In this document: one piece after another, positions 1 through 64,000 of the stretch
How the letters are laid out: every line of letters starts with the position of its first letter
How positions within the stretch are numbered: position 1 is the first letter of the stretch
Assembly (NCBI GenBank): GCA_042568575.1
Contig: JBHPIO010000001.1
Span: 32,001 to 96,000 of the forward strand
Direction of reading: 5' to 3'
Source of the DNA: Patescibacteria group bacterium
GTDB taxonomy: Bacteria > Patescibacteriota > Gracilibacteria > UBA1369 > PNNO01
Length of the DNA stretch: 64,000 nucleotides
Position numbers and translations under genes: made by a program
The notes under the pieces: generated by a model
The model's input: the letters and a program-made list of their open reading frames with translations, nothing else
Database searches by the model: none
Told to the model about the DNA's origin: nothing

Positions 1-2
1 GG

Positions 3-413
3 AGACATATCAACCCACGAAGTATTAGAGATAAAGCGTTTATTGTTCTTAAACAATCAAATGCACCTCTACACTTCATTGAAATTGCCAATAAGATTGC
101 CGAATCAGGCTTTGATAAGAAAGTTGTTACTACACAAGCAGTTCACAATGAACTCATCCGATACGATCAATTCGTATTAGTTGGAAGAGGTCTTTATGCC
201 CTTAAAGAATGGGGTTATAAAAAAGGAACTGTTGCTGATGTTATTAAAGAACTTCTTGCAAAGAAAAGCCCGTTAAGCAAACAGGAAATTATCCAAGGCG
301 TTCTAAAACAACGTCAGGTTAAGAAGGGAACAATCTCTCTTAATCTCCAAAAAAATGCACATTTTGTTCGTGTAGGTCGTGCAATGTACGCACTAGATAT
401 GAGCAAAAAATAA
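3..413 (+). CDS. 5'-truncated HARE-HTH (RNAP delta-like) domain protein; paralog of 8625..9701
   Basis: Not in the ORF track. Frame from nt 3 reads RHINPRSIRDK...QAVHNELIRYDQFVLVGRGLYALKEWGY...MSKK with stop TAA at 411-413; about 60% identical by manual count to the C-terminal part of 8625..9701. Confidence 0.85.
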   Translation, partial: RHINPRSIRDKAFIVLKQSNAPLHFIEIANKIAESGFDKKVVTTQAVHNELIRYDQFVLVGRGLYALKEWGYKKGTVADVIKELLAKKSPLSKQEIIQGVLKQRQVKKGTISLNLQKNAHFVRVGRAMYALDMSKK

Positions 414-431
414 TCTAAATATTCCAAGTCT

Positions 432-746
432 ATGGATGATTGCCTTTTTTGCAAAATCATCAGTAAAGAAATAGATAGTGAAATTGTTCATGAAGATGAA
501 ATATGCGTGGCTTTTAAGGATATCAATCCTAAAGCGCGTGTTCATTTGTTAATAGTTCCAAAAAAACATATCGCCAAAATTTCAGACCTTGAAGAAGGAG
601 ATGAAAAGATTATGGGTCACTTAATAAAAGTTGCCAAAGATCTTGCTGAAGAATTTGAATGCAAAGGATATCAACTTCTTTTCAATGTAGGACGTGAGGT
701 AGGACAGATCATTTTTCATGTCCACCTTCATTTAATGGGAAAGTAA
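432..746 (+). CDS. HIT (histidine triad) nucleotide-binding protein, HinT/Hint family
   Basis: DCLFCKI N-terminus, AFKDINP..HLLIVPKKH, HVHLH triad. Confidence 0.93.
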   Translation: MDDCLFCKIISKEIDSEIVHEDEICVAFKDINPKARVHLLIVPKKHIAKISDLEEGDEKIMGHLIKVAKDLAEEFECKGYQLLFNVGREVGQIIFHVHLHLMGK

Positions 747-748
747 TT

Positions 749-1732
749 TTAAACATTGCCAATTTCCAGCGATAAATCTATTGGTTGGATGTTTTGTGTT
801 AACAAACCTAGAGAAATGACATCAACACCTGTGTTTGCGTAATCTACTATGTTTTCTTCATTGATTCCGCCTGAGGCTTCAAATAAACAAACATCATATA
901 AAGATTCTTGTTGCAGTGCAGCTAAAGTCTTCTCGATTTCTTTTGGACTCATATTGTCGAGCATCATAACTACTTCATTAGGAAGTATTTTCTTGCTTTG
1001 ATATTGAGATATGAGTTTTGCTGCTTCAATTGCAGTTTTGGTGTCTTCAATTTCGATTTCGAAAAACTTGTAAGGATGTTTTGGGGGCTTAAATGAGGCG
1101 AAAAGCTTTTTTAAGTCATATTTGTAATAAGCAAGATGATTGTCTTTAATAAGAATTGAGTCCGCGAGATTTAACCTATGTGTTGCACCACCTGCAATAG
1201 TTACAGCCTTTTTATCAATAAGTCCCCATGTAGTTTTTCGTGTTGGAGCAATACAAACATGAGGCTTTGATTTTTTTGCCTTATCAATAATTCGTTTAGA
1301 AGTCGTAGCAATCCCACACATATGTTGAAGAAGATTCAAGATACTTCGTTCAGCCTTCAGGATATCTTTGATATCACCTTTTAATTCCATGAGCATGTCG
1401 TCCTTTTTGAATTTTTTCCCATCTTCAAGACGTTGAACAATATGAACCTCGTTAAGACGAGGTTTGAAAGTAGGATCACTTTCCAATACGAAATAATTAA
1501 TTTCTTCTCCTCCTGCCATTACCCCATCTTGGTTTGCATAAATTCTTGCTATAACTTCTTGAGAATCATGAATAAGAGAATCGCTTGTTATATCCCCATG
1601 TTCATTGAGGTCTTTCTCCAATTCAAGGAATGTATATCTAAAAACCCATTGCTTATAAAGCAGAGTTTTCACCGTTAGGAGATCTTTCTGGTTAAATAGT
1701 TTTTCTGTTAGTTGAGCACGATCTTTAATCAT
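749..1732 (-). CDS. nadC: Nicotinate-nucleotide diphosphorylase (quinolinate phosphoribosyltransferase)
   Basis: GDITS, TRKTT, HRLNL..ILIKDNH, MLDNM, EASGGI, GVDVIS motifs. Confidence 0.93.
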   Translation of the reverse strand: MIKDRAQLTEKLFNQKDLLTVKTLLYKQWVFRYTFLELEKDLNEHGDITSDSLIHDSQEVIARIYANQDGVMAGGEEINYFVLESDPTFKPRLNEVHIVQRLEDGKKFKKDDMLMELKGDIKDILKAERSILNLLQHMCGIATTSKRIIDKAKKSKPHVCIAPTRKTTWGLIDKKAVTIAGGATHRLNLADSILIKDNHLAYYKYDLKKLFASFKPPKHPYKFFEIEIEDTKTAIEAAKLISQYQSKKILPNEVVMMLDNMSPKEIEKTLAALQQESLYDVCLFEASGGINEENIVDYANTGVDVISLGLLTQNIQPIDLSLEIGNV

Positions 1733-1768
1733 GATAATATTGGTTTCCTGCTACATTATTTTTATATC

Positions 1769-2845
1769 ATGCTTCCTGAAAAGTATAAAGCTCTATCAGA
1801 CTCGGAAACTTTCCCTTTAATTAAACAGGCCAAGGAAAAACTTGGAGACGATCTTTTTATACTTGCTCATCATTATCAACGAGATGAGGTTATTCAGTTT
1901 GCAGATGCGATAGGGGACTCATTAATGCTTTCTCAAAGAGCTGCTAAAACAAGCAGTAAATATATTGTTTTTTGTGGGGTGACTTTTATGGCAGAAACAG
2001 CGGATATAATAACTGATGATGATCAAACTATTTTGCATCCGGATTTGTCTGCAGGATGTCCAATGGCTGATATGGCTCCGGCAAGTCAGATTCGAAAAGC
2101 CTGGAAAGAGCTTGAAGAAGTTATTGGTGATACTTCAAATGTAATTCCAATTACATACATAAATAGTTATGCAGAAACAAAGGCATTTTGTGGTGAGCAC
2201 AATGGTGTTGTCTGTACGTCATCAAATGCAGATAAAATTTTAAAGTGGGCTCTTGAACAAGATAAAAAAGTCTTTTTCTTTCCAGATCAGCATCTTGGAA
2301 GAAATACAGCGCATAAACTCTCAATTACAAACGATCAGATGGCTTTGTGGCAGCGAGAAAAGGAATACGGGGGTCTAGGTGAAGAAGAACTGAAAGCAAC
2401 GAAGATATATTTATGGAATGGATGTTGCCCTGTTCATGAGCGATTTAAGTATGATGACTTGAAGGCAATTAGAGAACGTGATCCTGAAATCAAAATATTA
2501 GTGCATCCGGAAGTTCCTGAAGAGCTTGCTAATGATGCGGACTACATGGGATCTACTCAGTATATAGTAAATATGATTGAAGAGGCTCCGGCCGGATCTA
2601 AATGGGCGATTGGAACCGAGGTTCATTTAGTATCGAGACTTGCAAAGAATCATCCCGATAAACAGATATTGCTGATTGGAACGCCAATTTGTATGTGTTC
2701 GATGATGGATAGGATTTCTCCTCAATATTTATTGTGGACTTTGGAAAGTCTTGTGAATGGTGAAGTAATAAATGTTGTGAAAGTACCTGAAAATATAGCA
2801 AAAAACGCAGTCAAAGCTTTGGATAGGATGTTTGAATTAACTTAA
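1769..2845 (+). CDS. nadA: Quinolinate synthase
   Basis: ILAHHYQ, GDSL, FCGVTFMAE, GCPMADMA, YINS, CTSSNA, PDQHLG, HPE motifs; ATG at 1769 preferred over 1712, which overlaps nadC. Confidence 0.95.
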   Translation: MLPEKYKALSDSETFPLIKQAKEKLGDDLFILAHHYQRDEVIQFADAIGDSLMLSQRAAKTSSKYIVFCGVTFMAETADIITDDDQTILHPDLSAGCPMADMAPASQIRKAWKELEEVIGDTSNVIPITYINSYAETKAFCGEHNGVVCTSSNADKILKWALEQDKKVFFFPDQHLGRNTAHKLSITNDQMALWQREKEYGGLGEEELKATKIYLWNGCCPVHERFKYDDLKAIRERDPEIKILVHPEVPEELANDADYMGSTQYIVNMIEEAPAGSKWAIGTEVHLVSRLAKNHPDKQILLIGTPICMCSMMDRISPQYLLWTLESLVNGEVINVVKVPENIAKNAVKALDRMFELT

Positions 2846-2846
2846 G

Positions 2847-4301
2847 CTATTTTACAGATTGCATGTGATTTTCTAAATCATCTCTAAATAAATCCTCTTT
2901 CATTTCTGTATCTAATTGCATGACACTGTTGGAAACAGAAGTTTCTTCATAATTTAGAGGAAACAATTCTCTACAACTAGGACTTTGTGTCGAATTTGAT
3001 AAAAAAGTATGCATGACTGACATATTATCCGTTGCTTGATACCATTTTCCTGTGAGGTCATAGTTGACGATTTTACAAAGATCGTAAGCATCTCTATTTG
3101 TTATCGGTTGTTCTGGATATTTTAATAGAACAAACGCAACTCTAAAACTATTAGAAATTTCCGGATAACCTTGAAGGTCTCTTTCTCCATTTCCAGTATA
3201 ATAATAATTTGGTCCTGTATTTCGGCATTGCTCCTTTGTTAACAAAAAGCTTTTTAAATCATTCAATGTAACATCTCTTCTTGTTCCGCTATATGTCATT
3301 TCTCCACTGTTGTAATCTCCACTAATATATTCAGGATCAAGGACTACAAACATTTCTTTATTCTCAAGTTCTTGTGCGGTTATTAACCCCATTTGGTATA
3401 AGTCGACATAATTAAACTCACGTTCACCTCTGTCAATTATATGTTTTGTAAATGTTCCATCATTGTTATCTTCCCATTGTCCCCAAGGAATGTCGGATAG
3501 ATCATGTAACGGAGGATTCTGGTAATACTCCCAATAATGGGTAGGATAAGCATGTGTGCTCTGATCTCCTGCTTGAAATCTCTCTGTCCAATGTCCCGAT
3601 TCAAAGAGGTCAGAAGTCCATGATGGATAACAAGAACTAGGTTGTGAACCGCTGTACCAACCTAATCCCCAATAATGTGCAATTTCATGCATAAAAGTAT
3701 CAAGGAGAAATGGGCGAGGATAAATATTAATTGCTTCATCAGTATAACTCACTTTATTTGTATATCTTAGGCGTGAGGGTATCGGACAATCTGCAATTCC
3801 AGTGAAGCTGCATGAATTAATTATACCAATATTGGCTGGACCATATCTATGAATCGCCCCACCAGTAGGTCCATGCTTAGCTTCTGCCACATTTCTTTGG
3901 TAATCAATGAAAATTATAAAATCAAAATCGTCAGGATAAGATTTATAAAATTCCTCAAGAACATCCGCTTTTTTAAGGTTACCATTTGAAAACCGTGCTG
4001 GGTCATCACTTGGAAATTCTAATACCGCGATATTGGCTTTTTTTAATTTCTGATTTGTGTCTAACTTAAACATACTTTCTGATATCTGAATTTCTTGAGC
4101 TTTAGAATCTGGGACATCTTTTTCGAGCTGAATTGATTTATCTTGAATTGTATAGGTCGGTGTTGAAGTTTGTGTTACTGGAGTACGCGAAATCTTAAAC
4201 ATCATCCCCAAGAAATAATCGCTATTATATGCAAAAGCTGCAATGATTATTACAATTGCTCCAAGTAGGAGAAGAGGAATAATAGTTTTTTTTGATTTCA
4301 T
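2847..4301 (-). CDS. Membrane-anchored/secreted zincin-like metallopeptidase (putative)
   Basis: N-terminal hydrophobic anchor; FMHEIAHYWG (HExxH) with a downstream GHW. Confidence 0.55.
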   Translation of the reverse strand: MKSKKTIIPLLLLGAIVIIIAAFAYNSDYFLGMMFKISRTPVTQTSTPTYTIQDKSIQLEKDVPDSKAQEIQISESMFKLDTNQKLKKANIAVLEFPSDDPARFSNGNLKKADVLEEFYKSYPDDFDFIIFIDYQRNVAEAKHGPTGGAIHRYGPANIGIINSCSFTGIADCPIPSRLRYTNKVSYTDEAINIYPRPFLLDTFMHEIAHYWGLGWYSGSQPSSCYPSWTSDLFESGHWTERFQAGDQSTHAYPTHYWEYYQNPPLHDLSDIPWGQWEDNNDGTFTKHIIDRGEREFNYVDLYQMGLITAQELENKEMFVVLDPEYISGDYNSGEMTYSGTRRDVTLNDLKSFLLTKEQCRNTGPNYYYTGNGERDLQGYPEISNSFRVAFVLLKYPEQPITNRDAYDLCKIVNYDLTGKWYQATDNMSVMHTFLSNSTQSPSCRELFPLNYEETSVSNSVMQLDTEMKEDLFRDDLENHMQSVK

Positions 4302-4336
4302 CTTACAAATTATGCTTAAAGGATGCTCGTATTATC

Positions 4337-4861
4337 CTAGCTCTGCTTTTCCTTAACAAAACGCATCCAAAGATCTTTAATTAGATCTGCTGTTGCATGT
4401 GCAAGTGAAGCAAGCATTTCACGGAGTCTCCTTAGTTGTGCCATTAAAGTGTTGAGTTGATGTGCTTCAACCGTGCCCTTCTTATTCATAACTTTTTTAA
4501 TTTTCTTATGCAGGTCTTTAATCTCTCTTTTTAGTTCATGTTTAACTTGCGATTTCATAACTTTTGTTGGTGGCAGAGGTTTTAGTATTGTTGCAGCAGA
4601 CTGATCTTGTGTACCGCCTGTACCAGCTCCGGTATATTGATCTTTCGCTTTTGATTCTTTTTCACTAACTTTATCCGAAGAAGCCTCTGCAGCTTCTGCA
4701 CCTTCAGAAGTTTCAAGTCCACCTAAGTCTACGGAAACCTTAGCCTTTTCGACTTCTCTTCCATCGCTTTCACGAACCTGCGGTTTTTCAACCGTCTTGA
4801 TTCCTTCTTTCCCGGATTCCGGGTTTATGCCCATTTTGTTATCTGTGTCTGCCATCTTCAT
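4337..4861 (-). CDS. Hypothetical protein (charged, disordered N-terminus; helical C-terminus)
   Basis: 174-aa ORF filling the intergenic space, divergent from valS. Confidence 0.7.
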   Translation of the reverse strand: MKMADTDNKMGINPESGKEGIKTVEKPQVRESDGREVEKAKVSVDLGGLETSEGAEAAEASSDKVSEKESKAKDQYTGAGTGGTQDQSAATILKPLPPTKVMKSQVKHELKREIKDLHKKIKKVMNKKGTVEAHQLNTLMAQLRRLREMLASLAHATADLIKDLWMRFVKEKQS

Positions 4862-5000
4862 AGTTAGAATGTCCTTATATTATACTAAGAAAATGGATTT
4901 AAGTCAATTTTCCAGGCCACACTTAAGCATTTATAAATTGCAGTTTGTATGGTATAAAAAATGCTGTATATCCTGTTAACGATTATAACCAAACCTTCAC

Positions 5001-7628
5001 GTGAAAGAAATAGCAAAAGCTTATACTCCCAAAGAATACGAAGATTCTATATATAAAAAATGGGAAGATTCAGGAGTCTTTACTCCAAAAGTAGACTCTA
5101 GTAAGAAATCATTCACGATATCGATGCCGCCTCCAAATGCGACTGGAACACTTCATTTAGGTCATGCCACAATGCTAGCGCTTGAAGATTTAATGATTAG
5201 ATATAAAAGGATGCGGGGATTTTCTGCTTTGTGGCTGCCAGGGACGGATCATGCTGCTATTGCCACTCAAAATAGAGTAGAGAAAAATCTTGCAGAGAAG
5301 GGGATTGATCGTCATGAACTTGGAAGAGAAAAGTTTTTGGAAGAGGTTGGGAAATTTGTTGAAGATTCGCGTGATACGATTAGAAAGCAAATAAGAAAAA
5401 TGGGATCTAGCTGCGATTGGACTCGTGAAAGATTCACTCTTGATGAAGGTCTAACAAGAGCGGTACGTGAGGTTTTCACTAGAATGTATAAAGACAATCT
5501 TATCTATAAAGGAAATCGTATTGTTAACTGGTGTCCGCGTTGTGAGTCTACACTTGCAGATGATGAAGTTGAGTATAAAGAAAAGCAGGATAAACTTTAT
5601 TGGATTAAATATGGACCGTTTACTTTGGCTACAACTCGTCCAGAAACAAAGCTTGGAGATACTGCTGTAGCAGTTCATCCTGATGATGAAAGGTATAAAG
5701 ATATGATTGGGAAAAAATATATGATCCCAGGCGTTCTTGGTGATTTTGAAGTGGTGGTTGTTGCAGATAAAGAAGTAGATCCAGAATTTGGATCAGGAGC
5801 GGTTAAAGTTACTCCAGCGCATAGTTTTGCGGATTTTGAAATTGCTCAAAGGAATAACGTTCCTTTAAAGCCAATTATTAATGAACAGGGTAGGATGATG
5901 GATAATTGTGGGAAGTATGCAGGAATGACAACAGACGAATGTCGTGAAGAAATTGTAAAAGATATGAAAAAGATGGGGCTCATCGAGAAAATTGAGGATT
6001 TTACACATAATCTTTCTGTTTGTTATAGATGTAAAACTACAGTAGAACCGCTCGTTTCTAAGCAGTGGTTTATTGCCGTTGATAAACCCGCAATTCAAGA
6101 TGGCGACAAAAAGATATCAATAAAGGAAAAAGCCCTAAAAGTTGTTAGAGAGGGAGATATAAAAATTGTTCCAGACCAATTTAATAAAACATATTTTCAT
6201 TGGATGGAAAATCTACATGACTGGTGTATCTCAAGGCAAATCTGGTACGGGCACCAGATTCCTGTGTGGTATTGCCAGGATTGTGACGAACAAATAGTTC
6301 AAACAGATGATCCTGAAAGTTGTACTAAATGTAAAAGCAAAAATATAAAGCAGGATTTAGATACTTTAGATACATGGTTCTCATCTGGGCTTTGGACTTT
6401 CTCTACATTAGGTTGGCCAGATCAGACCGAAGAACTGAAGTATTTCCACCCTACGGCAGTTATGGAGACTGGATACGACATCCTATTCTTCTGGATTGCA
6501 CGCATGATTATAATGACGACTTATGCCCTTAACGAAATTCCTTTTGAAACCGTATATCTGCATGGATTAATCCGTACTCGAGATGGAAAGAAGATGTCGA
6601 AGTCAGCTCCTGAGACATGTATAGATCCGCTTGAAATGATTGATAAATACGGAACTGATGCCTTGCGGTTGAGTTTCCTTATCGGGTCGGCTCCGGGAAA
6701 TGATATGCGTTTATATGAAGAGAAAATCGCCGGTTACAGAAATTTCGTAAATAAGATTTGGAATGCTGCAAGATTCTCTTTAATGAATATTGAAGAAGAG
6801 AATCTAGATGAGACTTTCGATCCTAAAAATCATGTAAATTCACGTGCTGATAAATGGATTCTCACAAAACTGCAATATCTGGTAAAAGATGTGACAAATG
6901 ACATTGAGAATTACAGGTTCTCGGATGCTGGAACAAAGATCTACAATTTCACTTGGTCTGAATATTGCGATTGGTATGTTGAGTTGAGTAAGGGTGAACA
7001 TTTGAACCCACATGTTTTAGTGCATGTACTAAAATCGGTTCTTAGGTTGCTACATCCTTTCGTACCTTTCTTTACTGAGGTATTATGGGAAAACTTACAT
7101 GAAAAGAAGATGCTTATCGAAGAGACTTGGCCTGAATATGATAAGTCATTAGTCTTCGTGAAAGAAGTTGAGGAAATGGAGCTATTGCATCAGGTTATTT
7201 CGGATATTAGAAGCATGAGAGCTGAATATAGCGTTGAACCGGCTAAGAAGATTCATGCGGTAATTTATGGAGGTAAATATAAGGATTTCCTTGAAGAAAA
7301 GCGCGAACCACTTATGAGGATGGCTCGTTTAGAAAATCTTGAGATCTTTGAGAAAGGGGAGAAGATTGAAAAAGCTGTTTGCTTGTTTATAGGTGATATG
7401 GAAATATATCTGCCTCTGAATGAGTTGATAGATACAGAAAAAGAACAGAAGAGACTTGAGAAAGAGCTTGAAAATCTTGTTAGTTTTGAGAAAACTTTAT
7501 CAGGGAAATTGAAGAACAAAAAATTTGTTCAGAATGCGCCGGATGAGGTAGTAGAAAAAGAAAAAAAGAGGTTGGAAGAAACTCAGGTTGGGATTAAAAA
7601 GATTAAGGAAAAGCTCTCGGAACTATAA
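5001..7628 (+). CDS. valS: Valine--tRNA ligase
   Basis: PPPNATGTLHLGH, DWCISRQ, KMSKS, C-terminal coiled coil; GTG start. Confidence 0.98.
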   Translation: MKEIAKAYTPKEYEDSIYKKWEDSGVFTPKVDSSKKSFTISMPPPNATGTLHLGHATMLALEDLMIRYKRMRGFSALWLPGTDHAAIATQNRVEKNLAEKGIDRHELGREKFLEEVGKFVEDSRDTIRKQIRKMGSSCDWTRERFTLDEGLTRAVREVFTRMYKDNLIYKGNRIVNWCPRCESTLADDEVEYKEKQDKLYWIKYGPFTLATTRPETKLGDTAVAVHPDDERYKDMIGKKYMIPGVLGDFEVVVVADKEVDPEFGSGAVKVTPAHSFADFEIAQRNNVPLKPIINEQGRMMDNCGKYAGMTTDECREEIVKDMKKMGLIEKIEDFTHNLSVCYRCKTTVEPLVSKQWFIAVDKPAIQDGDKKISIKEKALKVVREGDIKIVPDQFNKTYFHWMENLHDWCISRQIWYGHQIPVWYCQDCDEQIVQTDDPESCTKCKSKNIKQDLDTLDTWFSSGLWTFSTLGWPDQTEELKYFHPTAVMETGYDILFFWIARMIIMTTYALNEIPFETVYLHGLIRTRDGKKMSKSAPETCIDPLEMIDKYGTDALRLSFLIGSAPGNDMRLYEEKIAGYRNFVNKIWNAARFSLMNIEEENLDETFDPKNHVNSRADKWILTKLQYLVKDVTNDIENYRFSDAGTKIYNFTWSEYCDWYVELSKGEHLNPHVLVHVLKSVLRLLHPFVPFFTEVLWENLHEKKMLIEETWPEYDKSLVFVKEVEEMELLHQVISDIRSMRAEYSVEPAKKIHAVIYGGKYKDFLEEKREPLMRMARLENLEIFEKGEKIEKAVCLFIGDMEIYLPLNELIDTEKEQKRLEKELENLVSFEKTLSGKLKNKKFVQNAPDEVVEKEKKRLEETQVGIKKIKEKLSEL

Positions 7629-7703
7629 AAAAAATAGCTTTCTGCCTTCAAGAGACAAGCAAAATCTGTTATAATAGAAAGAAGTATTTTCTTTTTATTT
7701 AAT

Positions 7704-8624
7704 ATGAATGTGACGCTAAACCAGGAAATTAACAAGATTAAAGATCTCATTTCAAACCAAAGGTTGAAAGAGGCTTATACTGTATGTAATAAGCTCTTAC
7801 TGAATTTTCCTGAAAGTGGGAGAGTTTATAAACTTCAGAAGAGAATAGAGAAAACAGTGTTTAAACAAAACGTAGAAAGTGTTAAGAAAGATCTAAAGGG
7901 ACTAAAGCCTTTATGGGGAGAGCATAAATATGGTGAGCTTGTGGAAAAGCTGCAGGGTTTGCAAACATATGTGCCTGGTTACGCTCCAGTAGAGAAACAA
8001 CTAGAAAAAGCTACAAAGCTTTACAGCAAGTATAGTAAAAAAGAGCGAAAAGATACCTTAAACAAGTACATTAAAACTATTGGTGAGAAAATGCAGAAAG
8101 AGGAGTACGAAGAGGCAATTACGCTGTCGAAACAGATTTTGCATAAAATCCCTAATCATGAACAAGCAGCATTTCTTCTAAACAAGGCTAAAAAGCTTTT
8201 TGTTGATAAAAAGATCAATGATAACAAAGTCTTTTTGGAAAGTGATAAATTTGGCGAGATTCAGGAATTTCTTCTGGGACTTTTAAAATTTAATCCAAAC
8301 TCAAAACAGATAAATTCACTTCTAAAAAAGGCGAGAAGAAGAGAAACAGTAACACTAGAAATGGGGAAAAAGGAATTTGCTTTTAGATCTTACGAAAACA
8401 TTATTGTCCTATATAAAAAGAAAAAATACGATAAAGTGATTGAGGCACTTCAGGAACTGCTTGCAGTTGAACCCGACAACCTCAAATATCTCGAACTTTT
8501 ATCAAAAGCTAAAAAGAGATTTAGCAGACAATTAAATAGGGAAGTGATATCAAAAATATTCAAGTTACAGAAAAAATATAAGCTCGATCATAAAAAGCAT
8601 CCAAAGGAGTTTATCAGAATATAA
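7704..8624 (+). CDS. TPR-like helical repeat protein
   Basis: Repeated YEEAITL..IL..IPN / YDKVIEAL..LL..EPDN helical pattern. Confidence 0.6.
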   Translation: MNVTLNQEINKIKDLISNQRLKEAYTVCNKLLLNFPESGRVYKLQKRIEKTVFKQNVESVKKDLKGLKPLWGEHKYGELVEKLQGLQTYVPGYAPVEKQLEKATKLYSKYSKKERKDTLNKYIKTIGEKMQKEEYEEAITLSKQILHKIPNHEQAAFLLNKAKKLFVDKKINDNKVFLESDKFGEIQEFLLGLLKFNPNSKQINSLLKKARRRETVTLEMGKKEFAFRSYENIIVLYKKKKYDKVIEALQELLAVEPDNLKYLELLSKAKKRFSRQLNREVISKIFKLQKKYKLDHKKHPKEFIRI

Positions 8625-9701
8625 CTATTTCTTTTTAAGCTTATATTGTTCACGACCAATTCTTTCGAATTGAGGCTTATTCTTAAGGTTTAAGATAATA
8701 GTTATCTTTTTAACCTGTCTCTGTTTCATCACCTCTTTAATGATATTCTCTTGTGACATAGCTTTGCCATCCTTAAGAATACCTTGAATGATGTCAGCAA
8801 CAGTACCTTCTTTGTATCCCCATTCTTTAAGGGCATAAATACCCCTACCAACAAGTACAAACTGGTCGTGCCTGATTAGTTCGTTGTGAACGGCCTGCAA
8901 ATTAATACGTTTATTATCGAATCGAAGCTCAGTGATTTTGTTAACAATTTCAACAAAATGAAGAGGTTTCTTATTTTTGTTTAGGACATAATAAATCTTA
9001 TCGCGAAGCGTTTTAGGATTAATATGTCTCCAACTTGCTAGACCAATACCACCTTCAACTGGCTTAAGTCTCTTATCAAGTGTGAATACTGATATAACTT
9101 GTGGAAGATTGCTGTGGTCAAGCTCTTTAAAGTGTTTTCGTAGTTCATCAAAAATCTTGCTATGAGTGTGAACGTCAGATTTTTTACTTAAGATATCAAT
9201 AGTCTTCTCAGTGATGTTTTTGATGTGCGAATGATCAATATCAGCGTATTTGATGTATGGCTGATAATTAATTGTGTTTGGTGTTCTTTGAAGTTCTTTA
9301 TCTAGCGTGAGTGAAAGGTTGATTGCATTTTTGTTAATCTCAACGTCATTTTTATTTAAGATATTAAATAGCGCTGCAAACAGGTTTTCTTCTGTCATCA
9401 CTCCACCTTTTTCTTTTAGGATCTCTTTAATGAATTCGTTAAGTGCATTTAGATCTGTATTTCCTACGTTCCTTTGCAATTTTGTAAGAGCATTCTTTTC
9501 AATCTGTCTGATTCTTTCACGTGTTACATTGAATTCTTTTCCAATCTCTTCAAGGGTTGCTCTATAAGTGTTATCAAGGTTAAATCGTCTCTTAATCACG
9601 TGTTTTTCCTTTTGTGAAAGCAGTATCAGGAGGTCCTGTACAATCTTTTGAGCATTTTGGAATGTCCTTACAGGTGTCTTTTGGATATTCATAGGAAGCA
9701 C
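8625..9701 (-). CDS. Sigma-70 region 4 HTH plus HARE-HTH (RNAP delta-like) protein
   Basis: LSQKEKHVIKRRF...TLEEIGKEFNVTRERIRQIE (sigma region 4) at the N-terminus; PLHF.EI...HNELI..FVLVGRGIYALKEW winged HTH at the C-terminus; no sigma region 2. Confidence 0.85.
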   Translation of the reverse strand: MLPMNIQKTPVRTFQNAQKIVQDLLILLSQKEKHVIKRRFNLDNTYRATLEEIGKEFNVTRERIRQIEKNALTKLQRNVGNTDLNALNEFIKEILKEKGGVMTEENLFAALFNILNKNDVEINKNAINLSLTLDKELQRTPNTINYQPYIKYADIDHSHIKNITEKTIDILSKKSDVHTHSKIFDELRKHFKELDHSNLPQVISVFTLDKRLKPVEGGIGLASWRHINPKTLRDKIYYVLNKNKKPLHFVEIVNKITELRFDNKRINLQAVHNELIRHDQFVLVGRGIYALKEWGYKEGTVADIIQGILKDGKAMSQENIIKEVMKQRQVKKITIILNLKNKPQFERIGREQYKLKKK

Positions 9702-9814
9702 TTAAATTAAAAAATATTTAGAGGTATATATCAAATCGAAAAAATCCACTTAATTATATTCTTTTGTGATTTTTCAGTGAAGCAATTAGGGTTTACTAAT
9801 TGCAGAAATAATTT

Positions 9815-10501
9815 TTAATTCACACTTTTTGATGCAGAATGCATACGGTAGCCCATGCAGTACACGGTTTCTATAAGCCGCATCTTTGGTTTGTAATCAA
9901 TTTTTTTGCGAAGAGTATTTATGTGAACATCGACAGTGTGAGTGAACAAATTTGCGTTTCTGTCCCAGACGTTCTCGAGGATCTTTTGTCTGCTTAAAAT
10001 AACGTCGGTATTGCTCATCAGGTACTCCAAAAGCTGGAATTCTTTATTCCTCAAATAGAGTTTTTGCTCGAATCTTTTCACTTCTCTTGTTTGGAGATTT
10101 AAAGTGAGATCTGCAACTTTAAGAGTTTGTTTCTTTTTGGAGGATTGTTTTTTTAGAAGATATCTCTTTATTTCAAATGCCAAGGCTCTTACAGTAATTG
10201 ACTCAGGGTAAACATATAAAGGGAGACTTATATTAGGTGCAAGAAGATCTAATGTAGATTTGTTCGCAACAATAAAGAAAGGGTAATTCCGTGGGACTTT
10301 TTGTATCTTCTCTAGTTGTATTGATGGCAAGTGAATCTTTGATGGGAACTTGCAAACAACAGCATCATATTGATTTAGCAAATATTCGTCGTCCCAATTA
10401 TCATAAAATGATTTAGGATCGCTTTGGATATTCTCGTATTTAAGACCACGTGACAGGAAGGTCGCAGCCATTGTGTGTTCCGCAAGCACGAGAGCATACA
10501 T
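9815..10501 (-). CDS. OmpR/PhoB-family response regulator with a degenerate receiver domain
   Basis: C-terminal KEFQLLEYLM..LSRQ.ILE.VW...VDVHI..LRKKID...IETV...GY. Probable start MYALVLAE at 10501 (ORF track start is 10558). Confidence 0.85.
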   Translation of the reverse strand: MYALVLAEHTMAATFLSRGLKYENIQSDPKSFYDNWDDEYLLNQYDAVVCKFPSKIHLPSIQLEKIQKVPRNYPFFIVANKSTLDLLAPNISLPLYVYPESITVRALAFEIKRYLLKKQSSKKKQTLKVADLTLNLQTREVKRFEQKLYLRNKEFQLLEYLMSNTDVILSRQKILENVWDRNANLFTHTVDVHINTLRKKIDYKPKMRLIETVYCMGYRMHSASKSVN

Positions 10502-10641
10502 AACAACGTAGTAAGGAAGATAAGGATGACAATGATAATCAATTTTATGGATTAACAATGCATAACTCTACAAATTTCCCTTTTAAATAATGAAAATAAG
10601 GTTAAAATTGTGCTGTAACTATTTGAACAACAATTCATTAA

Positions 10642-11676
10642 ATGATTGAACTAAACGAACTAAGGTCATTATTGGTAGAAAATGGGATTCCTTCTTACAG
10701 GGCGAATCAGGTTCTGCATGCAGTTTATAAAGAAGGGAAAGCCAATTATGATGATATGAAAGTCTTGCCAGCATTTGTAAAAGAATACCTTGAAAAGAAC
10801 CTACCCGTTCTTTCAATTGAAAATGTAAAGGAGGAGGTCTCGTCGAATGGAAGTACGTATAAGGCTTTATTTAGATTGCATGATGGTAAGAAAATAGAAG
10901 CAGTCTTAATGCGCTTTAAAGACGGACGAAAAACAGTATGCGTTTCAAGTCAGGTTGGCTGCACACTAAAATGTAAATTTTGTGCAACAGGTAAAAGAGG
11001 TTTTAAGCGCGACCTCACTTATGAAGAAATCACAGACCAGGTTTTATATTTTCAACATTTACTTAAAAAAGAAGACTCACATGTTGGGAATATTGTATTT
11101 ATGGGAATGGGTGAACCCTTCCTAAACTATGAGAACGTCATGAAAGCAATCTCAATCCTAAACGATCCGGTCGCCTTCAACATAGGTTTGCGAAACATAA
11201 CAGTATCAACATCTGGAATTGTTCCGCAAATAGAACAATTTGCCGAGGATGCAGGACAAGTAAATTTAGCTGTAAGTCTCCATGCTCCAAACGATCAAAT
11301 TCGAACTTCGATTATGCCAATCGCAAAGAAGTATTCATTAGAAGAGCTAATGGCAGCATGCAAGGGGTATGCAGAAAAAACACACAGAAGAGTTTCGTAT
11401 GAATACGTAATGCTTAGAGGAGTCAACGATTCTGATTCCAATGCACACGAACTTTCAAGGCTGCTCCATGGGCAGCTTTGTCATGTGAATCTGATACCGT
11501 ATAATGAAACAAACGTTAAGGGGATGAAGGGTTCAACGAAAAGTCGCACAGAGGAGTTTAAGAAAATTCTAGAGCTGCATAAGATACCTGTCACAGTTCG
11601 CATCAGTCTTGGAAAAGATATCAAAGCTGCATGCGGCCAATTGGCAGGAAAATCCTCTTGCAATTCAGGGCAATAA
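10642..11676 (+). CDS. rlmN: 23S rRNA m2A2503 / tRNA radical-SAM methyltransferase
   Basis: CVSSQVGC..C.FCATG, MGMGEP, SLHA, AACGQL. Confidence 0.96.
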   Translation: MIELNELRSLLVENGIPSYRANQVLHAVYKEGKANYDDMKVLPAFVKEYLEKNLPVLSIENVKEEVSSNGSTYKALFRLHDGKKIEAVLMRFKDGRKTVCVSSQVGCTLKCKFCATGKRGFKRDLTYEEITDQVLYFQHLLKKEDSHVGNIVFMGMGEPFLNYENVMKAISILNDPVAFNIGLRNITVSTSGIVPQIEQFAEDAGQVNLAVSLHAPNDQIRTSIMPIAKKYSLEELMAACKGYAEKTHRRVSYEYVMLRGVNDSDSNAHELSRLLHGQLCHVNLIPYNETNVKGMKGSTKSRTEEFKKILELHKIPVTVRISLGKDIKAACGQLAGKSSCNSGQ

Positions 11677-11715
11677 GGAGAAGCATATAGGTACATATTA
11701 TTACTAACCAACTTA

Positions 11716-11994
11716 ATGATGGCTGATGATAACAAGGGGCAGGACGACAAGAAACGTAAAATTCAAGTTAAATTTGATGCAACTCAGGAAGCTGGCGTTT
11801 ACAGCAATGCGGTTTCTGTACACCTTAAGAAAAACGAAATGGTGTTGGATTTCGGGTATATTATCCCAAATGTTGATCCAACGACCATTAAGGTTGTAAG
11901 CAGAATCAATGTGACTCACGAAACAGCAGAGAGCTTTTTGAAGGTTCTTTCAAATGCAGTTCTAGATTGGAAGAATAAACAGAAAGAAGCATGA
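11716..11994 (+). CDS. DUF3467-like protein
   Basis: GVYSNAV.V....NEMVLDF...VVSRI pattern; ATGA overlap with dtd. Confidence 0.7.
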   Translation: MMADDNKGQDDKKRKIQVKFDATQEAGVYSNAVSVHLKKNEMVLDFGYIIPNVDPTTIKVVSRINVTHETAESFLKVLSNAVLDWKNKQKEA

Positions 11995-12443
11995 AAGCAC
12001 TAATTCAGAGAGTAAAGGAGGCATCAGTCGTTGTTGATGGTGAGACAACAGGAGCCATTGAAAAAGGAATTTTAATCTTCCTTGGAATAACGCATGAGGA
12101 TGGACCTCGAGAAATAGAAGCTCTTGTTGATAAAATCGTCAATTTAAGAATTTTTGAAAATGATGGTAAGCGGATGGATTTTTCTATAAAAGATCTTGGA
12201 GGTGACTTATTAGTTGTTTCTCAATTCACTTTATATGGAAGTTTGAAAAAAGGCAGACGTCCTGATTTTGGTGATGCAGCAAATCCAGAGAAGGCTAAAG
12301 AGCTTTACAACTTGTTTGTAGAAGAGTGTCGGAAAACTGAACTAAAGGTAGAGACAGGGGAGTTTGCCGCAATGATGGATGTGTCACTTATCAACGACGG
12401 ACCAGTTACTTTTTTACTTGATAGCAAGGATTTGCTAAGATAG
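11991..12443 (+). CDS. dtd: D-aminoacyl-tRNA deacylase
   Basis: MKALIQRV, SQFTL, NDGPVT. Confidence 0.97.
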   Translation: MKALIQRVKEASVVVDGETTGAIEKGILIFLGITHEDGPREIEALVDKIVNLRIFENDGKRMDFSIKDLGGDLLVVSQFTLYGSLKKGRRPDFGDAANPEKAKELYNLFVEECRKTELKVETGEFAAMMDVSLINDGPVTFLLDSKDLLR

Positions 12444-12470
12444 CATTCGTTTAGACTTTAATTTTTAAAT

Positions 12471-13859
12471 ATGGCGCAAAAAGAGCAGGATTTAATGGAA
12501 AAGATAGTTTCACTTTGTAAACGTAGAGGATTTGTATTTCATGGATCAGAAATTTATGGAGGACTTGCAAATACATGGGATTTAGGGCCGCTTGGAAGTG
12601 AGCTTAAAAACAACGTCCTAAAAGCTTGGTGGAAATTCTTCGTTCACGGTCGTCGTGACATCGTAGGTATAGACGCGGCCATCTTAATGAATCCCAAAGT
12701 TTGGGAAGCGTCAGGACATGTAGATAGCTTTAATGATGCTCAGATTGATTGTAAAGAATGTAAGAAGCGCTTCAGGGCAGATCATTTAATTGAAGATGCT
12801 GTTGAGGATGCGAAAGTTGAAGGACTAAGCACAGATGAATTAAAGAAATTGATTGATGAAAACAACATCAAGTGCCCTAGTTGTGGAGCGCAAAATTACA
12901 CAGATGTTCGAACATTCAATCTCTTGTTCCAAACTAATATTGGTCCGGTTGCAAACGATTCAGAACCGATTTTTTTAAGAGGAGAAATTGCACAGGGTAT
13001 ATTTGTAAATTTCAAAAATGTTCTTGATACATCACGCAAGAAGATTCCTTTTGGAATTGCTTCTGCAGGTAAAGCTTTTAGAAATGAAATCACTCCTGGT
13101 AATTTTATTTTCCGAACTCTTGAATTCGACTTAATGGAATTTGAATATTTCATTAAAGAGGAGATGTGGGAAGAAAAGTTTGATTATTGGCTTGAAGAAA
13201 TGCATAAATGGCTTGAGCTAGTTGGTATTAGTAAAGAAAATACTCGAGTTCGTGAGCATACTGCCGACGAACTTTCACACTATTCAAAAAAGACAGTTGA
13301 TATCGAATATAAAACACCATTCGGATGGAAGGAACTGTATGGCCTTGCATATCGAACAGATTTTGATTTGCGAATGCATATTGAAAAAAGTGGAGCTGAT
13401 CTAAATTATTTCGATCAAGCAACGGGAGAAAAATATATCCCACATGTTATCGAGCCTACATTCGGGTTAAGTAGAACGTTATTGATGGTGCTTCTTGATG
13501 CATACAACGAAGAAGAAGTTGAAGATGCTAAAGGCAACAAAGAAACTCGTGTTGTACTAAAATTAAAGCCAGAAATTGCTCCATTTAGAGCGGCTATTTT
13601 GCCATTAATGAAAAAACCGGAATTACTAGAAAAAGCAGACGAAGTATTCGAATCACTTAAAGATAAATTCTCTCTCGATTTTGATATCACTGGAAGTATT
13701 GGTAAGCGATATAGGCGTCAGGATGAAATTGGTACGCCGTATGCAATTACAATCGATTACGATACTCTAGAGGATGACTCGGTTACTGTGCGAGACAGAG
13801 ACACGTTGAAGCAGGAGAGAGTTAAAATTTATGAGTTGGAAACCGTACTAACCAAATAG
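12471..13859 (+). CDS. glyQS: Glycine--tRNA ligase, alpha2 (archaeal/eukaryote-like) type
   Basis: [40 protein letters not shown]. Confidence 0.96.
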
Positions 13860-13902
13860 TAATTTACAATTTTTTTATCTTCTTTTTACATGCGTATGAT
13901 AT

Positions 13903-14565
13903 TTGTTATGCATGAATTTACTTCCACGCGAGAAATTGCAACTATATGGGCCAAAACAACTGAATAATAGTGACTTGATTGCTATTGTCCTCGGTCATGC
14001 AACCAAAAAGGAGAGCGTTTTTGATTTAAGTAAGCGGTTATTGAAGGAGTATGGGCAAACCCCACTGCAATCAATGCAAAATGTAGCAGAATGTCAGAAA
14101 TTGTTTAAAATAGGACAGGCTCAGGCATCCAAAATTCTAGCTTGTTTTGAAATTGGCAGGCGTTTTTTTGGCAAGGACAAGACAAAAAACAAACTAACTA
14201 ATGCGCATGAAGTATTCTCGCACGTTAAAGATATGTTGGATCTCAAAAAGGAATATATTCGTGGACTTTATTTAAACACAAGGCATGAACTCATTTACGA
14301 CGAGGTATTATCTATCGGGACTCTTGAAAGCACATCTTTGCACCCTCGGGAAGTATTTTATCCTGCAATTCAAAGATATGCATATACCTTTATTCTAGTG
14401 CATAATCACCCCTCCGGAAACCCTGAAGCAAGCGAGGAGGATTTCTATTTAACTCAGGAGATAGTTAAAGCAGGGGATTTATTCAGAATTCCGCTACTTG
14501 ATCACGTTATTGTGTCGAAAAATGGGTACTACAGTTTTCAAGAGCATGGCACCCTTTCACCTTGA
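13903..14565 (+). CDS. radC: RadC/UPF0758 JAB-domain protein
   Basis: PREKL..YG...L, HPREVF, HNHPSG, LLDHVI. Confidence 0.92.
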   Translation: MLCMNLLPREKLQLYGPKQLNNSDLIAIVLGHATKKESVFDLSKRLLKEYGQTPLQSMQNVAECQKLFKIGQAQASKILACFEIGRRFFGKDKTKNKLTNAHEVFSHVKDMLDLKKEYIRGLYLNTRHELIYDEVLSIGTLESTSLHPREVFYPAIQRYAYTFILVHNHPSGNPEASEEDFYLTQEIVKAGDLFRIPLLDHVIVSKNGYYSFQEHGTLSP

Positions 14566-14623
14566 GTTTTTGCCTTATTTTTGCTAAAATATATAGATTT
14601 AGATATAAAAACAAAAAACAAAT

Positions 14624-17161
14624 ATGTGGAATTATATTCTACAACATCCGTTCAGGACGCTTATAATTGTTGCTGTCCTCGTAATTTTATACAGATATGC
14701 AGTCTGGCTGTTTCGCTATTTGATACAACTACATTATGCGAAAAAGCTTACATACATGCGGATAACTCTTCCGCGTGAAGATACACAGAAAGATAAAGAC
14801 AAGCAGGTTGAAAAGGATTTTCGCGAAAAAATTGGTGTGATGGATCAGTTTTACAGGAATATTCATGAAATTAGAGAGCTTTCCATATCTAATCGTATAA
14901 GGAATTTCTTTCTGAATCTCGATGTAGTTTCCTTTGAAATGGTTGCGATGAGCAGAGAGGTGAATTTTTATGTAGTAACTTATCCTTTTTATCAGCATAT
15001 TATTGAGAAGCAGATTACTTCGTATTACCCCGATGCAGACATTCAATTAACTGAAGCATACACCGTTGATCCTCCAGGAAATAAACAAAGATGTTTCTTT
15101 GCACATTTAAGCAAAGACAGCTGGTATCCAATTAAAACTTACAAAAAAATTGAGAACGATCCGTTAAATGATATGACAAACGTTCTTTCCAAATTGGGCG
15201 ATAATGATAAAGCGGTATTCCAGTTTGTTGTAAGTCCACGTTCAGATAGATGGAGAAAAAAAGCTGAAAAAATGGGAACGAGACTTTTCTTAAATAAACT
15301 CGGAAAAGGATGGATACCAAAAATACCTGTACTTGGAACTTTACTTAGTTGGATATTTGGTATTTTCACGGGAATTGCATTCGGATATGATCGCATGAAG
15401 AAACAGTCTGCAAGTACGGGTGCTCCGGAAGGAAGCCAGTATGTACGTATGCTTCAAACTAAAGAGGAAGTGGCAAAGATGATTGGTGAAAAAGCCAGCC
15501 AGGTTGGATTTGATGTGACTGTCCGAATTATTGCATCTTCAAAAACAAGCAGCGATGCTTATAAGCTTGGAAACAATATGATCCTGGCGTTGAATCTATT
15601 TAAAGATGCTTCAATGAACTGGTTTCAGACAAAAAGATTATTTTTCATTGATTCAATCAATAATAAACTTATGCTTCATGCATTTAAGAACAGGCTGCAT
15701 AATTTTAAACCTTTCCCAATATTTAGTGAAAAAGAATCGATAATGGTTCCGGAAGAACTTGCTGGAATGTATCACTTTCCAAGCAGCCGGTATAATTACA
15801 CTCCAATTATTAAATGGCTTAAATATAAAGTTGTGCCAGCCCCTGTAGATACTCCGCAGGAAGGGATTTACCTTGGAGATAATGTCTATCGAGGAGCTCG
15901 AAAAAAGGTTCATATACTACGAGACGATCGAACAAGGCATCACTATATAATCGGAAAATCCGGTGCAGGTAAATCGGTATTTATTAGTTTTATGGCAAGA
16001 CAAGACATTAGAAATGGCGACGGAGTTTGTGTGGTAGATCCGCATGGCGATCTTGTTGAAGATATACTTCATTATATTCCGAAAGAAAGGGCGAAAGACG
16101 TAATTGTGTTTAATCCTTCAGATCAGTTGCGTCCAATGGGTCTTAATATTTTGGAGGCAGATACGCCTGAGCAGCAGGATCTTGCATCAAGTCAGGCCAC
16201 AGAAATTTTCATCAAACTGTTTGGTGATGAGATATTTGGACCGCGAATTCAGCACTACTTCAGAAATGCTTGTTTAACATTAATGGAAGATAAAGATGAA
16301 GGCGCAACGTTAATTGATGTACCTCGAATGTTCGTGGATAACGACTTTATGAAATACAAAGTTAAGAAGGTTAGAAACCCTGTTGTACGTTCATTTTGGG
16401 AACATGAGTACGCCAACACGGGTGAAAGAGAACGTCAGGAAATGATTCCGTATTTCTCTTCTAAATTCGGACCGTTTATTACTAATTCGATAATGCGTAA
16501 TACGATTGGGCAAACGAAATCTGCGTTTAATTTCCGTGAAGTAATGGATAAACAAAAAATCCTACTAATCAACCTTTCTAAAGGTAAAATTGGTGATTTA
16601 AATACGCAGCTACTTGGACTGATTGTGGTCGCCAGAATACAAATGGCAGCGATGAGTCGTGCCGATATGCCGGAAGATCAACGTAAGGATTTCTATCTGT
16701 ACGTGGATGAGTTCCAAAACTTTGCGACGGACAGTTTCTGTTCGATTCTTTCTGAAGCCCGAAAATATCATTTGGCGTTAATTATGGCGCATCAATATAT
16801 TAAGCAGCTGGAAAAGAAACAAGACACTTCTATCCGTGATGCGGTATTTGGTAACGTCGGAACCATGATGTCATTTAAAGTTGGTGCCGATGATGCCGAG
16901 TATATGGCGAAGGAATACGCACCTGTTTTGACAGAATCAGATGTGCTCGGAATTGCGAACTATAAAGCATACATAAAGCTAAACATTAAAAACTCAACAT
17001 CAAGAGCATTTTCGCTTGAAACTATTTACGATACAACTGGCAAAAACAAGAAGATTGCCGAGATCGTAAAAGAATATTCAAGAATGAAATACGGACGAAA
17101 GAAAGAGTTTGTTAATCAGGAAATTGCGGCTCGAATTGGTATTGATCTAAGTGAAGAATGA
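14624..17161 (+). CDS. VirD4/TraG/TrwB-like coupling ATPase (membrane-anchored, CPR type)
   Basis: Walker A GKSGAGKS, DPHGDL, Walker B LYVDEFQNF, LSEARKY; N-terminal transmembrane segment. Confidence 0.88.
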   Translation: MWNYILQHPFRTLIIVAVLVILYRYAVWLFRYLIQLHYAKKLTYMRITLPREDTQKDKDKQVEKDFREKIGVMDQFYRNIHEIRELSISNRIRNFFLNLDVVSFEMVAMSREVNFYVVTYPFYQHIIEKQITSYYPDADIQLTEAYTVDPPGNKQRCFFAHLSKDSWYPIKTYKKIENDPLNDMTNVLSKLGDNDKAVFQFVVSPRSDRWRKKAEKMGTRLFLNKLGKGWIPKIPVLGTLLSWIFGIFTGIAFGYDRMKKQSASTGAPEGSQYVRMLQTKEEVAKMIGEKASQVGFDVTVRIIASSKTSSDAYKLGNNMILALNLFKDASMNWFQTKRLFFIDSINNKLMLHAFKNRLHNFKPFPIFSEKESIMVPEELAGMYHFPSSRYNYTPIIKWLKYKVVPAPVDTPQEGIYLGDNVYRGARKKVHILRDDRTRHHYIIGKSGAGKSVFISFMARQDIRNGDGVCVVDPHGDLVEDILHYIPKERAKDVIVFNPSDQLRPMGLNILEADTPEQQDLASSQATEIFIKLFGDEIFGPRIQHYFRNACLTLMEDKDEGATLIDVPRMFVDNDFMKYKVKKVRNPVVRSFWEHEYANTGERERQEMIPYFSSKFGPFITNSIMRNTIGQTKSAFNFREVMDKQKILLINLSKGKIGDLNTQLLGLIVVARIQMAAMSRADMPEDQRKDFYLYVDEFQNFATDSFCSILSEARKYHLALIMAHQYIKQLEKKQDTSIRDAVFGNVGTMMSFKVGADDAEYMAKEYAPVLTESDVLGIANYKAYIKLNIKNSTSRAFSLETIYDTTGKNKKIAEIVKEYSRMKYGRKKEFVNQEIAARIGIDLSEE

Positions 17162-18342
17162 GAACACTAAATACCCAAAAACTCGTTGAACACATAAGGA
17201 ATACGAAGATTCTTTTGTATTCACTTGTTCTGGCTTTAATAATTGGGATGTTTGGACTTGGAAGCGGAATTAGAGATCTGTATGAGGAGCTTATAACAAA
17301 GGACTACCAGATTTCAGTTTTGACAGATGAGGTAGGGGAGCTTAGAGAAGAAAACACATACATGTATCAGAACCTTCTAGAAAACAGAGAGTTTTTAACA
17401 GAAAGCGTTGATGCGATCCAGAACTCGTTTGTTGGATATGTTGAAGGGAACGAATCTGAGAAAAACGAAATGCACGCGACATTCACGCAAGTTCAAACAG
17501 ACCTAGATGTACTAATAGGTGAAAAAGAAATAGCAATAGCAAGCCTGCGAGACCGAAATCAGCGCTTAAGTGAGGAAGTGGGATTTCAGGCATACTCGGA
17601 AGAAGTCGAAAATATTTTAATAGTTGGAAAAAACCAAGATCTTACAGATACGATTATTCTCGCAAGCATAAATCCCTCGCGTGAAACAGTTACACTAATT
17701 AGTATTCCTCGCGATTTGTATGTTAATGGCAGGAAGATTAATTCAATTTATGCCTCGCATGGGATTATCAAGCTTGAGAAAGATATACACATGATAACGG
17801 GCGCAACCATAGACAAACATGTGATTCTTGATTTTGCAGCATTCGAAAAGATTGTAGATATACTTGGTGGGATTGATCTGTATGTTCGTGAGCCTATTCA
17901 CGATAATGCTTTCCCAACAGCGGATAATGGATATACGGTTTATTCGATTGAAGAAGGTTCTCATCATTTGGATGGTGAGGAAGCTTTGAGATATGCGCGG
18001 AGTAGAAAGTCGACGTCTGATTTTGATAGAAGTAAACGTCAGCATCAGGTTATTCAGGCAATTCGTGTGAAATTGAAGATGTTGGATATTCTTGCCGACT
18101 TGGATAAGGCTATAGAAATTTATGAAACTGTAGTTGCAGGAATCGATACAAATATTGATGTGTTCGAAGCACTTTATTACATGGACAATTATCAAAATTA
18201 CGCTATTGAGAGCGGAAATGTGATAAGTAGTCAGAACTTTTTATATTCCACAAAATCGGTTAACGGCCAATATATCCTTTTGCCAAAGACCGGAGATTAT
18301 TATCAAATAAAGGAATACGTGTCCAATTTGATTAAAGAGTAG
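17158..18342 (+). CDS. LCP (LytR-CpsA-Psr) family cell-wall glycopolymer transferase
   Basis: TDTIIL, SIPRD, LDGEEALRYARSR, DFDRSKRQ; N-terminal TM and coiled coil. Confidence 0.92.
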   Translation: MRTLNTQKLVEHIRNTKILLYSLVLALIIGMFGLGSGIRDLYEELITKDYQISVLTDEVGELREENTYMYQNLLENREFLTESVDAIQNSFVGYVEGNESEKNEMHATFTQVQTDLDVLIGEKEIAIASLRDRNQRLSEEVGFQAYSEEVENILIVGKNQDLTDTIILASINPSRETVTLISIPRDLYVNGRKINSIYASHGIIKLEKDIHMITGATIDKHVILDFAAFEKIVDILGGIDLYVREPIHDNAFPTADNGYTVYSIEEGSHHLDGEEALRYARSRKSTSDFDRSKRQHQVIQAIRVKLKMLDILADLDKAIEIYETVVAGIDTNIDVFEALYYMDNYQNYAIESGNVISSQNFLYSTKSVNGQYILLPKTGDYYQIKEYVSNLIKE

Positions 18343-18390
18343 GATTCAGGCATAATTGAGTGCGAAATAATCATGTTAACTCTCTCACTC

Positions 18391-19005
18391 ATGAAAAAAA
18401 TATTTCTACTTTCACTTGCCGCTCTTCTTTTTATGTCCGGATGTAACGGTGGTGATGATTTAAACGGTCATATCGATGTTCCTTCTGATATCGATATTAC
18501 GTATACAAAAGGAAATGCAAATGCGTCTGTTACGATTACCGAGTATAGTGACTATCAGTGTCCATTTTGTGCTCGTTTAACACTTGAAGTGCTTCCACTG
18601 CTACAAAACGACTATATTGAAACAGGGAAGGTTTTATTTGTCTTTAAAGACTTGCCGCTTCCAAATCATAGGGATGCACAAAAGGCCAGTGAGGCAACAT
18701 ATTGCGCGGGTGAACAGGACGAAGATAAATATTGGGAAATGCACGTGAAGCTATTTGAAAATCAAAAGAATTTGGCTAGAGAAGATTTATCTACTTATGC
18801 TGGAGATTTGGAATTGAACGTTGAGGCTTTCGACAGTTGTCTTGATGCTGACAAGTACAAGAACCTTGTTTTGCGAAATAGGCAGGATGGTTTAAAGGCT
18901 GGTGTTGAAGGAACTCCTACATTGTTTATAAATGATACTCCACTTGTTGGATTGCCTCAATACGATGCTTTAAAACAGGTTATCGAAACTGAGCTACGGA
19001 AGTAA
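18391..19005 (+). CDS. DsbA/BdbD-family thiol-disulfide oxidoreductase lipoprotein
   Basis: Lipobox FMSGC, EYSDYQCPFC, GVEGTPT. Confidence 0.9.
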   Translation: MKKIFLLSLAALLFMSGCNGGDDLNGHIDVPSDIDITYTKGNANASVTITEYSDYQCPFCARLTLEVLPLLQNDYIETGKVLFVFKDLPLPNHRDAQKASEATYCAGEQDEDKYWEMHVKLFENQKNLAREDLSTYAGDLELNVEAFDSCLDADKYKNLVLRNRQDGLKAGVEGTPTLFINDTPLVGLPQYDALKQVIETELRK

Positions 19006-19016
19006 ACTGCGATTTT

Positions 19017-19271
19017 ATGAAAAAACGAAAGCCAAAGTGGGATATGCTCTCTGACAAAAGGAGGCAAAAGTGCATAAACGATATTATTGGTTTTTTTGAG
19101 ACTGAGCGAGACACCAAGATAGGCGTTATTGCCGCTGGAGAGGTGCTTGATTTCTTCATGGAACAACTTGCCGAGGATATTTACAACAACGGCGTTGAAG
19201 ACGCTAAGAACGTCTTTAAAGGTAAGCTGGAGGATTTGGAGATTGACTTGGAGATGCTGGGAAGTGGGTAG
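19017..19271 (+). CDS. DUF2164-family protein
   Basis: I..FF..ERD..IG.IAA..VLDFF....A..IYN.GV.DA pattern. Confidence 0.75.
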   Translation: MKKRKPKWDMLSDKRRQKCINDIIGFFETERDTKIGVIAAGEVLDFFMEQLAEDIYNNGVEDAKNVFKGKLEDLEIDLEMLGSG

Positions 19272-19315
19272 GGGGTGGGATTTGTCAGTTAACTTCCATA
19301 TTTTTAACATTTTTT

Positions 19316-19762
19316 ATGAATGAAAATATAACAATCTATATAGCAATCTATGGAGCCATATTATCCACTATTGTGCTTATCTGGAACATTATTAAATATT
19401 ACTTAGATAAAGGTAGAATGGAACTAAATTGTATGCTTGGTAATATCGTTGGCTATAGAGTCAATGATAAAAAGTTATACCTCACCTATACAGTCACTAA
19501 TAAAGGGAATAAACCAATAACGATAACTCATGCAGGAGGAATTTACGAGAATAAACAAAATTTTTTGGTTAATGCTACAGAAATCCCAAAGAAATTAGAG
19601 CATGGTGAATATGTTACTATCAAAACTCCTGATCTTGAAAATCTTAAAGATATAAAAAAACTATATGTTGTTAATTCATTAGGACAATATTGCTATCTAA
19701 AAAGAAAAAAAATTAAAAAATTAAAAGAAAGTCTTAAAAAATACGTCTTCGGTTCATCGTAA
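19316..19762 (+). CDS. Hypothetical single-TM protein (cassette ORF)
   Basis: 148 aa, N-terminal TM, very AT-rich. Confidence 0.7.
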   Translation: MNENITIYIAIYGAILSTIVLIWNIIKYYLDKGRMELNCMLGNIVGYRVNDKKLYLTYTVTNKGNKPITITHAGGIYENKQNFLVNATEIPKKLEHGEYVTIKTPDLENLKDIKKLYVVNSLGQYCYLKRKKIKKLKESLKKYVFGSS

Positions 19763-19829
19763 ATGCTCGTACGGTGTAGCACTTCGTGCTAACATTGTAT
19801 GAAACACACAAAATATTAATTCTTTATAT

Positions 19830-20561
19830 ATGTTAGAAAAATTTGGTCCTATAAAAAATCCCCTAACAATAATTGCTATTTTTGCTGGAATAGCAGAAGT
19901 TAGCGGAACAGCTATACTGCCATTTATTGATATTAATAACCAAAACATATTCATTGGGTTCTTAATTGTATTTCCATCAATTTTAGTAATACTATTCTTT
20001 CTTACCCTAAACTTTAATCATAAAGTACTTTATGCTCCATCAGATTATAAAAATGAAGAAAATTTTGTAAAAACACTCAAATTTGATTACAACAAATTAG
20101 AATTAAAAGAAACAAAAGAATCCAAACAACAAATTATGGAGAAGACAAAGTACGAAATCAGTATCTCAAATTTTGAAGATGCAGAAAGGCTAATTAACAT
20201 ATATAAATCACAAAATTTTCTTGCAAACTTATATATAGGTATAGGAGAAGGAGAGGATCCTGGAAATAATAGTATCCAGTCTGAACATGAGGCAATATGG
20301 CTTGGAGCTAATGTATCCGTTGGCGTAGCTGTTCCAGTAATTAAAATTGCGAAAAAGTTTTATCCACATCTCAAGTATATACACCTATCATCAAATATTG
20401 ATGGAAGTCCAGATTATATTCATGATCAAATTTTTATTGGAGGAGCCACTTCCGCTGCTAAAAGACTGCACTTGCATCAGATATCAAAAGAAGACTTTAA
20501 TAAATTAAATGAGAAAATGTCACAAGAAGATTTTCATAGTTTTATTAAAAAAATTAGCTAA
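19830..20561 (+). CDS. Hypothetical 2-TM protein (cassette ORF)
   Basis: N-terminal NPLTIIAIFAG...LYAPSDY two-TM module followed by a soluble domain. Confidence 0.75.
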   Translation: MLEKFGPIKNPLTIIAIFAGIAEVSGTAILPFIDINNQNIFIGFLIVFPSILVILFFLTLNFNHKVLYAPSDYKNEENFVKTLKFDYNKLELKETKESKQQIMEKTKYEISISNFEDAERLINIYKSQNFLANLYIGIGEGEDPGNNSIQSEHEAIWLGANVSVGVAVPVIKIAKKFYPHLKYIHLSSNIDGSPDYIHDQIFIGGATSAAKRLHLHQISKEDFNKLNEKMSQEDFHSFIKKIS

Positions 20562-20574
20562 TTTTTTGTGTGCA

Positions 20575-20692
20575 TCATAATACAGTGCACTCTTTCGCTT
20601 TGTTCAATCGTTTATCCAAGTTTTCGATGCGGCTTTTTGTTTCGCTCATATTGTACAGCATCTCAAATTCGCATATACTACAACTGTTAAGT
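20575..20692 (+). repeat. Degenerate attC-like site
   Basis: Starts with a decayed R'' (TCATAATAC) and ends TCGCATATACTACAACT-GTTAAGT (perfect GTTRRRY at 20686-20692). Confidence 0.55.
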
Positions 20693-20723
20693 AGCATGTT
20701 TTTGGTCTCAAACAAATCAACTT

Positions 20724-21581
20724 ATGGTAGAAAATAAGCCAGAACCAATCAATGAAGATGACCTTCCTGAATCAATACATGCTCAGTTAGCCAAAATTAC
20801 AGATGAAGGTAAGCGGAAAAGTCACGCACGATTTGTCCTTGCAGCTTTAGGAAGTATACCTTGGGTCGGCGGATTCCTAGGCGCAATGGCAGCAAAAGAT
20901 GCTGAAAAAGAACAAGGAGGTATAAATCAGCTTCAACAGTTATGGCTACAAGAACATGAAGAAAAGATACAAAAACTCGGTTACGTCTTGTTTCAAATTC
21001 TCTCGCGGCTTGAAAAATTTGGCGAAGAAATAGAAGAAAGGATAGAATCGTCTCATTATTTAGATCTTGTTCGAAAAGGATTTAGATCTTGGGATCAAGC
21101 AGATACCGAAGAGAAACGAGAGCTAATCAAGAAATTATTAACCAGTGCAGGGGCAATCAAGCTCTGCCCAGATGATCTTGTACGACTATTTATTGATTGG
21201 ATAGATAAATACCATGAGGCTCATTTCAAAGTAATTAAAGAGATATATCAAAAGCCAGGCATCACTCGAGGCGATATTTGGGATAACGTAAAAGGTGAAA
21301 GACCGCGAGAGGATTCTGCTGAAGCTGATTTATTCAAACTATTGATCCATGACCTCAATGTAGGCCGTGTAATAAGGCAAGCAAGGGATACGGATGGAGC
21401 GGGGAATTTCTTAAAAAAAACACGTGTTAAGTCGGCACGTGGATTAAGCCCTTCAAGAACAATGGAATCCGCCTTTGAAAATTCTAAACCATATGTACTA
21501 ACAGAATTAGGTAAGCAATTCGTGCATTACACTATGGAAGAAGTGGTTACACAAATAGAAGATCAAAAACACAGTACTTAA
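20724..21581 (+). CDS. Abi-alpha/DUF4393-like protein (cassette ORF)
   Basis: SIPWVG N-terminal helix pair; C-terminal winged-helix-like YVLTELGKQFV; family call from motif memory only. Confidence 0.5.
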   Translation: MVENKPEPINEDDLPESIHAQLAKITDEGKRKSHARFVLAALGSIPWVGGFLGAMAAKDAEKEQGGINQLQQLWLQEHEEKIQKLGYVLFQILSRLEKFGEEIEERIESSHYLDLVRKGFRSWDQADTEEKRELIKKLLTSAGAIKLCPDDLVRLFIDWIDKYHEAHFKVIKEIYQKPGITRGDIWDNVKGERPREDSAEADLFKLLIHDLNVGRVIRQARDTDGAGNFLKKTRVKSARGLSPSRTMESAFENSKPYVLTELGKQFVHYTMEEVVTQIEDQKHST

Positions 21582-21603
21582 CAGCGGGCTAGTCGGTTCG
21601 CTC
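21576..21603 (+). repeat. attC-like left arm, copy 1
   Basis: ACTTAAC (RYYYAAC) then AGCGGGCTAGTCGGTTCGCTC; 21580-21603 is 23/24 identical to 22392-22415. Confidence 0.7.
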
Positions 21604-21618
21604 ACTAAAATTTTTTTT

Positions 21619-21894
21619 ATGAAAATCTTATTAAGAAAATACGTAACAGTTACACTATTACTACTAATCATTTTGACTTTAAGTGGTTGTGCATCGCAGC
21701 CGACGATCAGTGACTATGGCCCAGGTTTCTTTGTAGGATTATGGCATGGAATTATTTCTCCATTCGCTTTAATTGGGAGTATTTTTATGGACATACGTAT
21801 ATACGAATTCCCTAATTCTGGATTTTGGTATGACCTAGGTTTCATAATAGGAATAGGCTGCTGGGGAGGTGGGGCAGCCGCAGCACATGATTAA
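21619..21894 (+). CDS. Small membrane lipoprotein
   Basis: Lipobox LSGC; PGFF.GLWHG...IYE..N.G.WYD.GF..G pattern. Confidence 0.8.
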   Translation: MKILLRKYVTVTLLLLIILTLSGCASQPTISDYGPGFFVGLWHGIISPFALIGSIFMDIRIYEFPNSGFWYDLGFIIGIGCWGGGAAAAHD

Positions 21895-21911
21895 GACACA
21901 AAAAAGACAAT

Positions 21912-21994
21912 GCTCGCTAACCCAAATTTGGCGGTGGTGCGTTAACGCGCTATTATAACCACTGCCAAGCATCGTATATGTCGAAAAGTTGTAC
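21912..21994 (+). repeat. attC-like palindromic site (composite/degenerate)
   Basis: CGCTAAC at 21915; inverted repeat TTGGCGGTGGT (21928-21938) / ACCACTGCCAA (21958-21968); GTTGTAC at 21988-21994. Confidence 0.6.
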
Positions 21995-22050
21995 GAAATG
22001 CCAAATTAAGTTAGCCTTACAAAGGCTAATTTCTTAACAGAATATAAAAA

Positions 22051-22371
22051 ATGGCTACATATTTAGTATTATTCACTGCTATAACATTTTCTATAATGTG
22101 TATTTCATACAAAGCATTTGCAATCCAAAAAAGATGGGCAATTGGTAAAATATTATCCAAAGATGCATCTTTTCCAATAATAGCAGCTATCGCTACAGGT
22201 TTATGGGCACTTTATAAATCATTTGTTTATTTTGAATGGTGGACTCCTTTTGCAATATTGATCCTTGCATGGATTACGTCATTTTTATTAACTATTTTAT
22301 TCAAAAAGCATACTCAAATTCTGTGTATATTAGGTATTATTCCAGCTTTAATTGCAGTTGCACTAATATAA
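22051..22371 (+). CDS. Small integral membrane protein (cassette ORF)
   Basis: 106 aa, about four hydrophobic segments, bracketed by complementary R boxes. Confidence 0.7.
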   Translation: MATYLVLFTAITFSIMCISYKAFAIQKRWAIGKILSKDASFPIIAAIATGLWALYKSFVYFEWWTPFAILILAWITSFLLTILFKKHTQILCILGIIPALIAVALI

Positions 22372-22385
22372 ATTAGTTTGGTACA

Positions 22386-22415
22386 TCGTACAACAGCGGG
22401 CTAGCCGGTTCGCTC
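22386..22415 (+). repeat. attC-like left arm, copy 2
   Basis: TCGTACAAC-AGCGGGCTAGCCGGTTCGCTC. Confidence 0.7.
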
Positions 22416-22447
22416 CGCTAAATAAAATTATTCGTAACATTCTTCAG

Positions 22448-22906
22448 ATGAAAAAACTCCTTTTAATTCTAACTATCTTACTACTTGCAGGTTGTAATTC
22501 AACAACATCAAATATAATGGGCGAAAAAGTAGAAATCGAAAAACCAAAAGAAAACAAAATACTATCTCAAGAGCAATATTCACTTAGTTGTAAAACTCAT
22601 TATTACACTGATATTACAATTGGAGGTGATATTATTGAAGAATCATATATAAAAATCTCAGAAGGTCATGAAAATGCAACAATAAATGTAAATAATGAAG
22701 CTGCTACTTTCTTTGGTGCGGATTTTATTGTTTTAGATGATAACCCTTCATATCTTGTTATGATGAGATACTATGATGTAAGCGGATTGACTGAAGTTGT
22801 ATCAATTAATAAAGATACTGGTATTGGTTTTGATATAAAAACTCTAACTTTTGGTTTTTCTGGTGCTCCAAATACTACTACATATTTGATTAACTGTTAC
22901 GAATAA
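22448..22906 (+). CDS. Lipoprotein, unknown function
   Basis: MKK + hydrophobic core + LAGC lipobox. Confidence 0.8.
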   Translation: MKKLLLILTILLLAGCNSTTSNIMGEKVEIEKPKENKILSQEQYSLSCKTHYYTDITIGGDIIEESYIKISEGHENATINVNNEAATFFGADFIVLDDNPSYLVMMRYYDVSGLTEVVSINKDTGIGFDIKTLTFGFSGAPNTTTYLINCYE

Positions 22907-22930
22907 TTTTATTTTTTAATTATTATTAAT

Positions 22931-23341
22931 ATGAAAAAAGTTTTCATTCTCCTTGTTATTTTTGCTTTATTACTTACAGGTTGTTCAAATGGTAATCCTG
23001 ATCTTTCATATAAACAAGAATGTCGCGAACTTGTTAATGATGTTAAAGATGAATTCAATAACTTTAATAAAGAATACTTTGGGATAAAAGAAAAACATCT
23101 AGATTCTATTCAATACAGTAAAAGCAAAAATACATGTATAAGTAAAATAAAGGTTTATTATACTAATGGAAGGGCTGAAACCGTTTATAGAGATGAATTA
23201 ACTTCGAAAGAATTAACCTATTTTGTTCAATCATACGATGATATATCTGTTGAAATAGCGGAGAATGAAAACATCAACTTTATAGCTGAAGAAAGTAAGC
23301 GACAAGAGGAATACGAAAAAGAGCTGCAATTAATAGAATAA
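22931..23341 (+). CDS. Lipoprotein, unknown function
   Basis: MKK + hydrophobic core + LTGC lipobox. Confidence 0.8.
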   Translation: MKKVFILLVIFALLLTGCSNGNPDLSYKQECRELVNDVKDEFNNFNKEYFGIKEKHLDSIQYSKSKNTCISKIKVYYTNGRAETVYRDELTSKELTYFVQSYDDISVEIAENENINFIAEESKRQEEYEKELQLIE

Positions 23342-23361
23342 CTAGCCCATGGCCGTTAGAC
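23341..23361 (+). repeat. attC-like right arm
   Basis: ACTAGCCC-ATG-GCC-GTTAGAC; CTAGCCC is the reverse complement of GGGCTAG in both left arms; perfect GTTRRRY at 23355-23361. Confidence 0.65.
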
Positions 23362-23383
23362 GAAAGCCCTTAAAATAAAAAAG

Positions 23384-24055
23384 ATGGATGACGAATTAAT
23401 AAAAATTGTTTTTGAAGATTTGGACTATATAACAAAGGAATGGAACGCTAAGGAAATTAGTGATGCTAATTTGCGCCATTCAAGTACGATCTTAAGAACT
23501 CTTTTAATTGAGAGGAAACTATTTGATGTCGCTCGTTCATTTGATATCCAGAAAATAAGGATAATGAGCTCTAATGAAGATTCTCCATCTTGGCCAGACC
23601 CAGTGCTCCACCAAGCTGGGGGAGGAAAGCATAAAGGATTAAAAATTGATGGATTTTCTGTTTATAACAAGACATTTACTTCACAAGAAATAAAAGAAAA
23701 AAGCAAAATCGCACTAGCACGTAAAAGCAAACCAATAGAATTAAATAAATACTTAAAGAATTCAAGTATAATTATCAATGGTATTGAAATAAACAGAGAA
23801 GAAATAATTAAATATGTTAGCAACAAACTTGGTGGAGCACATTACGATAAAAAAAGAGGGGACCCACTAAATAAAGAAGGAAATATTAGCCTGGAAGGTA
23901 AATATGCACTATTAGATGATTATAAAAACTCGAATAAACTCGCTGGAAAAAACTCCATTTATTTCGAATTACTTGAAATTGGACAAAAATTGGTTAATAA
24001 CCGCGATATTCAAAAACTAAAAAAGAAAATTAAAATTTATTTACAAAAAAGATGA
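23384..24055 (+). CDS. Hypothetical protein with an NKLGGAHYD motif (possibly HEPN-like; cassette ORF)
   Basis: S.ILR.LL near the N-terminus and REEIIKYVSNKLGGAHYD. Confidence 0.6.
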   Translation: MDDELIKIVFEDLDYITKEWNAKEISDANLRHSSTILRTLLIERKLFDVARSFDIQKIRIMSSNEDSPSWPDPVLHQAGGGKHKGLKIDGFSVYNKTFTSQEIKEKSKIALARKSKPIELNKYLKNSSIIINGIEINREEIIKYVSNKLGGAHYDKKRGDPLNKEGNISLEGKYALLDDYKNSNKLAGKNSIYFELLEIGQKLVNNRDIQKLKKKIKIYLQKR

Positions 24056-24185
24056 AGGATTTTTTCACAAACCTGGACTTCTGTTGCAGAACTCCTTGGT
24101 CCTCTCCCCCTTACGGGCTCGAGATAAGTTCTCTTCCTACTCGTAGAACCTCAAAGAGGCTCCACTCGTAGCAAGTGGGAACTTA

Positions 24186-24262
24186 TGGTGGCAAGGGTGG
24201 GGATCGAACCCACGACCTCGGGCTTATGAGTCCCGCGCTCTAACCAACTGAGCTACCTTGCC
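24186..24262 (-). tRNA. tRNA-Met(CAT), probably elongator
   Basis: GGCAAGGTAGCTCAGTTGGTTAGAGC...CTCATAA...GGTTCGATCCCCACCCTTGCCACCA; paired G1-C72; encoded CCA. Ile2 identity not excluded. Confidence 0.93.
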
Positions 24263-24275
24263 GCATGCGAAGTTT

Positions 24276-24304
24276 ATTCTAAAAGCAGCGCGCAATAAGT
24301 GCAA
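24276..24304 (-). promoter_or_regulatory. Sigma70-type promoter of tRNA-Met
   Basis: TTGCAC-N17-TAGAAT on the minus strand. Confidence 0.6.
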
Positions 24305-24318
24305 GCTTTTTTCAGAAA

Positions 24319-25068
24319 TTAAAATGTTTTTATACTGAAATTAAACAAAACTCTGGCAGGTACAACCAGATTTGGATTATTTGGTGGAATTTTTTCAAGT
24401 TGTGGTGGACTGTGCATCGGTTCAAAATAATATTCTTTTCCTTCACGATAAATTCGTTTCACACTTAGGTCGCCTTTATAGAGGATGGCAAATAGCTTTC
24501 CACTGTTGTCCTCAATGTCGTTGTTTTTAATAGGCTCCATAATAATCACATCACCCAAATAAATACCAAATTCGGGATAATCTCTTATGAAGATTCGTAC
24601 GGCAACAAGCTCTTCAAGCGACTTATGATAATGCAGGGTATCTTTCATATACGACCTAGAGACGTAAATGAAATTATTGGAACTCTTTCTTAATTCATAC
24701 AGTTGCTCAAAGGTTTTATTTCGCAGCTTTGTGTTGTCGAGTAGGGGAATAGCAGCCACATCATCCTGGAAATCCCTGCTAATGTCCGTTTCTATCAAAG
24801 AAACCAGCTTGTCCCACTTCTTTGCTTTATCAACATAAGAAAGCAGGCCAGGCTTGTCCTCACCAAGGAAATAACCGATTGGTTTTTTTAGATATTCCGC
24901 GATTTTCATTAACTCGGAAATTTTAGGTAGATAGCGTCCTTTAGTGATATTCGAGACGTAGGCACGTGACTTTTGAATCATTTGAGCCAGCTCTATTTGC
25001 GAAACCTCTCGTTCTTTAAGTGCAGCCTTAATTCGCTCTGCTATAAGTTTTGTAAATTTCTCGTTCAT
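24319..25068 (-). CDS. XRE-family HTH regulator with a degenerate S24 (LexA/CI-like) C-terminal domain
   Basis: SQIELAQMI.KSRAYVSNI..G...P....L.KIA..L; C-terminal GDVII...GKLFAILY.GDLSVKRI. Confidence 0.8.
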   Translation of the reverse strand: MNEKFTKLIAERIKAALKEREVSQIELAQMIQKSRAYVSNITKGRYLPKISELMKIAEYLKKPIGYFLGEDKPGLLSYVDKAKKWDKLVSLIETDISRDFQDDVAAIPLLDNTKLRNKTFEQLYELRKSSNNFIYVSRSYMKDTLHYHKSLEELVAVRIFIRDYPEFGIYLGDVIIMEPIKNNDIEDNSGKLFAILYKGDLSVKRIYREGKEYYFEPMHSPPQLEKIPPNNPNLVVPARVLFNFSIKTF

Positions 25069-25214
25069 GAATGTGGTCGTTTACGTAGTTTGAACATATT
25101 ATTCACTACTGCTTAATTTTTGTAAAGATCAATGATAATACTTTACATAAGCTGAATCATTTGTTAAAAATTAAATAGTTTTAGAGATCTTCTGAAGAGA
25201 AGAGAGAGGCTTCA

Positions 25215-25253
25215 CAAAAAGTACCAAATAACTTTGGTGCTTTTTGCTTTTTG
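25215..25253 (+). terminator. Intrinsic terminator-like hairpin in a divergent intergenic region
   Basis: CAAAAAGTACCAAA-taac-TTTGGTGCTTTTTG followed by CTTTTTG. Confidence 0.55.
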
Positions 25254-25321
25254 TAGGGTAAACCGCAACTTTATTTCAAGGTTGTGTTATTGTTTATGTA
25301 GATTCAATAACAACATTTAAA

Positions 25322-26002
25322 ATGAAAAAACTATTTGCACTTCTAATCATTTCCCTGCTTGTTCTTTCTGGATGCGCTCAACCAAGCGAACCAATTGAGG
25401 TTGAACAGCAGCCGTCGCCTGAAGTTGTACAGCCAGAGCAACCGCTTGAAGAAGAGACAAAATCAGACAATCCTATTGTTCTTGAAGAATTTGGTTTTGA
25501 GATAAGTTATCCGGAAGAATGTAATATTAAAGAACTCGCGAGCGGGATTGATCAAGAAGCATTAATGTCATATCACTTGTTAGACTGTTCATTTAAACCT
25601 ATGTACCTAACTGGAATTTTTGTTGCAACAAGTGAATCAATCGATAAATTCGTTGAATTTAAAGATGGAAAACCTCTGTGTTTTGATGGTCCAGAAACAT
25701 GTAATCATGAATATGATTGGAATACACACAGGGAGGACTTTGATCGTTTAAAAGAATCAATCAGTCAAAATAAAGATTTAGATGTTGAAATTAACGGTCG
25801 TCAATTTACCACTGATAATCGATGGTGGCTATTTAGTGCCGAAATAATAAGAACATACGAGACATTTGTTGGTGATAAAAGGATTACTATCGTTATTGTT
25901 TGGAGTACAACAAGAGCGGAATATGAGGAGAACATGCACATTTACGATAAAGAGGCTGATGAGCTTGTTGGAAGGTTTCAGTTTGTAGAAATCCCGGAGT
26001 AG
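25322..26002 (+). CDS. Lipoprotein, unknown function
   Basis: MKK + LSGC lipobox, Pro/Glu-rich linker. Confidence 0.8.
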   Translation: MKKLFALLIISLLVLSGCAQPSEPIEVEQQPSPEVVQPEQPLEEETKSDNPIVLEEFGFEISYPEECNIKELASGIDQEALMSYHLLDCSFKPMYLTGIFVATSESIDKFVEFKDGKPLCFDGPETCNHEYDWNTHREDFDRLKESISQNKDLDVEINGRQFTTDNRWWLFSAEIIRTYETFVGDKRITIVIVWSTTRAEYEENMHIYDKEADELVGRFQFVEIPE

Positions 26003-26014
26003 GCGTGATTCTAT

Positions 26015-26089
<75 letters not shown>

Positions 26090-26146
26090 TCAGTTATTAT
26101 ATGCAACTTTGCATCGAAGTCAAATGAAAGTCAACCATTCGTGTGT

Positions 26147-26560
26147 CTATCTCAGAGGATTATCCTCAAATATAAACACTTTCCATTTTTCCATATTTGA
26201 AAGCTTTCCTATATTCCTCTTCCCATAAGCATCAAATTCAGCTTCGGCATCATCGCCGTTTACCCCTGTATTTGAAGCGATAATAATAACTTCCTCGCCT
26301 GGATTGGTTAATCCTTTGTTTTGCTTCAAAATTTTATCTATAAAACTCTCTGAAGTAACGTAATCAAACTCTTCAATCAAACTTTCATTCTCTTTCCTAA
26401 TGCGCTCGTTCTCATTTTCAAAATCTGTAATGTATTTATCTATTTGATGACTATTATAAAAGGCAAGCGTCAACGAATATAATAGGTACGCGCTTAGGAT
26501 AATAAGCCCAATAATTATAAAGTTTGTAATATTAGATGGTTGATCGTTTTGGCCTTGCAT
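26147..26560 (-). CDS. Septum formation initiator (FtsB/DivIC-like)
   Basis: TM plus coiled coil plus FIDKILKQNKGLTNPGEEVII. Confidence 0.75.
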   Translation of the reverse strand: MQGQNDQPSNITNFIIIGLIILSAYLLYSLTLAFYNSHQIDKYITDFENENERIRKENESLIEEFDYVTSESFIDKILKQNKGLTNPGEEVIIIASNTGVNGDDAEAEFDAYGKRNIGKLSNMEKWKVFIFEDNPLR

Positions 26561-26616
26561 GCTATGAATTTAATAACAACAATGATGTTATCATAAACTA
26601 TATAAATTACACAATA

Positions 26617-27951
26617 ATGACAAAAATTCATTGTATAGGTATAGGAGGAATCGGTCTAAGCGGCATAGCTCAAATCCTTCACGACAAAGGTGCAAAAGTA
26701 ACTGGATCTGACATTGAAGATTCACCATTAATAGAATCAATGCGAGAAAAGGGGATTGAAGTAAGCATTGGACACGATGCGGCGCTTATTACCCCAGACA
26801 TCACTAAGGTCATTTATTCTTCGGCTGTTCCTCAAGATAATGTAGAACTTGCGAAAGCAAAGGAACTTGAGATCGAGACCATAACTTTTTCTGAAGCTGT
26901 TAAAGAATTCACTCAGGATCTTTATACAGTTGCTATTTGTGGGACTCACGGCAAAACAACGGTTACAGCATTTTCGTCTTTGGCCCTAATTGCAGGCGAG
27001 AAAGACCCAACCGTTATTATCGGTTCAACTATAAAAGAGTTCAATAATTCAAACTACAGAGTCGGGAAAGGAAAATATTTCATTGTTGAGGCATGCGAAT
27101 ACAAACGCAACTTCCTCCACTACGATCCAAATGTTGTGATTATCACAAATATTGAAGCAGAACATCTCGACTACTTTAAAGATCTGGAAGATTACAAGAG
27201 CGCGTATAGTGAATTTGTGAATAAACTTCCTGAAGATGGCTTTATTATTGCCAATGGTGACGATGAAGATGTGCTTGATATAATTAAAGATTTCAAAGGA
27301 AACGTGATTTTGTTTTCTACTAAAGAAAAAAATACAGATTGGTACGTTGAAGGAAATGAAATTTATAAAGCGGGTGAGAAAGTAGGCGAGCTAGAATTAA
27401 AAATCCCAGGAGAATTCAACAAGCAAAATGCTCTTTGCGGCCTTATCCTAGGGCAAATACTGCATGTCGACCGTGAGGCAATTTTAGATAAATTCAAGGA
27501 ATATACTGGTTCATGGAGACGATTTGAACAAATTGGTAATTTTCACGGAATAAGGATGATTAGCGATTACGCTCACCATCCAACGGCAATTATAAAAACA
27601 TTGCGTGCGACTCACGAGAAATATCCCGATTCACGCATTTGCTGTATTTTCCAACCACATCAATACAATCGCACAAAGCACTTTCTTCCTGAATTCGCTG
27701 AATCATTCAAAGAAGCGGATTATGTAATTATCCCAAGCATTTACAAGGTTCGTGATTCAAAAGAGGACACAGATGCAATTTCCGTCGAAGAGCTAGTTGA
27801 AGAGCTTAAAAAACACAAGGAAAATTCATTTTATCTTCCTGAGTATGAACAAATACGCGTCTTCCTAGAAGAACATAAAGACGATATTGATATCACGTTC
27901 ATCATGGGAGCAGGGGATATCTGGACTCTTGGGGATTTTCTTTTAGGATAG
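26617..27951 (+). CDS. murC: UDP-N-acetylmuramate--L-alanine ligase
   Basis: IHCIGIGGIGLS, GTHGKTT, EACEY, DYAHHP, FQPH; start at MTKIH (26617). Confidence 0.95.
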   Translation: MTKIHCIGIGGIGLSGIAQILHDKGAKVTGSDIEDSPLIESMREKGIEVSIGHDAALITPDITKVIYSSAVPQDNVELAKAKELEIETITFSEAVKEFTQDLYTVAICGTHGKTTVTAFSSLALIAGEKDPTVIIGSTIKEFNNSNYRVGKGKYFIVEACEYKRNFLHYDPNVVIITNIEAEHLDYFKDLEDYKSAYSEFVNKLPEDGFIIANGDDEDVLDIIKDFKGNVILFSTKEKNTDWYVEGNEIYKAGEKVGELELKIPGEFNKQNALCGLILGQILHVDREAILDKFKEYTGSWRRFEQIGNFHGIRMISDYAHHPTAIIKTLRATHEKYPDSRICCIFQPHQYNRTKHFLPEFAESFKEADYVIIPSIYKVRDSKEDTDAISVEELVEELKKHKENSFYLPEYEQIRVFLEEHKDDIDITFIMGAGDIWTLGDFLLG

Positions 27952-29325
27952 CTTCCACACAGTCCCTTCAGGCAAATCTTCGAGGATAACTCCCTTTTCT
28001 TTAAGTGTATCCCGAATTTCGTCGGATTTCGCCCAATCTTTAGATGCACGAGCTTCCTCACGCTCTTTAATAAGTGCCATCAGTTCATCCGGCAATTCCT
28101 CTTGTTCCTGAGGTAAAAGTACTCCAAATACTGCATCAACTTTTTTAAGGAAATCCAAAATTGTTTCTTTGTCGGTCACAGTTAATTGATTTTTTCCCGC
28201 AAAAACATTTAGTTCTTTAACTAATTCAAAAATTGCAGCTAGTGCCTCTGGTGTTTCAAAATCATCATCCATACTTTCCTCAAATTTCTTCTCAGCTTCT
28301 TTAATAAAATCAACAACCTCTTTATGCGCGTCTCCTTCATCACTAACTCGTTTGATTGAATTAACAAAATCGTGAAGACGAGCAATACTGTTTTTTGACT
28401 GCTCTAATAAATCGTCAGTAAAATTAATAGGGGAGCGATAATGAGTTTGAAGATAAAGATATCTGATAATATCACCAGAATATTTATTCAAAACATCACG
28501 AAGGGTTATAAAGTTGCCAAGCGACTTCGACATCTTTTCTTCATTGATGTTAATAAACCCATTGTGAAGCCAATAATTTGCAAAAGGCTTAGAATGCGCT
28601 TTTTCACTCTGAGCAATTTCACATTCATGATGAGGGAACATAAGATCCGCTCCTCCTCCGTGAATATCAAAAGTTTCGCCAAGTAGCGATGAACTCATCG
28701 CACTACATTCTATATGCCAACCTGGACGACCCTTTCCCCATGGACTTTCCCATGCTGGCTCACCTGGTTTTTCCTTTTTCCACAAAGCAAAATCTTGAGG
28801 ATTCCTTTTGTCCTGATTCACTGCAACTCGAGCACCCATCTGCAAGTCCTCCAATTTCTGGTTCGACAATTTACCATATTCAGGAAACGCCTTTATATCA
28901 AAATAAATTCCATCTTCAAGTTCATAAGCGGCTTCTTTTTCTTCTAATTTTTGAATAAGCTTTATGATTTCCGCTATATATTCCGTAGCGCGTGGAGCAT
29001 GATCCGGCGGCATAATCTTTAATTCTCCATAATCTTCAACATATTTGGGAATAACTTCCTCAGAGAGGTCAGAAACGCTAATGCCCTTTTCCTCGGCTCG
29101 TTTAATCATCTTGTCGTCCACATCTGTATAGTTTGAAGCGAAAGTCACATCAAAACCTTTGTAGATTAAATATCGTCTAATTATATCGAAAGAAACCGCG
29201 CTTCTTCCATGTCCTAGATGCGCACTATCGTATACAGTTGGCCCACACAGATAAAAGCTAACCTTACCCTCGTTTAAAGGTTTAAGATCTTCTTTCTGCC
29301 TTGTGAGAGTATTGTAGAGTTTCAT
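27943..29325 (-). CDS. cysS: Cysteine--tRNA ligase
   Basis: CGPTVY..HLGH, GRPGWHIECSAM, FPHHECE, KMSKS. Confidence 0.98.
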   Translation of the reverse strand: MKLYNTLTRQKEDLKPLNEGKVSFYLCGPTVYDSAHLGHGRSAVSFDIIRRYLIYKGFDVTFASNYTDVDDKMIKRAEEKGISVSDLSEEVIPKYVEDYGELKIMPPDHAPRATEYIAEIIKLIQKLEEKEAAYELEDGIYFDIKAFPEYGKLSNQKLEDLQMGARVAVNQDKRNPQDFALWKKEKPGEPAWESPWGKGRPGWHIECSAMSSSLLGETFDIHGGGADLMFPHHECEIAQSEKAHSKPFANYWLHNGFININEEKMSKSLGNFITLRDVLNKYSGDIIRYLYLQTHYRSPINFTDDLLEQSKNSIARLHDFVNSIKRVSDEGDAHKEVVDFIKEAEKKFEESMDDDFETPEALAAIFELVKELNVFAGKNQLTVTDKETILDFLKKVDAVFGVLLPQEQEELPDELMALIKEREEARASKDWAKSDEIRDTLKEKGVILEDLPEGTVWKLS

Positions 29326-29591
29326 TACATGAGAAGGCTAACAATTATTGCACGTGCAAAATCAATAACCAAAAAGGCTATAATAGGGGAGATATCGAAC
29401 ATTCCAAGTCTAGGGATAATCCTTCTGAAGAAGGACAAAACCGGCTCAGTGATTTCAAACACAAATGAAAAGAATTTACCTCTATTCCCAGTCGGCCTGA
29501 TCCACGACATAATTACTCTAATAAAGATCGCTGCGACCAATAGATCGGCAAAAATATTAACAAATTGAATAATAAAACCTCGTATCTCCAT
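29325..29591 (-). CDS. yggT: YggT family membrane protein
   Basis: RVIMSW...ITEPVL..FRRIIP..G.FDISPIIA. Confidence 0.88.
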   Translation of the reverse strand: MEIRGFIIQFVNIFADLLVAAIFIRVIMSWIRPTGNRGKFFSFVFEITEPVLSFFRRIIPRLGMFDISPIIAFLVIDFARAIIVSLLM

Positions 29592-29628
29592 GATTAACTA
29601 CCTTTCTAAATTATAACACGAGGAGATT

Positions 29629-31815
29629 TTAGCACACTTTCTTTCGAAATCTAAAGTAAAGCTGTGCAATAAAGAATGAAGCTAGTAAAACCCAAAGTGC
29701 TTCAGGTCCCGGATCACCATATACTTTTGTAGTCGGTCCTATTTGCTGAAGGACTGGAGGTTGAGGTTTTTCCGGAGGGACAAATGTTGTCGCCTTAAGG
29801 CTAAATGGAATCGAACTTGTGATGCTGCTTTTGTTGTCACTTTCATTACCAGTATCATCCATTGCAGCAACAGCAAAGAAATATTCGTTTCCGTTTTGTA
29901 AATTTGGAATATACCAAGTTGGAGTGTTATCTATTGTATCTACGATAACGTTTAAGTTTGTTGGAGTAAGTCCATAATAAATTCTGTAATTAACCACTTC
30001 TGAATCATCTGTAGCAGGCTGCCAAGAAAGAGTAATTTTTTGATCCGATGAGTCCGCTTTTAATCCAAATACATCGCTTGGTGCTTCGTCCGCAGGCTCT
30101 TCTTCTACTGGAGGTTCTTCTTCCATTGGTTCTGTCTCGCTTCCTCCGTCGATTGCGCCATCACCGTTTTCTGTTATTTCAAGTGAAGCAATTGCTTCGT
30201 AAGTTCCTTCATTTCCAAGTTCATCAACCAAGATAACGTCGATAGGATATACACCAGCTTCAGCCGGAGCTTGTATTGATGTTAAATAATGACTTGGTTC
30301 TGTTGGATCCTGTTCTAGCTCAGCAATCTCAACATTAAATACAACTGCACCTTGGAATACGCTAGATTCGGTAACTACAACTATATCAATAACATCTCCG
30401 GTTTTAATGTTACTTGCCGGAGAAAAGATAATATCTTCAACTGTCGGAGCAGCTACATCCACTGTGAATGTAACCTCGTCAGATGTTTCTATAATTGTTC
30501 CTCCGCTATCAAGACCCACAACAAATACGGTGTGCTGTCCCGTTTCTAAAATCGAAGGTTGGAATGTAAATGTTTGATCAACATCAGGTGAAGTCGATCC
30601 AATGTTCTGATCGTTATCAAAAACCTGCACAGTTTGAACTGCAACTGGTGCAACACCTGTTATTTCTAATTGATTATCACTATAAGTTCCTGAAGTCGGA
30701 CTTGTAATCGCTAAATCACTTGTTGATCCGCTTGGAGTGCCGCCATCCGGTGGAGTAGTTGAACTAGCTCCAACAACAACTTCAAGCTCGCCTCTAATTG
30801 TAAAGTCGCTTAAGTCTGTTGCTACAACTGTGTATGTTCCTTCTTGAGAAAAGTTTAACGAGTTAACTCCGCTAAATGTGTGAGATCCCGAATCAAGATC
30901 AACGTCAAAAGTGTAATCGTTTGGTAGGGAAGCATAAACACTATTAGAACCTTCTGCAGAGAAATGAACCGTTCCAGCGTAGTTAGGAACTGTGTCTCCT
31001 TCTGAATCGAATGCAGAAAGTGAAAAACTTACATCTGCGTTTGCAGAAATGCTTGAAGGTAAATCATCAAACTCAAGTGTTCCAACTTCTCCTGCTGCAG
31101 CAAATGCAGTAGGGATGAATCCGCCTTTACCGCCTTCGGTATAGGCTACTTCAAGCCTGTAATCTAAAACTGTATTTGAAGTTGTATCTAAGAACGAATA
31201 AATTGAAACTCCGTTTTCTGTTGATGATAATGCGAAAATTAGAGTTCCATCCTCATTTGTATATGTTTTTTCTGAAATTCTTTGTACTTTATCTTCCGAT
31301 CTACTAGGAATTACTTCAAGGATATGTCCTTGAATAGGATTTTCATTGTTATCAGTCAAAGTAACTGTTGCATAAATTTTATCTATACCGTCTGATGATG
31401 CAAGAAGTTTATTTGTTTCTACTGTCGATTTCATTTTAGAAACTTCGTCTGCAAATACTGTCATTGTATGTGATTTTCCATATTCACCATCTTCCAGCTT
31501 TGCCCATAATGTATATAATCCAGCTTGTTTCGTATGATAATCATATAATTCAAATTCTGCGACTCCTGTGTCATCTGAAGTTGCAGGAATAGTTAGATTA
31601 GTTCCGTTTGGTTTCTGTACAGCAAATGTCACATCTTTATTTGGAAGTGTCTTAGAAGATGTAATGTGTGCCGAATAACCTGAAATTGTATCTATCCCGT
31701 ATGCCTCAGGCAAAAATGGCGATGGTGCTACGTTAGAAGTAGCAGCCATTGCTGCATTTGTAGTAAAGAAAGTGAATAATAACGTCAGTATTGTGCTTTT
31801 AATAAGGATTTTCAT
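29629..31815 (-). CDS. Cell-surface protein with Ig-like and fibronectin type III domains and a C-terminal sorting-like tail
   Basis: Signal peptide; invasin-like beta domain; FN3 (ITLSWQP..YRIYYG..NLQNGNEYFFAVAA.D..GNES); DPGPE, then TM, then RFRKK. Confidence 0.75.
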   Translation of the reverse strand: MKILIKSTILTLLFTFFTTNAAMAATSNVAPSPFLPEAYGIDTISGYSAHITSSKTLPNKDVTFAVQKPNGTNLTIPATSDDTGVAEFELYDYHTKQAGLYTLWAKLEDGEYGKSHTMTVFADEVSKMKSTVETNKLLASSDGIDKIYATVTLTDNNENPIQGHILEVIPSRSEDKVQRISEKTYTNEDGTLIFALSSTENGVSIYSFLDTTSNTVLDYRLEVAYTEGGKGGFIPTAFAAAGEVGTLEFDDLPSSISANADVSFSLSAFDSEGDTVPNYAGTVHFSAEGSNSVYASLPNDYTFDVDLDSGSHTFSGVNSLNFSQEGTYTVVATDLSDFTIRGELEVVVGASSTTPPDGGTPSGSTSDLAITSPTSGTYSDNQLEITGVAPVAVQTVQVFDNDQNIGSTSPDVDQTFTFQPSILETGQHTVFVVGLDSGGTIIETSDEVTFTVDVAAPTVEDIIFSPASNIKTGDVIDIVVVTESSVFQGAVVFNVEIAELEQDPTEPSHYLTSIQAPAEAGVYPIDVILVDELGNEGTYEAIASLEITENGDGAIDGGSETEPMEEEPPVEEEPADEAPSDVFGLKADSSDQKITLSWQPATDDSEVVNYRIYYGLTPTNLNVIVDTIDNTPTWYIPNLQNGNEYFFAVAAMDDTGNESDNKSSITSSIPFSLKATTFVPPEKPQPPVLQQIGPTTKVYGDPGPEALWVLLASFFIAQLYFRFRKKVC

Positions 31816-31941
31816 GCTTGCTTCGTGTTTGTTTTTAAATTCTCTATATTATAGCAAAAAAAGCGCAAACGTACAAGCATCCTTGAGTTTTTTAGCGCAT
31901 TTTGGTAAGATTCCCGTTGAATTTTAATCAAGATAGCTAAT

Positions 31942-32844
31942 ATGGATACAGTTGATTACATCTGGATGAATGGAAAGCATATCCCTTGGGGTGAAGCCAA
32001 AATCCATGTTTTAAGTCACACATTGCATTATGGAGGTGGGGCATTTGAAGGCATTCGTTTTTATGAAACTGAAGACGGGAAAGCCGCAATATTTAGGCTA
32101 GAAGAGCATATTGAAAGATTGTTGTTTTCAGCAAACACAATTCAAATGGAAGTTCCTTATACAAAAGAAGAACTTGTTGAAGCTTGCTTAGAAACAATTC
32201 GTAAAAACAATATTAAATCAGGATATATAAGGCCAATAATTTATTTTGGATATGGCAAAATGGGGATTGATCCAAGAGGAGCAAAAGTCGAAACGTGTAT
32301 TGCAGCGTGGGGATGGGGATCGTATCTTGGAGAAGATATGGTGAAAGTTAAGACTTCTTCATATGTGAGAATCCACCCAAAAAGCACAGAAACACAGGCA
32401 AAACTTTGTGGACATTACGTAAATTCAATAATGGCTAGCCTGGAAGCGCACAATGCTGGTTTTCATGAGGCATTACTATTAGATCACAAAGGTTTTGTTG
32501 CCGAAGGACCGGGCGAAAACATATTCGCAGTAAAAGATGGTAAACTAATTACACCGGAATCAGGAAACATTCTTGTAGGAATAACACGTGACTCAATATT
32601 CGAAATCGCTAGAGACAACAATATTGAAGTAGTAGAAATGAAAATGAAACTTGAAGATTTAAAAAATGCTGATGAAGCTTTCTTTACAGGCACAGCAGCG
32701 GAAGTTACGCCAATCAATCAAATTGACGACTCCGTCATTGGAGATGGTAAAATCGGACCAGTAACAGAACAATTAAAATCTATTTACACTAAAGCTATAC
32801 ATGGAGCTTTAGACCAATATATTAAATGGCTTACCTATGCTTAA
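31942..32844 (+). CDS. ilvE: Branched-chain amino acid aminotransferase
   Basis: LHYG.G.FEG.R, AKLCGHY.NS, EGPGEN, GITR, GTAAE. Confidence 0.95.
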   Translation: MDTVDYIWMNGKHIPWGEAKIHVLSHTLHYGGGAFEGIRFYETEDGKAAIFRLEEHIERLLFSANTIQMEVPYTKEELVEACLETIRKNNIKSGYIRPIIYFGYGKMGIDPRGAKVETCIAAWGWGSYLGEDMVKVKTSSYVRIHPKSTETQAKLCGHYVNSIMASLEAHNAGFHEALLLDHKGFVAEGPGENIFAVKDGKLITPESGNILVGITRDSIFEIARDNNIEVVEMKMKLEDLKNADEAFFTGTAAEVTPINQIDDSVIGDGKIGPVTEQLKSIYTKAIHGALDQYIKWLTYA

Positions 32845-34390
32845 ACAATTCAAAGTAATTTTTGCGAGCCTTCTGCTTGCCATGCTTCTCCTTCCTTATG
32901 CTGCGCTTGCTCAGGATTCTCCAGAATTCACTGAAGCAGGAGAAGTAACATTCGAAGCGATTATCAACTCACTAGATAGTGTCGAACTTGATAAGAACAT
33001 CATTTTTGATGCTACAAAATCAACTCATCCAGATACAGAAAAAGAACTAACTTATAATTGGGATTTTGGTGATGGCAACAAAAAAGAGGGGCCTGAAGTT
33101 GTTCATACATATACAACATTAGGACAAAAGACGATCACATTAACAGTAAATGATGGGGCCCAAACCGTAACAGCTACAAAGGAAATTTTCGTATACACGA
33201 AAATCATAATGTTTATTACGGATAAAGCAGGTCTGCAGGATAGAGTAGAAGGATTCAATAATTATGCGCGTGATAGAGATGTGCATATCCTGCTAATTGA
33301 AAGTTACGATAGTGCAACTGAGTTTATCTCGGAAGAAGTTTTGAAGCAAAAACTTAGTGAAGTAGTTGAAGATTTAAGAAAAATAGACGAAATAGTTGTG
33401 TGGACGGATGGAAACACAGGACTAAATGCTCTTTCTTGGGTAAAGCAAAAACAGGCGGAGCTAGATCCTCCCTTAACTTTTGATTCAAAAACAATACTTG
33501 TTTTAAGCGATAACGAGCAAGGAACAAGCCAAATTCATCGACAATACGATCTTTTGCGTCCTGACAATATAGTTATTGCTAAAGAAGCTGCAATCTATCC
33601 ATTTATTGATAGTGCGGATTCTGATGTATTCATTGAACGCTTAGAAGCTGATGGATATGATTATTCAGTTATCAACGCAGAAACAGGACAGCTGCAATTG
33701 TGGAACTTCATGTCGTATTTCGTAAACTATCTTATTGATAGTGGAATTCCGGCAAACACAGTTATTCTCATTTTAATGCTTCCTGTAATTGCAACTATTG
33801 TTTCTTTCATGAAGCAGATTATCGGAGTTACAACATTTGGTGTTTATACGCCATCGATTATTACGCTAACATTTTGGATTCTTGGTCTTAAAGTAGGACT
33901 TTTGACACTCCTTATAATGGTACTTGTTGGAACAGGAGCAAGATATGTATTAAAACGTTTCAGACTCTTATATATACCAAAAATGGCAGTAGTGCTATCA
34001 GCTGTGGCATTAGCGATTCTCGCGATGCTTATCATATCAATTAGATTTAACTTATTTGATGCTCAGTTCTTCTCATTATCAATATTCCCAATGTTGATTT
34101 TGAGTACGTTAACAGAGAAATTCGTAAACATTCAAACTGGAAAAGGATTTAGACAAGCTATCACTTTGACGCTTGAAACAGTATTGGTATCGATAGTTGC
34201 ATACATTGCAATTGGAGGAGAATTCTTCTGGAATTTAAAATTCACTGCACTACAAAGTTTTATGCTGGCATATCCGGAAATCATCATAGTAATGATTGTG
34301 ATAAATATTTTCTTAGGAAGATGGACGGGACTCAGACTTCTTGAATATGTACGTTTCCGTGAAGTACTTCGCCATGTAGAAGAAGAATAA
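32837..34390 (+). CDS. PKD domain plus 7TM (transglutaminase-associated 7TM family) membrane protein
   Basis: Signal peptide; YNWDFGDG...HTY...G..TITLTV (PKD); ILMLP...IIGV.TFGVYTP, FPMLIL...EK, GRWTGLRL.EY.RF. Confidence 0.85.
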   Translation: MLKQFKVIFASLLLAMLLLPYAALAQDSPEFTEAGEVTFEAIINSLDSVELDKNIIFDATKSTHPDTEKELTYNWDFGDGNKKEGPEVVHTYTTLGQKTITLTVNDGAQTVTATKEIFVYTKIIMFITDKAGLQDRVEGFNNYARDRDVHILLIESYDSATEFISEEVLKQKLSEVVEDLRKIDEIVVWTDGNTGLNALSWVKQKQAELDPPLTFDSKTILVLSDNEQGTSQIHRQYDLLRPDNIVIAKEAAIYPFIDSADSDVFIERLEADGYDYSVINAETGQLQLWNFMSYFVNYLIDSGIPANTVILILMLPVIATIVSFMKQIIGVTTFGVYTPSIITLTFWILGLKVGLLTLLIMVLVGTGARYVLKRFRLLYIPKMAVVLSAVALAILAMLIISIRFNLFDAQFFSLSIFPMLILSTLTEKFVNIQTGKGFRQAITLTLETVLVSIVAYIAIGGEFFWNLKFTALQSFMLAYPEIIIVMIVINIFLGRWTGLRLLEYVRFREVLRHVEEE

Positions 34391-34399
34391 CCCTAAAAT

Positions 34400-36799
34400 A
34401 TGTTTTTCTTTAATGACAAAGGGGTTCTAGGAATTAATGCAAGAAATTTGTTGTATGTTAGGCCGTACAACAGAAAGAAAGTCATCAAAATGGCAGATGA
34501 CAAAATTAAATCTAAAAAGTTTTTGGCGGCAAGAGGCATTCCGGTTCCAAAACTATATGCTGAAATAAGAAACAAACAGGATCTGGAGAAGTTTGATTTC
34601 AACTCGCTTCCTTCGTCTTTTGTATTAAAACCAAATCATGGATTTGGAGGTGAGGGGATTATTCCTGTTGCAAGTAAGAGAGATCAATTTTGGGTAACAG
34701 CTTCAGGTAAAAAAATCAATAAAGATGAATTTATTGATCATATTTCCGATATCTTGGATGGAAGATATTCTATTGCCAACGTTGGGGATACAGCATTTTT
34801 TGAGCAAATGATTATTTCTCATGACAGTATTGGGAATTATTCGTTTAGAGGACTTCCAGATATCAGAGTTATTGTTCACAATTTAATCCCTGTGATGGCG
34901 ATGCTTCGTCTCCCAACAAAAGAATCCGGTGGGAAAGCAAACATCCATCTTGGCGCTGTTGGTATTGGAATTGATATATCTAAAGGTGAAACAACATTCA
35001 TTTCATATAAGAACAAGATTATAGATGAGATACCTGGAATAGGACCAATTAAAGGCCTCAAAATACCGTTTTGGGACGATATATTGATGGTAGCCTCAAA
35101 ATGTCAGCTAAACACAAATCTGGGGTATATGGCGGCTGATATAGTTATAGATAAAACAAGCGGACCTGTGCTTCTTGAAATTAATGCTCGCGGTGGATTG
35201 GATGTACAAACTGCTAATCTTGCTCCACTTAAAAAAAGACTCCAAAGAATTGAAGGTGTAAAAGTAACCACACCAATCAAGGGAGTTCGTATAGCAAAAG
35301 ACATGTTTGGAAATGTAGTTGAAAAGGAAATCCAACACGTGTCTGGTAAAACTGTTGTTGGAATTGAAGAAATGGTTGAGATCATTTTGAAAGAGGGAAC
35401 AAGACGTGTTGCAGCAAAGCTTGATTCGGGCAAGGAAAGAACTATTATCGATGAACAATACGCTATAGATTGTGGACTTCTTGGAGAAGGTTATGAGTAT
35501 GATGACGAAAAATCCACTGTTAAATTAAAACTTTCGATTGCCAAAGAAAGAATCCAAACTGTTGCTGATATAGAAAAAATAACTGACAGCGATATTAATT
35601 TGGTTTTAGGACGACGGGATTTGGTAAACTTCTTTATCGACCCTTCAAAGAAAATTCAGAAAACAAACCTTCCTTCGGAGAAGAGCGTAGAGACTTCGGA
35701 AAAACCCAAGACTACCAATGTGTCAAAAAAGGCTCCATATAGCGAAGTAGACCAAAAGTTAATAAAAATAGATGAAAAACTGAAGCTTTTGTATCACTTA
35801 AGGCCAACTAACCTTGCGGAAGAGCAAGACAAGTTCTTTAAAAACTTTAAAAAGAATCCTCAATTTGAATATCCTGAACTAAAATTTGATTTATATGATA
35901 TTCGAAAAGAGCTCGACCAAATAGTTACTGACGAAACGCCTGTTGGTATTTTATTCGAGAAGAAACGTGAAGAAATTAGTCACAAGATTAATTTACTTAA
36001 TTCACGAGGATTTGCTGAAGAATTCACAGAAGCTTCCGTTGATTTATATGGCAAACCTTCTGAAGCTCTTGCGAAGGAAGCAATTGAATACCTGGAAAAA
36101 GCCAGCATTACTTATTCACAACCAAAAGGAAATATAAATGCCGAAGAAGCGAAGGTAAAATTGGACAAAGTATTTGAAGATTATGGTCTTAAAAACTGGG
36201 AAGTTAAGATTAAAGAAGAAATGGTTTCTGATGCTATTGCCGGTAAAAACAATAGGCTCTTTATTAGAAAAGGAGCTGAGTTTACTCAATCAAGACTTGA
36301 AAATCTTATTATTCATGAAATTGAAACTCACATATTAACCGCAGAAAACGGGAAATCTCAAGCTTATGAATTGTTTAATAGGGGACTTGCAAACTATCTT
36401 GAAACACAAGAAGGCCTGGCTATCTATAATATTTTGTCGCAAAAGAAAGAAGAAGAAAAGAATTTGTACCTTTCTATCTCTCTAGTTTATGCAGTCGATT
36501 TGGCGATGAATCATTCGTTTGTTGAAATATTCGAGAAAATGCTTGATGCAAAAATCCCACCCGAGCGTGCTTGGCGAAGTGCTGTTAAAGTTAAGAGAGG
36601 GCTGGAAGACACAAAAGAAGCAGGGGGATTCACAAAAGATTTCCTTTATTTCAAAGGATACAGGCAAATCCAAAGTTTCGTTGCAAAAGGCGGAAAAATC
36701 AAAGATTTATACACAGGGAAATTCAATGCAGACGATGTTGATATAATTCTTCAAATTCCAGAGCTAAAAGAGCCGAAGTATCTTCCAAAGTGGCTTTAA
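34400..36799 (+). CDS. Fusion of a RimK-related alpha-L-glutamate-ligase-like ATP-grasp domain, a retropepsin-like domain and a DUF1704/QEGLA (MATCAP-like) metallopeptidase
   Basis: GVLGINARN..DDK.K.K, FVLKP..G.GG.GI, G.PDIR, MAMLRLPT..S.GKAN.H.G, LEINAR; AKLDSG...LVLGR; HEIETH...TQEGLA...FTKD.LYF.G. Confidence 0.85.
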   Translation: MFFFNDKGVLGINARNLLYVRPYNRKKVIKMADDKIKSKKFLAARGIPVPKLYAEIRNKQDLEKFDFNSLPSSFVLKPNHGFGGEGIIPVASKRDQFWVTASGKKINKDEFIDHISDILDGRYSIANVGDTAFFEQMIISHDSIGNYSFRGLPDIRVIVHNLIPVMAMLRLPTKESGGKANIHLGAVGIGIDISKGETTFISYKNKIIDEIPGIGPIKGLKIPFWDDILMVASKCQLNTNLGYMAADIVIDKTSGPVLLEINARGGLDVQTANLAPLKKRLQRIEGVKVTTPIKGVRIAKDMFGNVVEKEIQHVSGKTVVGIEEMVEIILKEGTRRVAAKLDSGKERTIIDEQYAIDCGLLGEGYEYDDEKSTVKLKLSIAKERIQTVADIEKITDSDINLVLGRRDLVNFFIDPSKKIQKTNLPSEKSVETSEKPKTTNVSKKAPYSEVDQKLIKIDEKLKLLYHLRPTNLAEEQDKFFKNFKKNPQFEYPELKFDLYDIRKELDQIVTDETPVGILFEKKREEISHKINLLNSRGFAEEFTEASVDLYGKPSEALAKEAIEYLEKASITYSQPKGNINAEEAKVKLDKVFEDYGLKNWEVKIKEEMVSDAIAGKNNRLFIRKGAEFTQSRLENLIIHEIETHILTAENGKSQAYELFNRGLANYLETQEGLAIYNILSQKKEEEKNLYLSISLVYAVDLAMNHSFVEIFEKMLDAKIPPERAWRSAVKVKRGLEDTKEAGGFTKDFLYFKGYRQIQSFVAKGGKIKDLYTGKFNADDVDIILQIPELKEPKYLPKWL

Positions 36800-36800
36800 G

Positions 36801-36831
36801 AAAAACGCGTCCCAGGGAATCCCGGAACGCG
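36801..36831 (-). terminator. Intrinsic terminator of the ppnP-like gene
   Basis: Minus strand CGCGTTCCGGGATTCCCTGGGACGCG followed by TTTTT. Confidence 0.65.
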
Positions 36832-36860
36832 CATTGGAGGTGCTTTCACCCCCAGGCCCA

Positions 36861-37172
36861 TCACTCTTCCTTGGGAGTGAGAGGGGGGTCGTAGTAGCAG
36901 AGGTAGGTTGATAGCTCGTCGGCCTTGATCTGGATGTGCTCACCCGGCTGGATGACGCACGGCTCCATATCGCCTGAGACGAACTGTTTGCCATTGACCG
37001 ACAGCATGCCGCTGGTGACGACGATCGTCTCCTGACTAGCTGCCATACCGCAGTCCCAGTCACCCGGTCGAACCATGCCCGACGTCATATGGATCAACTC
37101 ATCTTCGCCGATGAAAGCAAGACTATTGATCCCTACGTTATCCTCTTCGTAGTCCTTGTGCATCCAACCCAT
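36861..37172 (-). CDS. PpnP/DUF1255-like cupin (pyrimidine/purine nucleoside phosphorylase-like)
   Basis: SLAF...GMV.PG.W....A.QE...V.SG.L.V...STYLCYY resembles PpnP; GGAGG SD; GC-richer than its neighbours. Confidence 0.6.
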   Translation of the reverse strand: MGWMHKDYEEDNVGINSLAFIGEDELIHMTSGMVRPGDWDCGMAASQETIVVTSGMLSVNGKQFVSGDMEPCVIQPGEHIQIKADELSTYLCYYDPPLTPKEE

Positions 37173-37241
37173 GACAAACCTCCAAAACTCCGCGGAATTG
37201 CGAAGACTAAATTAAAACACAATTGGAGCTGCTATGCAAAT

Positions 37242-38264
37242 CTATAAGATCAACATTGCATCTCCAAAACTATAAAAGCGGTACTTCTCGCGTATTGCTT
37301 CTTCGTAAGCCTCAAATATAAACTCTTTATCAGCAAGTGCACTTATAAGCATAATCAATGTGCTTTCCGGCAAATGAAAGTTAGTTAGAAGGCAATCGAT
37401 TGCCTTAAATTCATATCCAGGATAAATAAAGATGTCTGTTTCAGTTCGTTCAGGATGGAAAGACCCATCTTTAAAGTTAGACTCCAAGACTCTCACTGAA
37501 GTAGTTCCTACAGCTAGAATTTTCTTACCTGCTGTCCGGGCCTCATTCAGCATCTCGGCAGTTTCTTCGGTCATTTCATAAGATTCACTATGCATTACAT
37601 GATCTTCAATCTTTTCACTTTTCACCGGAAGGAAAGTTCCACGTCCAACATGCAAAGTTACAAAAGCAGTTTCGATCCCTTTTGATTTAAGCTTCTCAAA
37701 TACCTCATCAGTAAAATGCAGACCGGCTGTTGGAGCTGCAATACTTCCTGTTTCTTCTGCGTAAACAGTTTGATATTCAGCCATGCCAGCTTTAGAATCC
37801 TTAATGTAAGGGGGTAGGGGAACGCTACCATTTTCTTCAATCCAATTATCAAAATTACCTTCCATTTTGAATTCTATCTCTCGAGTTCCATCTTCATAAA
37901 TAGATACTACTTGCGCTCTAATAGACTCTTTTTTGCCAACAACCTCTAACTCTTTACTCTCGGCAAACTTCTTTCCCGGCTTAACCATGCATTGCCATTT
38001 CTTTTCATCAATCTTTTTTAACAACAAAAGCTCAGCATTTCTTTCATCGACTTTAGCTTCAAGGCGTGCGGGAAAAACACGTGTTTTATTGAAAACAATA
38101 ATATAATCAGATGAAAGTAAATCAGGAAGCTCATTAAAAAAACGATGCTCTAGCTTTTTAGATTTGCGATCGAGAAGCATTAGCCTGGAAGTGTCCCTTG
38201 GATAAGCAGGAACAGTAGCAATTAGTTCCTTTGGCAGATTATATGAGAAGTCCTTTGTAAACAT
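37242..38264 (-). CDS. queA: S-adenosylmethionine:tRNA ribosyltransferase-isomerase
   Basis: PLPPYI, YQTVYA, AAPTAGLHF, LHVG.GTF, TNFHLP, YRFYSFGDA. Confidence 0.97.
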   Translation of the reverse strand: MFTKDFSYNLPKELIATVPAYPRDTSRLMLLDRKSKKLEHRFFNELPDLLSSDYIIVFNKTRVFPARLEAKVDERNAELLLLKKIDEKKWQCMVKPGKKFAESKELEVVGKKESIRAQVVSIYEDGTREIEFKMEGNFDNWIEENGSVPLPPYIKDSKAGMAEYQTVYAEETGSIAAPTAGLHFTDEVFEKLKSKGIETAFVTLHVGRGTFLPVKSEKIEDHVMHSESYEMTEETAEMLNEARTAGKKILAVGTTSVRVLESNFKDGSFHPERTETDIFIYPGYEFKAIDCLLTNFHLPESTLIMLISALADKEFIFEAYEEAIREKYRFYSFGDAMLIL

Positions 38265-38267
38265 TTA

Positions 38268-39404
38268 TTACCATTTAGTACTCTTATCAGCAGGTTTTGC
38301 CTGCTCATCAGTTGTACCAGTATATTTCATAACCATCAAGGTTACGTCATCTGCCTGCTCTGTGTCTCCAACGTAATTAGAATAATCAGTCGCTATATGA
38401 TGAGAAATTCCCTCAGGACCATATTGCGCAGCATGCTTTGCGAATGACTCCTTTAGTCGATCTATTTCAAACATTTCTCCCTGATTGTTCTTGGCTTCTG
38501 TAATACCATCAGTATAAAGTAGAATTACGTCATCCTTTTCTAGTTTAACCTCTTGTTCTTTTATAAGCTTACCGTTATCTGGAACCATTCCAAGTGCGAT
38601 TCCTCCAGCAGCCTGTGCTTCTACTTTTCCTGTAGCTGCCCTATAAACAAGTAGATATTCGTGACCAGCACCAACATATGTCATTTTTTGTGTCTTATGA
38701 TCCCACTTCATCATCACCATTGTCATAAACATTGCCGATTTGATTCTTGGTTTAAGCTGTCTGTTTGTATTAACTACTATGTCATAAAGATTGTCGTACA
38801 TTTCACTATAAGTATAAAGAAGTGTGTTAACCATCATCATAACAAGCGCAGCAGGCGCACCATGACCGGTAACGTCACCAACATACATAAAAGTTGAATC
38901 AGGCCTATTAATAAAGTCAAAACTATCTCCACCAACCTCTGCAGCACTTCTGTTTTTAGCTACAATTTCCAGTCCAGGAATTTGTGGACTTTCAAGAGGT
39001 AATATCTTCCTCTGAATACTACTAGCAATCTCCAACTCAGACGACATTCGCTCTTGCTCCTTTAATTTACTTGAAATTGTTTCAATATTATCAGTTATCT
39101 CATTAAAAAATTGAGCCATAACTCCAATTTCATCTACTCTGTTAGAATAAATCCTTTTGTAAGGTCTACCTGTCAGTAGATATTTCATTTGTGTAGTAAC
39201 TTTTTTCAACGGCCTTCCAACAACATTAAAAGTTATCGCAATAAAGAGTACCACCAACATACCAGCTCCAATTAACGTGTAAGTTAACGGGAAACTCATT
39301 GGATTAGTCCACAATAGATATGTAGCTACGCCCAAAACAATAGCAACAACAATCATAAATATTGAAATTCTTCGAGTAACAGTTTTTCTTAAAAAGGTCA
39401 GCAT
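38268..39404 (-). CDS. 2TM-HAMP-SpoIIE (RsbU-like PP2C) phosphatase
   Basis: Two TMs, DEIG.MA.FFN (HAMP), VGGD, GDVTGHG, YTDGITEA, DDVT. Confidence 0.92.
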   Translation of the reverse strand: MLTFLRKTVTRRISIFMIVVAIVLGVATYLLWTNPMSFPLTYTLIGAGMLVVLFIAITFNVVGRPLKKVTTQMKYLLTGRPYKRIYSNRVDEIGVMAQFFNEITDNIETISSKLKEQERMSSELEIASSIQRKILPLESPQIPGLEIVAKNRSAAEVGGDSFDFINRPDSTFMYVGDVTGHGAPAALVMMMVNTLLYTYSEMYDNLYDIVVNTNRQLKPRIKSAMFMTMVMMKWDHKTQKMTYVGAGHEYLLVYRAATGKVEAQAAGGIALGMVPDNGKLIKEQEVKLEKDDVILLYTDGITEAKNNQGEMFEIDRLKESFAKHAAQYGPEGISHHIATDYSNYVGDTEQADDVTLMVMKYTGTTDEQAKPADKSTKW

Positions 39405-39416
39405 ATCTTATAATAT

Positions 39417-39785
39417 TTAAATAGCATTTTGTAGACATTCCTCATCTGAATTGTAGCAAGGAATAATTTGATCAAGACCAACAAGTTGGAAAATATCCAT
39501 AATTCTAGCTGAAGCTCTAAGTATCATTATTTTCTTACTCTGAGTCGAAAAACGATTGTAAACGTCACTTAAATATCCAATTCCCTCACTATTTATAAAT
39601 TCAAGATTCTCAAGATCAAGCACTAAGTTCGTTTGCTGAAAGGTTTGAAGGAAAGCCTCCATTTTGTCGCGAAAGTCAGGCATTGTATCCCTATCGACTT
39701 CGCCCTTCACAGTAACTTTCTGGAGCTTTTTCTCCGCATCCGGATCGTTAACAATTAATTCGACGGTTGGCATAGTTGGTGTCAT
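39417..39785 (-). CDS. STAS anti-sigma-factor antagonist (RsbV/SpoIIAA-like)
   Basis: VKGEVD, LDLENLEFINSEGIG (phospho-Ser position), IFQLVGL. Confidence 0.9.
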   Translation of the reverse strand: MTPTMPTVELIVNDPDAEKKLQKVTVKGEVDRDTMPDFRDKMEAFLQTFQQTNLVLDLENLEFINSEGIGYLSDVYNRFSTQSKKIMILRASARIMDIFQLVGLDQIIPCYNSDEECLQNAI

Positions 39786-39786
39786 T

Positions 39787-42204
39787 TTAACTTGGATTAA
39801 ATTGTATTGAACGCATTAAGAGATCTTGTTGATTTAGAATCTCATTGATATTTTGGACTTCTTCATGCTCATTTACAAGTTCATATGCTCTGCGAAGCTT
39901 GAGAAGCTCATTTTTGTCAAGATCTTCTAGGTTCTTTTTGTGCGAATCGGCAAGCAAAGCATTTATATATTCAGACACATGTCGTCTTACTGAATTCTGT
40001 ATTTGGTCAGACATATTTGTAGGTAATGTGTCTTGTACATGAATTGCATAAGCATTTAAAGGACTAGTTTCATCCATGATCGCATCAACAATTAATTGAA
40101 TTCCATCGTTAAAGCCCATTTTTGCCAAAGATAACGCAGCAACAAACTTTTCTTCTTCATCCTGCACTTTTAAAGATTCTCTTAAACGGTTCTTTTCCTG
40201 AATCGCTTTGATTTCTCCAACTGCATAGTATCCTTCAAGTCTTACTGACTTTTCATTACTAAAAATCATACTCTTTAATGCTTCCATCAAGCTTACTCGA
40301 TATTTTTTAAACTTCCACAAAGCGACAATTGTATAAGCCCGAATTCTAGAATCTGATGATTCAAGATAGGGAAGTAAGTAATGTGCAAGATTAATGTCAT
40401 CAAAATTTCCGCAAACAGCAATACAATCTGCCTTCATCCTATCATCCTCAGTTTGCAAAAGCTTTAATAAAAACGGAACTATTTCGTGCCTATTGATCTT
40501 AGTCAAAATCCTTATGATCAATGCTTTTATGTCGTTATCCTCTTCATGTGCAAAGAGTTGTTTTAAAGTGTCATTAGCCCTGTAATTTGAAAATGGGTAC
40601 GATCTTTTATGCTTACCACTAAGATCAAATGTATCAAGAGCCTTCAAGGCTACTGTTCGTACTTTCTGATTTTTATTATGTAAACAATCGAGTATTTCCA
40701 GAATCGCTGTTTCGGCCTTCATGCGGCCAAGAGTTTCAATAATTTTAATTCTTACTTCGTCATTAAGATTTTCTTGCTGAAGCTTCCTTGTTAGTATTTC
40801 AACACTGCTCCTATGACCTTTCTGACCCAAAATTTCTACTGCATTCAACTGAATAGCAGGATCCTTTGAATGTAGAAGGTTCTTAACTGATATATGTGTA
40901 TATTTAGATTCATTCTTCAATAAAACGAATAGCATAAATGCCATTATTATGATCATTAAAGCTGTTACCGAAAAATTCAGAAAACTTCCAGTAAAGAAAA
41001 ATTCAAATATAAGAAGCAACCCCATTCCAATCAATGTTCCAAGCGGATGAACAAATCCTTCAAGGAATTCGCGAACTTGCTCCCTGACTTTGGGCTCAAT
41101 TGCGTAATAGGAAGTATGATAAGCACTTTTATGTACAATATTGGTCATTTCAAAATTAGTCTTTGCTAATACTGCAGAAGCAAAACCAAATTTAAACATT
41201 AATGCACCCAAACTTAACAAAGTCACAACTGGATGCAATAGAAGTGAGGAAATTATTCCCAATGAAGAAATAATCCTACTTGCTACAAGTAATTGCATAC
41301 CAAGTGCAAGCGAATGAAATAGAATCTGCAAGGAACCAAGTCCATGTGTTAATTCTTGCTCAACATGCTGACTTTCACTACCTATATTTGCAAATACAGC
41401 ACTTGTAAATTGAAACTCTAAAAGATTATGAAATATCCATTGAGTTAGAATCACTAAGAAGAGAACCTTTAGAAATGGTATTCGACTCATATGATGAAAA
41501 CTCTCTTTAACTTTCTTTAAACTAATTTTCCCAATTTCCTTTTTCTTTTTAAAATGAATGAACGGAAGTTTTTTAAGTATCTGCCTATGAAATAGGATTA
41601 TCGGAACAATCATTATGATACTCACAATTACCATATGCATTAAGTAGATTGGAGCAATTGAAGATGCAAATACAGCAATGAATATACCTCCAATCACACC
41701 ACCAATGGTCTCTGACGATTCAATTATCGGAAACGTCCTTTCACTTTCAAGTGGCGAGAACATATCTTCGATAAATGCAGAATTTAATATATATAGTTGT
41801 GAGAAGAAGATTGAAATGATTGGTAACGTCAAAAAGATAAATCCTGCCTCACTTATTTGACTTATTAATAAGGCTCCAAATAACAATACTGCTGCGATAA
41901 GAGCTGTAAACAAGATTATATTTTCTTTTCTAAATCTATTAATTATGTTTGCATATATAAAGGTTCCAACAATCCTGAAAACTGCATGGATTATAAAGAA
42001 ATAGGGGAGTGCAAGTATCCCAAAACGTGATACGTACATCGAAATCAAAACAGTCCATGTTACAACAAATGCCATTCTATAAAAGAACTGCAGCAGCCAA
42101 GAAATTGATATACGCGACCACTCATCACGAGATATGTTCATGACTTTATTTAGGATTACCCCAATGAATCCACCATCTTTTTTTGTTTTCGTTTTAGTCG
42201 GCAC
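39787..42204 (-). CDS. NTT/TLC-like MFS transporter fused to HEAT repeats
   Basis: About 12 TMs in the N-terminal ~430 aa with F...ES.R.FPI......GG.IGG; C-terminal HEAT repeats (VR..II.TLG, VRT.AL.AL, IRA..I.AL); GTG start. Confidence 0.75.
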   Translation of the reverse strand: MPTKTKTKKDGGFIGVILNKVMNISRDEWSRISISWLLQFFYRMAFVVTWTVLISMYVSRFGILALPYFFIIHAVFRIVGTFIYANIINRFRKENIILFTALIAAVLLFGALLISQISEAGFIFLTLPIISIFFSQLYILNSAFIEDMFSPLESERTFPIIESSETIGGVIGGIFIAVFASSIAPIYLMHMVIVSIIMIVPIILFHRQILKKLPFIHFKKKKEIGKISLKKVKESFHHMSRIPFLKVLFLVILTQWIFHNLLEFQFTSAVFANIGSESQHVEQELTHGLGSLQILFHSLALGMQLLVASRIISSLGIISSLLLHPVVTLLSLGALMFKFGFASAVLAKTNFEMTNIVHKSAYHTSYYAIEPKVREQVREFLEGFVHPLGTLIGMGLLLIFEFFFTGSFLNFSVTALMIIIMAFMLFVLLKNESKYTHISVKNLLHSKDPAIQLNAVEILGQKGHRSSVEILTRKLQQENLNDEVRIKIIETLGRMKAETAILEILDCLHNKNQKVRTVALKALDTFDLSGKHKRSYPFSNYRANDTLKQLFAHEEDNDIKALIIRILTKINRHEIVPFLLKLLQTEDDRMKADCIAVCGNFDDINLAHYLLPYLESSDSRIRAYTIVALWKFKKYRVSLMEALKSMIFSNEKSVRLEGYYAVGEIKAIQEKNRLRESLKVQDEEEKFVAALSLAKMGFNDGIQLIVDAIMDETSPLNAYAIHVQDTLPTNMSDQIQNSVRRHVSEYINALLADSHKKNLEDLDKNELLKLRRAYELVNEHEEVQNINEILNQQDLLMRSIQFNPS

Positions 42205-42237
42205 AATCGTACGGTTTACTTTTGTTTATCTAATATT

Positions 42238-42266
42238 ATTATACAACATTTTGGCTTACTTGTGAA
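42238..42266 (-). promoter_or_regulatory. Sigma70-type promoter of the MFS-HEAT/STAS/PP2C/queA operon
   Basis: TTCACA-N17-TATAAT on the minus strand. Confidence 0.6.
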
Positions 42267-42271
42267 GGTTA

Positions 42272-42336
42272 TTAAATAAAGCAAAACCGTCCGTAGAGGT
42301 ATAAGGAGGAGAAACCTCTGCCCGGACAGTTTTGTA
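42272..42336 (-). ncRNA. Candidate small RNA or long terminator hairpin with an anti-SD loop
   Basis: About 18-bp stem (42282-42300 / 42314-42334), 13-nt loop TTCTCCTCCTTAT, U-rich tail, promoter motifs directly upstream. Confidence 0.4.
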
Positions 42337-42379
42337 ATACTATCTTAGCTACTTTGATATGGCAAAGTCAAACACATGC

Positions 42380-43126
42380 CTACCACAAGCCCTTTCTAAC
42401 CTTTATTTCGAACTTATTAACTGCTTTGAATGTTTTTCCATCTCCTTTATCAACATAAATAAGAACGTAAAAAATACCTATATCTTTAAAATACACATTA
42501 AAATCGAAAGTTTTCTTATTCAAATAAACTACCTCTTCAAAAAGAGGCTTTTCATCTTTAATATGCCGCTTTACTTGATAAATTATCTTTTTTGCAGAGG
42601 CAAAAGCCTGACCTCGTATTCGCAAACCTCTTTTAAGAGTTGTTTTGTTAGGAAATTTCTTTTTGAAAAGGAGATCTCTTGATGCAAAATTCTGTGTATA
42701 GTAAAAGGATTTATCAACACTTGTTATAATCCCAATACCAACAGTATTGTATGCCTTGTGCAGTATGTTTGCCCTGTGCCCAGGACTGTTCATCAAGCCA
42801 ATTTCCGCTTCTATTACCGGGTTTTTATAACCACGGATCTTTGCCAAATTCTCACCAGCCACAACATCCGTAACTCTTGCTTCTTCAAGACGATCAAAAG
42901 GAGTTTTCCCTTGAATATTCTCATGTTCAAAATAATCTTTGCGCGCCATGTCCTTGCTATGCTTTCGTGCAACAATACGCAAGTCCTCTTGCATTCTTAC
43001 TGGCTTAAGACCATGCTTTTTCCTGTCTTTATTAAGGAGTTTAAGCATTTGCCACTCCATTGTTCGGAGTGAATTAGGAAGGAAAATCCTTCTAAAAAGA
43101 TACTTAACATGTTCCCAAAGCGTCAT
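42380..43126 (-). CDS. CAP (SCP/Tpx-1/Ag5) domain protein
   Basis: [40 protein letters not shown]. Confidence 0.9.
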
Positions 43127-44328
43127 ACACTTTTAAGTAAATGACCCATCTTCTTTTTCTTAGTTTTAAGATAGGACTTATTTCTATTGTGAGGTTTTGT
43201 TTCCAGTGATACACGATCAACAATCTCCAGACCATGGCCCTTTAGACCTATAATTTTTTTGGGATTGTTCGTTAATAATTTGATCTTTTTAATACCTAAA
43301 TCTGAAAGAATTTGTGCACCTATACCATATTCACGTAAATCATCTTTAAATCCCAGTTTTTTGTTAGCTTCAACGGTATCGTATCCCTGATCCTGTAAAT
43401 TATACGCTTTTATCTTGTTAGTAAGGCCAATTCCTCTTCCTTCATGCCTCAAATAAACCAGAACACCATTCTTTTCTTTAGAAATCATTTCAAGCGCAAG
43501 TGAAAGCTGTTTTTGACAATCACATCTTATTGAATGAAAAACATCACCTGTCATACATTCACTATGCATTCGAACTAAAATAGACTTTTTACTATCAACC
43601 TTTCCCATTTTAAGAACAACATGTTCTTTCTTATTCGTTAAATCTTTATAAACACCGAATTGGAAAGTACCAAATTCCGTTGGAAGCTCCGATTCTGCAA
43701 CTTTCTCAACAAGTTTCTCATGCTTTCTTCTGTATTCAATTAGGTCAGCAATACTTATCATTATCAGTTTATGCTTTTTGGTAAACTCGATTAAATCTTT
43801 GAATCTAGCCATTTCTCCATCATCACGAGTTATCTCACAAATTACACCCGCCGGTTTAAATCCAGCTAGTTTTGCAAGATCAGTTGCTGCTTCAGTATGA
43901 CCAGCACGTACAAGAACACCTCCATCATGAGCGCGGAGTGGAAAGATATGCCCAGGACGAGCAAAATCATCGGGAATAGTCTTTGGATCAACTAGTGCTT
44001 TTATTGTTTTATATCTATCAGAAGCAGAAATCCCGGTTGTCGTATCCTTTTTATAATCAACTGGGACAGTAAAATTACATTGAGTAAATTCCTCATTCCG
44101 TTTTACCATCAAAGGTAAATCGAGCCTGTCTGCGATTTTATTACTCAAAGGAACACAAATTAAGCCACGTCCATGAGTTGCCATGAAATTGATAACTTCC
44201 GGAGTAACTTTCTCAGCTGCACATATAAGATCACCCTCATTTTCTCTTTCCTCGCTATCAACAACTACAACGATTTTTCCTTGCTTGATAGCAGAAATGG
44301 CATCTTCAATAGGATGTGTATACTTCAT
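43123..44328 (-). CDS. ribBA: Bifunctional DHBP synthase / GTP cyclohydrolase II
   Basis: [19 protein letters not shown]; [25 protein letters not shown]. Confidence 0.97.
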
Positions 44329-44329
44329 G

Positions 44330-44917
44330 TTAAATTGAATATCTCACGAATTTCTCAATCTTAATGTTTTCACCAATCTTTGTAATGGAATCCGTAATAA
44401 GTCGTTCGATAGTAAGTTCTGGATCTTTTACAAATGGCTGCTTCATTAAAGAAATCTCATTTCGAAATTTATTTTCTTTACCATCCATGATTTGATCCCA
44501 CATTTTCTCTGGTTTTCCTTCAGACTTTAATTGATCTGTCCAAATTTCTTTCTCTTTATCGATAAGTTCTTGTGGAACATCTTCTGGATTTTGGTAAAGT
44601 GGAGCACTTGCAGCAATATGCATTGCAATATCTCTTCCTAAAGCTTGGAAATCTTCATTCTTCGCAACGAAATCTGTTTCGCAAGCAAAATGTACCAGTA
44701 CACCAATTTGATTGTTTGAGTGAATATACGAAGCAACAACTCCGTTTCCTGTACTTCTTTCTGCGCGTGATACGGCTTTTGCTTCACCACTTTTTCGCAA
44801 ATCATCAATAGCTTTTTCAAAATCTCCATTAGATTCTGTAAGTGCCTTTTTACAAGCCATCATAGAAACGCCTGTCTTACTACGAAGCTCTTTAATCTGA
44901 TCAAGAGTAACTGTCAT
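44330..44917 (-). CDS. tsf: Elongation factor Ts (short form)
   Basis: IKELR..TG..MM.CKKAL, CETDFVA, MHIAA. Confidence 0.96.
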
Positions 44918-44940
44918 GATATATTTAGTTAGTTAAAATT

Positions 44941-45582
44941 TTATTGAGGTTTTTCTTCAGTGTTTTCCGGAGCCTGTGGAGCCTCAGGAGTTTCTGATTG
45001 TGCTGGAGATTGTGGCTCAGCAGGTTGTTCTGGTGCAGCAGGGGGTTGCTCAGTTTCTTGAGCTGGAGTTTCAGCCTTTGGAGCTTCAACAGCTTTTCCA
45101 GTTACAGATCCTACGATTGCCCCTACAGGAATTTTAGCTGCAATGTCAGATAGTACAGGAACTTTAAATTCAAAGCTCTGGATAGCTTTTACAATTCCAA
45201 GAACAGCAACGATACTAGCAGCAAGTAGGATTACTCCTCCAATTGCACCAATAAATGAAGGGAAAGCTAAAACAATAAGTCCAATAAACCAAACCGCAAA
45301 GATCACTAAACCTTGTGAAGCATGTTTTTTACAAAACTCACTTTTTGGGTTCATTGCCATTGCTACAACTCCAAGAAATGCAACATATCCAATTGCAGCC
45401 CAGATTCTTTCTTCTTGAGTAGTCTTTACTGGAACATCAGCAGGATGAGCTGGTTTAGCCGGAGGCTTAGGTGCTTCAGGTGTTTGTGGAGCCTGAGGTG
45501 CACTCTCAGGTGCAGCTGGTTGTTCAGCTTGTGGAGTTGGAGTTTCAGGTTGTTGTGTTGGTTGTGTGTTATCTTCAAACAT
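44941..45582 (-). CDS. DUF4870/Tic20-like membrane protein with Pro/Glu/Ala-rich tails
   Basis: EERIWAAIGY, F.K.HA.QG, three TMs, F..P..; low-complexity ends. Confidence 0.7.
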   Translation of the reverse strand: MFEDNTQPTQQPETPTPQAEQPAAPESAPQAPQTPEAPKPPAKPAHPADVPVKTTQEERIWAAIGYVAFLGVVAMAMNPKSEFCKKHASQGLVIFAVWFIGLIVLAFPSFIGAIGGVILLAASIVAVLGIVKAIQSFEFKVPVLSDIAAKIPVGAIVGSVTGKAVEAPKAETPAQETEQPPAAPEQPAEPQSPAQSETPEAPQAPENTEEKPQ

Positions 45583-45611
45583 AATAGGATGTTATATCTA
45601 AATAAAAAAGA

Positions 45612-46310
45612 TTATGCGGCTTTACTCCTTTTGCTTTTTGCATTAAGAATAGCGTCTTCAACTTTTCCTAGGAAATATTTAACAGATCTAATAGCATCAT
45701 CATTACCAGGAATACAGTAATCAATTTCATCCGGATCAGCATTTGAATCAGTAATTGCAACAATAGGAATCTTTAGTTTCCTTGCTTCTTTAATAGCAAT
45801 ATTGTCACGAACACAGTCAATTACAAATAGAGCATCAGGTAGACGAGTCATATTTTTAAGACCACCGAAGGCTATTTCAAGCTTAGCGATGTCCTTTTTC
45901 ATCTTGCTCACTTCTTTCTTAGTATACTTGTCAAATTGACCAGTATCCTGCTGTTCAATAAGATTGAGGAAATGTTTCATCCTCTTTTTTACAGTAGTGT
46001 AGTTAGTTAAAAGGCCACCAATCCATTTATGAGTAACATGTGGCATGTTACATTTCTTAGCAACAGCCTCAACTATTGAAGCAGCTTGTTGTTTTGTGCT
46101 TACAAAAAGCACATTTTTACCTTCACCAACCGTTTTTTGAAGAAATCCAAGTGCGGTTTGAAGGCTATCAAATGTTTTTTGTAAATCAAAAACATGAACA
46201 CCTTCACGTACGCCATAAAGATACCTTCTCATTTTCGGGTTCCATTTGTGTTTCTGGTGACCGAAATGAACCGCTGCCGAAAGCATTTCTTTGAGTTCAA
46301 CTTGTGACAT
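45612..46310 (-). CDS. rpsB: 30S ribosomal protein S2
   Basis: AVHFGHQ..KWNPKM, W.GG.LTN, IPGNDDA; true start MSQVELKEML at 46310. Confidence 0.97.
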   Translation of the reverse strand: MSQVELKEMLSAAVHFGHQKHKWNPKMRRYLYGVREGVHVFDLQKTFDSLQTALGFLQKTVGEGKNVLFVSTKQQAASIVEAVAKKCNMPHVTHKWIGGLLTNYTTVKKRMKHFLNLIEQQDTGQFDKYTKKEVSKMKKDIAKLEIAFGGLKNMTRLPDALFVIDCVRDNIAIKEARKLKIPIVAITDSNADPDEIDYCIPGNDDAIRSVKYFLGKVEDAILNAKSKRSKAA

Positions 46311-46402
46311 ATCCTTGGGGTTATCGTCCATATCTCTCATTTTGCAGTTAGCCCGGTTAGGGGAGGATTCTGCAATCAAAACATAGACTGGAATAAAATG
46401 CA
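46311..46402 (-). promoter_or_regulatory. Structured rpsB 5' leader (S2 autoregulatory-leader-like)
   Basis: TTGCAA-N17-TACAGT promoter upstream; TTGCAG/CTGCAA stem and TGAGAGATATGGA segment. Confidence 0.45.
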
Positions 46403-46446
46403 TCGCTACTGTAATATAAGACCAATGTAATTGCAAGATAAAAACC

Positions 46447-46713
46447 ATGGAAACACTTGATTCTCTACGCAAAAAAATAGAAACGACAGACCGAAAAATC
46501 ACCAAACTTCTTAAAAAGAGGTATGCTTTGGTTAAAAAAATAGGAGCTATTAAACGAAAACAGAAGATTTCAGTTATACATAAGGATCGCGAGAATCAGC
46601 TTCTTTTAAAGACAAAACTATATTGCAAAGGGTCTAAGGAAATTTTCAAGTATATTTCGAATATATTTAAGCATATTTATAAAGAGTCGCATAAAATCCA
46701 AAAAAAGGACTAA
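46447..46713 (+). CDS. Chorismate mutase type II (AroQ)-like protein
   Basis: L..LRKKI...D..I..LL..R..LV.KIG.IK......V....RE. Confidence 0.7.
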   Translation: METLDSLRKKIETTDRKITKLLKKRYALVKKIGAIKRKQKISVIHKDRENQLLLKTKLYCKGSKEIFKYISNIFKHIYKESHKIQKKD

Positions 46714-46779
46714 GTTGGTTTACAACCAGCAAAAAAATTGGTAAAATGGTATGAAGCATTTAAATGAATAACGTTTCAT

Positions 46780-47328
46780 ATGAACGATATTGCTACATCA
46801 ATCAAAGATAATAGTGACAAACCGGTAAAAATCACAATAACCCTGCCAACTACAGCGTATTTCATGTCAGGGATTCGTGATTTCACATTATCTTTAATAA
46901 GAAATACAACTGATTTCTCTGAACAATGGGCTTACAGATTCCAATCTGTCGTTGATGAATTATGTAACAACGCAATTGAACACGGGTCACAGCCAGGCGA
47001 AGAAATTAAAATTATCTTCATAAATAATCCATCTGACAGCATAGAATTTATAGTGGAAGATACTGGGACTGGTGGAAAAGACGGCAAGAAAGCGGCAGAA
47101 ATTGCAGCACTTGTCGAAAAAAGTTCAACCAACGATGTCCCATTAACTCAACTTAGAGGAAGAGGGCTATCAAAAATAGTGAAAGAATGGACAGACGAAC
47201 TAGAATTCAAAGATAAACCTGAAGGAGGCCTCATAGTAAGAGTGAAAAAAACGCTTACAGATGCCAAAGCAAAGGAATTAAAGCAAGAACTCTCTCTTGC
47301 TGGAGATCAGACACACATTGTTGTATAA
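46780..47328 (+). CDS. RsbW/SpoIIAB-like anti-sigma Ser kinase (HATPase_c)
   Basis: VDELCNNAIEHG (N box), VEDTG.G (G1), RGRGL (G2). Confidence 0.88.
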   Translation: MNDIATSIKDNSDKPVKITITLPTTAYFMSGIRDFTLSLIRNTTDFSEQWAYRFQSVVDELCNNAIEHGSQPGEEIKIIFINNPSDSIEFIVEDTGTGGKDGKKAAEIAALVEKSSTNDVPLTQLRGRGLSKIVKEWTDELEFKDKPEGGLIVRVKKTLTDAKAKELKQELSLAGDQTHIVV

Positions 47329-47364
47329 TGACATTAAATATCAAATAAATAACAAACTTACATT

Positions 47365-47739
47365 ATGCCTACACCTGCTGAAATAACCATAGAGGATGTT
47401 GAATCATCTTCTCCAGAAGTGGTTGTAAAAATAGCTAAATTTTCTGGTCAACTTGATGAAAGCAATGTTGATGATAAAGCTAAACTCATCTACGACCTGA
47501 TTGAACAAAATCCAAAAAATCTAAATCTTATTTTTGATTTTGAGGAGCTGGAGTATATGAACAGTAAATCGATTGGTTATCTCACAGATTGGTACGGGAA
47601 GGTGTATGAGAATGGCGGAAAAATCGTTATTGCAAAGACAAGACCGAATATTTTGGATATTCTTCAAGTTGTAGGACTTACTCAGTTAATTAAAACATAC
47701 CCGACCATAGATGAGGCGAAGTTTGCAATTACTCATTAG
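47365..47739 (+). CDS. STAS anti-sigma-factor antagonist
   Basis: SGQLD, FDFEELEYMNSKSIG, ILQVVGL. Confidence 0.9.
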   Translation: MPTPAEITIEDVESSSPEVVVKIAKFSGQLDESNVDDKAKLIYDLIEQNPKNLNLIFDFEELEYMNSKSIGYLTDWYGKVYENGGKIVIAKTRPNILDILQVVGLTQLIKTYPTIDEAKFAITH

Positions 47740-47750
47740 GCCTCTTTAAC

Positions 47751-48950
47751 ATGACGACGTTATATTGGATTATTAGCGGAATACTAGCCATAATTCCTGT
47801 AGGGATATGGCTTTATATTTTATTTAAAGATACTAGACACGGGAAGGGGATATTGGCTTTGATGTTTTCTGGAGGTATTTTAGCTGTTTTAATCGTATTT
47901 GGATTACAGTTCTTCTGGCTATATTTCCCGGAAATTGATCCATTTTTATGGCTTGAAACAAACATCACCGACCCTACATATTACTTTGTGATTCTTTTTG
48001 TTTTAGTCGGTGTTCTTGAAGAAATTGTTAAACAAGTAATGGTTCGTTTTGTTGATACAAGGACGATACTTGTACAAACAGTTAACGATTCAATAAAATT
48101 CAGTCTTGCGGCAGCGCTTGGATTTGCTTTTGCGGAAAATATCGTTTACTTCTACTCGGTAATTACAGAAGCAGCTATTCAAGACGTAATAGTTACTTTC
48201 TTATTTAGATCAATATTCACGGCTTGTGCCCATATGATCTTCTCTGGAATATTTGGATATTTCTTTGGTATTGCGAAATTCACACTCGATATTACACGGC
48301 ATAGGCACTGGCAGGGAAAAATTTATATTGGAGTACATCTTATGAGCAAATTATTCAAGATTCCATATGCCCAGGCTTTTAAAGAATATAAGATTCTGCA
48401 AGGGCTGGTTATTGCGATACTGTTACATGCTGTCTTCAATTATATGCTTCAAATGAATTACATCCTGCCTGTCATAGGCCTTGTTGTACTCGGATATCTA
48501 TATTTAAGATATTTACTTCACAGAAAAGCAGGTAACTTGATTTTAGTTACAGATATCGATGAAAAGAAGCAATCTTCAATGGGTAAAAAGGACGAAGACA
48601 TCGTTCTAGAATTAATTGGTATGTGGTTCGAACAAAAGAAGTTTGTAGACGTAATGCATATTTGCGAACGCCTTCTCGAAAGAGATCCAGACAACAATGT
48701 AGTAAAACTTTTCAAAGCTAAGGCTATGGATAAACTGGATCCTAACAATCCTTATAGAAAGATTCTAGATACAGTTGTTGGTAAGAAAAGAAGCAATAAA
48801 GACGTGAATACAATCCACCATTATCGTCAAAAGAAAGAGGTTGAAGAGAAGAATGTTTCAGAAAAAAAGAAAGAAAAAATGTTCAGATTCATCGAGGAGA
48901 AGAAAGAGAAGCAGGATGAAATTTACAAATTAGGAAAGATCAATAAATAA
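47751..48950 (+). CDS. PrsW-family intramembrane glutamic peptidase with a TPR-like cytoplasmic tail
   Basis: LEEIVK, LGFAFAENIVY, AHMIFS, LLHAVFN. Confidence 0.88.
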   Translation: MTTLYWIISGILAIIPVGIWLYILFKDTRHGKGILALMFSGGILAVLIVFGLQFFWLYFPEIDPFLWLETNITDPTYYFVILFVLVGVLEEIVKQVMVRFVDTRTILVQTVNDSIKFSLAAALGFAFAENIVYFYSVITEAAIQDVIVTFLFRSIFTACAHMIFSGIFGYFFGIAKFTLDITRHRHWQGKIYIGVHLMSKLFKIPYAQAFKEYKILQGLVIAILLHAVFNYMLQMNYILPVIGLVVLGYLYLRYLLHRKAGNLILVTDIDEKKQSSMGKKDEDIVLELIGMWFEQKKFVDVMHICERLLERDPDNNVVKLFKAKAMDKLDPNNPYRKILDTVVGKKRSNKDVNTIHHYRQKKEVEEKNVSEKKKEKMFRFIEEKKEKQDEIYKLGKINK

Positions 48951-49013
48951 GAGATCTTTACTTTAAAGGCCATCCCATTCTATTATACAAGGGCGCTTTT
49001 TAATGTACGTGAA

Positions 49014-50132
49014 ATGAAGCTAGAAAATGCAAAAATCGCTATTGTATGTGACTGGTTAACTAATTTTGCAGGTGCAGAGAGAGTTATTTTGAAGTTACAC
49101 AAAATGTTCCCTCACGCGCCTATATACACCTCAACATTCAATTCCAAAAAGATGAAAGCCTTTTCGGATGCTGTTATTCATACATCTTTCTTACAAGGAT
49201 TCCCTAAAGCACAAGTTAAACATCAATGGTATTTGCCTTTATATCCATTGGCGTTTGAGCAATTCGATTTAAGTAATTACGATATTGTTATTTCAAGTTG
49301 CCACTCATGTTCAAAAGGAATAGTCACAAAACCAGAAACAATGCATATTTCGTACTGTCATTCTCCAATGAGATACGCTTGGGATAATTCACATGAATAC
49401 TTGAGGACTTACAAGATTCCTTGGCCAGCACGGCATTTCCTTCCAAAAGTCATTCACAAAATCAGAATGTGGGATCGACTTGCTGCCGATCGTGTTGATC
49501 ATTTCGTAACCAATTCAAAATATGTAAAAAAACGGATTGGAAAGTATTACAAAAGGGATTCTGAGGTTGTTTATCCAATGGTTAATACAAAGGACTATTA
49601 TATTTCAAAAGCCAAAAAAGAGTATTATTTAGCGGTCGGAAGATTCACTCCTTACAAGAAGTTTGATCTTATTGTTGATGCTTTCAACGAACTTCCTTAT
49701 AAGTTGAAAATCGTTGGAACTGGTGTGGCAGAAAAAGAGCTAAAGCAAAAGGCGAAAAAGAATATAGAATTTCTGGGATTTGTATCGGAAGAGCGCTTGA
49801 AAGACTTATACGCAAATGCAAAAGCATTAATTTTCCCTCAAGTTGAGGATTTTGGCATCACTCCACTTGAATCGATGGCCAGTGGAAGACCAGTTGTAGC
49901 ATTTAGGCAAGGAGGCGCACTTGAAACTGTTAAAGAAGGGGAGACAGGTATATTCTTTGATGAACAAAATGTTTTGGAACTTAAAGGAGGCATTTTAAGA
50001 TGCGAGAAAACAAAGTGGGATAGCACTAAAATTCGAAATCATGCCAAGAAGTTCGATGAAACTGTTTTCGAAAAAGACTTCATGAAATACTTAAAATCAA
50101 AGTGGCAAAAGTGGGAGAAAGAGATGCGCTAA
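49014..50132 (+). CDS. GT4 glycosyltransferase
   Basis: GAERV, YCHSPMRYAWD, EDFGITPLESMASG.PV. Confidence 0.92.
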   Translation: MKLENAKIAIVCDWLTNFAGAERVILKLHKMFPHAPIYTSTFNSKKMKAFSDAVIHTSFLQGFPKAQVKHQWYLPLYPLAFEQFDLSNYDIVISSCHSCSKGIVTKPETMHISYCHSPMRYAWDNSHEYLRTYKIPWPARHFLPKVIHKIRMWDRLAADRVDHFVTNSKYVKKRIGKYYKRDSEVVYPMVNTKDYYISKAKKEYYLAVGRFTPYKKFDLIVDAFNELPYKLKIVGTGVAEKELKQKAKKNIEFLGFVSEERLKDLYANAKALIFPQVEDFGITPLESMASGRPVVAFRQGGALETVKEGETGIFFDEQNVLELKGGILRCEKTKWDSTKIRNHAKKFDETVFEKDFMKYLKSKWQKWEKEMR

Positions 50133-50222
50133 AACTTTGATTAATGCATCACAGCCTTTACTAATGCGCTTTTTCGTAGTATAATATTATAATGTTTTAA
50201 AATAAAAATTAACAAATACAAA

Positions 50223-52313
50223 ATGGCAAATGAAACACAAAATCCAGCTCCAAAGAAAATGTCTAAATGGCTAATTGGAGGTGGTATTACAGCACTTGTT
50301 GCAGTAATTGCAGTTATTGGGATATTTGGAACCCAAGGAGGATGGTTCAAGGGATATACTTTCCAGGCAATCGCAGATACTACAATTTATGTTGACGGTA
50401 ATAAATCGTGGATAGATTACAGCAGTTATGTTCATGGTTCAAAGGAAGCACCTTATCTAACAATCAGTGAAGCTATCACTGATTTCAGTCAATCAGGTGG
50501 TGGACCAATCAGAGTTGCTGCAGGATTCTATGAAGAAGGTTTTAATCTTTCTGGATATGATGATTTTGAAATTCTTGGTGGATATAACAGTACTTTCTCA
50601 TCTCGAAATTCTTTAAGTACAATAAAAGGTATCGTTTCTTTTGGAAATATGGGAGGTGAAGTTTCAGGATTCACCTTCGCAGCTATTGATGGTGCAAACT
50701 ATATGCTAACTGTAAATAACACAGGAAACAGCGAATATATGGATGTCAAAAATAATATCTTTACTGGTGGTATTGTAAGCCAAGCCTTTGTAAAAGCAGA
50801 AGGAAAAGTGAACGTAATAAATAACGAATTCAATTTTGCTAAATCAGGAAAAGCAGTGCTTCATACTACTACCGGAGCATATGTTGGAAACAACGAGTTT
50901 TATGGTTCCGTTGGTGGACAGAGTGACAAAGGAATCATAGTTGCAGACGGATCTACAGTTGTGAACAATGTTATTGCAAAATCATTATCTGGAACAAGCA
51001 ATGGTATTCGTGGAAATGGACTTACAAAAATATATAACAATACTATTTCAGACAACGCATTTATAAACGACTCAATTTCAATAAATGGTGATGAAACTGC
51101 ATACAACAATTTGATTGCAAACAATTCAGGAAATGCGATAGGTATTATTGGATTTGGTGCAGCAAGAAATAATGGAATTCATAATACAAATGTGAGCACA
51201 GGATTTCTTTTAAATGGGAATTTCCTTTGTGATCCAAAGTTAAAGTCATCAAGAGGCTATAACGCCGAAGACTACAAATTAGGTGAGGGCTCAAATTGTA
51301 TTGATGCAGGAGCAAATGCTGCATCTTATGCTCCAAAAGATTACTTTGGAACATCAAGACCTCAAAACTCGAAATTTGATGTTGGATTCCATGAAGTACC
51401 AGTTGCAATAATTGGGTTCATAGTTGATCCAATTATTACTATTCAAAGTGTTTGTGGAAATAATATTAAAGAAGCAGGAGAGCTATGTGACGACGGAAAT
51501 ACTGTGAGCGGTGATGGATGTGATTCTTCATGTCAGGTTGAAGCAGTTCTTATTGATCCAGTATTCGTTGAATGTGGAAATGGAAGCCTGGAAATTAATG
51601 AAGAATGTGACGACGGAAATACAACAAGCGGTGACGGTTGTAGCTCAACTTGTGAAGAAGAGGAAGACGTTTGTCCAAACTTAAATGGATTTCAATCAGA
51701 GGTTCCAAACGGTTATGAAGAAGTTTCTGGTGAGTGTTTCCCGCTTGGAGATCCTTCAATCCCAGATCCAGAACCAGTAGAATGTGGTGAATGGTCTGAT
51801 ATTTCAAAAAATGACACTGAATATGACATTTGGGTATGGCTTTGTGAAAAGGATATTGTGCAAGGTCATTCAAGCGGATACCTAGCTCCAGAAGACCTAC
51901 TTACTCGAGCTGAACTACTTGCATTAGCATTTAGAGCAAGTGATTACTTGAATATCTACAATGTAGATGAAAATGCAGATTTTTGTTTCAATGATGTAGA
52001 AGACGAATGGTATGCACCATACTTCTGTACTGCAAAAGACGAAGGATTTGTTCAAGGTTACGCAGGAAATCTTGCAAAACCAGGTAACAATGTAATTCTT
52101 GCAGAAGGATTAAAGATGTTCCTTGGAGCGGTAGATCATGCTTATTCAATCGATTCTGGTGATTGTTGGTATTGTTCAATGGTTTGGTCATCTGAGCCAA
52201 AAGGATTCCTTCCATATACATTCAATAGCCCAACTGACATTGGTCCAATTGAATTAACACGAAGAAAAGCATTTAACATGCTTTACAGAATTCTAAGTTA
52301 CGACAATCTGTAA
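50223..52313 (+). CDS. Surface protein: parallel beta-helix, choice-of-anchor-Q-like segment, two Myxococcus-type Cys-rich repeats and SLH-like domains
   Basis: N-terminal TM; NN-rich repeats; CIDAG...DVG.HE; CGN....E.CDDGN..SGDGC...C twice; F.DV...WY..Y, LTRAELL. Confidence 0.78.
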
Positions 52314-52330
52314 AAACATAAAAAACATTC

Positions 52331-52367
52331 AAAAGGGGAATCTTATAACTAAGGTTCCTCTTTTTTT
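52331..52367. terminator. Bidirectional intrinsic terminator between convergent genes
   Basis: AAAAGGGGAATCTTA-taac-TAAGGTTCCTCTTTT. Confidence 0.7.
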
Positions 52368-52869
52368 ATATAGTAAGTACAAATTGGATAATATTCACAA
52401 CCACCCAGGCAACAAGAACTAACACAAGGCCTAGTAATGCATGCATAACCGTTCCTTTTGCTGCATCACGTTTATCTGTAGCTCCAGCAATTACAAACTG
52501 GTACCCCGCTATCACAAGGAACAAAATAGCTATAAGCCCTGCAATTCCAATTAAAAACTCAATAAAGTTCACAATAAAGTAGGGAACCATCCAAAAATGG
52601 ATTCTTCCTGTTTTTATAGCACATCCCAAAACTTCACCTCTTTCCGAAGCATCTTCTTTAATAGCTTCTCTAAATTGCTTTACTGGATCTTCTGCTTCAT
52701 CATAATCATCCAGCAAATCTCCACATTTCATTGTTTCTTCTTTTGGCTGAGGAATCAACGTTCCTAAGCCCTGGGCAGACGCAGGAACTGCCAGCAATTG
52801 AAAGCTGAGAATGAAAACAATCAGAAATGTTGTGAAGAATTTTGTCATTTTAATCTTTAAATTTCTCAA
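52366..52869 (-). CDS. CPR-type pilin (TrbC/VirB2-like)
   Basis: Signal peptide, Cys pair, IAG.IAILFL.IAGYQ...AG......AK.T...A.LGL..V..AW.VV. Confidence 0.75.
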   Translation of the reverse strand: MRNLKIKMTKFFTTFLIVFILSFQLLAVPASAQGLGTLIPQPKEETMKCGDLLDDYDEAEDPVKQFREAIKEDASERGEVLGCAIKTGRIHFWMVPYFIVNFIEFLIGIAGLIAILFLVIAGYQFVIAGATDKRDAAKGTVMHALLGLVLVLVAWVVVNIIQFVLTI

Positions 52870-52936
52870 TAATTATACCATACCATTGCTGCAATCAAAT
52901 AGTTCAAGTAATATAGAGCAGCCTTAATTAAAAATC

Positions 52937-54268
52937 ATGAAACCGTTAATAGCATTAGTGGGCAGGCCAAATGTAGGAAAATCGACATTATTCAACAGAT
53001 TAATAGGAAAAAGACTCGCTGTTATTTCCGATGTTGCAGGTACTACTCGTGATCGAATTTATCAAAATATAGAAATGGATGACATTGAAGTTACACTTGT
53101 GGATACGGGTGGGCTTTCATATGGTAAAAAAGAGAGTTTGGAAGCGGAAATACAAACACAAGCGCATCTTGCGATTGAAAAGGCTGATATTATTTATTTC
53201 GTAGTTGATGCCAGTCACCAACTTACTGTTGACGACTTTGCTGCAGCGGATATTCTGCGTAAAACAAAAAAGCCAGTACTTTTTATTGCGAATAAATATG
53301 ATGGTAAAGAAGCAATAGACCGTTTAATGGAACTGTACGAAATTGGTTTTGGTGAACCTTTAGCAATTTCTGCGATTCACAATAGGGGAATAGACGAACT
53401 AGTTCAAAGAACAACAAAACTACTTAAAAAACTTCCAAAAGAGAAACGTAAAAAAGTAAAAGAAGACAAGAATTCGGTTCATATTAGCTTTCTTGGAAAA
53501 CCAAATGTAGGGAAATCGTCACTTGTTAACGCCTTACTTGGTGAAGATCGTGTAATAGTTTCAGATATTCCAGGAACAACAAGAGATTCAACTAATACCC
53601 ATATAGAATTCGAAGATAAAAAGTACACTCTGATTGATACAGCAGGTTTGCGAAAAAGAGGAAAGATAGAGAGGGGGATTGAAAAATTCAGCAGTCTTAG
53701 ATGCTTTCAGGCTCTTGATCAAAGCGATGTTGCACTTTTGATTTTGGATTTTGATGAAAGAATAAGCAAGCAGGACATGCATATTGCCGGCTACATTTTA
53801 GAAGCAAAAAAAGGAGTAATAATTGTGGTAAATAAAATCGACCTAACAGAAGAAGAAAAAGATCGTGATAAATTTTTGCGGCTTGTACAAAGGAAATTTT
53901 CATTCCTTCCATGGGCTCCACTCGTGTTCGTATCGGCATTAAAGAAAAAGAATATTACAAAGATTTATGAACTTGCAGAGCAAATCGTCGAAGAAAGAAA
54001 GAAAAGAATACCAACAGGAGAATTAAATAACTTCATTAAAAAGATTACTTTCAAACATGTTCCAAGCGGAACTAAAAGGATCAAACCTAAGATCTTTTAT
54101 GTTACTCAAACTGGAATTAATCCGCCGGAATTTGTGTTTTTTGTGAATCAAGCAAATGCGATTCACTTTTCTTATCGACGCTATCTTGAAAATGAGCTTC
54201 GGAAGGAATATGGCTTTGGTGGGACCGCTCTGAAACTGGAATTTCGAAGTCGGAGTGAGCGGGCATAA
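52937..54268 (+). CDS. der: Ribosome biogenesis GTPase Der
   Basis: Two G domains (GRPNVGKS, GKPNVGKS, GTTRD, DTAG), C-terminal SYRRYLEN.LR. Confidence 0.98.
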   Translation: MKPLIALVGRPNVGKSTLFNRLIGKRLAVISDVAGTTRDRIYQNIEMDDIEVTLVDTGGLSYGKKESLEAEIQTQAHLAIEKADIIYFVVDASHQLTVDDFAAADILRKTKKPVLFIANKYDGKEAIDRLMELYEIGFGEPLAISAIHNRGIDELVQRTTKLLKKLPKEKRKKVKEDKNSVHISFLGKPNVGKSSLVNALLGEDRVIVSDIPGTTRDSTNTHIEFEDKKYTLIDTAGLRKRGKIERGIEKFSSLRCFQALDQSDVALLILDFDERISKQDMHIAGYILEAKKGVIIVVNKIDLTEEEKDRDKFLRLVQRKFSFLPWAPLVFVSALKKKNITKIYELAEQIVEERKKRIPTGELNNFIKKITFKHVPSGTKRIKPKIFYVTQTGINPPEFVFFVNQANAIHFSYRRYLENELRKEYGFGGTALKLEFRSRSERA

Positions 54269-55190
54269 AATATCTAGTATATTGATTAACTCTCTTTCGC
54301 CAAAGAGCGGAGTATTTTTTTCGCATATCATTATTATGGAATTTCAGCATTGTTCTTGAAACCACAATCCCATTATCTTCAGTAAGACAACTTGCCTTCT
54401 TTTTACATCTTCTCATTTGCCAATTCCTGAAAAAACATTCAATAAGATTTCCGAAATTACCTTTTAATGGAAACTCAAGAATCTTTTGTAATCTAAGTAA
54501 AAATTTTGATTCAGGAAGAAGGTGTAATTTTTGATTTACCTCGTAATCAAAATATCTTTTCAGCCAATCGTTCTCTTTAATGAATTCCTTATAAGTATGC
54601 TTACCAATCAAAGGCCGCATAAGACGCATCCAAAACACGAAGTAGATATCTTTTTCTTGTTTAACAGACTCGATATTCAACTGATCTCGTGAAATTAAAA
54701 AACTCAAGCAAAATCTCCCCCTAATCTTGTTACCATGACGTCTTATTCCAAGGAAATGAGTAAAAAGCCATGCATAAGTACGAGCTAAAAATAAACGATT
54801 CTTTTCGGCAATAATGAATATATCAATATCGCTTCCTTTTTCTGCATCATAAAAAGAGAGACTATTGCAAAGACCAACCATTCTTATAAACGGAAGCATC
54901 TGCATATATTTAACAAACTTCTTTGTTTTTGAAATCAACTTTCTTGCTCTATGCTCCTTCTCCTTTCTTACTCTAACCGTCAAAGACCTTCCTCTTAAAT
55001 AAACATGGCTATGCGTCTCATTCAGGAACTCTTCGTGATTATTAAAATTGCTTAATTCAGGTAAAGTCCACTTCTTATATAAGACGTAATCGCAAAATTC
55101 TTCCCTTGTCAGAGAAAAATCAAAAATATCGAAAAAGCATAGTGTTTCTATGAGCGCTTTTCGTTTTTTTGAAAGTTCCTCTTCTCGCAT
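54117..55190 (-). CDS. Nucleotidyltransferase-fold protein (CPR-type)
   Basis: LPFIRMVGLCNSL....A..GSDIDIFII; C-terminal LKFH.ND.R; 3' end overlaps der. Confidence 0.7.
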   Translation of the reverse strand: MREEELSKKRKALIETLCFFDIFDFSLTREEFCDYVLYKKWTLPELSNFNNHEEFLNETHSHVYLRGRSLTVRVRKEKEHRARKLISKTKKFVKYMQMLPFIRMVGLCNSLSFYDAEKGSDIDIFIIAEKNRLFLARTYAWLFTHFLGIRRHGNKIRGRFCLSFLISRDQLNIESVKQEKDIYFVFWMRLMRPLIGKHTYKEFIKENDWLKRYFDYEVNQKLHLLPESKFLLRLQKILEFPLKGNFGNLIECFFRNWQMRRCKKKASCLTEDNGIVVSRTMLKFHNNDMRKKYSALWRKRVNQYTRYFMPAHSDFEIPVSERSHQSHIPSEAHFQDSVDKKSESHLLDSQKTQIPAD

Positions 55191-55324
55191 AGTAATCCTA
55201 GATTATGACAATATAACTATACACTATTTTGTTGATATTTCCAGTTGAATCGACCTTTAAAACGAACAATAAATGCACCTTCATTCGTTATGGTATTATG
55301 TACGAAGAAATTAACCAACTTTCT

Positions 55325-57409
55325 ATGAAAAAACACGTGCGACTAGTAAGCTTTATTGTTGGACTTACGCTATTTCTCACAACAATAGTTCCGGTGCATG
55401 CATTCTTCGTTTATGAAGTGATCATACCGATAATCTTCAATCCAATTTACGTTGACGATGTAAATGGAAACGACACTAACTCTGGGTTGGATACAAGCAA
55501 TGCAGTGAAAACAATTACGAAAGCTATGGATATAGCGGAAAATGGAGCATTTACCACTTATCAAGTTCTAATCGCAGAAGGAAATTATGATGCGGAAACA
55601 TTCCCACTGGTAATTGCAGATAAAGATATTTCTGTTTTTGGAGGATATTATAACGATTTTGCTGAAAGAGACTCTGAAAATCATCAAACTGAAATTCAAG
55701 GAAACACCGATAACGCCGAACTATATACATTTGATATTTCAAATGCCTCTTCAACAATTTCTGGATTACGAATTTACGGACAATCTGCAGGTGCCTCAGT
55801 TATCAACATCTCAAACGGGGATGGTGCTGGGCATAACCTAAACATTAATGCCGTTGAAGTTGATGATTCATTCGTCCTTGGAGGAGCAATTTTTGCAAAC
55901 CTTGAATCTGGAGATAATCTTTCTGTTTTCAATAACTACATTCACGATACGGAAGCGTGGATTAGTGCAATAACAGTAGAAGGAGATCATAGTCTGGCGT
56001 ATGTTTATGGAAACTTTATTTACAACACAACCGCTTCAACACAAGTAAATGTTACAAATACATTGGTTTATAACAATATCATTTCGAAGGGTACTGCAAT
56101 TGGGCTAAACCTAAAAAATGGAAGCGCTGCATATAACAATACAATTGTTGATAATGCTACAGGAATCAATGTTCCATCTGGAGTTTCGGGAGCTAAATTC
56201 TTCAATAATCTTATTGCGGACAACTCAAGCTCAGGTGTGGCTTTAGGTTCTTCGGCTACTTTCGATTACAACGCTTATTTCGGAAATGGAACGATTCTTC
56301 TTGGAGCAAATGAAGTAGAATGTGATCCTGGACTTTCATACACATCAAACCAAAGTGACTACCAATTAGCTGATGGATCTGAATGTATTGATAAAGGAAC
56401 TGAAATAACTGAAGTAGGTGTTGATTATTTTGGTGAGACCAGAAAAAAAGATGGAAACGCTGACAGTGTTTACGCAACTGATCCTGGAGCTCATGAAGCT
56501 GATGGAGATGAAGCTGATACTCCCGCAATTTCTAACGACGATGCAAGTCCAGATGCTTTCTCGCCTGATGGAGACGGTGTAAATGATACAAGTACAATAA
56601 CTTTTGAACTTAACGTTACTTCGAACATAATGGTTGAAATTTACCAAGATACAACCCTCATAACTGAAGTTGTTAATGAAGTAATGGAATCAGGAACTCA
56701 CAATGTTATATGGAACGGAACTGATGCAAGCAGTGATCCAGCTGGAGAAGGAAACTACACATACAAAATAACTGCTGAAAACAGTGAAGGCACAGATGAC
56801 GTTGATGGAACTGTTGCAATCAATTTCAATGCAAATGCACAAGTGTGTGCAGCATTTACCGATGTAGCTTTCAATGATCCTTTATGTCCCGCAATTGAAT
56901 TCGTAAAAAATCAAGGAATCTTCCAAGGTTATCCTGATGGAACTTTCCGACCTAACGATGTAATTAATCGTGTTGAATCAACAAAAGTAATTCTTGAAGG
57001 GTTTAGCATTCCACTTCTTGCTGATGACAATACAAACCAAGGATTCACCGATGTGATCGTAAATGAATGGTATATGACTTATTTAAGGACTGGTAAAGAC
57101 GAAGGAGTTGTTCAGGGATATCCAGACGGAACCTTTAGACCTAACCAGCAAGTTGTAAGAGTAGAGCTGTTAAAGATCTTCTTTGAAACTTCTGGCGAAG
57201 ATTTATCAAGCGTGACAATAACAGGTGATCCATATCCAGATACAGTGGTTGATACAGAAACTAGCTGGTATATGCCGTATGTTCAATTCTCGAAAGACTA
57301 CGCACTTGTAGACGCTGACAATCAAGGAAACTTCAATCCTGCCGAAGGCATGAAACGTGGAGATGTAGCTGAACTATTCTACAGATTCCACCAAGAAGGG
57401 TTTATTTAA
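55325..57409 (+). CDS. Surface protein: DUF1565-like beta-helix, choice-of-anchor-Q-like segment, FlgD-Ig domain and SLH repeats
   Basis: Signal peptide MKKH...VHA; YVD..NG.D.NSG...KTI.KA; FSPDGDG.ND, WNG.D; GYPDGTFRPN twice. Confidence 0.82.
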   Translation: MKKHVRLVSFIVGLTLFLTTIVPVHAFFVYEVIIPIIFNPIYVDDVNGNDTNSGLDTSNAVKTITKAMDIAENGAFTTYQVLIAEGNYDAETFPLVIADKDISVFGGYYNDFAERDSENHQTEIQGNTDNAELYTFDISNASSTISGLRIYGQSAGASVINISNGDGAGHNLNINAVEVDDSFVLGGAIFANLESGDNLSVFNNYIHDTEAWISAITVEGDHSLAYVYGNFIYNTTASTQVNVTNTLVYNNIISKGTAIGLNLKNGSAAYNNTIVDNATGINVPSGVSGAKFFNNLIADNSSSGVALGSSATFDYNAYFGNGTILLGANEVECDPGLSYTSNQSDYQLADGSECIDKGTEITEVGVDYFGETRKKDGNADSVYATDPGAHEADGDEADTPAISNDDASPDAFSPDGDGVNDTSTITFELNVTSNIMVEIYQDTTLITEVVNEVMESGTHNVIWNGTDASSDPAGEGNYTYKITAENSEGTDDVDGTVAINFNANAQVCAAFTDVAFNDPLCPAIEFVKNQGIFQGYPDGTFRPNDVINRVESTKVILEGFSIPLLADDNTNQGFTDVIVNEWYMTYLRTGKDEGVVQGYPDGTFRPNQQVVRVELLKIFFETSGEDLSSVTITGDPYPDTVVDTETSWYMPYVQFSKDYALVDADNQGNFNPAEGMKRGDVAELFYRFHQEGFI

Positions 57410-57427
57410 AAAGTATTAAAGAGTAAG

Positions 57428-57470
57428 GATGATCCGGGTGCCTTTACATTGGTATCCGGATCATTTTGTT
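57428..57470 (+). terminator. Intrinsic terminator
   Basis: GATGATCCGGGTGCC-N8-GGTATCCGGATCATT followed by TTGTT. Confidence 0.65.
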
Positions 57471-57486
57471 ATAAGATAGGATCGCT

Positions 57487-59583
57487 ATGAAAACTTCGAA
57501 AAAAATCTTGAAGATTTTGGAGAACATTCCAAAAAAACCTGGAGTCTATCAATTTAAAGATGAGTCAGGTGAAATTTTATATATTGGAAAAGCGATTGAT
57601 CTGCGTAAACGTGTAAAAAACTACTTCCAGCAAACAGATAAGCAATCGGTTCGAATTCAGAAGATGATTTCGCAAATAAATGATATAGATTACACGATTG
57701 TTTCGTCTGATCTTGAAGCGATTATCCTAGAAACAAACCTAATTAAAGAAATACGTCCGAAATACAATATCTTGATGAAGGACGATAAGAACTTTGTGTA
57801 TATCAAAATAACTAAGAATGAGGATTTCCCACAAATTAGTATAGTTAGAAAGGTTTTGAATGACGGAGCCCTATATTTTGGCCCAAAAACAGCAGCAAAC
57901 AAAGTTCGCAAGACGCTTGATGTACTTAAGAAGATTTTTCCATACCGGCATTGCAATTTGTTTATGGAATACCATAAAGGAAAGGTGGTCGTAACAAAGA
58001 AAACAACAAAATATCCGTGTTTGGATTTTCATATCAAAAGATGTATTGGCCCTTGTGTTGGAAATTGCTCCAAAGAGGAGTACGACGCTATTATTAAGCA
58101 AATAATTCATTTTCTTCAAGGCAAGGCAGATGAAATTTTAGAAATGCTTTCAAAAGAAATGCAACAAGCTGCACTAGATAAGAAATTCGAGAAAGCAGCA
58201 AAATTGCGTGATAAACTTCACGCTGTTCAAGAGATAATTGAGAAGCAAGTAATAAGTGCGCCGCATCGTGAGGATATAGATGCCGTGAACTATTCCGAAG
58301 ATTCAGGACGAGTGTTTTTCACTTTATTCATGATTCGTGACGGGAAGCTTATTAATCAGGAAAACTTCGTCTTTAAGAGCGGAGAAGATGATGAAAAAAT
58401 CGATGATACTAATGAAATTTTAGAGTCATTTTTAAAGCAGTATTATGAGAAAACAACAGATTTTCCAAAAGAAATCTTAATTCCTCACGAGATTGTGAAT
58501 GCAGAATTAATGGCAAAGTGGATTACTTCATTAAAAGGAAAAAAAGTGTCACTCATGATTCCGCAAAAAGGGGAGAAGCATAAAATCCTCGATTTAACTT
58601 TGAGGAATGCTAAAACTTATGCAAATCTAAGTCGAGTAAAATGGCAAAACAATGAAGTAAAACGCAAAAAGGCATTAGAAGAATTAAAAGAGAAACTGAA
58701 ATTACCAAAAATACCGCGACGCATAGAGTGCTACGATATTTCTCATATTTCAGGCACAAACCAGGTTGCATCAATGGTTGTGTTTGAAAATGGGATGCCA
58801 ACCAATAACAAGTACAGGCGATTCAAAATTCGAACTGTTCAAGAAGGTAAACCTGACGATTTTGCCGCAATGCTCGAAGTTTTAAAAAGACGATTTTTGT
58901 ATTTAGTTAAGAGCAAAAGCAATGTTTCGCTCCGAAAAGGCTCAAAAAAAGATCATGATGAAATTGCGAAGCTAGCTGGAAAAAAGAAAGTGAAGGTAGA
59001 AGAATATATTAAAGGCACAAAAGATAAAAAGATTGCTGGAATAGCAAAATATGAATCATTTGATGAGTTAGATTATTTTAAAGATATTCATTTTGCTGAC
59101 GAAAAAGAGGATACTCACAAAAACTTTATTATGGCCATGATTGATAAGGCTAAGAGAAGTCGTGTGTACGTTTCTGTTCCTAAGGCGGAAATAAAAGAAT
59201 ATGAAACAAGCGGATTTCAAATTGTAAAAAAGACCCCAAATGAAATTAAATTGCAAAGAGGAAAAGCCTGTCTTTTGTTCAACAAGTCAAAATATAAAGA
59301 AGAAAAAGGTTTTGCTAAAAAACCTGATTTAGTAGTGATTGATGGAGGAAAAGGACAGCTTACGCAAGGCATAAAAGTCGAAAAGGAATTCGATGTTGAT
59401 ATCCCACTTGTCGCTCTTGCAAAAAAACATGAGGATGTATTTGTTCCCGGATCAAAAGGACCACTTCCTTTCGAAAAGAATTCCGAAGGGCTATACTTGC
59501 TTCAGCAAGTGCGTGATGAAGCGCATCGGTTCGCACTCGCATATCACAGGAAACTCAGAGGGAAAGAAATGATTGAATCTTAA
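57487..59583 (+). CDS. uvrC: Excinuclease ABC subunit C (with internal insertion, no HhH tail)
   Basis: GIY-YIG (PGVY...LYIGKA..LRKRV), UVR domain, RIECYDISH, PDL..IDGGKGQL, RDEAHRFA. Confidence 0.95.
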   Translation: MKTSKKILKILENIPKKPGVYQFKDESGEILYIGKAIDLRKRVKNYFQQTDKQSVRIQKMISQINDIDYTIVSSDLEAIILETNLIKEIRPKYNILMKDDKNFVYIKITKNEDFPQISIVRKVLNDGALYFGPKTAANKVRKTLDVLKKIFPYRHCNLFMEYHKGKVVVTKKTTKYPCLDFHIKRCIGPCVGNCSKEEYDAIIKQIIHFLQGKADEILEMLSKEMQQAALDKKFEKAAKLRDKLHAVQEIIEKQVISAPHREDIDAVNYSEDSGRVFFTLFMIRDGKLINQENFVFKSGEDDEKIDDTNEILESFLKQYYEKTTDFPKEILIPHEIVNAELMAKWITSLKGKKVSLMIPQKGEKHKILDLTLRNAKTYANLSRVKWQNNEVKRKKALEELKEKLKLPKIPRRIECYDISHISGTNQVASMVVFENGMPTNNKYRRFKIRTVQEGKPDDFAAMLEVLKRRFLYLVKSKSNVSLRKGSKKDHDEIAKLAGKKKVKVEEYIKGTKDKKIAGIAKYESFDELDYFKDIHFADEKEDTHKNFIMAMIDKAKRSRVYVSVPKAEIKEYETSGFQIVKKTPNEIKLQRGKACLLFNKSKYKEEKGFAKKPDLVVIDGGKGQLTQGIKVEKEFDVDIPLVALAKKHEDVFVPGSKGPLPFEKNSEGLYLLQQVRDEAHRFALAYHRKLRGKEMIES

Positions 59584-59594
59584 AATTTACATAT

Positions 59595-60278
59595 ATGTGT
59601 TTCTCGGCAACAGCAAGCCTAATTGCAGGTGCAACTACGGCTGGAATCGGGGTAGCAACAGTAAAAAACATTAAGTCTAAGCGCCAAATCCCACTTGCGA
59701 GCATTCCGTTTTTATTTGGTGTCCAACAGTTTATCGAAGGAGGAATATGGCTTTCTTTTAACATGCCGATGTTAAATTTAGTTCTGACTTATGTTTATAT
59801 ATTTTATTCACACATTTGGTGGCCATTCTTTATTCCATTTGCGATATTCATGGTCGAAGATCACAAAATTCGAAAGAAGATCCTATTTTTCTATATGGTC
59901 ATCGGAATTTGTATCGGAGTATATTTCACTGCATTCACTCTTACCGGACCAGTATCTTCAAGCATAATGAACAACAGTATCGGATATACGTGCAACTATT
60001 ATAATTTGGAGATAGTTCTTCTCTTTTACATGCTTACAACTTGCATTTGTTGCTTTATTTCAAGCCATAAAATGATTCGAGTATTTGGTGGGGCAACACT
60101 CCTTTCATCGTTTGTTGCATACCATTTTTACATCTACGTTTTCACGTCAGTTTGGTGCTTCTTCTCGGCGGTTTTGAGTGTAATTTTATATTTGCACTTC
60201 AAAGAAGAATACAAAATTGGTGATTACATCAATTCAGCATTCAAGAAAATGAAAAGTAGCTTTGATATCTTGAAATAG
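59595..60278 (+). CDS. Multi-TM membrane protein (DUF6629-like)
   Basis: MCFSATAS, IP.LFG.QQF.EG..W, F.SVWCFFSA. Confidence 0.7.
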   Translation: MCFSATASLIAGATTAGIGVATVKNIKSKRQIPLASIPFLFGVQQFIEGGIWLSFNMPMLNLVLTYVYIFYSHIWWPFFIPFAIFMVEDHKIRKKILFFYMVIGICIGVYFTAFTLTGPVSSSIMNNSIGYTCNYYNLEIVLLFYMLTTCICCFISSHKMIRVFGGATLLSSFVAYHFYIYVFTSVWCFFSAVLSVILYLHFKEEYKIGDYINSAFKKMKSSFDILK

Positions 60279-60299
60279 GGAAAGCTGCGAAGGAGGGAG

Positions 60300-60719
60300 C
60301 TATCCGAGGATTTCTTGGAGGGCTCTATTGGGATAGAGGAGAACTTTGGAGGGTTTTTTCTGTGAGAAACGAACACGAATATGTGCCTTAGTCATATTAT
60401 CATTGATTTGAACTGGCGTGATGGCATTCGGTCGCATCGGCGGGTGGGGAATGACATGAAGACAAACTGTATACAAGTCATTTAAATTCCCATATCTGGG
60501 CTCAATGTACTCATACTGTGATACAGACAAAACCATGGTAATTTTGGTTATCCCTGTATCGTCGTACGCAACCACAACCATGTCGTCTCCGAACATAAGA
60601 GTTTTATCATTCCGCGTATCGTATTCTCTACCCGTACCGAAGATATAGTATCTTTCGGGTTTATCAATGATTGTCATAGAGCCAACGAACTGCAGTTCCA
60701 CTTTTCCATGTCTCATCAA
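60300..60719 (-). CDS. Hypothetical protein
   Basis: 139 aa with AGGAG SD and its own predicted promoter (TTCACA-N17-TATAGT, 60853-60825). Confidence 0.55.
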   Translation of the reverse strand: MMRHGKVELQFVGSMTIIDKPERYYIFGTGREYDTRNDKTLMFGDDMVVVAYDDTGITKITMVLSVSQYEYIEPRYGNLNDLYTVCLHVIPHPPMRPNAITPVQINDNMTKAHIRVRFSQKKPSKVLLYPNRALQEILG

Positions 60720-60861
60720 TCCACTCCTGTATCATTCCAAAGAAAAAGGACATGCCTTCTTCGCAACGTGTTAAAGGTCAGACTTGACCAAAACCAACAT
60801 CGGTTCTCCAAGCCTAGGAGGCGAACTATACAAGAAAATGTGGTTTTTGTGAAATACTTTT

Positions 60862-60948
60862 TGGTGCCGAAGGAGGGAATCGAACCCTCACTCCATTGCT
60901 GGAATGCGATTTTGAGTCGCACGCGTCTACCAATTCCGCCACTTCGGC
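60862..60948 (-). tRNA. tRNA-Leu(CAA)
   Basis: GCCGAAGTGGCGGAATTGGTAGACGCG-TGCGA-CTCAAAA-TCGCA, long variable arm, GGTTCGATTCCCTCCTTCGGCACCA. Confidence 0.96.
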
Positions 60949-61014
60949 TCATATGAAGATGTGCCTTACTAATATAGCTAGTTTCTGCTAGAATGCAAGA
61001 AGTATGAATAATGA

Positions 61015-62899
<1,885 letters not shown>

Positions 62900-62900
<1 letters not shown>

Positions 62901-63589
62901 TGATTAAATCAGATCTTACAAAACCGCTAACTATGGCTCATGCAGGCGGTATTGGACATGGGCGCGAGAATACACTTGAAGCAGTTTTGGCTGTAAACAA
63001 ACATAATCCGGATATAATTGAACTTGATATTCGTAAAAGCAAAGACGGTATTCTATTTTGTTATCATGGGACAGGGATATTAGGCTTTATAAAAGCATAC
63101 TTTTTGCAATTCTCGTCATTTAGTTCGATCAAAAAACTAATCAAAGTGGATACATTGGAAAAAATTCTCTCATCAATTCAGGATAGAAAGATATTTTTCT
63201 TGGACATAAAGCAAAGGAATATAACTTCACAGGACATAAGTGACGCATGCAATGATGATAATCACGAAATATGGATAGCTGCATTCTCGTTAAAATATTT
63301 AAAAAAACTAAAGAATGAATTAGGAAATAAGTATAAATATATTTACAATTTTGGATTCCTTCAATTCAAAAAAGGATTGAGAAAAGCGAATAAAAGCGGT
63401 ATAGACGCTTTTCAAATATTCTCATGGCAATGCAATAAAACTAATACAGGGATGATTGGAAAATTAGGGTTATCTTTTGCGATATGGATCGGGTTTATTT
63501 CAAAAAAAAGATATTTAGAATTAATTAATAAATACGGCTCATTATGGATATGTAAGGATAGTTTTCCTCATGAACATAAAACAGCTTGA
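62900..63589 (+). CDS. Glycerophosphodiester phosphodiesterase-family protein (divergent)
   Basis: AH.GG....ENTL, IELDIR.SKDG...C.H, LDIK. Confidence 0.7.
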
Positions 63590-63640
63590 TTTTTACACAA
63601 GTTTTAATTAAAGTTATTGGGCAATTTAACGACAAAAACC

Positions 63641-64000
63641 ATGTTCGCAATAGTAGAAATAGCAGGGAAACAATATAAAGTGACCCAAAATGACAAGATA
63701 GAAGTAGATCGTCTTCAACAAGACAAAGGTAAAATCACTTTTGATAAAGTTCTTTTGTACGCAAAAGATGACAAAGATGTAAGCATTGGAAATCCATATG
63801 TTAATGGAGCATCAGTGGAAGCTGAAGTTCTTGAAAACATTCGTGGAGACAAAATTCGAGTATTCAAAATGAAACCTAAGAAAAGATATGCAAAAACAAT
63901 AGGACACAGAACAGATTTAACTGTTATAGAGATCAAGAAAATCAACGCTGGTGCAACAAAAAAATCAGCGGCTCCGAAGAAAGAAGCAGAGCCTAAAGAA
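63641..64000 (+). CDS. rplU: 50S ribosomal protein L21 (runs off the window; Lys/Ala-rich C-terminal extension)
   Basis: Not in the ORF track. ATG at 63641 reads MFAIVEIAGKQYKV...IGNPYV.GA.V...FKMKPKKRY....GHR. Confidence 0.95.
   Translation, partial: MFAIVEIAGKQYKVTQNDKIEVDRLQQDKGKITFDKVLLYAKDDKDVSIGNPYVNGASVEAEVLENIRGDKIRVFKMKPKKRYAKTIGHRTDLTVIEIKKINAGATKKSAAPKKEAEPKE

What the first reader, a model, noticed from the sequence alone, without database searches (positions are those of the whole stretch)
21576..23361. Split attC-like sites with lipoprotein genes between the two arms
Seen: the left arm AACAGCGGGCTAG(T/C)CGGTTCGCTC occurs twice (21580, 22392), each directly after a cassette R'' box, and no R' box follows nearby. 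The matching right arm ACTAGCCC-ATG-GCC-GTTAGAC (reverse complement AACGGC-cat-GGGCTAG) appears only at 23341, about 930 bp after copy 2, with two complete lipoprotein genes in between. After copy 1 comes one lipoprotein gene and then a decayed right arm (TCGCTAACCCAAA, 21914). All three lipobox genes of the array sit inside such arms, and none of the conventional cassette ORFs has a lipobox. Inference: surface lipoprotein cargo carried in, or targeted to, the variable loop of a recombination hairpin. This would be a nested cassette design for shuffling surface proteins, which I do not recognise as described in natural integrons.
Basis: partly seen in the sequence, partly recalled or inferred. 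Interest (0 to 1): 0.8.

Follow-up and report, generated by a model that had tools for sequence, protein, structure and literature searches.

The report
Genes carried inside integron recombination sites
The two repeats are the front ends of integron-type recombination sites that carry small genes inside the site itself; this layout recurs in many relatives, but the two copies in this window are decayed.

Summary
The 24-nt left arm occurs twice (21580, 22392), and its core occurs nowhere else in the 1.2-Mb genome. It is the first ~30 nt (R''-A-L''-GGTTCGCTC) of an attC-like site family. That family forms an 11-site array beside a XerA-like tyrosine recombinase on another contig of the same genome.

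In genome and metagenome contigs, mostly labelled Patescibacteria or related candidate phyla, I found 37 unique copies of this arm. In 31 the rest of the attC (conserved block, hairpin, L', R') follows 223-604 nt later, and none is closer, so no empty site was seen. None of 82 ordinary full attC sites has this L'' type. 30 of the 31 hold a same-strand gene of at least 50 aa and one holds an inverted gene.

Each insert is closed by its own inverted repeat, which covaries. Two further sites show compensatory L''/L' changes across the gene.

The cargo is enriched for membrane and lipoproteins but also includes a GNAT and a HicAB pair.

Both window copies are degenerate. Copy 1 is fused to the right part of an unrelated attC. 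Copy 2 has lost the inner hairpin and holds two stacked embedded genes.

Best reading: a three-arm attC whose variable arm carries a gene, moving as a two-gene cassette. Recombination was not tested.

The parts
20686..20692 (+). R' box GTTAAGT, start of cassette A. It is the left arm of a 25-nt inverted repeat that flanks the 285-aa ORF.
   Evidence: I2: 20684-20708 / 21560-21584, 84% complementary. It is a perfect 7/7 complement of the R'' at 21576.
20724..21581 (+). Main ORF of cassette A (285 aa, no Pfam family).
21576..21603 (+). R'' (ACTTAAC) + A + L'' (GCGGGCTAGTC) + GGTTCGCTC: left part of a gene-bearing attC, copy 1.
   Evidence: It parallels the C12 attC consensus.
21619..21894 (+). 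Embedded lipoprotein gene, 91 aa (lipobox LSGC).
21913..21994 (+). Right part of an attC from a different site. It holds the CTCGCTAACCCAAA block, the stem-3 hairpin (21927-21969), an L' (about 21973-21983) that does not match copy 1's L'', and the R' GTTGTAC (21988-21994), which starts cassette B.
   Evidence: nhmmer model positions 46-135, E 1.2e-10. Sequence. The flanks of this insert pair no better than unrelated flanks (rank 15 of 31).
22051..22371 (+). Main ORF of cassette B (106 aa, membrane-like), flanked by the inverted repeat I3.
   Evidence: 21988-22013 / 22369-22394, 81%.
22388..22415 (+). R'' (GTACAAC) + A + L'' (GCGGGCTAGCC) + GGTTCGCTC: left part of a gene-bearing attC, copy 2.
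   Evidence: nhmmer model positions 2-42.
22420..22439 (+). Left arm of the clamp (perfect 20-nt inverted repeat) around the 152-aa lipoprotein gene.
   Evidence: I6, 100% complementary. It pairs in the DNA fold.
22448..22906 (+). Embedded lipoprotein gene 1 (152 aa). It is 60% identical to the single embedded gene of an intact split attC in metagenome contig L155.
22895..22914 (+). Right arm of the clamp. It is followed by a small AT-rich hairpin (about 22901-22923) between the two embedded genes.
   Evidence: Sequence. An analogous hairpin lies between the two embedded genes of L146.
22931..23341 (+). Embedded lipoprotein gene 2 (136 aa). It is 30% identical (E 5e-12) to the single embedded gene of L141.
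23342..23361 (+). L' (CTAGCCC..) and R' (GTTAGAC, 23355-23361): the right end of copy 2. The conserved block and the stem-3 hairpin are missing.
   Evidence: The outer arms pair in the bottom-strand fold.
23384..24055 (+). Last ORF of the cluster (223 aa). No recognisable attC follows it.
24186..24262 (-). tRNA-Met that bounds the cluster.

Best explanation
The window holds a decayed, integrase-less cluster of integron-type cassettes (about 19.3-24.1 kb). Two of them end in a special attC subfamily.

In this lineage an ordinary attC has three arms. Stem 1 is made of R''/R' and L''/L'. Arm 2 is variable and lies between the blocks GGTTC(C)GCTC and CTCGCT.ACCCA. Stem 3 is a conserved hairpin. 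In the subfamily with L'' = (G)CGGGCTAGCC, arm 2 is expanded to 223-604 nt and carries one or two genes.

A covarying inverted repeat (the 'clamp') lies directly next to the two conserved blocks. It closes the gene into a loop, so that in single-stranded DNA the two halves of the attC can still meet and fold.

The unit therefore moves as a two-gene cassette, made of a main ORF plus the gene inside its attC, cut at the R' box like any cassette. Embedded genes and main ORFs assort independently. The most likely cause is homologous recombination in the conserved frames of about 30 nt and about 95 nt on either side.

Shown: the anatomy, recurrence, covariation, the cassette signature and the predicted fold. 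Inferred: that the clamp serves folding, that the integrase still recombines such sites, and how the genes got there.

In the window, copy 1 is a fusion of the left half with the right part of another attC. Copy 2 has lost the inner hairpin and holds two stacked embedded genes.
For: (1) Family membership. 11 attC-like sites lie on contig C12 beside a tyrosine recombinase. Orthologous recombinases (63-68% identity) lie on the same contig as, and upstream of, the arrays in G006 and G010.

(2) Cassette signature. R'' pairs with the R' at the start of its own cassette at a mean of 6.41 of 7 positions (37 of 61 perfect). It pairs with the R' of the same attC at 4.76 and with non-cognate boxes at 4.78. 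The window's cassettes A and B are 7/7 each.

(3) The window arms align to the first ~30 nt of the family consensus.

(4) Recurrence. There are 45 left arms, 37 of them unique. 31 have the right junction at 223-604 nt and none is shorter. Of 30 partial nhmmer hits, 27 are right parts with such an arm 216-602 nt upstream. 0 of 82 full sites have this L''. Arm 2 of ordinary sites has a median of 24 nt and is at most about 50 nt, apart from two mis-anchored outliers.

(5) Clamp covariation. Cognate flanks fold at -11.95 kcal/mol against -5.31 for non-cognate flanks. The cognate partner is the best of 31 in 16 cases and in the top 3 in 24. The homologous inserts in L024 and L117 differ by a compensatory change, TTATT/AATAA to TCATT/AATGA.

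(6) L''/L' covary across the gene. Two sites have GGCATAGCC paired with GGCTATGCC.

(7) Folds of the bottom strand as DNA. For L018:6008-6512, the MFE and the centroid both contain the L''/L' stem, stem 3 and the clamp (z -4.35). Window 22380-23366 pairs the outer arms and the clamp (z -4.07).

(8) Modularity. L105 and L152 share the main ORF (75% over 332 nt) and both frames but have unrelated inserts. Homologous inserts sit behind unrelated main ORFs: L024/L117 and window/L155, and L042/L146. Two-gene inserts (L146, window copy 2) are made of genes that occur singly elsewhere. One insert is inverted (L133).
Against: No recombination was observed, and no sequencing run could be listed to look for excised forms.

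The neighbouring recombinase is XerA-like. It scores 195 bits against a cut-off of 265 on the IntI model, and the IntI-specific stretch is not matched. Extrapolating from IntI biology is therefore an assumption.

Three of 27 split sites (window copy 1, L033, L163) have an L' that does not pair with L''. They are probably dead or rearranged.

The clamp would pair equally well in mRNA. The strand test only leans to the bottom strand (more stable in 18 cases, top in 6, equal in 7; p = 0.054).

In classical integrons a long variable terminal structure lowers recombination by up to 4 logs under replicative conditions (passages read in review PMC8946536). By that measure a 300-600-nt loop should be costly.

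The sample was collected with the left-arm motif itself, so the conservation of that arm is partly built in.

How a new gene first enters arm 2 is unexplained.
Confidence: 0.62

Rival explanations
1. Nested cassette system. The embedded module (clamp plus gene) is itself a unit of site-specific or hairpin-directed exchange at the base of arm 2. The attC would then act as a second-tier integration platform where modules are swapped, stacked and inverted.
For: L105 and L152 have the same main ORF and frames but different modules, and homology breaks exactly at the conserved blocks. Two-gene inserts are built from genes found singly elsewhere, with a small hairpin between them. One module is inverted. 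The design matches ordinary cassettes, whose ORFs are also flanked by covarying repeats next to conserved attC parts. The direct repeats TCGCTC flank the base of the clamp.
Against: Single embedded genes are flanked by single arms, not by complete hairpin sites as integrase-type insertion would leave. The clamp sequences are too varied to be one recombinase's recognition site. No empty site and no free module were seen. Homologous recombination in the conserved frames, and between the inverted clamp arms, explains swapping and inversion without a new mechanism.
Confidence: 0.15
2. The layout is an accident of decay: fused cassettes made by deletions that removed parts of attC sites, so the arms are unrelated remnants.
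For: Window copy 1 fits this. Its L' does not match its L'', it has no clamp (rank 15 of 31), and its right part is a normal attC right part. Copy 2 lacks stem 3. L033 and L163 also have a mismatched L'. Fused cassettes are known in class 1 integrons (passages read in review PMC8876359).
Against: 24 of 27 split sites have a matching L''/L', by my reading, including 2 with compensatory changes. The break point is the same in all (model positions 38-51; one truncated hit starts at 88). Clamps covary. The layout appears in contigs variously labelled Peribacteria, Gracilibacteria, Saccharibacteria and Patescibacteria group. 0 of 82 ordinary sites belong to this subfamily.
Confidence: 0.05
3. A small non-autonomous transposon (a MITE or mobile insertion cassette with terminal inverted repeats), an IS, or a group II intron that targets attC sites has inserted, carrying passenger genes.
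For: Each insert is bounded by inverted repeats and sits at one fixed position. Elements that target attC are known, namely group IIC-attC introns (passages read in PMC8876359) and IS1111-attC (recalled).
Against: The inserts encode no transposase or reverse transcriptase. They hold ORFs of 61-194 aa, and Pfam finds only GNAT and HicA/HicB-like families or nothing. The terminal repeats differ from insert to insert while staying complementary, unlike the ends recognised by one transposase. The flanking CGCTC repeats are native parts of every ordinary attC, so they are not target duplications. No empty target of this subfamily exists in the sample.
Confidence: 0.07
4. The clamp works at the RNA level. 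Pairing of the 5' leader with the 3' end would stabilise or regulate the embedded gene's mRNA, and the position inside the attC would be incidental.
For: The arms lie just upstream of the start codon and over the stop codon. Watson-Crick covariation cannot tell DNA from RNA. The strand test is inconclusive.
Against: The clamp lies directly next to the conserved attC blocks rather than at a fixed distance from the start codon. In L146 one clamp encloses two genes. In L133 the gene is inverted, so the arms would flank an antisense transcript. Ordinary attC sites have short hairpins at the same position with no gene in them.
Confidence: 0.1

Closest known systems
Integron gene cassettes and attC sites (IntI-type integrons, for example the Vibrio chromosomal arrays with VCR sites)
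   Same: Core boxes ending in ..AAC and starting with GTT.., which are invariant in 54 aligned sites. Covarying L''/L'. R'' complementary to the start of its own cassette. One-directional arrays beside a divergently oriented tyrosine recombinase. Near-identical sites attached to unrelated genes.
   Different: The recombinase is XerA-like, without the IntI-specific stretch. The sites have three arms. Complementarity runs about 13 nt beyond the R boxes. In one subfamily a gene sits inside the site, making it about 330-720 nt long by my estimate. My recollection of the usual range is 57-141 nt.
Fused gene cassettes (two genes in one cassette after loss of the intervening attC, for example blaOXA-10/aadA1)
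   Same: Two ORFs move with a single functional attC. Window copy 1 is most simply such a fusion.
   Different: In the intact examples nothing is missing. Both halves of one attC flank the second gene, with matching L''/L' and a clamp.
Group IIC-attC introns and IS1111-attC insertion sequences
   Same: They insert at a defined place within attC sites.
   Different: Those elements encode their own reverse transcriptase or transposase and have conserved ends. Here the cargo is ordinary cassette-type genes and the ends vary.
Long-VTS attC sites (VCR) and the known effect of VTS length on folding
   Same: A variable terminal structure that tolerates length changes. Delivery as ssDNA makes recombination independent of VTS length (passages read in PMC8946536).
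   Different: The loops are hundreds of nucleotides long, hold genes and are closed by a dedicated stem. That scale and that clamp did not appear in the papers my searches returned.
Synthetic attC sites embedded in coding sequences (Nivina et al. 2020, PMC7439510; abstract seen)
   Same: A recombination hairpin and a protein-coding sequence are nested.
   Different: The relation is reversed (site within gene, not gene within site), and that system is engineered, not natural.

Membership tests
Integron attC site / gene cassette | Inverted core boxes R'' (RYYYAAC) and R' (GTTRRRY) at the two ends | tested here: met
   Window: ACTTAAC at 21576, GTACAAC at 22388, GTTGTAC at 21988, GTTAGAC at 23355. 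AAC-A and C-GTT are invariant in 54 aligned sites of the family.
Integron attC site / gene cassette | Second pair of inverted repeats L''/L' conserved in pairing rather than in sequence | tested here: met
   In 81 full sites there are 48 distinct L'' 9-mers. Cognate duplexes fold at -10.9 kcal/mol against -5.0 for non-cognate, with crude anchors. Split sites: GGGCTAGCC/GGCTAGCCC, and 2 sites with GGCATAGCC/GGCTATGCC. Window copy 2 pairs at 7 of 9. Window copy 1 is not met.
Integron attC site / gene cassette | Crossover at G|TT of R', so that a cassette starts with the complement of its own R'' | tested here: met
   Mean 6.41 of 7 positions (37 of 61 perfect) against 4.78 for non-cognate boxes. 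Cassettes with split sites: 11 of 21 perfect, with a crude search for the upstream box. Window cassettes A and B are 7/7.
Integron attC site / gene cassette | Compact site (about 57-141 nt, recalled) folding as one imperfect hairpin | tested here: not met
   Ordinary sites here are 100-213 nt's list and have three arms. Gene-bearing sites span about 330-720 nt.
Integron attC site / gene cassette | Extrahelical bases and an unpaired central spacer that mark the bottom strand | tested here: inconclusive
   The spacers are asymmetric: 1 nt between R'' and L'' and 4 nt between L' and R'. I did not establish equivalence to the classical extrahelical bases. The strand test on the clamp gave p = 0.054.
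Integron (complete) | Adjacent IntI integrase with the IntI-specific additional domain | tested here: not met
   The window's contig has no match to the IntI model. The array-linked recombinase on C12 scores 195 bits against a cut-off of 265 on TIGR02249, in two stretches that skip model positions 183-236. Its best family is NF040815 (XerA-type), at 220.8 bits against a cut-off of 220.
Integron (complete) | Recombination of folded single-stranded attC by the integrase | not testable with these tools
   Only predicted folds are available.
CALIN (cluster of attC sites lacking an integrase) | Two or more attC sites with no integrase nearby (definition recalled from the IntegronFinder papers listed) | tested here: inconclusive
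   No integrase lies on contig C1. Only partial sites are detected in the window: one right part and one left part by nhmmer, plus a second left arm and one L'-R' end by eye.
Fused cassette | Two genes joined by loss of all or part of the attC between them | tested here: met
   This holds for window copy 1 only. The left part of one site is joined to the right part of another, with a mismatched L' and no clamp. It does not hold for the 24 of 27 matched split sites.
MITE / mobile insertion cassette | Conserved terminal inverted repeats, a target-site duplication and empty target sites | tested here: not met
   The ends vary between inserts. The flanking CGCTC motifs are native to uninterrupted sites. 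0 of 37 sites are empty.
Group IIC-attC intron / IS1111-attC | Encodes a reverse transcriptase or a transposase | tested here: not met
   Pfam on the three embedded ORFs of the window and on 10 embedded ORFs from other loci found no such family.

The most novel reading that the evidence does not exclude
The attC site itself is a second-tier gene platform. Clamp-bounded gene modules would be inserted, swapped, stacked and inverted at one fixed point of arm 2 by a structure-directed reaction, carried out by the same XerA-like integrase or by a hairpin-specific enzyme. Integron-like elements of candidate-phyla bacteria would then shuffle genes at two nested levels. The same 'gene in a clamp-closed loop attached to a conserved core' design might also reflect how cassettes are first made.
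Probability: 0.15. Interest if true: 0.9.

Novelty: new variant of a known kind. Interest (0 to 1): 0.72.

Why it matters
Integron recombination sites are thought of as short non-coding hairpins that follow a gene. Here a whole subfamily of such sites carries genes inside the hairpin. A covarying stem appears to keep the site foldable. This happens in a poorly studied group of bacteria whose array-linked recombinase is not a classical integron integrase.

If the sites are active, three consequences would follow:
- Structure-specific recombination would tolerate loops of hundreds of nucleotides when a clamp is present.
- One cassette could deliver two independently assorting genes.
- The bias of the embedded genes towards lipoproteins and membrane proteins would make this a route for varying the cell surface of these small episymbiotic bacteria.

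The origin of gene cassettes is a long-standing open question. This finding gives a concrete natural substrate for it, because the gene, its closing stem and the conserved core can be told apart.

None of the literature searches returned a description of integrons in this group or of genes inside attC sites. I did not read all the papers they listed, and papers outside the held library and supplementary files were not seen.

Tried and rejected
A home-made scan for AAC...GTT pairs with complementary inner arms was too noisy. It missed the true sites, and I abandoned it for nhmmer.

RNAalifold on the 54-site MAFFT alignment recovered only part of stem 3, because gaps misplace L''/L'. I measured pairing per sequence instead. 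The anchors were crude and some sites were mis-anchored. One search chose the AAC by best pairing with L', which builds some circularity into the L''/L' measure but not into the R-box test.

The ungapped stem count for the clamp underestimated bulged stems, so I replaced it with duplex energies.

Promoter-like and terminator-like sites in 19000-24300 are no more frequent than in shuffles: 23 against 22.7 and 2 against 2.9. A promoter reading of stem 3 is weak: at 9 or more of 12 matches there are 40 forward and 38 reverse hits in 111 sites, and at 10 or more there are 13 forward and 1 reverse.

The homologue search for the 152-aa lipoprotein found 9 unnamed proteins with no Pfam domain, so no function could be assigned. 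Pfam found nothing above cut-off for the three embedded ORFs of the window.

The Rfam search of the window at gathering thresholds found only three tRNAs. The element next to tRNA-Met had no hit at E up to 1.

Sequencing runs: none was listed for window 20600-24100, and no RNA holder was listed.

Literature searches found no paper describing integrons of Patescibacteria or candidate phyla, or genes inside attC sites. The term sets were:
- attC + integron + Patescibacteria
- integron + Candidate Phyla Radiation + attC
- attC + variable terminal structure + gene cassette + within the attC
- IntegronFinder + CALIN + Gracilibacteria
- integron + XerA + attC
- integron integrase + Patescibacteria + gene cassettes
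- attC + VTS + cruciform + integron cassette site

I read passages only of PMC8876359, PMC2674596, PMC9024848 and PMC8946536. For all other papers I saw listings or abstracts only. Supplementary files were not opened.

I considered a dif/Xer-module reading of the inverted repeats and dropped it, because the R'/R'' cassette signature and the array structure fit the integron model.

Full report
**What is in the window**

The 24-nt repeat is real. It lies at 21580-21603 and 22392-22415, with 2 matches at up to 3 mismatches against 0.00 expected. Its exact 10-nt core occurs nowhere else in the 1.2-Mb, 31-contig genome.

Both copies overlap a ..AAC box that closes the ORF before them: ACTTAAC at 21576 and GTACAAC at 22388.

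The region from about 19.3 to 24.1 kb is a run of small same-strand ORFs that ends at a tRNA-Met. Each ORF is flanked by its own inverted repeat, whose left arm starts with GTT and whose right arm ends with AAC (I15, I2 and I3). The 152-aa lipoprotein gene is flanked by a perfect 20-nt inverted repeat (I6).

**What family the arms belong to**

The genome has no match to the integron-integrase model on the window's contig. A DNA search of relatives led to another contig of the same genome, C12.

On C12 a tyrosine recombinase gene faces away from at least 11 cassettes separated by 113-163-nt sites. Read in the direction of the ORFs, these sites run in this order:
- CATC and an R'' box (RYYYAAC), then A
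- L'' (about 11 nt)
- the block GGTTC(C)GCTCC
- a short spacer
- the block CTCGCTTCACCCAA
- a hairpin that contains ATTATACC
- L', then GAAC, then R' (GTTRRRY) and GAAAT

An HMM built from the 11 C12 sites finds only two partial matches elsewhere in the genome, and both are in the window. One is a right part at 21914-22001 (model positions 46-135, E 1.2e-10). The other is a left part at 22380-22419 (model positions 2-42).

**Do these arrays behave like integrons?**

In 54 aligned sites AAC-A and C-GTT are invariant. L'' and L' differ widely between sites (48 distinct 9-mers in 81 sites) yet pair with their own partner. Cognate duplexes fold at -10.9 kcal/mol against -5.0 for non-cognate, with crude anchors.

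The classical cassette signature is present. R'' pairs with the R' box at the start of its own cassette at 6.41 of 7 positions, and 37 of 61 pairs are perfect. It pairs with the R' of the same site at only 4.76 and with non-cognate boxes at 4.78. This is what recombination at G|TT produces.

An unusual extra is that the next 13 nt beyond the boxes are also complementary (8.97 of 13 against 4.84). This explains the long repeats around every window ORF.

The recombinase is not a classical IntI. Its best family is the XerA-type model NF040815 (220.8 bits, cut-off 220). It scores 195 bits on the IntI model (cut-off 265), and the IntI-specific stretch is unmatched. Orthologues at 63-68% identity lie on the same contig as, and upstream of, the arrays in G006 and G010.

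I therefore say that the system works like an integron. I do not file it as a member of the IntI family.

**Recurrence of the gene-in-site layout**

I scanned one genome per prokaryote species and the JGI metagenomes with the arm motif.

After setting aside chance hits in high-GC genomes, the scans and the window together gave 45 arms preceded by AAC, of which 37 are unique. The contigs are labelled Peribacteria, Gracilibacteria, Saccharibacteria, Patescibacteria group, one 'Promethearchaeota' MAG, or are unlabelled.

- In 31 of the 37, the block YTCGCT.ACCCA, the hairpin, L' and R' follow 223-604 nt downstream.
- In none are they closer.
- The other 6 have no detected junction; four (L137, L142, L162, L164) have under 1 kb of contig downstream, and the others are window copy 2 and L058.
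- nhmmer later found the right part of one of these 6 (L164) about 300 nt downstream.

Seen from the other side, 30 partial nhmmer hits were found in these loci. 27 are right parts that start at model positions 38-51 (one truncated hit starts at 88), with such an arm 216-602 nt upstream. Two are cut by contig ends and one is something else.

None of the 82 full sites in the same loci has this L''. Their arm 2 has a median of 24 nt and is at most about 50 nt, and about a quarter form short hairpins there.

By my reading, 24 of the 27 right parts carry an L' that pairs with the arm. Two of them have the compensatory pair GGCATAGCC/GGCTATGCC. Three do not pair: window copy 1, L033 and L163.

**The clamp**

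In the intact sites the sequence right after GGTTCGCTC and the sequence right before YTCGCT.ACCCA are inverted repeats. They differ from site to site.

Cognate flanks fold at -11.95 kcal/mol against -5.31 for non-cognate pairs. The true partner ranks first of 31 in 16 sites and within the top three in 24. The homologous inserts in L024 and L117 differ by a clean double change that keeps the pair.

Folded as single-stranded DNA, the bottom strand of an intact site (L018:6008-6512) forms the L''/L' stem, the conserved hairpin and the clamp around the gene. This holds in both the MFE and the centroid (z -4.35). The window's copy 2 pairs its outer arms and the clamp of the 152-aa gene (z -4.07).

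Whether DNA or RNA is the relevant molecule is not settled. The bottom strand is more stable in 18 sites, the top strand in 6, and they are equal in 7 (p = 0.054).

**Cargo**

30 of the 31 sites hold a forward ORF of at least 50 aa. The remaining one (L133) holds an inverted lipoprotein gene.

| Feature | Embedded ORFs | Ordinary cassette ORFs of the same arrays | Fisher p |
|---|---|---|---|
| Lipobox | 7 of 33 | 1 of 52 | 0.005 |
| N-terminal hydrophobic segment | 24 of 33 | 12 of 52 | not computed |
| Membrane-like | 26 of 33 | 13 of 52 | 1.6e-6 |

The sequences are related to one another, so the tests overstate significance.

Two more lipoproteins, the window's 136-aa ORF and the inverted L133 gene, were seen by eye and are not in that count.

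The cargo is not exclusive to the envelope. A GNAT acetyltransferase, a HicB-like/HicA pair and soluble ORFs are embedded too, and no transposase or reverse transcriptase is.

The window's 152-aa gene is 60% identical to the single embedded gene of L155. The 136-aa gene is 30% identical (E 5e-12) to that of L141. The 152-aa family has only unnamed relatives.

**Modularity**

Main ORFs in front of the split sites are unrelated to one another: 27 were compared and none matched at E < 1e-5. 11 of 21 have a perfect R''/own-R' match, so the main ORF plus the gene-bearing site is one cassette.

Several observations show independent assortment:
- L105 and L152 share the main ORF (75% over 332 nt) and both frames, but carry unrelated modules. 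Homology ends right after GGTTCGCTC-GCTAA and resumes at CTCGCTCACCC.
- Homologous modules sit behind unrelated main ORFs (L024/L117 and window/L155; L042/L146).
- L146 and window copy 2 each hold two genes that occur singly elsewhere, with a small hairpin between them.

Homologous recombination in the conserved frames, and between the clamp arms for inversion, is enough to explain this. A dedicated exchange reaction is not excluded.

**The two window copies**

Copy 1 (21576-21994) has the left arm, a 91-aa lipoprotein gene and no clamp (rank 15 of 31). It then has the right part of an attC whose L' belongs to another site type. It is best read as a deletion that fused two sites.

Copy 2 (22388-23361) has the left arm, a clamped 152-aa gene, a second embedded-type gene, and then L'-R' directly. 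The conserved block and hairpin are lost.

No intact site and no integrase lie on this contig. The cluster is therefore a decayed remnant, and a similar remnant exists in G040.

**Comparison with what is known**

The closest known kinds are as follows:
- Integron cassettes: same logic, but a different integrase class and a different site architecture.
- Fused cassettes: this fits copy 1 only.
- Elements that insert into attC sites: no enzyme gene is present and the ends vary.
- Long-VTS attC sites.

Passages of a review state that VTS length does not matter when the site arrives single-stranded, but costs up to 4 logs under replication (PMC8946536). This makes a loop-closing clamp a sensible adaptation.

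Seven literature searches returned nothing on integrons in this bacterial group or on genes inside attC sites.

**Verdict**

It is wrong in its specifics: the cargo is not lipoprotein-only, and the window copies are not intact.

This is a new variant of a known kind. Activity has not been tested.

Noticed in passing
Own genome contig C12 (locus L017 1-9457); G006 (L016, L166); G010 (L018, L165): Integron-like arrays of three-arm attC sites of about 113-170 nt lie beside a divergently oriented XerA-like tyrosine recombinase. It scores 220.8 bits on NF040815 and stays below the IntI model cut-off, with the IntI-specific stretch unmatched. My literature searches found no description of such elements in this bacterial group.
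   Followed up: partly
Window 19798/20559, 20684/21560, 21988/22369; arrays in L016-L018 and others: Every cassette ORF is flanked by a long inverted repeat. Complementarity between the cassette start and its own R'' continues about 13 nt beyond the core boxes (8.97 of 13 against 4.84 non-cognate). I do not recall this from classical integrons.
   Followed up: partly
Stem 3 of the attC sites, e.g. window 21927-21969: The hairpin holds a near-invariant ATTATAC(C). With the stem's TTGCCA-type start it resembles a sigma-70 promoter (17-nt spacer) aimed at the next cassette. At 10 or more of 12 matches there are 13 of 111 forward hits, 1 reverse and 0 in shuffles. At 9 or more there is no strand preference. 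The opposite strand reads TGGTATAAT.
   Followed up: partly
Window 24101-24185 (minus strand, directly 3' of tRNA-Met); G000 C1:194730-194811; C4:18783-18865: A conserved element of about 85 nt follows three different tRNA genes (Met, Ile, Gln) in this genome. It also matches relatives G006, G008, G010 and G012. It has no Rfam match at E up to 1.
   Followed up: partly
L024 (contig labelled Promethearchaeota archaeon MAG), 320-2290: This contig carries the same attC array, including a gene-bearing site, as metagenome contig L154 and as contigs labelled Patescibacteria. It is either a mis-binned contig or a transfer between domains.
   Followed up: no
L133 1362-1861: The embedded lipoprotein gene lies on the opposite strand between the clamp arms, so the module is inverted relative to the attC frame.
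   Followed up: partly
L019 (G040:C1) about 7230-6800, minus strand: A decayed left arm is followed by an embedded-type ORF (its C-terminus looks like the L033/L146 family by eye), with no right frame. It lies next to a tRNA-like sequence, much as the window's cluster lies beside tRNA-Met.
   Followed up: no
Window 24319-25068 (minus), between tRNA-Met 24186-24262 and tRNA-Met 26015-26089: A 249-aa protein with an HTH_3 domain and a weak Peptidase_S24 match (a LexA/CI-like repressor layout) lies between two tRNA-Met genes.
   Followed up: no
Window 19017-19271: A DUF2164 protein (E 3.8e-20) lies just upstream of the first cassette-like ORF. Its role, if any, in the cluster is unknown.
   Followed up: no
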